Of a stretch of DNA of 34,979 bases, positions 1 to 34,979 are shown one piece after another. The stretch covers positions 1 to 34,979 of IMG/VR virus record IMGVR_UViG_3300034107_000557; one strand, written 5' to 3'. A program made the translations under genes and the position numbers. The notes below the pieces were generated by a model. It saw only the letters and a list, made by a program, of their open reading frames with translations, searched no databases and was not told the DNA's origin. The stretch's first letter is position 1; each line of letters starts with the position of its first letter. Source of the DNA: a virus. Its lineage: Duplodnaviria > Caudoviricetes.

Positions 1-320
1 GCGGGACGCCTGGATCAGAGGCAGCGACCGGCGAGACCTTCAACGCCTTCAACAACTTCGGCAAGGTTCTCTCCGGAAAGTGGGTGATGATCGGAGAGAC
101 CGCCGAAGGACAACACTACCTCATCGCCCCCGAGTCCGATCAGGTCGAGTTGGTCTACACGGCGGAGATCGTCTCGACGACAGCCTCGGGTGTCACGACA
201 TCGAAGCTGGTATTCCGCCGGAAAAAGGTATGGGTCCACTCCATCGAGGAAGGGACGCCGGTCGAGATCGGTATGACCGAGTGCGTCACCCCGTACAGCA
301 ACAATCAAGGCGGCTACTGA
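1..320 (+). CDS. 3' part of putative tail-tip protein (allele of 31912-32634)
   Basis: Translation matches the C-terminus of ORF 31912-32634. Confidence 0.85.
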   Translation, partial: GTPGSEAATGETFNAFNNFGKVLSGKWVMIGETAEGQHYLIAPESDQVELVYTAEIVSTTASGVTTSKLVFRRKKVWVHSIEEGTPVEIGMTECVTPYSNNQGGY

Positions 321-321
321 G

Positions 322-756
322 TTGGCAGGGCTCATAACCTATAACGGCCTGCTGCTCCTCAAGGGTGGCGGGCTGGCCGCTAACAAAGCCTGCTGCTGCA
401 CTGGCGTAATCTGCTACTGCTTTCGGCAATACGCAAACTATGGGCAGATAACCGTCTCTCGGTTCGTTCGGTGCTACCGCCAATCGTATTTCAACCCGGT
501 ATTGGGCGTTATTGTTTTCCCCGATGGAGTCCCTGGTGGGTGGGGTGACTCGCCGTGTCAGCCAAACTCCTCCGGCTGGTTCTTTAACGTGGCGAACAAC
601 GCTTTCAGCAATCCCCCATGGGCGGAGGGATCCCAGCCTCCAAGCTTTCCTAACGCGACGGGCTGCGGAGGCGCGAACGGTGAGGGGTGGAACATCACTC
701 CCATCGACAACGCCACCCAGGCCGCCGCATGTACCCCGGTCGGGAGCCCGCCGTAA
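322..756 (+). CDS. Cys-rich putative minor tail protein
   Basis: 144 aa with ACCC..CYC motif; conserved in copy 2 with mainly synonymous changes. Confidence 0.7.
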   Translation: MAGLITYNGLLLLKGGGLAANKACCCTGVICYCFRQYANYGQITVSRFVRCYRQSYFNPVLGVIVFPDGVPGGWGDSPCQPNSSGWFFNVANNAFSNPPWAEGSQPPSFPNATGCGGANGEGWNITPIDNATQAAACTPVGSPP

Positions 757-1262
757 TGCTCGTTTCCCTTGATGCGGTCAAAGCCGTCGCGCACATGCGG
801 CCCGCGGGGTACGTCGAAGCGATCCTCGGCGGTGGTGTTCTCGGCATCGAGCCCGATGTGGGAGAGGTGGTCGACATCCCAGACGCCGCCTATTGGGATC
901 TGGTCCGTACCTACTCCCCGGGTGAGTTCAGTGGACGACTTGCCCTCCATGCCTGCGGCCCCGGCTGCCAGTTGAAACGCTCCCTGGCATGGTTCGTGCG
1001 CGACGACGGCTCCTGTGGATGCACGGAGTTCGCCGCGATCATGGACGCCTGGGGGCCCGACGGCTGCGAAGCCCGAATCGACCAGATCGTCGCCCACCTC
1101 GTCGAACAGGCCGCGAAGAAGTCGGTGTTGCTCGGGGCCGTGCCGTCGGCCGCCATCACTGTCGTCGTCCGACGAGCCATCGAGGCCGCGAGAAAGGAAG
1201 TTGCCCATGCCACGCAAGCAGGCGAAGAAGGCACCTGGACAAACTTGGTCCGGCCTGGATGA
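756..1262 (+). CDS. Hypothetical protein (GPGCQLK, CGC, WGPD motifs)
   Basis: ATG overlaps upstream TAA; frame conserved in copy 2. Confidence 0.75.
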   Translation: MLVSLDAVKAVAHMRPAGYVEAILGGGVLGIEPDVGEVVDIPDAAYWDLVRTYSPGEFSGRLALHACGPGCQLKRSLAWFVRDDGSCGCTEFAAIMDAWGPDGCEARIDQIVAHLVEQAAKKSVLLGAVPSAAITVVVRRAIEAARKEVAHATQAGEEGTWTNLVRPG

Positions 1263-1395
1263 AGGCGACATCACCGGGGCCGAAGAGGCCGACGACGCCC
1301 AGCTGATCGAGTTTGGCCGCCGATCCCAGGATCCGCCCACGGAACAGCCCGAGAAGAAGGAGCGCCGCCGATGCCCTCGAAAGCCCCGTCGCTGA
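1207..1395 (+). CDS. Small charged hypothetical protein
   Basis: SD-like AAGGAAG before ATG; homologue at 33515-33703. Confidence 0.55.
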   Translation: MPRKQAKKAPGQTWSGLDEGDITGAEEADDAQLIEFGRRSQDPPTEQPEKKERRRCPRKPRR

Positions 1396-1634
1396 AGGAC
1401 GAGATCATCCGCGGCATCACCGAGAACAAAAAAGGCCCGCGCGGGTGGTTCGACAAGATCGCACCCGACGTCCAGGCCGAGCTCGTCGAGATCCGGGCCG
1501 ACTTCCGCGAGGGCAGGACTGAGGGATCGAAGACGGCAGTATCGGACTCCATCCACCGGGTACTCAAAGCCCGCGGTCTGATCACCGTTACCCGCGCGGA
1601 GGTGTTCAGATGGTTCAACAAGCGCGAGGACTGA
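1371..1634 (+). CDS. Hypothetical protein, possibly DNA-binding
   Basis: AAGGAG SD; nearly identical protein in copy 2. Confidence 0.7.
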   Translation: MPSKAPSLKDEIIRGITENKKGPRGWFDKIAPDVQAELVEIRADFREGRTEGSKTAVSDSIHRVLKARGLITVTRAEVFRWFNKRED

Positions 1635-2815
1635 AACACGCGGTTGCCGAGTCCGTTGCCGCCGCCGCCACGAAGCCCGCCCCCGACGCGGAGCAGGTGT
1701 CGGAGCGCCGCGAGGGGGCCGACCTCGAGTACCGCTCGACCTCCCGGACGATCCGCACCGTCGAGGATCTGTTGGCCCACATCGAGGCCGACATGGCCCG
1801 TTTCGAGGTGGCCGCCTCGGAGGCGACGAAGTGGGAGGTGGCGTCTATCGACCGCGACACCGGGAAGCCCGTCGTCACGGTCCTCCACCGCGTCTTCGTC
1901 CGGCTCCGCCCCCGCGGTGGGCCAGCCGTCGCGGAGCTCGTCGCCGCGATGATCGCCGGGGCCGCGAAGGCCGGGGGCATCGGACGCCCCAAGGCGAAGG
2001 CCCGGAAGGCCAAGCCCGGCCCCTGGCAAGTCCTCGTGGTTGCCGACACCCACTTCGCCAAGTACGCCTGGGGCCGGACCACCGGGGGCGATGACTACGA
2101 CCTCGACCACGCCGATCGGCTGGTCCGTTCTGCTGGCCTCGGGCTCCTGGAAGCCGGGGACGCTCACCGCCCTGGTCGTCGCACGATTGCATTCCTCGGG
2201 GATCTGTTTCACTACGACACGCCGTCAGCGACCACGACCCGCGGGACACAGCTGGAGCGAGACGGCCGACTCGAGCGGATGATCGAGACGGGCTCCTCCG
2301 CCCTCGTCGCCCTGGTCGAGCGATCCGCGGAGACCGCCCCGACCGACTGCGTCATCGTCCCCGGCAACCACGACGAGACGATGACGGCGTGGTTCCGACT
2401 CCTGCTCCGCACCCACTTCGCGCGGGATCGCCGGGTGACGGTCCACAACGTCTACACCCATCGGCAGTACCTCGAGCACGACGGCAACTTGTTGGGCTTC
2501 GCTCACGGAGACAAGGCCCGGGCGAAGCTCCCGGCGCTGATGACATTGGAGGCCCGGGAGGCATGGGCCCGATGCCGATACCGGGAGATCCATACCGGGC
2601 ATTTGCACAAACAGGCCGCCCGGATCCGCCGCGTGGTCGACTCCGATGGGATCGACACGGTCGACGGGGTCGTCGTGAGGACGGCCCCCGCGCTGTGTCC
2701 TCCCGACGACTGGCACAGCCAGGAGGGGTGGATCGGCAGCCGGCAGGCGATGGAGTCCTGGTTCTATCGGCCCGGTGGCGGGCTGGCCGGGATGCTGGTG
2801 GCAGACGGGGGTTGA
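1610..2815 (+). CDS. Calcineurin-like metallophosphoesterase
   Basis: Motifs ADTH, GDLFH, GNHD, HGD and GHLH in canonical order. Confidence 0.88.
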   Translation: MVQQARGLKHAVAESVAAAATKPAPDAEQVSERREGADLEYRSTSRTIRTVEDLLAHIEADMARFEVAASEATKWEVASIDRDTGKPVVTVLHRVFVRLRPRGGPAVAELVAAMIAGAAKAGGIGRPKAKARKAKPGPWQVLVVADTHFAKYAWGRTTGGDDYDLDHADRLVRSAGLGLLEAGDAHRPGRRTIAFLGDLFHYDTPSATTTRGTQLERDGRLERMIETGSSALVALVERSAETAPTDCVIVPGNHDETMTAWFRLLLRTHFARDRRVTVHNVYTHRQYLEHDGNLLGFAHGDKARAKLPALMTLEAREAWARCRYREIHTGHLHKQAARIRRVVDSDGIDTVDGVVVRTAPALCPPDDWHSQEGWIGSRQAMESWFYRPGGGLAGMLVADGG

Positions 2816-2845
2816 TCCGAGGCCGGCGCGCGGGAGGGTGAGGAC

Positions 2846-3376
2846 ATGCGACACATCATCGGATTCACAGGCCCCGCCGGGGCCGGCAAAGACCTCGCCG
2901 CCTCGATGATCCCTGGGGGCCACCGGATCGCATTTGCCGACCCGCTCTACCAGGGCTTGGCCGCCATGCTCGGCATCCCCGAGGGAGTCCTCCGGGATCG
3001 CTCCGGGAAGGAGCGGACCCTCGCTGGCTTCGGGGCATCCCCCCGGCAACTCCTCCAGACCCTCGGGACGGAGTGGGGCCGGCAGATGATCTGTCCCGAC
3101 ATCTGGCTCCGTGTCGCCTTCTGGCGATGGGAGCAGGCCGCCGCGGCCGGGCTTGGGGTGATCGTCGTCCCCGATGTCCGATTCGCCAACGAGGCCCGGC
3201 AGATCCGCTCCGAGGGCGGAGAGGTCTGGATGATCCACCGGCCCGGGGTTGAGCCCGTTGCCGCTCACGAGTCCGAGGCGGGGCTCCCCCTGCGGATGAT
3301 CGACCGCTTGATCGTCAACGACGGCACGGTGGACCAGCTGCGAGAGCGCGTCGAGGCGACGTTCACGGGACGCTGA
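2846..3376 (+). CDS. Deoxynucleoside monophosphate kinase-like P-loop protein
   Basis: GPAGAGKD P-loop, FADPL, RQLLQTLGTEWGR, DVRF.NE and HESE motifs typical of phage dNMP kinases. Confidence 0.85.
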   Translation: MRHIIGFTGPAGAGKDLAASMIPGGHRIAFADPLYQGLAAMLGIPEGVLRDRSGKERTLAGFGASPRQLLQTLGTEWGRQMICPDIWLRVAFWRWEQAAAAGLGVIVVPDVRFANEARQIRSEGGEVWMIHRPGVEPVAAHESEAGLPLRMIDRLIVNDGTVDQLRERVEATFTGR

Positions 3377-3587
3377 TCTCGAGATCCTTCGGCGGCGGGA
3401 TTGTCTGGACGAACGAAAGCACCCAGGACCCGCCGACGCACATCAACTCGCGGCGGTAGGTGTGCTCGACGGTCGACCCGTCTGCGGCCAACTCCTCGAA
3501 GCTCACGAAGTCTGTGGAGCAGGGATGGAGCCGTCCGTCCATCGGACCGCCGACCACCGGCAGAACCATCTCGCCTTTCGATTCCAT
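3363..3587 (-). CDS. Hypothetical protein (GGPMDG motif)
   Basis: SD GAGGA upstream; downstream of integrase on the same strand. Confidence 0.55.
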   Translation of the reverse strand: MESKGEMVLPVVGGPMDGRLHPCSTDFVSFEELAADGSTVEHTYRRELMCVGGSWVLSFVQTIPPPKDLEISVP

Positions 3588-3619
3588 CTATCGTTCCTCG
3601 TTTCGTGTCGTGCGAAAGT

Positions 3620-3697
3620 TCACCCAGCCAGCCACCGCAGCAGCAAGGCCACCGGGATCGTGAGCGGCAGCCATGCGATGATCTGACGGGCCGTCAT
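3620..3697 (-). CDS. 25-aa hydrophobic peptide
   Basis: MTARQIIAWLPLTIPVALLLRWLAG; ATGA overlap with upstream gene. Confidence 0.45.
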   Translation of the reverse strand: MTARQIIAWLPLTIPVALLLRWLAG

Positions 3698-3927
3698 GGC
3701 TTCGCCTTCCGTAACGTGGCCCTGCGGAGTGATTCCTCGAGGACGAACCGCGGAGAGCAGCTGACGAGGTCTACCGTCGCTTCTCCATCCGATTCGTTTT
3801 CCACACCCACGACCATCGCCAACACTCCAAGAAACCTCACGAAGTGGTATGGCATCATCGCCGCCCGCGGGAAGAGTTCCTCGCTGACTGCCCCGACGAT
3901 CTTTCCCTTGTGCCTGATCGAAATCAC
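3694..3927 (-). CDS. Hypothetical protein
   Basis: GTGA overlap with integrase stop; GAGGAG SD. Confidence 0.55.
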   Translation of the reverse strand: MISIRHKGKIVGAVSEELFPRAAMMPYHFVRFLGVLAMVVGVENESDGEATVDLVSCSPRFVLEESLRRATLRKAKP

Positions 3928-4829
3928 GACTGCTCCTCAATGAAGTGGGCATCGTCCCCGAGGTCGAGCCTAGGCAAGAAGTCTATCCCGGCGGCCTTCC
4001 CCACGATCCGATCGTCGAGGTAGTGGTCCCTCGTGATGTTCGCATCACTGTGGTCGAGGTGGCCCACGGCATCCCCGCCCGCTGCGGCAACGTAGCTGGC
4101 CGAGGCTTTCCGGAGAGCATGAAATCGCCGCTGCGGGACGCCGGCCTGATCGCACAGGATCCGCATCGAGTGATAGATCGACGTCGGCCGGTGGGGCCAC
4201 GGCCAGACCAGATCGCCGGGGCCGCGCCGGTGGAGCTCGAGCTCGGCCGCGAGGTCAGGGGTGATCTTCCGGGCTATGTCGCGAGTGTGGCCCTTCCTGG
4301 TGCCGGCCAGGAAGACGATTTCCTCCCCGCGGACATCCTTCCACCGGAGCGCCATCAGTTCACCGATCCGGGCCCCCGTACACCAAGCCGAGTAGATCAA
4401 CGTCGACCACCACCAGCCCGCCGGCAGGCCCGCCAGGGTCCGCTGGCGCTTCCTCGCGGCCACGATCATCCGCCCCACCTCGGCGGCGGTGAAGCCGCGC
4501 GGGAGCCTCTGAGCCTTCCTGATCGGCTTCACGATCGGAAACTCGTTGATGAGCCGTTTCCGGAATGCGTAGAGCGCGAGGCAGAGGAGTTGCGTCCTGT
4601 CCTTCGCGATCGTCCCCGGGGAGGGAAGGCCGCGGGTCGTGGAGTGGACCGTCTTTGCCCTCCACGCCAGAAACGCCGCGATCATGTCCTCCTCGAGGTC
4701 AGTGACCTCGGGCTCCCGTTTGAGGAAGTCCCGGAACCTGTCCAAGGTCGAGCCGTAGATCGCGACGGTTCGATCAGAGAGCCCCTTTACCGGGGCGTAT
4801 CGGTCGATCAGCAGTTGACGCAGAAGCAT
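3924..4829 (-). CDS. int: Tyrosine recombinase / integrase
   Basis: TGARIGE (R), HALR (HxxR), LDH and terminal HY catalytic motifs; N-terminal SAM-like region. Confidence 0.92.
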   Translation of the reverse strand: MLLRQLLIDRYAPVKGLSDRTVAIYGSTLDRFRDFLKREPEVTDLEEDMIAAFLAWRAKTVHSTTRGLPSPGTIAKDRTQLLCLALYAFRKRLINEFPIVKPIRKAQRLPRGFTAAEVGRMIVAARKRQRTLAGLPAGWWWSTLIYSAWCTGARIGELMALRWKDVRGEEIVFLAGTRKGHTRDIARKITPDLAAELELHRRGPGDLVWPWPHRPTSIYHSMRILCDQAGVPQRRFHALRKASASYVAAAGGDAVGHLDHSDANITRDHYLDDRIVGKAAGIDFLPRLDLGDDAHFIEEQS

Positions 4830-5029
4830 GGCATCCCCTCAAGTGAATGGCATCCATGCCGTGTTTCATCAGGGTAGCCCTAGTGAACATAGGTACAACC
4901 CCGCCAGTACGAACGGGGCCCTCTCCGTTCGGACTTGGTCAGACGCTCAACCCTACGCAAGGGAGAGCGTCGGTGAATTGTCGGTTTCCCCGTGTTGCCC
5001 ACGGCGGAAGCGCTGGCAATGCTGGGGAT

Positions 5030-5260
5030 ATGAAACGCATGGGACTCCCAGGGCCGGAAGGCATCGACTGGCTTTGCACCGCTGACGCGGCCAAGTTGCT
5101 CAATATGAGCACCTCGGGCGTGCGCAAGTTGGTTGCCGCCGACAAGATCTATGCGGCCAAGTTCGGCCGCGAACTAGCGTTGCGAGACAAGGACGTTCGC
5201 AGATACGCCGCCAAGCCGCGCACAGTTGGCGGGCTTCGGCAAGGTTTCAAAAAGAACTGA
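5030..5260 (+). CDS. Excisionase-like / MerR-type HTH DNA-binding protein
   Basis: TADAAKLLNMSTSGVRKLV...I.A.KFGR signature; divergent from integrase. Confidence 0.75.
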   Translation: MKRMGLPGPEGIDWLCTADAAKLLNMSTSGVRKLVAADKIYAAKFGRELALRDKDVRRYAAKPRTVGGLRQGFKKN

Positions 5261-5290
5261 TTCAGGCCATTTCTCGGCCGTTTCTGCGAT

Positions 5291-5310
5291 TCTTCCCGCA
5301 CGCGGGAAGA
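5291..5310. promoter_or_regulatory. Palindromic operator O1
   Basis: TCTTCCCGC-AC-GCGGGAAGA, perfect 9-bp arms. Confidence 0.7.
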
Positions 5311-5315
5311 TCCTC

Positions 5316-5345
5316 TTGACAGGCTTGATGGGCGTTTCATATCTT
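5316..5345 (+). promoter_or_regulatory. Sigma70-type early promoter
   Basis: TTGACA-N18-TATCTT in an intergenic region, between two operators. Confidence 0.65.
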
Positions 5346-5354
5346 TCGCCCTCA

Positions 5355-5374
5355 TCTTCCCGCATGCGGGAGGA
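5355..5374. promoter_or_regulatory. Palindromic operator O2
   Basis: TCTTCCCGCATGCGGGAGGA, 18/20 identical to O1. Confidence 0.7.
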
Positions 5375-5464
5375 TTGATCGGGCTCGGCAGCCCATTCAC
5401 GGCAAGTGTCCAAGCCGATTCCCCCGAGTTTTCCAGGGTGGACAGTTGGGCTGTCTGGGGTGGG

Positions 5465-5492
5465 TTGATCCCGCCCCCGGCTGGTCTATCTT
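5465..5492 (+). promoter_or_regulatory. Second putative promoter
   Basis: TTGATC-N16-TATCTT upstream of ORF 5536. Confidence 0.45.
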
Positions 5493-5535
5493 CCCTGAAC
5501 TAACTGAACGGAAGAACACCAACGGGGGCGAGGGG

Positions 5536-5988
5536 ATGTCGGACACGGGGACGAGGGCAACGGCAAGGAAGAGGGCAAAGCAGGCGGCAGCGGGGAAGAA
5601 GCCAGGGCGATTCGGGGGCGCGGCTCTGCCGTTCGACCGGAGCCTGGCTCACCTCTGCTGGCAGATCGGGCTGAGCAACGAGCGGACGGCTTGGGTGATG
5701 GGGCGATCGGTCGGGGAGGTTCGACACGAGTGGTCAGTCCTCACCGGACTCCCCCTCGACGACGACCCGACCGAGGCCGACGTCGAGCGGATCACGGCAG
5801 AGATTCGGGCTGGCTGGTCACCGGAAGTCTTTCTGGCGGCGGCCCGGGGCATCAGGCATCAGAGCGATCGGATTCACCGAGGGGAAACGCAATGCAAAGC
5901 AACGACGAACAGCCAGGGGATCGGGAAGCGGCCGGGGCCATCGCGGGAATGCTCGAGGTCTACGGGGCTCCTCCCGTCGAGCCGGTGA
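5536..5988 (+). CDS. HTH-like protein with DPT..EIR..WS motif
   Basis: GAGGGG SD; GLSNERTAWVMGRSVGEV resembles an HTH. Confidence 0.6.
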   Translation: MSDTGTRATARKRAKQAAAGKKPGRFGGAALPFDRSLAHLCWQIGLSNERTAWVMGRSVGEVRHEWSVLTGLPLDDDPTEADVERITAEIRAGWSPEVFLAAARGIRHQSDRIHRGETQCKATTNSQGIGKRPGPSRECSRSTGLLPSSR

Positions 5989-6041
5989 CTGAGGGTATCC
6001 CGATGGACCTCCTGGTCCTCGACCCCAGCGAGTTGGAGTGA
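5892..6041 (+). CDS. Small acidic hypothetical protein
   Basis: GAGGGGG SD before ATG; overlaps the previous ORF. Confidence 0.4.
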   Translation: MQSNDEQPGDREAAGAIAGMLEVYGAPPVEPVTEGIPMDLLVLDPSELE

Positions 6042-6145
6042 AGGACGGGCCGGGGCTGGAGGCCTCGGCAGGGAGCCCGCGGAGCGGGAGTCACAGGAGC
6101 GGCCCGTCGGTGGTGGAACCGCCGGCGGGATCACGGAGGGCAGGC
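6041..6145 (+). ncRNA. GGA-loop multi-hairpin RNA element (CsrA/RsmA-site-like)
   Basis: 9 GGA in ~100 nt, several in hairpin loops, enclosed by stem 6044-6052/6100-6108. Confidence 0.45.
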
Positions 6146-6307
6146 ATGGCCACGATCACGATCTCGAGGAAGCTCCGGAAGGCTTTGAAAGAGATCCGGG
6201 CAGCGTGGTCAGAGGATCAAGCGGATGCAGCGCGGCGGGGGATCAAGAGACCGAGCAGTTCGGTCGTCCCGCCACGCAAGGGGCGAGAGAAAAAAGGGGG
6301 AGTGTGA
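6146..6307 (+). CDS. Small basic protein with EIRAAWS motif
   Basis: GGAGG SD; shares motif with ORF 5536. Confidence 0.55.
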   Translation: MATITISRKLRKALKEIRAAWSEDQADAARRGIKRPSSSVVPPRKGREKKGGV

Positions 6308-7206
6308 TGGCAGGATTTCGCAAGGCAACGAAGGCACAAGCAAGGCTCCGGGCGGCCGTGCTGGGCCCGTCCGGTGGAGGGAAGACGTTCTCCGTCCTTC
6401 GGATAGCCCGCGGCTTGGCGGGCCCGACGGGGACGATCGCATTCATCGACACCGAGCGTGGATCGGCATCGAAGTACAGCGACCGTTTCGACTTCGACGT
6501 TCAGGATCTCACCGACTATTCGATCGATGGCTACATCGAGGCCATCAAGTCGGCCCACGGCTACGACGTTTTGATCATCGACAGCCTGAGCCACGGCTGG
6601 CAATCGCTCCTCGAAGAGGTCGAGAAGTTGGCCAAGGCCAAGTACCGCGGCAACACATGGTCGGCGTGGTCCGAGGGGACGCCGCGACAGAAGAAGTTGG
6701 TCAACGCGATCCTGGACTTCCCGGGCCATGTCCTGGCCACGATCCGCAGCAAGACCGAATGGACCACGGTGGAAGACGGCCGCGGGAAGAAGGTTCCCCA
6801 GCGGATCGGCATGGCCCCGGAGCAGGGCAAGGGCATCGAGTACGAGTTCGACTTGCTCTTGGAGATCTCCACCGAGCACATCGCCAACGTGATCAAGGAC
6901 CGCACCGGGCGATTCCAAGACAAGTTGATCGACAAGCCCGATGAGGAGTTCGGCAGTCAGCTTGCCCTCTGGCTGGCCGACGGCGAGCCGGCGGCGGTTT
7001 CCCCCCCGCCGCCGGCCGCCCCCCCTCTCGATCCGAGGATCGTCGAGATCGGAGAGTTCCCGGACTCGGTGAAGGCCGCCTGCCGGTCGGTGATGCGGGC
7101 CGCGATCGACTCGGGGATCAGCCGCAGTGATGCCATCGACCAGGCCGTCGCCCACGGGCGGGAGCTCCTGGCCGTCGAAGACGCGGTCGAGGCGGGGGCC
7201 GAGTGA
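6307..7206 (+). CDS. AAA-family ATPase (Sak4/AAA_24-like phage recombination protein)
   Basis: Walker A GPSGGGKT, IDTE, Walker B IIDSLSH, YEFD; upstream of SSB. Confidence 0.85.
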   Translation: MAGFRKATKAQARLRAAVLGPSGGGKTFSVLRIARGLAGPTGTIAFIDTERGSASKYSDRFDFDVQDLTDYSIDGYIEAIKSAHGYDVLIIDSLSHGWQSLLEEVEKLAKAKYRGNTWSAWSEGTPRQKKLVNAILDFPGHVLATIRSKTEWTTVEDGRGKKVPQRIGMAPEQGKGIEYEFDLLLEISTEHIANVIKDRTGRFQDKLIDKPDEEFGSQLALWLADGEPAAVSPPPPAAPPLDPRIVEIGEFPDSVKAACRSVMRAAIDSGISRSDAIDQAVAHGRELLAVEDAVEAGAE

Positions 7207-7571
7207 TGGACGCCCCTCCGAGGACATGGCGGGAAGTTTGGGACCGCGAAGCGGAGGATCCGGTCCCCGACCCGCTCGTCGAGATGGCCAAGCGCATGAG
7301 GCGGCGGATCGATTCGGCCAAGGACGCAGCCGATGACGCCGCGGCCTATGCCGACAAGCCGATCCCCTCGCTGAACACGCTCCAGGCGGTGGCCTACGCG
7401 GAGGAGATCGCACAACGGGCGAGGCAAGTAGTCGAGGAATGGCGGCTGTCGCGGAACCCGCGCCGCTGCCAGCTGCTGGCCAGGGCGGTGATCCAACTGA
7501 AGCAAGTGATCGAACACGCGGCGGGGGATTCGGAGCCGGTTGAACCGGCCGCCACCGTCGTCGAGGGATGA
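7203..7571 (+). CDS. Hypothetical protein
   Basis: Coupled to ATPase stop; helical 122-aa ORF. Confidence 0.6.
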   Translation: MMDAPPRTWREVWDREAEDPVPDPLVEMAKRMRRRIDSAKDAADDAAAYADKPIPSLNTLQAVAYAEEIAQRARQVVEEWRLSRNPRRCQLLARAVIQLKQVIEHAAGDSEPVEPAATVVEG

Positions 7572-7583
7572 GGAGGGATCGAG

Positions 7584-8099
7584 ATGGAGTTCACCAGTTA
7601 CACGCCGGGACAGGCCATCGAGGGCACCGAGCCCCTCGAGGACGGGCGGCACGAGTGCGTCATCGTGAGCGCGGAGGACAAGTTCGACAACGACGGGACT
7701 GCGAACCTGCGGGTGGTCTTCCAGCCCATCAAGGGCGCGGAGGTCTACGCCTGGCCGGTGCTGAAGATCAGCGACACGGCCCGGGGGATTCGGTTCGGCG
7801 CGGCCCTGGCCGACGCTCTCCAGATCGACCGCTCCAACGGGCTCGACCTGGATCCCCGCGAGCTCCGCGGGAAGCGGGTGTTGGTGTCGACCCGTCGCTG
7901 GGTGGACGACCAGAGCCGCACCAATGTCGGCGTCGACTCGATCCGCGGGACATGGACCGTCCGCGGTGGTGCCGTCGCTGCTGCACCGGCCCCGGCCCCC
8001 GAGCCGGCCCCGGTGAAGGCGAAGCCCCGGACGCCTGCGGCAGCCGTTGCCGCTGCCCGAGGCGACGAGGCCGGTGGTTCCGACGACGTTCCCTTCTGA
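7584..8099 (+). CDS. Single-stranded DNA-binding protein (DUF669-like)
   Basis: OB-like N-terminal domain, Pro/Ala linker, acidic C-terminal DDVPF. Confidence 0.75.
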   Translation: MEFTSYTPGQAIEGTEPLEDGRHECVIVSAEDKFDNDGTANLRVVFQPIKGAEVYAWPVLKISDTARGIRFGAALADALQIDRSNGLDLDPRELRGKRVLVSTRRWVDDQSRTNVGVDSIRGTWTVRGGAVAAAPAPAPEPAPVKAKPRTPAAAVAAARGDEAGGSDDVPF

Positions 8100-8109
8100 G
8101 GTTCATTCC

Positions 8110-8340
8110 ATGCTCAAGCACCGATCCCCCAGCCGCTCCTATCAAGCCGTCCACGACTCCGAAGGTCGTCGGCAGCAAATCGCCCAGTTCGAGGCTTCGC
8201 TCTCGGCACTGCGGCGGGAGCTCAATCTCTGGTGGGACCGCACCGGCGGCGGCATGGAGTGTTCCCAGTCGCCGCAGCTGCTGGCGATCCGGTCGAGGGT
8301 CCGGGAATCGGCGGAGCTCGAGCGAGGGATTCATCGATAG
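8110..8340 (+). CDS. Hypothetical protein
   Basis: GAGG SD before ATG 8110. Confidence 0.5.
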   Translation: MLKHRSPSRSYQAVHDSEGRRQQIAQFEASLSALRRELNLWWDRTGGGMECSQSPQLLAIRSRVRESAELERGIHR

Positions 8341-8539
8341 GCCAGCCCTGGCCCCGCCTTTCACGGTGGCGGAATGGGCCCGTGAGCCGGACGAGCGGCG
8401 GGAGTAACGACCCGAATCACCGGCAGCCTCGGTCGTGATCCTGACGAGCCGAGGCAACCACCCCCGTGACATGGCACGGCGGCCGATCGACGCGGCCGGG
8501 GTGGGATGGGTTGATCGACACCACAGGGAGGGGGAGACG

Positions 8540-8821
8540 ATGAGCGAATGCACGGAGAGCGGTTGCGCTGAGGCAGGGCGGTGGCTGGTCGGGGAGCGTC
8601 GATATTGCTCGACGCATGGCATTCAGGCTTCGATCCGGGGATCGGCCGCGATGCGGCTGGTCTGCCCGGTGGTGGATCCCGAGCCCGCCGCGGCCGGCAG
8701 CGTGTGGGACGAGCTCCAGCAGGAGCTCGAGGCGGTGGAGTTCGACCAGCCCACCGACCGGGAGCAGCTGCTCCGGGAGATCGCATGGGCGGCAATCGAG
8801 AACGGGAGGGGATGCCGATGA
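8540..8821 (+). CDS. Hypothetical protein, possible Zn finger (C..GC...YC..H)
   Basis: Strong SD; Cys/His pattern. Confidence 0.6.
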   Translation: MSECTESGCAEAGRWLVGERRYCSTHGIQASIRGSAAMRLVCPVVDPEPAAAGSVWDELQQELEAVEFDQPTDREQLLREIAWAAIENGRGCR

Positions 8822-9147
8822 GGACGACGATCGACGACTACCGACCGGCCCCGGACGACAGCGGGCTCCCGCTGTTCGCCTCGGCCAGGCGGAGCGATCC
8901 GCCGACGAGCGTGGCGGCGGCGCGGGCCGTCACCCCCAGGATGAAGACGGAACACGAGGGGCTGATCCTGGTGGCCTTGGAGTGTGGCCCGGCCGGGAAG
9001 ACCCGGATTGCCCACCTGTGTGGGCTCACCGATCAACAGGTGATCCGGCGGATGAGGAATCTGGTCCGCGATGGCCTGGTCGTCCCCACGGGGCGAGAGG
9101 TTCCGTCGGCGGCAGGCCGGGCGGAGATGGAATGGCGGCTGGTCTGA
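8818..9147 (+). CDS. Winged-helix DNA-binding protein
   Basis: ARRSDPPTS..AA motif followed by wHTH-like RRMRNLVRDGLV...W. Confidence 0.7.
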   Translation: MRTTIDDYRPAPDDSGLPLFASARRSDPPTSVAAARAVTPRMKTEHEGLILVALECGPAGKTRIAHLCGLTDQQVIRRMRNLVRDGLVVPTGREVPSAAGRAEMEWRLV

Positions 9148-9417
9148 ATGGACATCCGCCACGGCAAGCCGGTCGACCCTGATGTGGAGGCGGCCCTCCT
9201 TCGGGACTTCTCGGCCCTGATCCAGACATCGGCCAACGAGGCCCTGCCGGACATCAAGGCCCTGATCCTCGAGAAGATGGACGACTGGAAGCTTGGGGCC
9301 CTGCCGGCCCACAAGCTCCTGTGTGAGATCGAGCAACGGCTCCGACCCGGGCCGCGGATCAGCCGGGTGATGGCAGATGGCAGCGTTGTTCCTTTGAACC
9401 TGATCGGGGGGAAGTGA
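9148..9417 (+). CDS. Hypothetical protein
   Basis: Abuts both flanking genes. Confidence 0.6.
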   Translation: MDIRHGKPVDPDVEAALLRDFSALIQTSANEALPDIKALILEKMDDWKLGALPAHKLLCEIEQRLRPGPRISRVMADGSVVPLNLIGGK

Positions 9418-10274
9418 TGGCAAGGACGAGAAGCATCAAGCCTGGGTTCTTCACCAATGACCTCCTCGGGGAGGTCCACCCGCTGGGGCGGATCCTGTTC
9501 GCTGGTCTCTGGTGCCAGGCCGACCGCCACGGGATCGTCGAGTACCGGCCCCGCCGGCTGAAGGCGGAGATCCTCCCGTTCGACGACGCCGACGTCGCCG
9601 CCCTGGTCGGTGACCTCGAGGCCCGGGGCTTCCTCCAGCGGTTCGAGGCCGAGGGCGCGGAGTGGCTTTTGATCACCAAGTTCACCGCCCACCAGTCCCC
9701 CCACCCGAGGGAACCTTCCCTGAACCTTACGATCCCGTTAGCGAAGCCGGGAAATTACACGGCCGGCCCAACATGCGGTGAGGTTCATGAATTGCAAGCC
9801 CTGGCGAGCGCCAAGACAAGCCCTGGCGAGCACGACGGCGCGCCCGGGCGAGCGCCAAGACAGGCCCAACTTCCTACTACTTCCCTTCTCCACTTCCCTT
9901 CTCCACTTCCACTTCCCTCTTCTGTGGCCAGACCGGCTGACGCCGGCTTGCCACAGCAGGTTCGATGGGCTGCGCAAGCGGGATGGCAGGGGATCACCCC
10001 CGAGGACCGCTCGGAGTGGCGATCGGCTTTCCCGGCTGTCGACCTCGACGCGGAGTTCGCGGCGGCTGGGGTGTGGCTGAAGGCCCACCCGGATCGGGCG
10101 AAGCGGACCAACTGGCGGAAGTTCCTGTCGTCCTGGTTCCGGAACGCCCAGGACCGCGGAGGGACTCGCAAGGGGGCCGCTCCAGCCGCGGCACCTCTCC
10201 AGACCTGGAGCGACGAGGACTTGGCCCGGCTGGCCGCCACGCGGCAGCGAGAGGCCGCCCGCGCTGGCCCCTGA
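9417..10274 (+). CDS. Phage replication initiator protein
   Basis: MARTRSIKPGFF..LF.GLW..AD..G N-terminus; low-complexity linker; C-terminal helical domain (W...FP.VD...NW.KFL..W). Confidence 0.75.
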   Translation: MARTRSIKPGFFTNDLLGEVHPLGRILFAGLWCQADRHGIVEYRPRRLKAEILPFDDADVAALVGDLEARGFLQRFEAEGAEWLLITKFTAHQSPHPREPSLNLTIPLAKPGNYTAGPTCGEVHELQALASAKTSPGEHDGAPGRAPRQAQLPTTSLLHFPSPLPLPSSVARPADAGLPQQVRWAAQAGWQGITPEDRSEWRSAFPAVDLDAEFAAAGVWLKAHPDRAKRTNWRKFLSSWFRNAQDRGGTRKGAAPAAAPLQTWSDEDLARLAATRQREAARAGP

Positions 10275-10279
10275 CCGAG

Positions 10280-10307
10280 TTGCCCACCGCCCCCCCTCGG
10301 CTACGTT
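10280..10307 (+). promoter_or_regulatory. Putative promoter
   Basis: TTGCCC-N16-TACGTT, same layout as 12009-12036. Confidence 0.45.
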
Positions 10308-10341
10308 CGACCCAGTTCCCTTTCCCCACGGAGGATTTCCC

Positions 10342-10701
10342 ATGCGACGGATCGTAATCGCGGTAGCCCTGTCCCTGATCGCCACCTCGGCCCACGCCGG
10401 CCCCTGGAAGCGCTCGGTGACGACGACCAGGGCGTCGACCTGCACGGGCGGGAGCTGCTCGACGGCGAGCACCCGGACGGTGACCCGCGGGGCTCAGTCC
10501 CACGCCGAGGCGATGGCCGCTTCGGGCTCGATGGTCCACGCCGCCAGCCACGGCAGCACCTACGAGGGTGTTGGCGTCGGTGGCAGTCCGGCCGCGGCTC
10601 TCGGGGCGTGTTGCAACAACGGCGGGGCGGTGCTCGAGGAGGGAACGGCACAGGGGCGGGACGGCCGCTGGTATGCCTGCCGGCGGTACAGCCTGCGGTG
10701 A
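10342..10701 (+). CDS. Secreted protein with minimal CAP/SCP-like domain
   Basis: Signal peptide ending AHA; AQSHAEAMA..G.M.H, EGVG and G.WY motifs. Confidence 0.6.
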   Translation: MRRIVIAVALSLIATSAHAGPWKRSVTTTRASTCTGGSCSTASTRTVTRGAQSHAEAMAASGSMVHAASHGSTYEGVGVGGSPAAALGACCNNGGAVLEEGTAQGRDGRWYACRRYSLR

Positions 10702-10741
10702 TTAATGCCGGCGCGCCGCCTTGAGAGGCGGACGACGGTGA

Positions 10742-10807
10742 ACGCGATTCATCTAGTGGCAGGATCCCGCCTTGCGGGAAACGAGGGTTCGATTCCCTCA
10801 TCGCGTC
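10742..10807 (+). ncRNA. tRNA-like RNA lacking a normal anticodon loop
   Basis: Acceptor stem ACGCGAT/ATCGCGT, D-arm with AGTGG, T-arm GAGGG-TTCGATT-CCCTC; anticodon arm CCCGC-CTT-GCGGG with a 3-nt loop. Confidence 0.7.
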
Positions 10808-10867
10808 TTGATTCGGGTGGTGCGTCACGACGGCGGCCACGACTTTCCTCGAAGGGATTCTTCTCTG

Positions 10868-11230
10868 ATGCGTTTTTTCTCCACGGTCTTGGCGGTGGCG
10901 GCTCTGGCTCTCGTCGGTGCGTCCAGCCAGGGCGCGATGGCTCCGAAAAAGTCCCCGGTTCCGGCGGTGATCCCGAAGACCAGCCTCTTCCGCGGCTGGG
11001 TGACGGTCACGATCAACGGGCAGACTTATCCCGGCTACGCCGACTGGCGGGGCTTTCCCGACTCGGTGCCGACCGGCGACCCGACCACATGGGTGTTCGT
11101 GGGATCGGGATCGTCCTGGCGACTGCTGTCGCAAGCGGAGTTGCGGGGCGCGACCGTCAGGCTGGTTCAGCTTGACCTTGGTTATTCAAACGGGCCGTAC
11201 AAGCCGGGCACGACGGCGACGGGGCTGTGA
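10868..11230 (+). CDS. Secreted hypothetical protein
   Basis: Signal peptide MRFFSTVLAVAALALVGASSQGA. Confidence 0.65.
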   Translation: MRFFSTVLAVAALALVGASSQGAMAPKKSPVPAVIPKTSLFRGWVTVTINGQTYPGYADWRGFPDSVPTGDPTTWVFVGSGSSWRLLSQAELRGATVRLVQLDLGYSNGPYKPGTTATGL

Positions 11231-11295
11231 GGCATCGGGCCGAAGGTTGAATAGTGTCGAGCGTTATTCAAGCGGCGAGGCCGCGGGAGGGGTGA

Positions 11296-11571
11296 GTGAG
11301 TGAAAGACTGGCAGCGACCTACGTCACGCACGAAGGCCGCGAATATTTGGTGTCTACGATCAATCGGCCAAGCTCCGCCGTGGGCGACTCGTCGTCATAC
11401 GCAGAGACGATGGTGTGGCCCGTGGACGACAAGCGAGATCGCACGCAGCAGGAGTCGCTCTACCAGTGCGACGACTGCTGTGGATCACTCCGCGCTCACT
11501 GTCAGGTGGTGCTGAAGATCGCTTCCGGGCAGCTTGGATTTCAGGTCGAGGCGAAGGAGGCCGCCCGATGA
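11296..11571 (+). CDS. Hypothetical protein
   Basis: GGAGG SD; YLVST...ETMVW motif. Confidence 0.6.
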   Translation: MSERLAATYVTHEGREYLVSTINRPSSAVGDSSSYAETMVWPVDDKRDRTQQESLYQCDDCCGSLRAHCQVVLKIASGQLGFQVEAKEAAR

Positions 11572-12023
11572 CCCACGCATGGTGCCACGACATCGAAAGG
11601 GACGCCGCCGTGCGAGCGGCCGAGGACAACCGGACGGAGCCGCTGCCGACGCTGGGCAAGGCGATTGCGGCACCGTTCGCCTGCACGGCTTGCGGCGGCT
11701 TTGGCATGGATCACCGCTGCAAGGAGTCTTGCGATGAGTGTGAATGGACGCCTCAGACTTCTGACGGCATGCGCACCGAGCGGATCACGCTTGAGGTGAC
11801 GCACGACCTCGACGCGCGGCTCTCTGACTGGATCGTCGAGGTGGTCGATGAATCGCTCGGGCTGATGGAGTCCGTGCGGGTCGTCGAGGAAGAGGAGCGA
11901 TATGCACGAACATCAACCCCCGGTGAAGGTTCGCGCGCCGCACCGGCCGCGAGCGGCGGCAACCCACCGGAAACTCCGGAGGGTTCGACGCAGGCCGCAA
12001 AACCCGAGTTGCCCACCGGGTGA
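11568..12023 (+). CDS. Hypothetical protein with CxxC motifs
   Basis: AAGGAGG SD; ATGA overlap. Confidence 0.55.
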   Translation: MTHAWCHDIERDAAVRAAEDNRTEPLPTLGKAIAAPFACTACGGFGMDHRCKESCDECEWTPQTSDGMRTERITLEVTHDLDARLSDWIVEVVDESLGLMESVRVVEEEERYARTSTPGEGSRAAPAASGGNPPETPEGSTQAAKPELPTG

Positions 12024-12036
12024 TCACCCGTAGCGT
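12009..12036 (+). promoter_or_regulatory. Putative leaderless promoter of rusA with palindromic spacer
   Basis: TTGCCC-N16-TAGCGT, ATG 6 nt downstream; spacer contains CGGGTGATCACCCG. Confidence 0.5.
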
Positions 12037-12042
12037 GGGCGA

Positions 12043-12486
12043 ATGCCCACGACGTCCATCCACCTCAAGATCCCCGGCAGGCCGGTCCCGCAACCGCGAC
12101 ACCGGGCCACGCGCGGCGGCAGGATGTACCTCCCGAGCTCGGCCCCTGTCCGGGCCTTCAAGGCCGCGATCGTCGCTGTGGCCCGTGAGCGAGTCAGGAA
12201 TCCGTTCCCGGGTGGCGTGGTGGTTGGCATCACCGCCGTGTTCTGCCGCCCACCGTCACACCTGACGGCCCGCGGTGAGCTCAGGAAGGGCGTGGCGGAT
12301 CATCCCGGAAAGAACCTGGGCGACGTCGACAACCTCGCCAAAGGGGTCATGGATGCTCTGACCGACGCCGGGGTCGTGTGGGCCGACGACAGCCAGGTCG
12401 TCGAGCTCCGCGTCTCCAAGGCTTGGGGCGATGCCGATCTGACCGAGGTCACGATCGAGGAGGTTCCTCATGGCCGCTCGAGGTGA
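12043..12486 (+). CDS. rusA: RusA-family Holliday junction resolvase
   Basis: PVPQPR, DVDNLAKGVMDAL and DDSQVV motifs. Confidence 0.9.
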   Translation: MPTTSIHLKIPGRPVPQPRHRATRGGRMYLPSSAPVRAFKAAIVAVARERVRNPFPGGVVVGITAVFCRPPSHLTARGELRKGVADHPGKNLGDVDNLAKGVMDALTDAGVVWADDSQVVELRVSKAWGDADLTEVTIEEVPHGRSR

Positions 12487-12766
12487 CCGCGTTCGCCTGA
12501 GTCCCGACCAAGAGCGGATCATCCGGGACGCCCACGCGCGCGGCCTGACCCAGGACGACGCCGCCTGGCTGGCTGGCGTCTCGAGACGGCTCCTGGTCAC
12601 CCGCCTGGCCGACCAGCTGGCCGACGTTCACTGGGGGCAGGGGCGCGGCCGCAAGGCCCGAGCCGATCCAACCGAGGAGGAGATCGAGCGGCTGAAGGCG
12701 GAGATCAGGAACCGCAACGGCCACACGCCGCCGCCGTCGGACTTCACCGATACGCTCGGCTGGTGA
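12470..12766 (+). CDS. HTH DNA-binding protein with DPT..EI..AEIR motif
   Basis: GLTQDDAAWLAGVSRR HTH-like segment; GAGGAGG SD. Confidence 0.65.
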   Translation: MAARGDRVRLSPDQERIIRDAHARGLTQDDAAWLAGVSRRLLVTRLADQLADVHWGQGRGRKARADPTEEEIERLKAEIRNRNGHTPPPSDFTDTLGW

Positions 12767-12780
12767 ATCCTGGGATCACC

Positions 12781-13098
12781 ATGGCAGACGCTTCACAGAC
12801 TCCCGGCGCGGTCGACCTCGGCTTCCGCCGTGGCGACGAGTTCCGCCGCGTCCTGACGGTCAACCTCAACCTGACCGGCTACACGCTCACCTGGGAGATC
12901 TACGGTCTCCGGGATGACGGCGTGAAGCTCTCGGGCTCCCTGTCGTTCTCGACACCTCCCCACGCTGTCGCCCTGATCATCACCGAGGCCCAGACCGGGA
13001 CGCTGGCCGTCGGCACCTACGGCTGGCGGGCCATCTGGATCGCCACGGGGTCGATCCAGCGGACCTTCCTTGAGGGCATCTGTGAGGTGACCCGGTGA
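12781..13098 (+). CDS. Putative fibre-attachment (Ig-like beta) virion protein
   Basis: RGD.F...NLTGYT...L..G.Y.W pattern common at the N-termini of phage fibre/baseplate proteins. Confidence 0.55.
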
Positions 13099-13832
13099 CC
13101 GACATCAGCGTCTCCATCGTCGACGACCCGGTCTCCGTCTCCGTGAGCAACGCCCCCGGCCCCTCGGGGGCTTCGTCGTTCTTCAAGGGCATGGCCGCCG
13201 CCTGGCCCCCGACGGCAACGCCGACCGCCGGGTGGATCTACACGCTCCCTGATCCTGTCCCCGCCGGCACACCGGCCGGATTCCTGGCCGGTTACGGGGC
13301 ACAGTGGGACGGGCTGGCATGGGTAAACATTGGCCCTGTGCGGGGCCCTGCGGGGCCCGCCGGCCCCCAGGGTGTAGCCGGCCCCGCCGGCTCCCCTGGT
13401 GTGGCAGGATCGCAAGGACCGGCTGGCAACACCGGCCCAGCTGGCCCAGCCGGGGCGGCCGGTGTTGCCGGCCCGGCCGGCGCTCAAGGCCCCCAAGGAA
13501 TCCAGGGGCCCGCCGGCGCGGCTGGAGCGATTGGCCCGGCCGGTGTGGCTGGAGCCACCGGAAGCACCGGCGCGGCTGGCGCGCAAGGCCCTGCGGGTGT
13601 GGCCGGGGCCGCTGGCGCGACGGGCCCGGCGGGATCGTCTGGCGTGGTCTCCGTCACTGCCCCTTTGACCAACAGCGGGACAGCATCGGCCGCAGTCCTC
13701 GGGGTCGACGTCGGCACCACAGCCGGGACCGTTGCGGCCGGGAACGATTCGCGATTCAAGACGATCACCGTTTCATCGTCTGCCCCCACGGGCGGAGTTT
13801 CGGGCGACATCCACTTGAGGTACTCCCCATGA
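13095..13832 (+). CDS. Collagen-like fibre protein
   Basis: 33 uninterrupted Gly-X-Y triplets (13344-13640); C-terminal [13 protein letters not shown] motif. Confidence 0.85.
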
Positions 13833-14278
13833 GCCTTCAAGCTCTCGCCGCAAAAATCGCAGAACCGCAGTACCGCGGAATGAGCGACCAACTCCTGGCC
13901 GACGCCGTCAACGGGCTCCGTGTGTCCGTCCGTCGCCCTGTTCCGACATGGCAAGTCCGGCAGACGGCAATCGAGGGCGGCTACTGGCCCGCTCTGATCG
14001 AGGCTCGGGAATCGACCACGCCCGCCGTCAGGGCTCTGGCGATCACCGTGTTGGCGTGGATCGATGACCAGTCAGGCACGATCCAGAGCGTCGATATGGA
14101 CCGGCCCGCCGTCGTCAACATGCGGGGCGCGCTCGTCCAGGCTGGCATCTGCTCGCAGGCCCAGGCCGACGCGCTGTCGGCTCTGGCCGATGCGTCGATC
14201 CCGTGGACCGAATCGGTGGGGCTGCCGGAAGTGGGTGTCGGCTTGGTAATCAACGCTCGGAGAATTGCGAATGGCTGA
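13829..14278 (+). CDS. Hypothetical virion-associated protein
   Basis: ATGA overlap with the collagen gene. Confidence 0.65.
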
Positions 14279-14771
14279 TCTCAAATTGGCATACGGCACC
14301 GCGAGCGATGTGACGATTACGCTGGCGTCGATGGCCACCGACACCAACCTCCTCACGGGGCGCGAGTCAGCAACCATCGACAACTCCGCCAACCTGTTCC
14401 TCGACTACCTCGTCAGCGGCAAGATTACCGCCGGCACCTCGCCAACGGCGGCAAGGTCAATCGAGGTGTGGGCTGTCGGGTCGTGGGACGGAACCAACTG
14501 GCCGGATGTGTTCGACGGCACCGAGTCCGCTGAGACGATCACTTCTGCCGACATCAAGGCCAGCGTCTGCCGATTTGTCGCCGCGATGGCAACGGCAAAC
14601 ACTAGCGACCGTGTGTACCACTTCGGGCCGGTGTCGCTTGCGGCTGCGTTTGGGGGCGTGTTGCCTCCAAAGGTCGTGTTGTTCATCACGCACTCAACCG
14701 GCGTGAACCTCAACAGTACCGCCGGGAATCACCAGATCCGGCTCCAGCCTGTCTATCAAACCATCAACTGA
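14271..14771 (+). CDS. Hypothetical beta-rich virion protein
   Basis: Thr/Ala-rich; GGAG SD; lies in the fibre cluster. Confidence 0.65.
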   Translation: MADLKLAYGTASDVTITLASMATDTNLLTGRESATIDNSANLFLDYLVSGKITAGTSPTAARSIEVWAVGSWDGTNWPDVFDGTESAETITSADIKASVCRFVAAMATANTSDRVYHFGPVSLAAAFGGVLPPKVVLFITHSTGVNLNSTAGNHQIRLQPVYQTIN

Positions 14772-15601
14772 TGCCACGCTACGAATACCCATCGCTCCGC
14801 CAGGGCCTCGTCGGCTGTTGGGTGCCGTCGCTCGGGGCCAGCGGTCTGACGCTGATCGACCGCAGCGGGCGGAACGCGCACGGAACGCTCACGAACATGG
14901 GCGGGCAGGACAACTGGCGGGCGAGCGGCAGCGGTGTAGCGATCAATTTCGACGGTACAAACGATTACGGTGTCGTGCCATCCGACTCGGCGTACCGATT
15001 TGCAACCGGACAGTCGTTTACTGTGTCTGCGTGGATTTATCCGGCGGTGAGCAAAAATCAGTCAATACTAAGTTTTCCATTAAATGGCTGGGACATTTAC
15101 GTTTCTTCTGCGAATTATCTGGAGTGGGCAAAAGCCGGGGTTGCCAATGCAGGATCGAGCGCAGCCACAAACGCCGTGACACTCAACAGATGGAGTCACA
15201 TCGCGGCCAAAAATATTGTCGGGTCAACAGTTGAGTTTTTCATAAACGGAGCGAGCGTGCGGACCGCCAGCTTTACGTCCACGTACAGCTACAGCCAGGA
15301 GCTGCGGATAGGGGCAACGCAGGGCGTATCTGTTGCTGGCTCTCCAGACCTGTTGGCGTGGAATGGCGCTCTCGACGACATCCGCATCTACAACCGCGAT
15401 CTCACCCTCGCCGAAATCCGCCTCCTCGCAAGCCGTCGCGGGATCGGGCTGTCGCCGCTGCCGGATCGGGCGGCTGGGTTGCCGCGGAAACTGAGCGTCA
15501 ACGTGGGAGGAACGTGGCGGGCGGCGGATGCATACGTCAACGTCGGCGGGGCGTGGAAGCTCGCCCAGGCCTCGACCAACGTGGCTGGAACGTGGCGGTG
15601 A
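14771..15601 (+). CDS. LamG / concanavalin-A-like domain receptor-binding protein
   Basis: FDGTNDY, FTVSAWI, W.HIA, ING, G.LDDIRIYNR.L..EI motifs; three C-terminal VNVGG.W repeats. Confidence 0.85.
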   Translation: MPRYEYPSLRQGLVGCWVPSLGASGLTLIDRSGRNAHGTLTNMGGQDNWRASGSGVAINFDGTNDYGVVPSDSAYRFATGQSFTVSAWIYPAVSKNQSILSFPLNGWDIYVSSANYLEWAKAGVANAGSSAATNAVTLNRWSHIAAKNIVGSTVEFFINGASVRTASFTSTYSYSQELRIGATQGVSVAGSPDLLAWNGALDDIRIYNRDLTLAEIRLLASRRGIGLSPLPDRAAGLPRKLSVNVGGTWRAADAYVNVGGAWKLAQASTNVAGTWR

Positions 15602-15604
15602 TCC

Positions 15605-15904
15605 ATGCCATCGAAGATTCCCTCCTGGCGACCCAAGCGGATGACGGTCACGACCAGGCCGACGAAGGAAGTTGCCCACTACCAGACCTCGGACTGGCGA
15701 GCACGACGGACGCGGATCCTCCTGCGGGACGCGATGCGGTGCTGCGAGTGCCGCCGAGCCGTGAGCGGACGCCAGGCCCATGTCGACCACCTGATCCCGC
15801 TCGAGGAGGGCGGGACGGACGACGACGCCAACCTCCGGACGATGTGTGAGCGGTGCCACGGGCGGAAGACCCGGGCGGAGCAGAGGCGGCGCGGAGTGAA
15901 CTGA
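15605..15904 (+). CDS. Terminase-associated HNH endonuclease (HK97 gp74-like)
   Basis: C..C, HVDH.IP...GG, NL..MC..CH..KT. Confidence 0.88.
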   Translation: MPSKIPSWRPKRMTVTTRPTKEVAHYQTSDWRARRTRILLRDAMRCCECRRAVSGRQAHVDHLIPLEEGGTDDDANLRTMCERCHGRKTRAEQRRRGVN

Positions 15905-15964
15905 AAAAAGCGAGTTGCCCACGGAGAAAAAGAAGGGACAACGGCCACCCACAAGGAGGTGGCC

Positions 15965-17095
15965 ATGCGTGTCTCGGCTTGTCAGTGCTGCGGGGAATCG
16001 ATCAATGCAGGGACTCGAGGGCCTGTCCCGATCAAGTGCGGGCCGTGTCTCGGGCGACGACGACCAGGCGGGCCGCCACTGCCGAAGAAGCCCAGGCTAA
16101 GGAAACCAACCAGGGAGCGGATTAGGAGCGACCAATTCACGTTCCTTCCAGGAAGAATCAAGTCGGAGTGCGGGCATTGCAGGAAGACGCTGTGGCTGTG
16201 CCCAGGAAAACACGCCAAGCACAGCCGTCATTTTTGCAGCAGGCATTGTCAATGGAGCGTAAGGAAGACGCCAGAGGAGCGGATCAGGAGTGATCGGTTT
16301 ACGTTCGTCCCTGGGAGGATTCAGTCGGAATGCGGGCACTGCGGGAAGACGCTGTGGATTGGACCGAAGGAACACGCGAGGAGCCCGAGCCACTTCTGTG
16401 GGAGAGAGTGCCGAGGTCTCGGATCACGCTACGCCGTCCCTCACCGATACGAGTGCGTCCGGTGTGGCAAGCAATGTTCAATGCAGGGGAATCCACGGCA
16501 GAAGATGAAGGGGCTCTACTGCTCACGGAAGTGCGCTGGGGCAACGCGAGGAGAAAAGAAGTCAGCAGAACACGCGGTTCTCCTTTCCTGGAAAGATCTT
16601 GGTTCGTGGTTCCATGCGTGGGGCCAGCAAGAGATCGATCCACGCGCCATAGCCCTGGAGCAAATGCTATTTCCTTCAGCCAAAAGGCTGCACCGGATCA
16701 GGCTTCTTCGGCAGTGTGCCGATTGCGGTGGCCCCAGGGGCAGCGAGAAACGTAGGTGCAGTCGTTGCCGATTGATCAGGAAGAAGAAGGTAGGCAGGGA
16801 AAACGGCAAGCTACGCACCCGATGCAAACGCTTTGGCGTCGAGTTCGATAGCAAGGTAACTAGGCTTGCCGTCTGCAATCGAGACGGATGGATCTGCGCC
16901 ATCTGTGGAGTCAAGACGATCAAGGCCACAAGCGCAAGCAACCCTCACCCGAGAGAAGCGACGTTGGACCACATCACTCCGCTCTCGCGGCGGACCAAAG
17001 GCAACACATGGGACAACGTCCAGTGTGCGTGCCGTCGCTGCAACTGCTACACGAAGCGAGACCGAGTAACTGTGTCCCAGAGGCGGATGTTCTAG
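15965..17095 (+). CDS. Large HNH endonuclease with Zn-binding repeats (homing-type)
   Basis: Multiple CxxC..FCS..C units; C-terminal RDGWIC.IC, TLDHITP, N.Q..C..CN. Confidence 0.8.
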   Translation: MRVSACQCCGESINAGTRGPVPIKCGPCLGRRRPGGPPLPKKPRLRKPTRERIRSDQFTFLPGRIKSECGHCRKTLWLCPGKHAKHSRHFCSRHCQWSVRKTPEERIRSDRFTFVPGRIQSECGHCGKTLWIGPKEHARSPSHFCGRECRGLGSRYAVPHRYECVRCGKQCSMQGNPRQKMKGLYCSRKCAGATRGEKKSAEHAVLLSWKDLGSWFHAWGQQEIDPRAIALEQMLFPSAKRLHRIRLLRQCADCGGPRGSEKRRCSRCRLIRKKKVGRENGKLRTRCKRFGVEFDSKVTRLAVCNRDGWICAICGVKTIKATSASNPHPREATLDHITPLSRRTKGNTWDNVQCACRRCNCYTKRDRVTVSQRRMF

Positions 17096-17205
17096 GCTTA
17101 CAAAAAAGCCAGGGTACCGTTCGGGAAACCCCTGAAAACAGCCCAAAACCCCAGGCCTTGCCTGCGTGTGCGTCCTGCGGGTTTTGAAAATCCTGGAGAG
17201 GTCAG

Positions 17206-17685
17206 ATGGGATCGCGTGGCCCTGCCCCAAAGCCGTCAAGTGAGCGTTCCGCGATCGGTCGGAACACCCTCCGCCGCAAGGTCCGCGCGCCAAAGCCGAC
17301 CGCGGTGGCGATGCCGGCAAGCGTGAAGGCCGACAGGGTGGCCGCCGGTTACTGGAAGGCCCACGCCCCGGCGCTGATCACCGCGCGCCGGTTGCGGCCC
17401 GACTTGGCGGAAGCCTTCGGCCTCTGCTGCCTGCTGAAATCCGAGATGGACGCCATGGCCGTCGAGCTCTCCACCCAGGAGCGGACGACCACGACGGAGA
17501 AGGGGGCCTACGCCAACCCTCTGGTCAAGATCCTGAGAGACACGAGGCGCGACTGGCTTGCCCTGGCGAGAGACTTCGGTATGACCGCTGCATCCGATGC
17601 CCGCATTCCGCAGGACGCCCCCGATGTCGAAGAGTCCAAAGAGGACGCCGCGCTCCGCCTCCTCACCGTCCCGAAGCGATCGTGA
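17206..17685 (+). CDS. terS: Terminase small subunit (P27-like)
   Basis: MG.RGP.PKP N-terminus, NPLV, FGMT...ARI; precedes the large subunit. Confidence 0.88.
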   Translation: MGSRGPAPKPSSERSAIGRNTLRRKVRAPKPTAVAMPASVKADRVAAGYWKAHAPALITARRLRPDLAEAFGLCCLLKSEMDAMAVELSTQERTTTTEKGAYANPLVKILRDTRRDWLALARDFGMTAASDARIPQDAPDVEESKEDAALRLLTVPKRS

Positions 17686-19243
17686 CCGGCCCGAGTGGGT
17701 CGAGGGCTACCACTTCGACGCCGCTGCCGCTGATCGCCCTTGCCAGTTCGTCGAGACGCTCTGCCGCGTCCCGTCTCGAGACGGTGGACCGGCCGAGCCC
17801 ATGCGGTTGATCGAGTGGCAGAGGGAGCGAGTCATCCGGCCCCTGTTCGGATGGAAACGGGAGGACGGTCGGCTCCGCTACCGCCGCGGGTGTGTCTTCG
17901 TCCCGAAGAAAAACGGGAAGAGTTTCCTGATGGCGGCGGTGGCCCAGTACATCCTCTGTGGTCATGCCCCGATCTCCGACGTTTACCTCGCCGCCGTCGA
18001 CCGGCTCCAGGCCCGAGAGATTTACCGGGTGGTCGCCAAGTTCATCAGCGCTTCCCCGCAGCTGTCGAAGCTCCTCGAGGTGATCGACTCAAAGTCCCTG
18101 ATCAGGAACCGCGATCACGGGAACGTCTTGCGGTGTTTGTCGGCCGACGCATACCGGAACGAAGGCTTGAACGGCAGCGTGATCATCGACGAGATCCACG
18201 CCCACAAGTCCGACCAACTGATCAGCGCCCTGACCTACGCCACGCGCGCCACACCCAACGGCGTGATCCTGGCAATCTCGACGGCTGGAGACAACCGGAA
18301 CAGCGTTGGCTACCAGTGGTGGCGGGACGCCGAGCTCGTCCTGGCCGACCCGAAGTCCAACCCGTCTTTCATGGGCGTGATCTACGCGGCCGACCCCGAG
18401 GATCCGCGAGGGTTCGGGGATCCCGCCGTGTGGCGCGAGGCCAACCCGTCGATGGGTGTGACGTTCCAAGAGGACGAGTTCGCGGCCGACTATCAGGACG
18501 CCTTGACCGATCCGCGGAAGATGGGCCGCTGGCTTCGGTATTCCTTGAATTGCTGGACGGAAAAGGACGCCCGCTGGTGGCACGGGGACGAGTTCACCAA
18601 ATGCCAAGCCGATCCGGTCGAGCCCCTCGAGGGCCGCTCCTGTTGGGTCGGGCTCGACCTGGCTGATCACGACGATCTGACGGCGGCGGTGTTTCTGTTC
18701 CGATCCGCCGACGGCAGCTTCGACGCCGAGCTCCTGGCGTGGGTTCCCGAGGAAGGGATGATCGAGCGAGAGAAGCGGGACAACGTCCCGTATTCCTCCT
18801 GGGTGCGGGATGGCTGGCTTCGCGTCACCGAGGGGAGCCGGATCGACCAGGAGCGAGTCCATTCCGACATCATGGCTTTCCTCGAGGGCCACGAGTGCCG
18901 CGGGGTCGGCGGTGATCCGTGGCACCTCGACTGGATCGCCACGCGGATGCAGGCCGACGGTCTCGAGGTCCACAAGGTCAGGCAGTCGATTGGCTACCTG
19001 ACCGGCCCCGCCAAGATGCTCGAAGACCTCGTGAAGACCGGCCGACTGCGCTACCGCTCCCCGATCATGTCCTGGGCATCGAACAACGTCTGTATTTGGG
19101 AGGACATGAACGGCAACATCCGCCCCGACAAGGCGAAGTCTTCCGAGAAGGTCGACCCGATCTTCGCCCTGATCAACGCCCTCGCCCTGGCCTCCACCGA
19201 CGCCGAGCCCGAGTCCTCCGGATTCTCCCTGGTCTCCCTGTAA
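17597..19243 (+). CDS. terL: Terminase large subunit (start may be 17624)
   Basis: Walker A PKKNGKS, Walker B IIDEIH, ISTAG, ANPS, GLDLA, KVDP nuclease motifs. Confidence 0.95.
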   Translation: MPAFRRTPPMSKSPKRTPRSASSPSRSDRDRPEWVEGYHFDAAAADRPCQFVETLCRVPSRDGGPAEPMRLIEWQRERVIRPLFGWKREDGRLRYRRGCVFVPKKNGKSFLMAAVAQYILCGHAPISDVYLAAVDRLQAREIYRVVAKFISASPQLSKLLEVIDSKSLIRNRDHGNVLRCLSADAYRNEGLNGSVIIDEIHAHKSDQLISALTYATRATPNGVILAISTAGDNRNSVGYQWWRDAELVLADPKSNPSFMGVIYAADPEDPRGFGDPAVWREANPSMGVTFQEDEFAADYQDALTDPRKMGRWLRYSLNCWTEKDARWWHGDEFTKCQADPVEPLEGRSCWVGLDLADHDDLTAAVFLFRSADGSFDAELLAWVPEEGMIEREKRDNVPYSSWVRDGWLRVTEGSRIDQERVHSDIMAFLEGHECRGVGGDPWHLDWIATRMQADGLEVHKVRQSIGYLTGPAKMLEDLVKTGRLRYRSPIMSWASNNVCIWEDMNGNIRPDKAKSSEKVDPIFALINALALASTDAEPESSGFSLVSL

Positions 19244-19279
19244 CTTCACCGCCACGGGCCCGCCCTGTCCCATGCTGCC

Positions 19280-20701
19280 ATGGGACTATTCGACCTCATT
19301 CCGTTCGCGCGATCCCGGCCCCAGCCCACGCCCCCGGCGGTGGAGCTCCGCGGTCTGTCCGATGGCTCCGGGCCTTGGTCGGCGTGGATCTCGCCCGACG
19401 CGGTGACGCCCGAGGTTGCCGTGAGGACCACGGCAATTCTGTCGTGTGTGCGGTTCCTGAGTCAGGCCGTGGCGTCGATGCCGCCGCGGGTGATCCGCAC
19501 CACGCCCGACGGGCGGAAGTCTGCGGCCGTCGACCTCCCCTGCTATTCCGTTCTCACCGACCGGCCCAACTCGACACAGTCGCTCTACGAATGGATTGAA
19601 TCGACGATCTACCACACGGCCTTGTGGGGCAACGGGTACTCCCGGATCGTCCCCGGTGTCGACGGTGGCTTCTGCTCCGCCCTCGAGCTCCTCCACCCGA
19701 GCCGGATGGATCCGCGGCGGATGTCCGACGGGAGCATCGGTTACCGCTACCTGTATCCCAACGGCTCAGGCCCGCAGGGCCAGACCGGCTGGGTTCCGTT
19801 CAGCCAGGACGAGATCCTCCACGTTCGATGGATCTCCGACAACGGGATTAAGGGCCTCGTTCCCTCGACCTTGTGCAACACGAGCGTGGCCCTGGCGAGA
19901 GAGTTAGACATCGCGGCCCGGGCATTTTGGAGCAACGGCGCGCGTCCCGACGTTGTGATCGAGACCGAGGAGAGCCTGAACCAGCCGGCCATCGACGCAT
20001 TCCGCGCCCAGTGGCGGGAGATCTACGGCGGCTCGAGGAACCGCGGCGGGGCCGCGATCCTGCCAAAGAAGGCCCAACTCAAGACGATCGAATCAAACAG
20101 CAACGAAGCCTCCGAGTTCAGCCAACTTCGGCGGGATGTCACCGCGGAGTGTGCCACGATCTACGGCGTTCCCGGATCGCTGGTCGGCGTCCGCGAGGCG
20201 ATGAAATACGCCACCACCGAGCAAGAGCATCTGTCGGCCCAGGTGTGGTGCCTGACCCCCTGGGAGATGCGTCTCGAGGGAGCGGTCAACCGGACCATCC
20301 TTTCCCCGGTGGTCAGCGGCCCGCAGTACGCCGGCTGCAAATACCGCGTCGACAATCGCGGTCTGCTTCGCGGTGACAGCGCCGCCCGCGGGGCCCTGTA
20401 TGACGTCCTCGCCAAGTGGGGCGCGATGACCCCGGCGGAGATGCGTGACCTCGAGGACTTCCCCGAGCTCGACGAACCCGCCGCCAAGGAAACCTACATC
20501 CAGAGCGGCTTCGTCCCGCTCCGTGAGGCGGCCGACTCCTCGCTCTCCGAGGCCCAGGTCTCCAGCCTCCTGGCCGTCCTGGCCGCCGTCTCCGCGGGGA
20601 CGCTGGCCGCCCCTGCGGCCGAGGCCGTCATCGCCGCGGCCTACCCGACCCTGTCCGATTCCGCGGCCACCATTGTCGCCGGCGCAAGGGGGACCACATG
20701 A
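19280..20701 (+). CDS. HK97-family portal protein
   Basis: PNSTQS, GNGY, EILHVR, NGARP, YGVP, MTPAE.R..E motifs; follows terL. Confidence 0.93.
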   Translation: MGLFDLIPFARSRPQPTPPAVELRGLSDGSGPWSAWISPDAVTPEVAVRTTAILSCVRFLSQAVASMPPRVIRTTPDGRKSAAVDLPCYSVLTDRPNSTQSLYEWIESTIYHTALWGNGYSRIVPGVDGGFCSALELLHPSRMDPRRMSDGSIGYRYLYPNGSGPQGQTGWVPFSQDEILHVRWISDNGIKGLVPSTLCNTSVALARELDIAARAFWSNGARPDVVIETEESLNQPAIDAFRAQWREIYGGSRNRGGAAILPKKAQLKTIESNSNEASEFSQLRRDVTAECATIYGVPGSLVGVREAMKYATTEQEHLSAQVWCLTPWEMRLEGAVNRTILSPVVSGPQYAGCKYRVDNRGLLRGDSAARGALYDVLAKWGAMTPAEMRDLEDFPELDEPAAKETYIQSGFVPLREAADSSLSEAQVSSLLAVLAAVSAGTLAAPAAEAVIAAAYPTLSDSAATIVAGARGTT

Positions 20702-21432
20702 GCATCGAATACCGGACGCATGACGCCGACGGTGACGAGATCGAGACGCGGTTCCTCGTGGCAGACCTCGCCCCGGTCGGCGTGGAAGAGCGCGAGGACG
20801 GCCCGCCGACGATCTCCGGCATGGCCCCCCCGTGGGATTCCTGGTCCGAGGATCTCGGCTTCCGGGAGAAGTTCGACCGCGGGGCCTTCGCTGATGTCCT
20901 CAAGAGCCGATCGCTCGATGTCGTCCTGGCGTGGAATCACGACGAGTCCTTCCCCCTCGGACGGACGAAAAACAAGACGCTCGACCTGGCCGAAGGGGAC
21001 AAGGGGCTCGACTACCGAGGCCGACCGCCCCAGCCCTCGGGCCGTGTCGACGAGTACCTGACCCTGATCCGGGGCGGATACGTCGCCGGTTCTTCGTTCG
21101 CCTTCACGGTCAAAGCCGACCCGAAGCACGAATCGTGGGCCACCGACGAGCGTGGCAACATCACCCGCACCATCCACCGCGTGTCGGGCCTCTACGACGT
21201 TTCCGTGGTGACTCGCCCGGCCTACCCCCGGTCCACCGTCGCCCTCCGTCGGCGTGACCTGTTCGCGGCCTCGAACCTCACCGAGGCCGAGCGCCGGCAG
21301 ATCGTCGAGCGTGAGGCCGACGACCAGGCCGACGCGATCCGCAAGGCCGCCGCCGATCGGAAGAAGCTCGACGCGCTGATCGGGGCCCGAGCGGCCACCG
21401 CCCTCGCGAGGATGAAAGCCAATGGCCTCTGA
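20698..21432 (+). CDS. HK97-family prohead protease
   Basis: FRE....GAF, NHD, LGRT, G.SF.F, L.DVSVVT.PAY motifs. Confidence 0.92.
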   Translation: MSIEYRTHDADGDEIETRFLVADLAPVGVEEREDGPPTISGMAPPWDSWSEDLGFREKFDRGAFADVLKSRSLDVVLAWNHDESFPLGRTKNKTLDLAEGDKGLDYRGRPPQPSGRVDEYLTLIRGGYVAGSSFAFTVKADPKHESWATDERGNITRTIHRVSGLYDVSVVTRPAYPRSTVALRRRDLFAASNLTEAERRQIVEREADDQADAIRKAAADRKKLDALIGARAATALARMKANGL

Positions 21433-21577
21433 CCATCGCTGCCGCTGCGGTGAACGGATGAAGATCCGCACATCGAAGCGGAGCGGGGATTCCGCGGTCC
21501 AGTATCTGCGATGCACCTGCGGGGCAGCTGCCCGCGTGGCTGTTCCGGCCCGAGACATCTGGAGACGCAAGAGATGA
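21422..21577 (+). CDS. 51-aa Zn-ribbon protein, Ogr/Delta-like (not in ORF track)
   Basis: MASDHRCRCGERMKIRTSKRSGDSAVQYLRCTCG...; overlaps both neighbours. Confidence 0.6.
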   Translation: MASDHRCRCGERMKIRTSKRSGDSAVQYLRCTCGAAARVAVPARDIWRRKR

Positions 21578-21933
21578 ACCCGGAACAGAAGCTCACCGCC
21601 GCCTGCCTGGCCTTCGTCGCAAGCGCCCGGCTGAAGGCCGCCAACGGTCTGACCGTGGCGGAGTTCGGCTTCCTCGTCGTCGAGCTCCTCCGCCTGGCCG
21701 TGACCGGCCTCGAGGAGATCCCGGCCGATGGCCCGGCAAAGAAGGCCTGGGCCCTCGGTGTGATCGGCAACCTGTTCGACGCCGTTGCTGGCTTCGCGGT
21801 CCCGATCTACCTCCAGCCGTTCTGGATCCTGGCCCGGCCTGCGGTTCGGGCCCTGGTGCTGGCCGCTGCTGGCGGGGCGCTCGAGCAGATCCTGACGCTC
21901 ACCCGCGCCGCCGCCCCGGAGCCCGTCGCATGA
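21574..21933 (+). CDS. Hydrophobic hypothetical protein
   Basis: ATGA coupling on both sides; amphipathic helices. Confidence 0.7.
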   Translation: MNPEQKLTAACLAFVASARLKAANGLTVAEFGFLVVELLRLAVTGLEEIPADGPAKKAWALGVIGNLFDAVAGFAVPIYLQPFWILARPAVRALVLAAAGGALEQILTLTRAAAPEPVA

Positions 21934-22547
21934 CGACCGCCCTCGTCCTCGCCGCCGCTGCGGTGGCCTACCTTCTCTGCACCCGCCCAGCGGTCGCGCC
22001 CGCGCTGCCGCAACTGCCGCCACTCTCGCCCATCATTCCGCCCGGCATCATGCCGTTGGGGATGCCAGGGGCAGCGGCAGGAGGCGGCGGCCCGCACCCG
22101 CTCACGCTCCTGGCGATCCTCGCCGCCGGCGCGATGATCGCGTTCTCGATTCGGGAAAATGGAACGCCGCCCCCCGCCCCCGGCCCCGCGCCGGTCGTCG
22201 GGCTCGATCTCCGGGGACGATTCGTCGGGCCGGATGCCGCCGCCGACGCCGCGACCACTGCCGCCCTCCTCGAGGAGTTGGCCGGGCAGATCGAATGGGA
22301 TGGCCAGCAGGCGGAGCCGCGACTCCGCACCGGGGCAGCGTTTGACGATCTGCGCCGCGCCGCTCGGGAGTTGCGATGCCGTGGCGTCTCGCTCGGGGCT
22401 CGGCAGCCCGCCGTCCGTGATGCGATCAAAGCCTTCCTCGACGCCCAGGTTGGGACCGATGGCGGGCCGGTGGACGCCGGGAAGCGGGCCGGCTGGGTCG
22501 CTGCGTTTCGCTCCGTCGCCCAGGCCGCGGCGGAGGCCAGCCGATGA
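21930..22547 (+). CDS. Membrane-anchored hypothetical protein
   Basis: Two hydrophobic segments separated by Pro-rich linkers, then a helical domain. Confidence 0.7.
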   Translation: MTTALVLAAAAVAYLLCTRPAVAPALPQLPPLSPIIPPGIMPLGMPGAAAGGGGPHPLTLLAILAAGAMIAFSIRENGTPPPAPGPAPVVGLDLRGRFVGPDAAADAATTAALLEELAGQIEWDGQQAEPRLRTGAAFDDLRRAARELRCRGVSLGARQPAVRDAIKAFLDAQVGTDGGPVDAGKRAGWVAAFRSVAQAAAEASR

Positions 22548-23683
22548 CGCAACGGAAGCAGATCTGGACGATGTCCGCGGTCGGCTTCGTGATCGTCGCC
22601 GCCATGCTGGGGGCGCTCGTCGAGCGTCTCACGCACCGTGTCGCCGCGCGCGTCGAGGCCCGGTTCGGCTGGCAAGCCGACATCATCGGGGCAGATGAGT
22701 TTGTTTCCGCGATGGGCCGCGAGGGCGTGTTCTCTTCCGCGGCCCCCGATGCGATGGCGGTGCCGATCGGCCAAGACGTTTTTCTCTGGCGCGCGGCCGA
22801 CAAGGCCAGCCGCAAGCGCTACGGCAAGCCCTTCTCCGTCAGCAATCAAGCCTCCGTCGGCTCATGTGTCGCGCATGGTGCCCAGCACGCGATTTTCCTT
22901 GCAGAGGCCGCCGCATGGGACGCAGGACTCCGGGCCGATGTTCCGCTCCGCCCCTCGACGCCCTCGATCTATGGCGGTTCCCGCGTCGAGGCCAGGGGCA
23001 GGCCCGGAGACGGGCGGCAACCCTACGGCGGATTCTCGGACGGCAGCACTGGATTCCACGCCGCGAAGTGGGTGAGGGACTGGGGCATCGTCTATCAGAG
23101 GCCCTATCCCGATTTTGGCTTCGACTTGACGAATGCGCAGGGGCTCGAGAAGGAATGGGGCGCGTACGGCAACGGCGGCCGGGATGACGAGGGCCGATTC
23201 GACGCCGAGGCAAAGAAGCACCCCATCCAGAAGGTGGCCCGAGTTACCACCTGGACAGAATTGGTCCAGGCGATGTCCTCCGGGCTGCCGGTGACGATTG
23301 CCAGCAACGTCGGATTCCAGGCGAGCGCCCGCGATGCCGACGGCTTCATCGCCGCCAATGGCACTTGGCCCCACCAGATGTGCATCGGCGGGCTCAGGTG
23401 GGCGAAGAACGCACCGCCCGGCACGAAGCAACCGCGGGACGGTGTCCTCGTGTTGAACAGCTGGGGGGAATCGTGGCCGCCGCAAGCCGGCGGCACGTTC
23501 CCGGCCGATCAGCCTGCCGGCACGTTCTGGATCACGCAGGCCGACGCCGAGCGAGTCCTTGCCGCTGGCGATTCGTGGGCCTATTCCACAACCGCCAATT
23601 GGGAGCCGGTGCCGATCGATCACGGCCAGTGGTTCCAGCCCGCACCAGAGGCCGTCGCCAATACCTACTCCCTCGCTCCCTGA
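22544..23683 (+). CDS. Membrane-anchored papain-like (C1-type) cysteine peptidase
   Basis: N-terminal TM; NQ..VGSCVAH (oxyanion Gln, catalytic Cys), HQMCIGG (His), LNSWG (Asn), G.FWI. Confidence 0.85.
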   Translation: MTQRKQIWTMSAVGFVIVAAMLGALVERLTHRVAARVEARFGWQADIIGADEFVSAMGREGVFSSAAPDAMAVPIGQDVFLWRAADKASRKRYGKPFSVSNQASVGSCVAHGAQHAIFLAEAAAWDAGLRADVPLRPSTPSIYGGSRVEARGRPGDGRQPYGGFSDGSTGFHAAKWVRDWGIVYQRPYPDFGFDLTNAQGLEKEWGAYGNGGRDDEGRFDAEAKKHPIQKVARVTTWTELVQAMSSGLPVTIASNVGFQASARDADGFIAANGTWPHQMCIGGLRWAKNAPPGTKQPRDGVLVLNSWGESWPPQAGGTFPADQPAGTFWITQADAERVLAAGDSWAYSTTANWEPVPIDHGQWFQPAPEAVANTYSLAP

Positions 23684-23690
23684 GGCCGCC

Positions 23691-23963
23691 ATGATCGTCG
23701 ACCGCAAGCTCGTCTCCACCGTCCTCGTCGCCCTGGCCCTCGGCTGGTGGCTCGGCTCCAGCCCGTCGTCACCGATCAACCCGACGCCGCAACGGCCGGT
23801 CCTCGCCGCCGTCGGCCGGCTGGCCCGGATCGCCGCCCGGCTCGGCTTGTGGGCCGCGATGGCCGCCGAGCCGCCGCCGCAGGCCGACGGCCGGCAGTTG
23901 GTTCACGCGCCGTCGGTTGATGCCGACGGGCATCGGGTGGTTGACCACGGGGAGGGCTGGTGA
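23691..23963 (+). CDS. Small membrane protein
   Basis: N-terminal TM (VLVALALGWWL) and a second amphipathic helix. Confidence 0.65.
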   Translation: MIVDRKLVSTVLVALALGWWLGSSPSSPINPTPQRPVLAAVGRLARIAARLGLWAAMAAEPPPQADGRQLVHAPSVDADGHRVVDHGEGW

Positions 23964-24181
23964 TGGACACGACAGCCGTTTTCTTGGTTCTGTTCGCTAC
24001 GGCCTACGCGGTCTTTGGATGGGGGCTTTCCCATTGGGGCTCTGACCGTGTTGAAGTGCTCACCGCTGTGATCGCTGGCGGATTCGCAACGGCCACCCTC
24101 ACGGTTTTGGGTCTCGTCTTTGCGGCGCTGAACGTGTGCTCGTGGCTCTGGCAGCACGTTCGTTTAGAGGTGACGTTATGA
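23960..24181 (+). CDS. Two-TM small membrane protein (holin-like topology)
   Basis: 73 aa, two long hydrophobic stretches, GTGATG dual start. Confidence 0.5.
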   Translation: MMDTTAVFLVLFATAYAVFGWGLSHWGSDRVEVLTAVIAGGFATATLTVLGLVFAALNVCSWLWQHVRLEVTL

Positions 24182-24435
24182 CCCTCTACCGCTCCCTCCT
24201 CGCCCTGTTGGCCAGCCTCTCCGCCGATCCGCAAGAGATCGACCGCGAGCCGCCGCGCGCCGCCGCGGCCGTCGCCGCGGCGTATGCTTCGCTCGCCCCG
24301 GAAACGGCACCGACGCCGCCCCCGGCACCGGCGAAGTGTGGGTGCGGCGGGAAGTGCCAGGGCGGCATCTATCGGCCCGACGGCCGGATCGAAATGCGAT
24401 GTGAGAAGGACTGCCCCTGCGGCTGTCGGAAGTAA
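24178..24435 (+). CDS. Small exported Cys-rich protein
   Basis: Hydrophobic N-terminus, Pro linker, CGCGGKC...DG....C..DCPCGC. Confidence 0.65.
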   Translation: MTLYRSLLALLASLSADPQEIDREPPRAAAAVAAAYASLAPETAPTPPPAPAKCGCGGKCQGGIYRPDGRIEMRCEKDCPCGCRK

Positions 24436-24531
24436 GACGGTTGTACGTTACCACCGAAACTTCACCGGCATCGGCTTCTCCGTGATCGTGCGTCATCGTC
24501 GACACCGCACACCGCCCCACGGAGATCCCCG

Positions 24532-25749
24532 ATGAATCCCGTCAGCAACCGCCGCAAGCTCCAGGACGAGGCATCGAAGATCCACACGGACATCGAGGCT
24601 CTCCGCGCCGCCGCCCCCGAGTCCGACCAGGAACAGGCCGACAACCTGGGAAGGCTCGGTGAGCTCGAAGCCCGGGCCGACTCCATCGCGGTCGAGCTCG
24701 AGCGGGAGAACGCGACCGACGCCCGGCTTGCCCGCCTCCGCACCGCTGCCAGCAACGTGGCCGAGCATCGAGGCTCCGACGATCCGGAGAAGGCGAAGGC
24801 CCAGCAGCTGGCCCAGTTCGGCGGTTCGCGATACTCCGACGAGGCCCGTCTGCTTCGGATCTCCCAGTACCTCCGCGGTCTCCGCGATGGCACGGTCCAG
24901 GCCCGGGCGCTCTCCGAGACCGGCTCTGCCGGGGCGGGGCCCGAGTTCAACCCGCCGACGGACCTGTACAACGAAATCGTGAACATCATCAACCGGCAGT
25001 CCATCGGGGCCCAGCTGGCCACGACGATCGCGACGAACAGCCGGACGGTCGACGTTCCTAAGCTCGGCCTGGTGACCGCCGACTTCGTGGCCGAGAACAC
25101 CGCGCCCACCGCGCAGGATCCGACGACGTCGAAGGTCTCGCTGACGGTGTTCGACGCGAAGGCCGAAGTCGACATCAGCAACAACCTCCTCGACGACTCG
25201 CCGCTCGATGTCGCCGGGTACGTCACGCAGGCCATCGGCAACGGCTTCGCGAAGTTCGCGGATACCGTCTGGCTCCAGGGCCATGTCGGCAACTCGATCG
25301 CCGGTCTTTACGCCGGAATCTCCGCTGGCCGGAAGGCCACCGTGGCGGCCGGCTCGGTGATCTCCGCGGCCAACGTTGGGACCGTCATCGGCTCGATCGA
25401 TCCGATGGTCATGGGCGATTTCGCCTGGGTCGTCAGCGGTGCCGGCTGGGGCCAACTCCTCGCCCTCGAGGGGACGCGGTTCGTCCAGCCGATGGTCGGC
25501 GGCGGGGCTCCCATCCCGACCGTGTGGGGCGTGCCGGTCTACAAGTCGGACCTCCTCCCGGCCAACGTCCTCGCGGTCTACGGGGCGTTCAAGATGACGA
25601 CCGCGATCGCCATGCGGAAGGAGCTCTCGGTCACGCCGCTCCGTGAGCTCAAGGCCCGCGAAAACCAGACGGTCTACCTCGCTCACGGCCGCTTCGGCCT
25701 GGCGAACCACGACCCGTCCTACGCCGGTGCCATCCTCCAGGGCACCTGA
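24532..25749 (+). CDS. HK97-fold major capsid protein
   Basis: Coiled-coil delta domain; V.E, IS..LL.DS..D, WGVPV, R.G motifs. Confidence 0.92.
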   Translation: MNPVSNRRKLQDEASKIHTDIEALRAAAPESDQEQADNLGRLGELEARADSIAVELERENATDARLARLRTAASNVAEHRGSDDPEKAKAQQLAQFGGSRYSDEARLLRISQYLRGLRDGTVQARALSETGSAGAGPEFNPPTDLYNEIVNIINRQSIGAQLATTIATNSRTVDVPKLGLVTADFVAENTAPTAQDPTTSKVSLTVFDAKAEVDISNNLLDDSPLDVAGYVTQAIGNGFAKFADTVWLQGHVGNSIAGLYAGISAGRKATVAAGSVISAANVGTVIGSIDPMVMGDFAWVVSGAGWGQLLALEGTRFVQPMVGGGAPIPTVWGVPVYKSDLLPANVLAVYGAFKMTTAIAMRKELSVTPLRELKARENQTVYLAHGRFGLANHDPSYAGAILQGT

Positions 25750-25780
25750 TCCCCTGGCCCCTGACTCCCGCCCGTCTCCA

Positions 25781-25822
25781 GCGGCCGGGCGAGGCTCACC
25801 CCTCGCCCGGCCGCCCCCCTTT
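25781..25822 (+). terminator. Strong hairpin after capsid gene (terminator/attenuator)
   Basis: GCGGCCGGGCGAGG-ctcacc-CCTCGCCCGGCCGC, perfect 14-bp stem; weak U tract. Confidence 0.55.
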
Positions 25823-25835
25823 CCGGAGTTCTCCG

Positions 25836-26036
25836 ATGCCGACCGTCTCGATCAAGTTCCGCCAGGACTATGGCGACCACGCCGCCGGGGCCGTCGTCCA
25901 ACTCCCCGAGGCGATGGCCCGCCACCTCGTCGACTGCGGCCTGGCCACGTTCGTCGCCACCCCCGAGCCGGCGGAGCTTCCCGTCGAGCGAGCCGATGCC
26001 CCGAAGCCCAAGCACATCCAACGCGCCACCAAGTAA
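25836..26036 (+). CDS. Small capsid-linked protein
   Basis: GGAG SD; G..V.L....A..L...G.A pattern. Confidence 0.65.
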   Translation: MPTVSIKFRQDYGDHAAGAVVQLPEAMARHLVDCGLATFVATPEPAELPVERADAPKPKHIQRATK

Positions 26037-26048
26037 CTCGGGGGGCCC

Positions 26049-26672
26049 ATGCTCAAAGTCCGCTCCCTGAAGCAACTCTCCGAGCCCGAGGTCGAGCCCG
26101 TGTCGCTGGCGGCAGCGAAGGGGCAGGTGGGCCTGTTGCCAGAGCAATCCGACGACGACGCTCTCCTGCTGCGCTTGATCTCCACCGGCCGCCGGCTGGT
26201 GGAGCAGCGCCTCGGGACGACGCTGGCAACCCGGCAGTTCAGGGCCACCATCGTCGGTGACCTCGACAACCATGGCCACCACCACGGCCTCTACCACCAG
26301 CATTACCACCACCGGGACGAGCTCCGCATTCCGCTCCCGCCGCTCCTGGTGGACGGGACGCACCCGCTGGCCATCACCGTGGGCGGGGTGGCCGTCAACC
26401 CAGCCACCTACACGATCGACTCCGACTCCACCCCCGCGGTGATCCGGTTCACCGCCTGGCCGACGTTCGACGATGACGCCCCGCTCGTGGTGACGTTCTG
26501 GGCAGGGCCCGCGTCGGGCGGCCGGATCGAGCCGGCGGCCGAGTCCGTGATCCTGCTGTTCGTCGCTCACGGGTTCAAGCACCGCGAGGGGGTGGTTCCC
26601 GGCAGCGTCAACGAGCTCCCCATGGGCATCGAGACGCTCCTGGCGTCGATCTCGATCACGGGGGCCTACTGA
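26049..26672 (+). CDS. Head-tail connector (gp6/gp15-like)
   Basis: EPVSL..AK, DDALL..LI..., ILL.VAH.F.HRE motifs; His-rich insertion. Confidence 0.85.
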   Translation: MLKVRSLKQLSEPEVEPVSLAAAKGQVGLLPEQSDDDALLLRLISTGRRLVEQRLGTTLATRQFRATIVGDLDNHGHHHGLYHQHYHHRDELRIPLPPLLVDGTHPLAITVGGVAVNPATYTIDSDSTPAVIRFTAWPTFDDDAPLVVTFWAGPASGGRIEPAAESVILLFVAHGFKHREGVVPGSVNELPMGIETLLASISITGAY

Positions 26673-27013
26673 TGGGCGACCGCACCGCCGCCGGCATGAA
26701 AGTCCATACCTTCCGCTTCGAGCGGCCGGTGGAGACGCGGAACGCCGTCGGTGAGGTGTCGTCGATCTCTTGGGTGAAGATCGCCCGACGCCGGGGCTCC
26801 ATCGAGCAAGTCGGCTACAGCGAGACGCAGGACCAGGGCCAGACCTCCGGGCAGGCCTCCTACCTGATCGTCGTCCCCTCGGTCCCAGGCCTCGACGGTT
26901 CGTCCCGGATCATCTGGGAAAGCCGGCTCGGCCGGATCCTGGTGGTTTCCTCGGTCGTCGGGGATGACGCCGACCCGGAGCAGACCATCCAGGCCTCGGA
27001 GAAGAAGACATGA
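26672..27013 (+). CDS. Head closure protein (SPP1 gp16-like)
   Basis: Position and N..GE...W motif. Confidence 0.75.
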   Translation: MGDRTAAGMKVHTFRFERPVETRNAVGEVSSISWVKIARRRGSIEQVGYSETQDQGQTSGQASYLIVVPSVPGLDGSSRIIWESRLGRILVVSSVVGDDADPEQTIQASEKKT

Positions 27014-27564
27014 GCGCCCCGGGCCTCTTCTTCTCCGCGTTCTTCTCTGAGAAGTCCAATCGCGACATCGATGACCTGATCCGCGCCTACGCCAAGCTTC
27101 CCGGCTCAGTGGCCCGGAAGCACCTCAAGGCCGCGATCCGGCGATCGATCAAGCCATTCACGCCGGCGCTCAAGGCCGCGACACCCCGCGGAAAAACCGG
27201 CAACCTACGGCGATCGGTCATCACCGTCGTGAAGTTCGGCACCAAGGTCTCCCGCGGGGCCAACGAGGCTTTCCGCGGAACCGCCATCGGGATCGTGGGC
27301 TTCAGCCGGAAGGGCAAGAAAAAGAATCAGAAGGGGGATCACAGCGTCCTCGTCGAGGCCGGCAGCAAGCCGCGCCGCCGGAAGGGAATCCGGGGCAACT
27401 CCTTCAGCGCTGGCCAGGGCTCCACCGGGACCATGCCCCCGAAACATATGTTGCGCGACACGCTCGCCGCCAAGCGGTCAGGCATCCTGTCGAACATGGA
27501 AATCGAAATGGGTGTGAGCCTCGAGCGGGCCACCCAGGAAGCAGCCCGCCGCGCCTCCCTCTGA
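27010..27564 (+). CDS. HK97 gp10-like neck protein
   Basis: TP..KTGNLRRS, LVE.G, MPP.H motifs. Confidence 0.78.
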   Translation: MSAPGLFFSAFFSEKSNRDIDDLIRAYAKLPGSVARKHLKAAIRRSIKPFTPALKAATPRGKTGNLRRSVITVVKFGTKVSRGANEAFRGTAIGIVGFSRKGKKKNQKGDHSVLVEAGSKPRRRKGIRGNSFSAGQGSTGTMPPKHMLRDTLAAKRSGILSNMEIEMGVSLERATQEAARRASL

Positions 27565-27581
27565 CTCCCCGGAGATCCATC

Positions 27582-27722
27582 ATGGACACCGTTCTCGTCC
27601 GATTCACGAATCCCTGGGGCCGCTACCTCCCGGGCGATTCCCTCTTCGTCGATGCCGCCCTCCTGGCTGAGCTCCTGGCCGCTGGCGTGATCGAGGCCGA
27701 CCCGGCCGGGGAGGCTGAATGA
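27582..27722 (+). CDS. 46-aa protein resembling ORF 25836 (not in ORF track)
   Basis: MDTVLVRFTNPWGRYLPGDSLFVDAALLAELLAAGVIE...; GGAG SD; ATGA overlap. Confidence 0.6.
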   Translation: MDTVLVRFTNPWGRYLPGDSLFVDAALLAELLAAGVIEADPAGEAE

Positions 27723-28114
27723 GCAGCCCCGAAGCCTGGCTCAAGGCGACGATCGAGACCGCCGCCGGGGCTCTGGCCTGGCCGGTGGCAGTGTCGGAGT
27801 CTGCCGGCCTGCCCTTCGTCGTCTACTCCCGCGAATCGACCGAGCGGCCCCTCCAGACGAGCGGCCTGACCGGGTTTGCGGATGGGGAGTTCACGCTCGA
27901 GGTGTGCGGGGCCACATGGACATCGGCCCGGACTGTGGCGGATGCGATCGTGGCCGCGGTCCAGAACTTCACCGGCACTGCCCATGGGGCCATTATCGAC
28001 CACGTTCACGTTGGGAGTGATCGAGACGGCACCGCCGTCTATCTCACCGATGGCCAGGATCTGCCGTCCTATTTCGTGATCGAGCTGCAAATCTTCATCC
28101 GCTGGAGAGAGTGA
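27719..28114 (+). CDS. Tail terminator/completion protein
   Basis: LPFVVY motif, A..VADAI helix, position before tail tube genes. Confidence 0.75.
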   Translation: MSSPEAWLKATIETAAGALAWPVAVSESAGLPFVVYSRESTERPLQTSGLTGFADGEFTLEVCGATWTSARTVADAIVAAVQNFTGTAHGAIIDHVHVGSDRDGTAVYLTDGQDLPSYFVIELQIFIRWRE

Positions 28115-28116
28115 CA

Positions 28117-28470
28117 ATGCCCGCACTTCCCGCAGTCCTCGACACGATGCAGGGGCTCACGTTCTCCTTCAATTCCATCGAGTTCCGCGCCACGAACATC
28201 AAGCGGAAGGAAACCCGCCCGCTTGTCGATGTCTCCGACTGCTCCCAGGCCGCCGACTCGCTGCGGATTTATCAGGCCGAGCCACTCAAGGACGGCGACG
28301 AAATCAGCCTGGAATACTTCGGGAAGAATCCCCCGACCAAGGGCACGAAGTACGCGATCTCCTGCTCCGGTCTGGCGATCACCGGCAACGCCTTCTGTAC
28401 GGATGTCGAAGAGGGTGGCGCTGTCGGTGAGTACGTCAGGGGAACGGCCACCTTCAAGATCTCTGGCTGA
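28117..28470 (+). CDS. Tail tube-like protein 1
   Basis: VDVSD, L.DG.EIS, A.GE...GTATFKISG; position. Confidence 0.65.
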   Translation: MPALPAVLDTMQGLTFSFNSIEFRATNIKRKETRPLVDVSDCSQAADSLRIYQAEPLKDGDEISLEYFGKNPPTKGTKYAISCSGLAITGNAFCTDVEEGGAVGEYVRGTATFKISG

Positions 28471-28484
28471 ATGGGGGACGGTCC

Positions 28485-28865
28485 ATGACCGCTATCCCAT
28501 CCGCGCAAAACGTCTCCGTTTCCTTTGGCGGGGTCGCGCTCGGTGGCCTGATCGGATTCGACGAGCAATACTCCGCTGCGTCTCCGACCGACACCACCGG
28601 GGCCACCGCCACGATCGTCGGCAGTGGCGGCAACACGCGAGTGATCCGCCAAGTCGAGATCACCATGATCGAGCCCGGCTCGATCTCTTTCCGGTGTTGG
28701 GGGAATCCCCCCTTCGCCCGATCCGACATCGGCCTCTCGGCCACGCTGTCGTTCACCATCGCTGGCAACACGACCAGCTGGCCCGCCCAACTGGCAAACG
28801 TCCAGCGCGTCGGCTCTGCCGGTGAACTGATCCAAGGCTCCTATCAATTCCAGTTCATGGGGTAA
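28485..28865 (+). CDS. Tail tube-like protein 2
   Basis: TDTT, IEPGSIS, GE...GS..F...G; resembles the previous ORF. Confidence 0.6.
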   Translation: MTAIPSAQNVSVSFGGVALGGLIGFDEQYSAASPTDTTGATATIVGSGGNTRVIRQVEITMIEPGSISFRCWGNPPFARSDIGLSATLSFTIAGNTTSWPAQLANVQRVGSAGELIQGSYQFQFMG

Positions 28866-28867
28866 CG

Positions 28868-29233
28868 ATGCTCTCCCGCGACGATCTCCTCGGCCTTGAG
28901 GCCAACAAGACGGCCCCCCCGACGCGGCTCCATGTCGCCGCGTGGGGCGGGGATGTCTTCCTCCTGGATCCGACCGCCCAGGCCTATGACGAGTGGGCGC
29001 TGTGGTGCGAGAAGAACAAGGACAAAGCGGACCCCCCGTACCGGGCAAAGCTGGCGTCTCTCCTGCTCTGCGACGAGTCCGGGAAGCGGCTTTTCACCGG
29101 CGACGACGTCCAGACGCTTGCCGCCTGGAAGCCCGACGGGCTGACGGAGGTATGGAAGGTCGGCGTCGAGCTCCTCAAGGTCGACGACAAGGAGATCGAG
29201 GACCAGGCGGAAAAATCCGCGGCCAGCCCCTGA
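28868..29233 (+). CDS. Tail assembly chaperone (G)
   Basis: MLSRDD.L, WGG.V, LCDE.GKRLF; precedes tape measure. Confidence 0.82.
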   Translation: MLSRDDLLGLEANKTAPPTRLHVAAWGGDVFLLDPTAQAYDEWALWCEKNKDKADPPYRAKLASLLLCDESGKRLFTGDDVQTLAAWKPDGLTEVWKVGVELLKVDDKEIEDQAEKSAASP

Positions 29234-29544
29234 ACCTGTTTCTCGGGCGGCTGGCCCTGGCGTGTGGAGAGTGGGATGTCGAAACGCTGTCGAAGCGGAT
29301 CACGCTCCGACAGCTGAAATGGTGGATGGCCTTCTGGCGCGTCGAGCCCTTCGGGGACGAATGGGCGAGGTCGGGGAAATTGGCCGCGGTGACGGCGGCG
29401 GCCCAAGGGGCCAAAGTCGAGCCCGACTTCGAGGAAAAGTTCCTGCCGAGCTACCGCTCTCCGGTCCAGACCGAAGAGGAGTTGAAAGCCCAGCTGCGAC
29501 GGATCCCGTTTTTCGCAAAGCAGATGGAAGAGAAGGGAATCTGA
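29209..29544 (+). CDS. Tail assembly chaperone -1 frameshift extension (G-T)
   Basis: GGAAAAA at 29209-29215; -1 frame open to 29544 with LA......L..W.AF...EP.G motif. Confidence 0.75.
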   Translation, partial: GKIRGQPLNLFLGRLALACGEWDVETLSKRITLRQLKWWMAFWRVEPFGDEWARSGKLAAVTAAAQGAKVEPDFEEKFLPSYRSPVQTEEELKAQLRRIPFFAKQMEEKGI

Positions 29545-29545
29545 C

Positions 29546-31015
29546 ATGGCTGGAATCGGCAAGGTCAGCGCGATCTTCACCGCCTCGAGCGCCGGGCTTT
29601 CCGCTGGCGTGTCCAAGGCAAGCTCCTCCCTGAAGGGGCTGCAGAGGGACGTCGCCAGCCTCCGCGGCGGGATGCAGCTGCTGAACGCGATCTCCGGGGC
29701 GCAGTTGCTCGGCTCCGTCGCGTCGACCGCCATGAGCTACGCCCGCTCCCTGATCAACGTGGGCCAGGCCCAGGCCGAGGCGATCGACTCGACGAGCAAA
29801 CTATCGGCCCGCCTCGGGATGACCTACTCGGAGTTGGCCGGCTTGGCCCACGCTGGCGACCTTGCCGGGGTGAGCATGGACACGATCGGGGCCGCCGCCA
29901 CGAAGGCAGACGTTGCCTTCGTGAAGGCCGCCCAGGGGTCGAAGACGGCCCAGGCGGGCTTCGCTGCCATCGGCCTTGAACTGGGCGATCTTCAAGGCTT
30001 GTCGTCCGCGGAGCGATTCTCAGAGATCGCTGATGCCATCGCCGGGCTCCCGACCGAAGCGGAGCGGGCCGCCGCAGCCGTCAAGCTGTTCGGCCGGGCC
30101 GGGGCGGAGTTGCTCCCCCTGTTTGCCGGCGGGGCAGGATCGATCCAGGAGGCCACCGAGGAGGCCCAGCGTTTCGGAATGGCCCTCACCGGGGCCCAGG
30201 GGCGGGACGTCGAGGCAATGAACGACTCGTTCTCCAAGGTCTCCGCGGCCATCGGCGGGATCATCAAGCAGGTCACCGCCTACCTTGCCCCCTCGATTAC
30301 CTCGATCGCCACCACGTTCACGGACTTCGTCGGCTCGATGGGCGGGGCCAACATCGGTCAGGCCATCGGAGAGGGGATCCTCGCCGCGGCCCGCTACATG
30401 GCCGGTGTCGGGGACTTCATCATCGGCGGGCTCACGACCGTGGGTGAGTACCTGACCTTCGTGGCCGGCAACTGGTCGACGGTGTTCGACTCGATCGGGC
30501 GGATCGGTTCGCTCCTGGCTGGGGTCGCCAGAGCATGGGCCGGATCGGTCCTCACCGTCCTCGGTGGTGCGGCCGGGATCGTCGGGCTGATCTCAAAGAC
30601 AGCACAAAACGCTTCCGACCGAATCATCGACGCGGCCCGCGGGCAATTCGCGGCGGCCGGTCAGAACTTCGAGGGGGCCTTCGGCACATCGAAGCCCGGC
30701 TCCGGGCCGCTGGCGACTGGCCTTGAGATCGCGCTGGCCAAGTCGCGGCTGGCCGCTGGTCAGTTCGACCAGGCCAACCGCCTCAAGGTCGGGGAAGCGG
30801 CTGGGGCTCTGGCTCCAGCCGGTGCCGCCGCCGCCGTCCGGCAGGAGGTCAAGGCCATCGACTCCCGCTCCAAAGAGGGCATCGCAGAGATGTTCCGCTT
30901 GATGCGTGGCGAGACGGAAGACGCGGCAGAGCGGACGGCTCGGGCCACCGAGCGGATCGCTGACAACACCGAGGACATGGGTGTCGACATCGAGGAGCTC
31001 TCCTTCGCGGGGTGA
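29546..31015 (+). CDS. Tape measure protein
   Basis: 489-aa Ala/Gly-rich helical protein, LFGRAG.ELLP motif, after chaperones. Confidence 0.88.
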   Translation: MAGIGKVSAIFTASSAGLSAGVSKASSSLKGLQRDVASLRGGMQLLNAISGAQLLGSVASTAMSYARSLINVGQAQAEAIDSTSKLSARLGMTYSELAGLAHAGDLAGVSMDTIGAAATKADVAFVKAAQGSKTAQAGFAAIGLELGDLQGLSSAERFSEIADAIAGLPTEAERAAAAVKLFGRAGAELLPLFAGGAGSIQEATEEAQRFGMALTGAQGRDVEAMNDSFSKVSAAIGGIIKQVTAYLAPSITSIATTFTDFVGSMGGANIGQAIGEGILAAARYMAGVGDFIIGGLTTVGEYLTFVAGNWSTVFDSIGRIGSLLAGVARAWAGSVLTVLGGAAGIVGLISKTAQNASDRIIDAARGQFAAAGQNFEGAFGTSKPGSGPLATGLEIALAKSRLAAGQFDQANRLKVGEAAGALAPAGAAAAVRQEVKAIDSRSKEGIAEMFRLMRGETEDAAERTARATERIADNTEDMGVDIEELSFAG

Positions 31016-31018
31016 ATC

Positions 31019-31915
31019 ATGGCCGTCATCGCAACCAAGTACACACCCAACAAGGCCTCCGGTGACGGGGAGTTTCGGCAGTCCCACAACCTGTCGGAAA
31101 CGTGGCTGGTGCGTGTCGATGCACCGCCGCCGACTACCAGCGTGGCCGCGATCCTCACCGCTCCCGGCGTGGCCTACGGCACGGCTCACCCGTCCTTCGC
31201 CGCCTGTAAGGCGATGAAGTGGAGCTACTCGGCTATCGACGGTTCCGGTCTGCTGTGGGCGGTAACAGTTCAGTATTACGTTCCGACCGTCGAAGTAGAC
31301 CCGATGACCGGCCTACCAATGGATGCATGGCAAGCCCGAGGCACCACGCAAACGCTGCCGTTCTATCAGGACCGCAACGGCAACATCCTCGCCAACTCCG
31401 CAGGCGATCCGCTCGAGGGGATGGAGCGCGAGATCTGCTACATGGGGTGGACGCTGACCCGTTCCTATACGTCGATCAACACAGCGTTCGCGCAGATCAA
31501 AGGATCGTCGAACAAGACTAACAACGACCTCTGGCCGAGCCTTGGTTCAAGTGCGGTCGACACTTGGAAATGCACCTTCGGTAATCTTCAAAAGAGGATC
31601 ATCGTTACCCAAAGCGGAGCAACGCAAACGGCAACCGCCTACTGGGAGGCCACGTTCGAGATTGATTACAAGGAAGATACTTGGCATGTGAAGCCCTGGG
31701 ACATGGGGTTCAACGAGCGGGTTGATGCCACCGGAATGCCGACGAGCACCGGAACAAACAGGCGGGCCATCCTTGGGAGGGAAGGACGGCCGGTGAAACA
31801 GGCTGTCGCTCTGGCCAGCGGTGTCGCCCTCCCGCCGGGGACTCCACCCGTGGCGCTCGACTTCGACCCCTACGGAAAAATCTCCTTCACCTCCGCCTTC
31901 GGAACCCCATCATGA
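31019..31915 (+). CDS. Putative distal tail / tail tip protein
   Basis: Directly after tape measure; HP, NSAGDP, D.GF motifs. Confidence 0.65.
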   Translation: MAVIATKYTPNKASGDGEFRQSHNLSETWLVRVDAPPPTTSVAAILTAPGVAYGTAHPSFAACKAMKWSYSAIDGSGLLWAVTVQYYVPTVEVDPMTGLPMDAWQARGTTQTLPFYQDRNGNILANSAGDPLEGMEREICYMGWTLTRSYTSINTAFAQIKGSSNKTNNDLWPSLGSSAVDTWKCTFGNLQKRIIVTQSGATQTATAYWEATFEIDYKEDTWHVKPWDMGFNERVDATGMPTSTGTNRRAILGREGRPVKQAVALASGVALPPGTPPVALDFDPYGKISFTSAFGTPS

Positions 31916-32634
31916 CAAGGCGAATTGTCGGGGCATCCCGCGAAACGTGGGGGCGGATCAGTCGAGCCGTTCGCGGTGTCGAGAACAGCGGCCGAGGTGG
32001 CACCTCGCAACCTGCCGACTACGGATCAGGTGACGACTCGGACGCGGTCCTCTGCAAGACAACCGCGGCCTGGTCCAAGAACTCCTCCGCCACGCTCCAG
32101 GTCTGGGCCGGTGAGCCGGGCAGCGAGACAAACACTGGTGTCACGCTCACGGCATACAACCGCGTGGCAGCATTCAAGTCGGGCGATTTCGTCACCGTCC
32201 AATTGAACCGCCACGGCTTTTACTACGTCGTCGGCGCTGGCGGAGGCTCGGTAAAGCTCTCACGGACAACGTCGGTGTGGGAGAAGGGCACGACGGCTTC
32301 CCTGGTGGTCTACGGCGGGACGCCTGGATCAGAGGCAGCGACCGGCGAGACCTTCAACGCCTTCAACAACTTCGGCAAGGTTCTCTCCGGAAAGTGGGTG
32401 ATGATCGGAGAGACCGCCGAAGGACAACACTACCTCATCGCGCCCGAGTCCGATCAGGTCGAGTTGGTCTACACCGCCGAGATCGTGTCGACGACAGCCT
32501 CGGGTGTCACGACATCGAAGCTGGTATTCCGCCGGAAAAAGGTCTGGGTCCACTCCATTGAGGAAGGGACGCCGGTCGAAATTGGAATGACCGAGTGCGT
32601 CACCCCGTACAGCAACAATCAAGGCGGCTACTGA
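31912..32634 (+). CDS. Putative tail-tip protein with internal duplication
   Basis: Two ~55-aa repeats (TT..W.K...A.L.V..G.PGSE..TG.T..A.N). Confidence 0.7.
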   Translation: MTRRIVGASRETWGRISRAVRGVENSGRGGTSQPADYGSGDDSDAVLCKTTAAWSKNSSATLQVWAGEPGSETNTGVTLTAYNRVAAFKSGDFVTVQLNRHGFYYVVGAGGGSVKLSRTTSVWEKGTTASLVVYGGTPGSEAATGETFNAFNNFGKVLSGKWVMIGETAEGQHYLIAPESDQVELVYTAEIVSTTASGVTTSKLVFRRKKVWVHSIEEGTPVEIGMTECVTPYSNNQGGY

Positions 32635-32635
32635 G

Positions 32636-33070
32636 GTGGCAGGGCTCATAACCTATAACGGCCTGCTACTCCTGAAGGGTGGCGGGCTGGCCGCTAATAA
32701 AGCCTGCTGCTGCACTGGCGTAATCTGCTACTGCTTTCGGCAGTATGCCAACTACGGGCAGATAACCGTTTCTCGGTTCGTGCGGTGCTACCGCCAGTCG
32801 TATTTTAATCCTGTCCTGAATGTTATCGTCTTTCCAGACGGAGTCCCCGGCGGATGGGGTGATTCGCCTTGCCAACCAAACTCCGCCGGCTGGTTCTTTA
32901 ACGTGGCGAACAACGCTTTCAGCAATCCCCCATGGGCGGAGGGATCCCAGCCTCCTGGGTTCCCGTCAGCGACAGGATGTGGAGGCGCAAACGGTGAGGG
33001 GTGGAACATCACTCCCATCGACAACGCGACCCAGGCCGCCGCATGCACCCCGATCGGGAGCCCGCCGTAA
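32636..33070 (+). CDS. Cys-rich putative minor tail protein (allele 2)
   Basis: Homologue of 322-756. Confidence 0.7.
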   Translation: MAGLITYNGLLLLKGGGLAANKACCCTGVICYCFRQYANYGQITVSRFVRCYRQSYFNPVLNVIVFPDGVPGGWGDSPCQPNSAGWFFNVANNAFSNPPWAEGSQPPGFPSATGCGGANGEGWNITPIDNATQAAACTPIGSPP

Positions 33071-33570
33071 TGCTCGTCTCCCTCGATGCTGTCAAAGCCG
33101 TCGCGCACATGCGGCCCGCGGGGTACGTCGAAGCGATCCTCGGGAGCGGTTTTTGGCGCTTTGATCCCGATGTCGGAGAGGTGGTCGACATCCCCGACGC
33201 GGCCTACTGGGATCTGGTCCGCACCTACTCCCCGGGTGAGTTCGGCGGCCGACTTGCCCTCCATGCCTGCGGCCCCGGATGCCAGTTGAAACGCTCCCTG
33301 GCATGGTGGGGAATCAAGGACGACGGCTCCTGCGGTTGCTCCGACTATGCCGCGATGCTCGACGCCTGGGGGCCGGATGAATGCTGGCGGCGGATCGAGG
33401 AGATCGTCTCGCACCTGCGGGAGGCCGCCGAGAAAAAGTCCCTTCCGTTCATCGCCACCGCGGCCCGGATCCTGGTAGCCCGGGCCATCGAGGCCGCAAG
33501 GAAGGAGGTTGCCCATGGCATCGCGCAAGGCGAAGAAGGGGCCGGGCCAGACCTGGTCCGGGCTCGATGA
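33070..33570 (+). CDS. Hypothetical protein (allele 2)
   Basis: Homologue of 756-1262 with divergent patches. Confidence 0.75.
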   Translation: MLVSLDAVKAVAHMRPAGYVEAILGSGFWRFDPDVGEVVDIPDAAYWDLVRTYSPGEFGGRLALHACGPGCQLKRSLAWWGIKDDGSCGCSDYAAMLDAWGPDECWRRIEEIVSHLREAAEKKSLPFIATAARILVARAIEAARKEVAHGIAQGEEGAGPDLVRAR

Positions 33571-33703
33571 AGACGACATCACCGGCCAGGCCGAGGCAGA
33601 GGATTCCCAGCTGATCGAGTTCGGCCGGCGGTCCCAGGATCCGCCCACGGAACAGCCCGAGAAGAAGGAGCGCCGCCGATGCCCCCGAAAGCCCCCTCGC
33701 TGA
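33515..33703 (+). CDS. Small charged hypothetical protein (allele 2)
   Basis: Homologue of 1207-1395; AGGAGG SD. Confidence 0.55.
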   Translation: MASRKAKKGPGQTWSGLDEDDITGQAEAEDSQLIEFGRRSQDPPTEQPEKKERRRCPRKPPR

Positions 33704-33942
33704 AGGACGAGATCATCCGCGGCATCACCGAGAACAAAAAAGGCCCGCGCGGCTGGTTCGACAAGATCGCCCCCGACGTCCAGGCCGAGCTCGTCGAGAT
33801 CCGGGCCGACTTCCGCGAGGGCAGGACCGAGGGATCGAAGACGGCAGTATCGGACTCCATCCACCGGGTGTTGAAGGCCCGCGGCCTGATCACCGTCACC
33901 CGCGCGGAGGTGTTCAGATGGTTCAACAAGCGCGAGGACTGA
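33679..33942 (+). CDS. Hypothetical protein (allele 2)
   Basis: Homologue of 1371-1634. Confidence 0.7.
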   Translation: MPPKAPSLKDEIIRGITENKKGPRGWFDKIAPDVQAELVEIRADFREGRTEGSKTAVSDSIHRVLKARGLITVTRAEVFRWFNKRED

Positions 33943-34979
33943 AGCACGCGGTGGCCGAGTCCGTTGCCGCCGCCGCCACGAAGCCCGCCCCCGACGCGGA
34001 GCAGGTGACCGAGCGCCGCGAGGGGGCCGACCTCGAGTACCGCTCGACCTCCCGGACGATCCGCACCGTCGAGGATCTGCTCCTCCACATCGAGGCCGAC
34101 ATGGCCCGTTTCGAGGTGTCCGCCTCGGAGGCGACGAAGTGGGAGGTGGCCACCGTCGACCGCGACACCGGGAAGCCGGTCGTCACAGTCCTTCACCGGG
34201 TGTTCGTTCGGCTCCGCCCCCGCGGTGGGCCAGCCGTCGCGGAGCTCGTCGCCGCGATGATCGCCGGGGCCGCGAAGGCCGGGGGCATCGGACGCCCCAA
34301 GGCGAAGGCCGCGAAGGCCCGCCCCGGCCCGTGGCAGGTGTTGGTGGTTGCCGACACCCACTTTGCCAAGTACGCCTGGCATAAGACCACCGGGGGCGAT
34401 GACTACGATCTCGACCACGCCGATCGGCTGGTCCGTTCCGCCGGGCTCGGGCTCCTCGAGGCCGGGGACGCTCACCGCCCTGGTCGTCGCACGATTGCAT
34501 TCCTCGGGGATCTGTTTCACTACGACACGCCGTCAGCGACCACGACCCGCGGGACACAGCTGGAGCGAGACGGCCGACTCGAGCGGATGATCGAGACGGG
34601 CTCCTCCGCCCTGGTTGCCCTGGTCGAGCGATCCGCCGAGACCGCCCCGACCGACTGCGTGATCGTCCCCGGCAATCACGACGAGACGATGACCGCGTGG
34701 TTCCGGTTGCTGTTGCGGACCCACTTCGCGAAGGATCGCCGGGTGACGGTCCACAACGTCTACACCCATCGCCAGTACCTCGAGCACCAAGGCAACCTGT
34801 TGGGCTTCGCTCATGGCGACAAGGCCCGGGCCAAGCTCCCGTCGCTGATGACGTTAGAGGCCCGCGAAGCGTGGGCCCGGTGCCGATACCGGGAGATCCA
34901 CACGGGCCACCTCCACAAGCAGGCCAGCAAGATCCGCCGGGTGATCGACTCCGATGGGATCGACACGGTCGACGGTGTG
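33918..34979 (+). CDS. Metallophosphoesterase (allele 2, runs off window end)
   Basis: Homologue of 1610-2815. Confidence 0.85.
   Translation, partial: MVQQARGLKHAVAESVAAAATKPAPDAEQVTERREGADLEYRSTSRTIRTVEDLLLHIEADMARFEVSASEATKWEVATVDRDTGKPVVTVLHRVFVRLRPRGGPAVAELVAAMIAGAAKAGGIGRPKAKAAKARPGPWQVLVVADTHFAKYAWHKTTGGDDYDLDHADRLVRSAGLGLLEAGDAHRPGRRTIAFLGDLFHYDTPSATTTRGTQLERDGRLERMIETGSSALVALVERSAETAPTDCVIVPGNHDETMTAWFRLLLRTHFAKDRRVTVHNVYTHRQYLEHQGNLLGFAHGDKARAKLPSLMTLEAREAWARCRYREIHTGHLHKQASKIRRVIDSDGIDTVDGV

Follow-up and report, generated by a model that had tools for sequence, protein, structure and literature searches.

In tailed phages, terminase-proximal and post-tail positions are the usual sites of lysis genes: the S-R-Rz/Rz1 genes of lambda stand before the terminase gene, while other lysis genes follow those for the tail or, as in P2, stand between head and tail genes. 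SAR endolysins are recognised by an N-terminal TM segment with about 40-60% Gly/Ala/Ser. Enzymes of papain-like fold also act on cell surfaces; Cwp84 of C. difficile, for example, processes the S-layer of its own cell. PeiW, PeiP and PeiR of methanogen viruses are viral lysins directed at a non-murein wall (PMC10791045); they cut the peptide link of a glycan wall.

Which polymer bears the load in the planctomycete wall is disputed. Lysozyme-sensitive peptidoglycan sacculi were described in Planctopirus limnophila and G. obscuriglobus (PMC4432640), whereas mur genes proved dispensable in P. limnophila, where a YTV protein is among an essential, planctomycete-restricted group (PMC10632474). What phages must cut for their escape is a direct read-out of this polymer. 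Here we describe a conserved phage module, built around a papain-fold protease, which probably serves lysis of planctomycete hosts. No description of a protease lysis module was found in the literature.

Organization of the locus

The window, the whole stretch of 34,979 nucleotides that was analysed (IMGVR_UViG_3300034107_000557), comes from a temperate, HK97-like phage with an integrase among its ORFs. The record is near-complete, as a sequence-only reading had assumed (99% by CheckV), and its ends share a 2,678-bp repeat at 90% identity, which implies a unit genome of ~32.3 kb. Seven + strand ORFs separate the S78 prohead protease gene from the major capsid gene and are coupled by 4-nt start/stop overlaps or a 7-nt gap, in agreement with the same reading:

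20698..21432, + strand: S78 prohead protease on the left flank, which serves the phage as its own maturation enzyme (PF04586, E 1.7e-31; phrog_80)
21422..21577, + strand: g1, 51-aa Zn-ribbon protein of the head module (weak Pfam Zn-ribbon matches)
21574..21933, + strand: g2, 119-aa four-helix hydrophobic protein, holin candidate, core module
21930..22547, + strand: g3, membrane anchor(s), Pro-rich linker and conserved helical domain of ~115 aa, core module
22544..23683, + strand: papain-fold (C1A-like) cysteine protease, 379 aa, core module
23691..23963, + strand: g5, 90 aa, core module of the Pirellulales-type cassette
23960..24181, + strand: g6, 73-aa two-TM protein, passenger
24178..24435, + strand: g7, 85 aa, signal-like start, Ala-rich helix and Cys-rich tail, core module
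24532..25749, + strand: HK97-type major capsid protein, right flank (PF05065, E 1.6e-27; phrog_10)

The seven-gene cassette of the first reading holds for five of its members, since only g2, g3, the protease, g5 and g7 are conserved as a module. The Zn-ribbon gene g1 was rejected as a cassette part, as it follows the S78 gene in 31/32 loci with the cassette at this place and in 11/17 loci without it; it belongs with the head module. The two-TM protein g6, once taken as a holin-sized part of the lysis system, was discarded as a holin: it occurs in 3/118 sequences only and is a non-conserved passenger, with GC (0.58) and GC3 (0.68) below those of all five core genes (0.67-0.74 and 0.81-0.91, respectively). 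Pfam, PHROGs and NCBIfam gave no family name for g2 to g7, the window protease included. Between positions 15000 and 30000, a sigma-70 scan returned 0 promoter-like sites, and the number of terminator-like sites was at chance level.

The papain-fold protease

The claim of a papain-like protease with catalytic motifs is confirmed both by sequence and by predicted structure. Q102, C108, H277 and N305-S306-W307 stand in papain order and are invariant in 107 aligned sequences. The model of the window protease (pLDDT 90.9) matches papain-family C1A structures (Foldseek E 1.2e-10; 270 matches at E<=0.001) and adopts the papain two-domain fold, with VIA Z 21.7, rmsd 3.1 and 243 aligned residues to xylellain of Xylella fastidiosa (3OIS), Z 17-22 to C1A proteases in general, Z 18.0 to Cwp84 (4CI7) and Z 10.9 to PeiR. 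Fold and the Gln/Cys/His/Asn-Ser-Trp set are thus shared with xylellain, papain and cathepsins, at only 17-18% identity to xylellain and C1A enzymes; the alignment reaches the zymogen pro-regions, and a pro-region is probable in the window protease too.

The window protease has no match to PF00112 (papain), which exceeds its curated cut-off of 20.7 bits in 6/65 relatives scanned (P0303, P0312, P0328, P0333, P0349 and P0385), nor any Pfam match to a CHAP, NlpC-P60 or Pei family. A PDB search with a single sequence gave nothing useful and profile A1 only E 0.22; profile A6 matches 3OIS and cathepsins (E 1e-4 to 5e-3). The family comprises 1,675 clusters at 50% identity, and neither the window protease nor P0304 has a relative among GenBank phages.

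Unlike xylellain and other C1A enzymes, the window protease is phage-encoded, carries a predicted N-terminal anchor and lies within a conserved membrane-protein module. Its TM segment (residues 7-25, hydropathy 2.09) has counterparts of at least 1.6 in 108/121 close sequences, and the protease is predicted to be membrane-anchored with a periplasmic active site. Gly/Ala/Ser make up 37% of this segment, equal to the family median, and at least 40% in 27/107 sequences. Among 150 representatives, 59 have a TM or signal segment, 7 a Tat-like signal, 64 no signal and 20 are unclear; near the signal-less forms a hydrophobic protein of ~70 aa is encoded. Inteins sit at the Cys or the His of the active site in 28/150 representatives, as is typical of essential genes.

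Partner genes

The putative holin-like protein g2 has HMM matches in 99/118 sequences and a confident model (pLDDT 93.9), with three helices of hydropathy 1.5-1.7. It appears a better holin candidate than g6, with a weak likeness to the LL-H type: the homologue of one relative (L163) matches the phrog_6918 holin at E 0.0037, but at E 0.107 by six-frame search, and PF09682 matches 1/48 g2 members at E 0.083. Window g2 itself matches neither profile. It has an Atlas lead of 0.81; fold searches with its model gave generic helical bundles only (best Z 9.0; BFVD best E 0.1), and holin rows in BFVD reach only E 1.9-2.6. In GenBank phages, the L163 homologue found no relative and that of L016 chance matches only.

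The most constant neighbour of the protease is g3, found in 107/118 sequences (alignment A3). Its similarity to the gene preceding the protease in large low-GC phages is weak (HMM E down to 3e-4, in L119; hhalign E 0.0017, probability 15%). The g3 domain has no usable Atlas match, and complex prediction of this domain with the protease gave no call in either direction (score 0.02).

Further downstream, g5 (96/118 sequences) combines an N-terminal hydrophobic segment, with a hydropathy peak of 1.47, an amphipathic helix and a conserved C-terminal HGxGW, and g7 occurs in 86/118. Of the exported Cys-rich protein that g7 had been taken for, the Cys-rich tail stands; the hydropathy of window g7 stays below 1.2 throughout, so that "exported" rests on the N-terminus of its family. 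Distant g7 homologues carry an additional thioredoxin domain: a thioredoxin-type WCxxC motif is present in 32/51 ORFs downstream of the protease at distant loci, with phrog_22 thioredoxin matches (E 0.0012-0.012) for L130, L106 and L121. Such distant cassettes have exported thioredoxin partners, and thioredoxin is also fused to protease relatives. By inspection, the N-termini and consensus of g5 and g7 hold no lipobox Cys, and the window has no spanin family match.

Genome position and spread

The first reading described a cassette that splits the head operon. This is true of the window clade. In relatives the module sits behind the tail genes (e.g., L023, L032, L049), behind RusA or immediately ahead of the terminase gene (L094, L106, L223, L253, L276 and the phage-plasmid pPLIM01), and 17 sister loci have the capsid gene directly behind S78, without a cassette. 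In the S78 tree, loci of the head-operon form fall on a single side of a single branch (SH-aLRT 82 for this group in a quick tree); such placement is specific to one clade and not a property of the system. In the phrog_21-portal prophages L408-L410 the module has independently come to lie among head and tail genes. The module is mobile between genome positions, and it is found in HK97-like, SPP1-portal, phrog_21-portal and 100-160 kb phages.

A role of the protease in maturing the capsid or further virion proteins, an outcome that the sequence-only reading had named as fatal to its own proposal, is suggested by the place of its gene between those for prohead protease and capsid in the window clade. 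Against it stand the separate S78 protease, the sister loci in which capsid directly follows S78, the mobility of the module and the predicted anchor, which would put the active site in the periplasm; we regard maturation as extremely unlikely. A virion-carried enzyme that opens a protein wall at infection would account for the module among head and tail genes, in the window clade and again in L408-L410, and for the lack of any detected tail-associated hydrolase. Such an entry role is very unlikely as well, given the N-terminal hydrophobic segment of most close sequences, neighbouring genes for membrane proteins, for which a tailed virion without lipids would have no place, and the module's position outside morphogenesis genes in sister phages.

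In its architecture the module resembles the holin-endolysin-spanin cassette: it is compact, coupled, mobile and presumably late, it uses the same genome positions, and small membrane proteins surround one hydrolase whose export signal may be present or absent. It differs in that domains for peptidoglycan hydrolysis or binding are absent, a spanin cannot be recognised and the holin is a candidate only. A redox partner, Cys-rich or thioredoxin, is not known from canonical lysis cassettes.

Alternatively, the module might be lysogenic-conversion cargo, that is, an exported protease expressed from the prophage to the benefit of the host (by envelope remodelling, nutrition or superinfection exclusion), with lysis left to something unrecognised. 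The phage is temperate, signal, lipoprotein-like and Tat-like forms of the protease exist, and 2/12 bacterial genome regions with the protease (L404, L407) lie outside evident prophage, their scanned ORFs including no phage hallmark. Yet the genes are translationally coupled within late operons on the coding strand, the GC3 of the cassette resembles that of core genes, the module is kept across unrelated phage types up to the 100-160 kb phages, 64/150 representatives are devoid of any export signal, inteins sit in the active site and no other lysis gene was found. On balance, a cargo role is quite unlikely.

Absence of known endolysins

No endolysin was found in the window, as the earlier reading had stated, either with 60 ORFs against Pfam and PHROGs, with 30 ORFs against NCBIfam or by six-frame searches with nine peptidoglycan-hydrolase or binding families (PF00959, PF01510, PF08291, PF13539, PF05838, PF01464, PF01520, PF00182 and PF01471). 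In a 65-record comparison by these nine families, 0/46 protease-bearing phage records matched (2.70 Mb; 0/14 of those at least 90% complete), as against 10/19 protease-free controls selected by terminase (0.70 Mb; 5/6 at least 90% complete). Fisher p is 5e-7 for all records and 4e-4 for those at least 90% complete, values that overstate independence because of the kinship among these records, many of which are partial. GH108 and GH19 matched no record, controls included. Two records, G046 (82% complete) and G060 (100%), have neither protease nor detected endolysin, so a missing endolysin match is not unique to the protease group. Mutual exclusivity with endolysins, a check named in the first reading, holds for the nine families in these records, and no relative searched has both.

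Exclusion and position would fit equally well if the papain-fold enzyme of a lysis module were a new endolysin family, comparable to CHAP, NlpC/P60 and archaeal Pei enzymes, cutting peptide or isopeptide cross-links, or a protein anchor, of a thin host peptidoglycan. Lysozyme-sensitive sacculi mean that peptidoglycan could still be the target (PMC4432640), the PeiR match is consistent with such activity, and isopeptide bonds are the route of methanogen lysis by Pei enzymes (PMC10791045). On the other hand, the Pei enzymes are a different family and C1A proteases are far nearer in fold, the 65 protease relatives scanned contain no wall-binding domain, the fused domain found being thioredoxin, the peptidoglycan genes of P. 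limnophila are dispensable (PMC10632474), and some relatives should then carry ordinary lysozymes or amidases. A peptidoglycan-cutting enzyme is unlikely, but it is the main alternative.

Hosts and the proposed lysis mechanism

Named hosts of protease-bearing loci are almost all Planctomycetota, including P. limnophila, and the window phage likely infects planctomycete bacteria. The protease occurs in 12/401 Planctomycetota genomes. YTV wall proteins (PF07639) are encoded in 12/12 bacterial genomes with the protease versus 1/23 without, which points to a protein wall as the target, as do the dispensable mur genes and the essential-group YTV protein (PMC10632474); the YTV link may also be mere host range (class Planctomycetia). 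Among Planctomycetota, Phycisphaerae and Brocadiae are without YTV; Plim_0937 is a YTV protein of P. limnophila.

From these sequence-based data, we consider it probable that g2, g3, the protease, g5 and g7 act together in lysis, by cutting the disulfide-linked, Cys-rich protein wall of the planctomycete host. This reading draws on the exclusion of endolysins, the lysis-type positions and the spread over unrelated phage types, on an export of the protease that varies as in endolysins, on the thioredoxin partners and fusions, and on the inteins at catalytic residues. The earlier proposal of lysis through a protein-rich envelope gains from the exclusion, the positions and the YTV co-occurrence, and is still something that we infer. 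The module would be expressed late, together with the virion genes; Sec would insert the protease as a zymogen, with the region ~40-75 as putative pro-piece, and g2 would act as a holin-like timer. The protease would replace the peptidoglycan-cutting endolysin and cut the Cys-rich wall protein, presumably YTV proteins, from the periplasmic side. Meanwhile g7, with thioredoxin in distant forms, might reduce wall disulfides or keep Cys108 reduced, and g3 and g5 may be partners in the membrane that serve activation or disrupt the membrane. Unlike Cwp84, the enzyme would destroy a wall, and unlike the Pei enzymes it would attack a wall protein in a diderm bacterium.

Chances are about even that Planctomycetia phages swapped holin and endolysin for a protease and disulfide-reductase module dissolving a Cys-cross-linked protein sacculus. 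If true, this would be a lysis route without peptidoglycan hydrolase common to unrelated phage lineages and a new enzyme class for phage lysis; the module's substrate would tell which polymer bears the load in the planctomycete wall, and the module would offer a marker to assign metagenomic phages to Planctomycetia and a tool for opening their cells. The novelty of the system is conditional on the proposed lysis role.

The question is testable at once, as the module is present in the harmless and genetically tractable P. limnophila DSM 3776 on pPLIM01 (NC_014149.1), a 37-kb HK97-like phage-plasmid with no annotated endolysin. RefSeq tags of its genes are in none of five supplements of PMC10632474, where older locus tags may stand. 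The pPLIM01 protease belongs to the same family (27% by tblastn; HMM 71 bits, with Gln/Cys/His/Asn aligned) and has on its two sides a gene of the membrane/Pro-rich/helical kind and one for an exported product (PLIM_RS21795-RS21800-RS21805), a trio annotated as hypothetical only, in a block ahead of HNH-terminase. The upstream functions appear to be fused in one gene in this phage-plasmid.

Endolysin exclusion and genome context

The record is 99% complete according to CheckV, and a stretch of 2,678 bp recurs at its two ends (1-2667 against 32314-34974; 90% identity, 22 gaps), so that the unit genome is about 32.3 kb; the record is probably an over-assembled circular genome whose ends derive from two strain variants, and a tandem double prophage may be an alternative source of the repeat. 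By PHROGs and Pfam, it is a temperate HK97-like siphophage with integrase, replication initiator, RusA, HNH, terminase, portal, S78 protease, capsid, head-tail connectors and tape measure. ORF positions confirm the run of coupled genes described in the sequence-only reading:

21422-24435, + strand: seven ORFs (g1 to g7) between the S78 prohead protease and the capsid
22544-23683, + strand: the fourth of these, the papain-like protease

The same reading found no endolysin in the window, in agreement with the negative searches of 60 ORFs against Pfam and PHROGs, of 30 ORFs against NCBIfam, and of all six frames with nine peptidoglycan families (PF00959, PF01510, PF08291, PF13539, PF05838, PF01464, PF01520, PF00182 and PF01471). 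For these nine families, mutual exclusion of cassette and endolysin among relatives is supported in 65 virus records (46 protease-bearing, including G013, whose protease is cut at a contig end and was overlooked by the profile, and 19 protease-free controls picked by terminase similarity). The nine families (E 1e-3 for PF00959, E 1e-4 for the others) matched 0/46 protease-bearing records vs 10/19 controls (Fisher p 5e-7) and, at a completeness of at least 90%, 0/14 vs 5/6 (p 4e-4), values to be read bearing in mind that the records are related to one another.

Peptidoglycan-family matches in control records
M15_3: G047, G048
M15_4: G051, G052
Amidase_3: G054, G055
SLT: G057
Lysozyme: G053, G056, G058

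GH108 and GH19 matched none of the 65 records, controls included; for CHAP, NlpC/P60, M23, GH25 and PF11860, coverage comes only from whole-Pfam scans, which took in the window together with selected ORFs of five further records. Neither protease nor endolysin was detected in two records (G046 and G060), and the protease is present in 5/9 long contigs picked on membership of the terminase group of the window. Control phage G048 also carries a 7-deazaguanine pathway (QueC, FolE, PTPS, radical SAM) and an amidoligase/GATase cluster (L294:8285-12231).

Composition and placement of the module

Locally built HMMs were applied to 117 protease-picked loci and the window (n = 118), and matched g2 in 99, g3 in 107, g5 in 96, g7 in 86, g1 in 22 and g6 in 3, counts in which many of the misses fall at contig ends and near-copies are frequent among the loci; the order g2-g3-protease-g5-g7 is maintained. 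Two genes originally assigned to the cassette do not belong to it. The two-TM g6 is a passenger, found in 3/118 loci and with a GC (0.58) lower than that of the module genes. The Zn-ribbon g1 goes with the S78 gene with or without the cassette, following it in 31/32 cassette-in and 11/17 cassette-out loci (42/49 classified, 31 loci of undecided state being omitted), and may act in late regulation or in assembly.

A quick tree built from 43 distinct S78 sequences requires one change for the cassette-in state, at an SH-aLRT of 82, which is short of strong support. Sister phages have the block behind the tail genes, behind RusA or immediately ahead of the terminase, and such placements outside the head operon are those of known lysis cassettes. 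Since sister phages carry it elsewhere, the splitting of the head operon, true of the window, is not a general trait: it is a single clade's placement of a mobile module. A maturation protease, to which the neighbourhood of the capsid gene might point, is highly improbable for a block so placed in other phages.

Collagen-repeat, LamG and other tail-fibre-like genes (12763-15601) lie between RusA and HNH-terminase, apart from the tail operon, in the position used by the cassette in sister phages. At no more than 489 aa, the tape measure protein (29546-31015) points to a tail that is very short and non-contractile, and neither Pfam nor PHROGs revealed a lytic domain in this protein. That the cassette protease is itself a virion enzyme used at entry, as its place among head genes could suggest, seems very unlikely. 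Two ORFs with signal-like N-termini (10342-10701 and 10772-11230) lie amid the replication genes; the Cys-rich end of the former, with relatives in loci L201 and L276, resembles a short CAP/SCP-type domain and had no family match in Pfam, PHROGs or NCBIfam scans.

The protease

Of 8,000 scored candidates, 598 are relatives of the protease ORF, whose family forms 1,675 clusters at 50% identity. All 107 aligned sequences share Q102, C108, H277 and N305-S-W, and the AlphaFold model (pLDDT 90.9) is closest to xylellain (Foldseek E 1.2e-10; Z 21.7, rmsd 3.1 over 243 residues), followed by cathepsin zymogens, then Cwp84 (Z 18.0), with PeiR far lower (Z 10.9). The papain-clan C1 motifs initially recognized are therefore upheld, and the protease is C1A-like by modelled fold and catalytic set; it does not match PF00112, whose cut-off is passed by 6/65 relatives. 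It belongs to none of the CHAP, NlpC/P60 or Pei enzymes, the last being methanogen-virus pseudomurein endoisopeptidases (PMC10791045; PMC12596118); the accessible part of PMC12596118 mentions neither planctomycetes nor papain.

Among 150 representatives, a simple heuristic assigned 59 N-termini as TM/signal (5 lipobox-like), 7 as Tat-like, 64 as none and 20 as unclear. Intein-type insertions occur in 28/150, among P0243-P0384 (for example P0244, P0262 and P0287), 23 directly before the catalytic Cys and 6 directly after the catalytic His, P0262 alone having both; Pfam confirms Hint and LAGLIDADG domains, and many inteins carry the LAGLIDADG endonuclease.

Host wall and proposed mechanism

YTV repeats (PF07639) occur in 12/12 genomes with the protease vs 1/23 without (13 first-listed at E 1e-3 and 10 spread at E 1e-5; p 1.6e-8, or 2e-5 using the spread set alone), a co-distribution that could stem from host range and not from substrate. 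Cys-rich YTV proteins are reported from wall preparations and peptidoglycan genes are lost in most Planctomycetales (PMC8567305), in Planctopirus limnophila mur genes are non-essential and the YTV protein falls in an essential, planctomycete-restricted group (PMC10632474), and both the exclusivity of YTV and a protein sacculus held by disulfide bonds are restated (PMC12673574; PMC2754498). Contrary to this protein-wall view, lysozyme-sensitive sacculi are described in PMC4432640; that the protease cuts peptidoglycan peptides instead is unlikely, yet the strongest of the alternatives. In literature listings and the openings of abstracts, subscription journals and bioRxiv supplements aside, no description of the cassette was found.

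With its anatomy, conservation, mobility, endolysin exclusion and host association established, we read the block, with moderate confidence, as a lysis module whose protease would cut Cys-rich wall proteins. It would work similarly to a holin-endolysin cassette, of which it is not a member, since the family searches above found no muralytic domain. The module would be expressed late, and the protease would enter the membrane as an anchored zymogen on the periplasmic side or, when signal-less, leave through a holin; g2, a candidate holin on weak evidence, might time membrane collapse, g7 and its thioredoxin-bearing homologues might supply reducing power, and the Cys-rich wall proteins would then be cut by the protease. 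Candidates for the outer-membrane breach are g3 and g5.

Relatives and hosts

Planctomycetota is the title given to 22 of 28 genome loci, among them regions resembling prophages in Bremerella cremea and Blastopirellula marina; the other 6 are MAG contigs with another or no label. The family occurs in 12/401 sampled Planctomycetota genomes: 8 regions have terminase, portal or capsid, replication or methylase genes of phage type are seen in 2, and the other two (L404 and L407) show no phage hallmark among the large ORFs scanned. These last copies, with partner genes and outside an evident prophage, may be remnants or domesticated; cargo serving the lysogen, with which they and the integrase could be reconciled, is nonetheless an improbable role for the module.

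Signal-less relatives occur in phages of up to 163 kb, in the order ~70-aa hydrophobic protein, TM protein, g3-like helical protein, protease and exported Cys-cluster/thioredoxin protein. A thioredoxin-type motif is present in 32/51 ORFs downstream of the protease (near-copies counted), and thioredoxin is fused to the protease in two representatives.

In the Planctopirus limnophila phage-plasmid pPLIM01, an HK97-like phage genome of 37 kb, the protease gene immediately precedes HNH-terminase; it has no annotated endolysin, and 21 ORFs gave zero lysis families against PHROGs. It may overlap the genome sample and is not counted as an independent case; in its host it offers a cultured test system for the cassette.

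In large low-GC phages, the cassette is preceded by a protein that combines a TM segment and a coiled coil with an NGG motif and has, by eye, a PAS-like end (L121:8413-8979; L126:8310-8927), and one protein of this type matched the phrog_15431 holin only at E 0.1.
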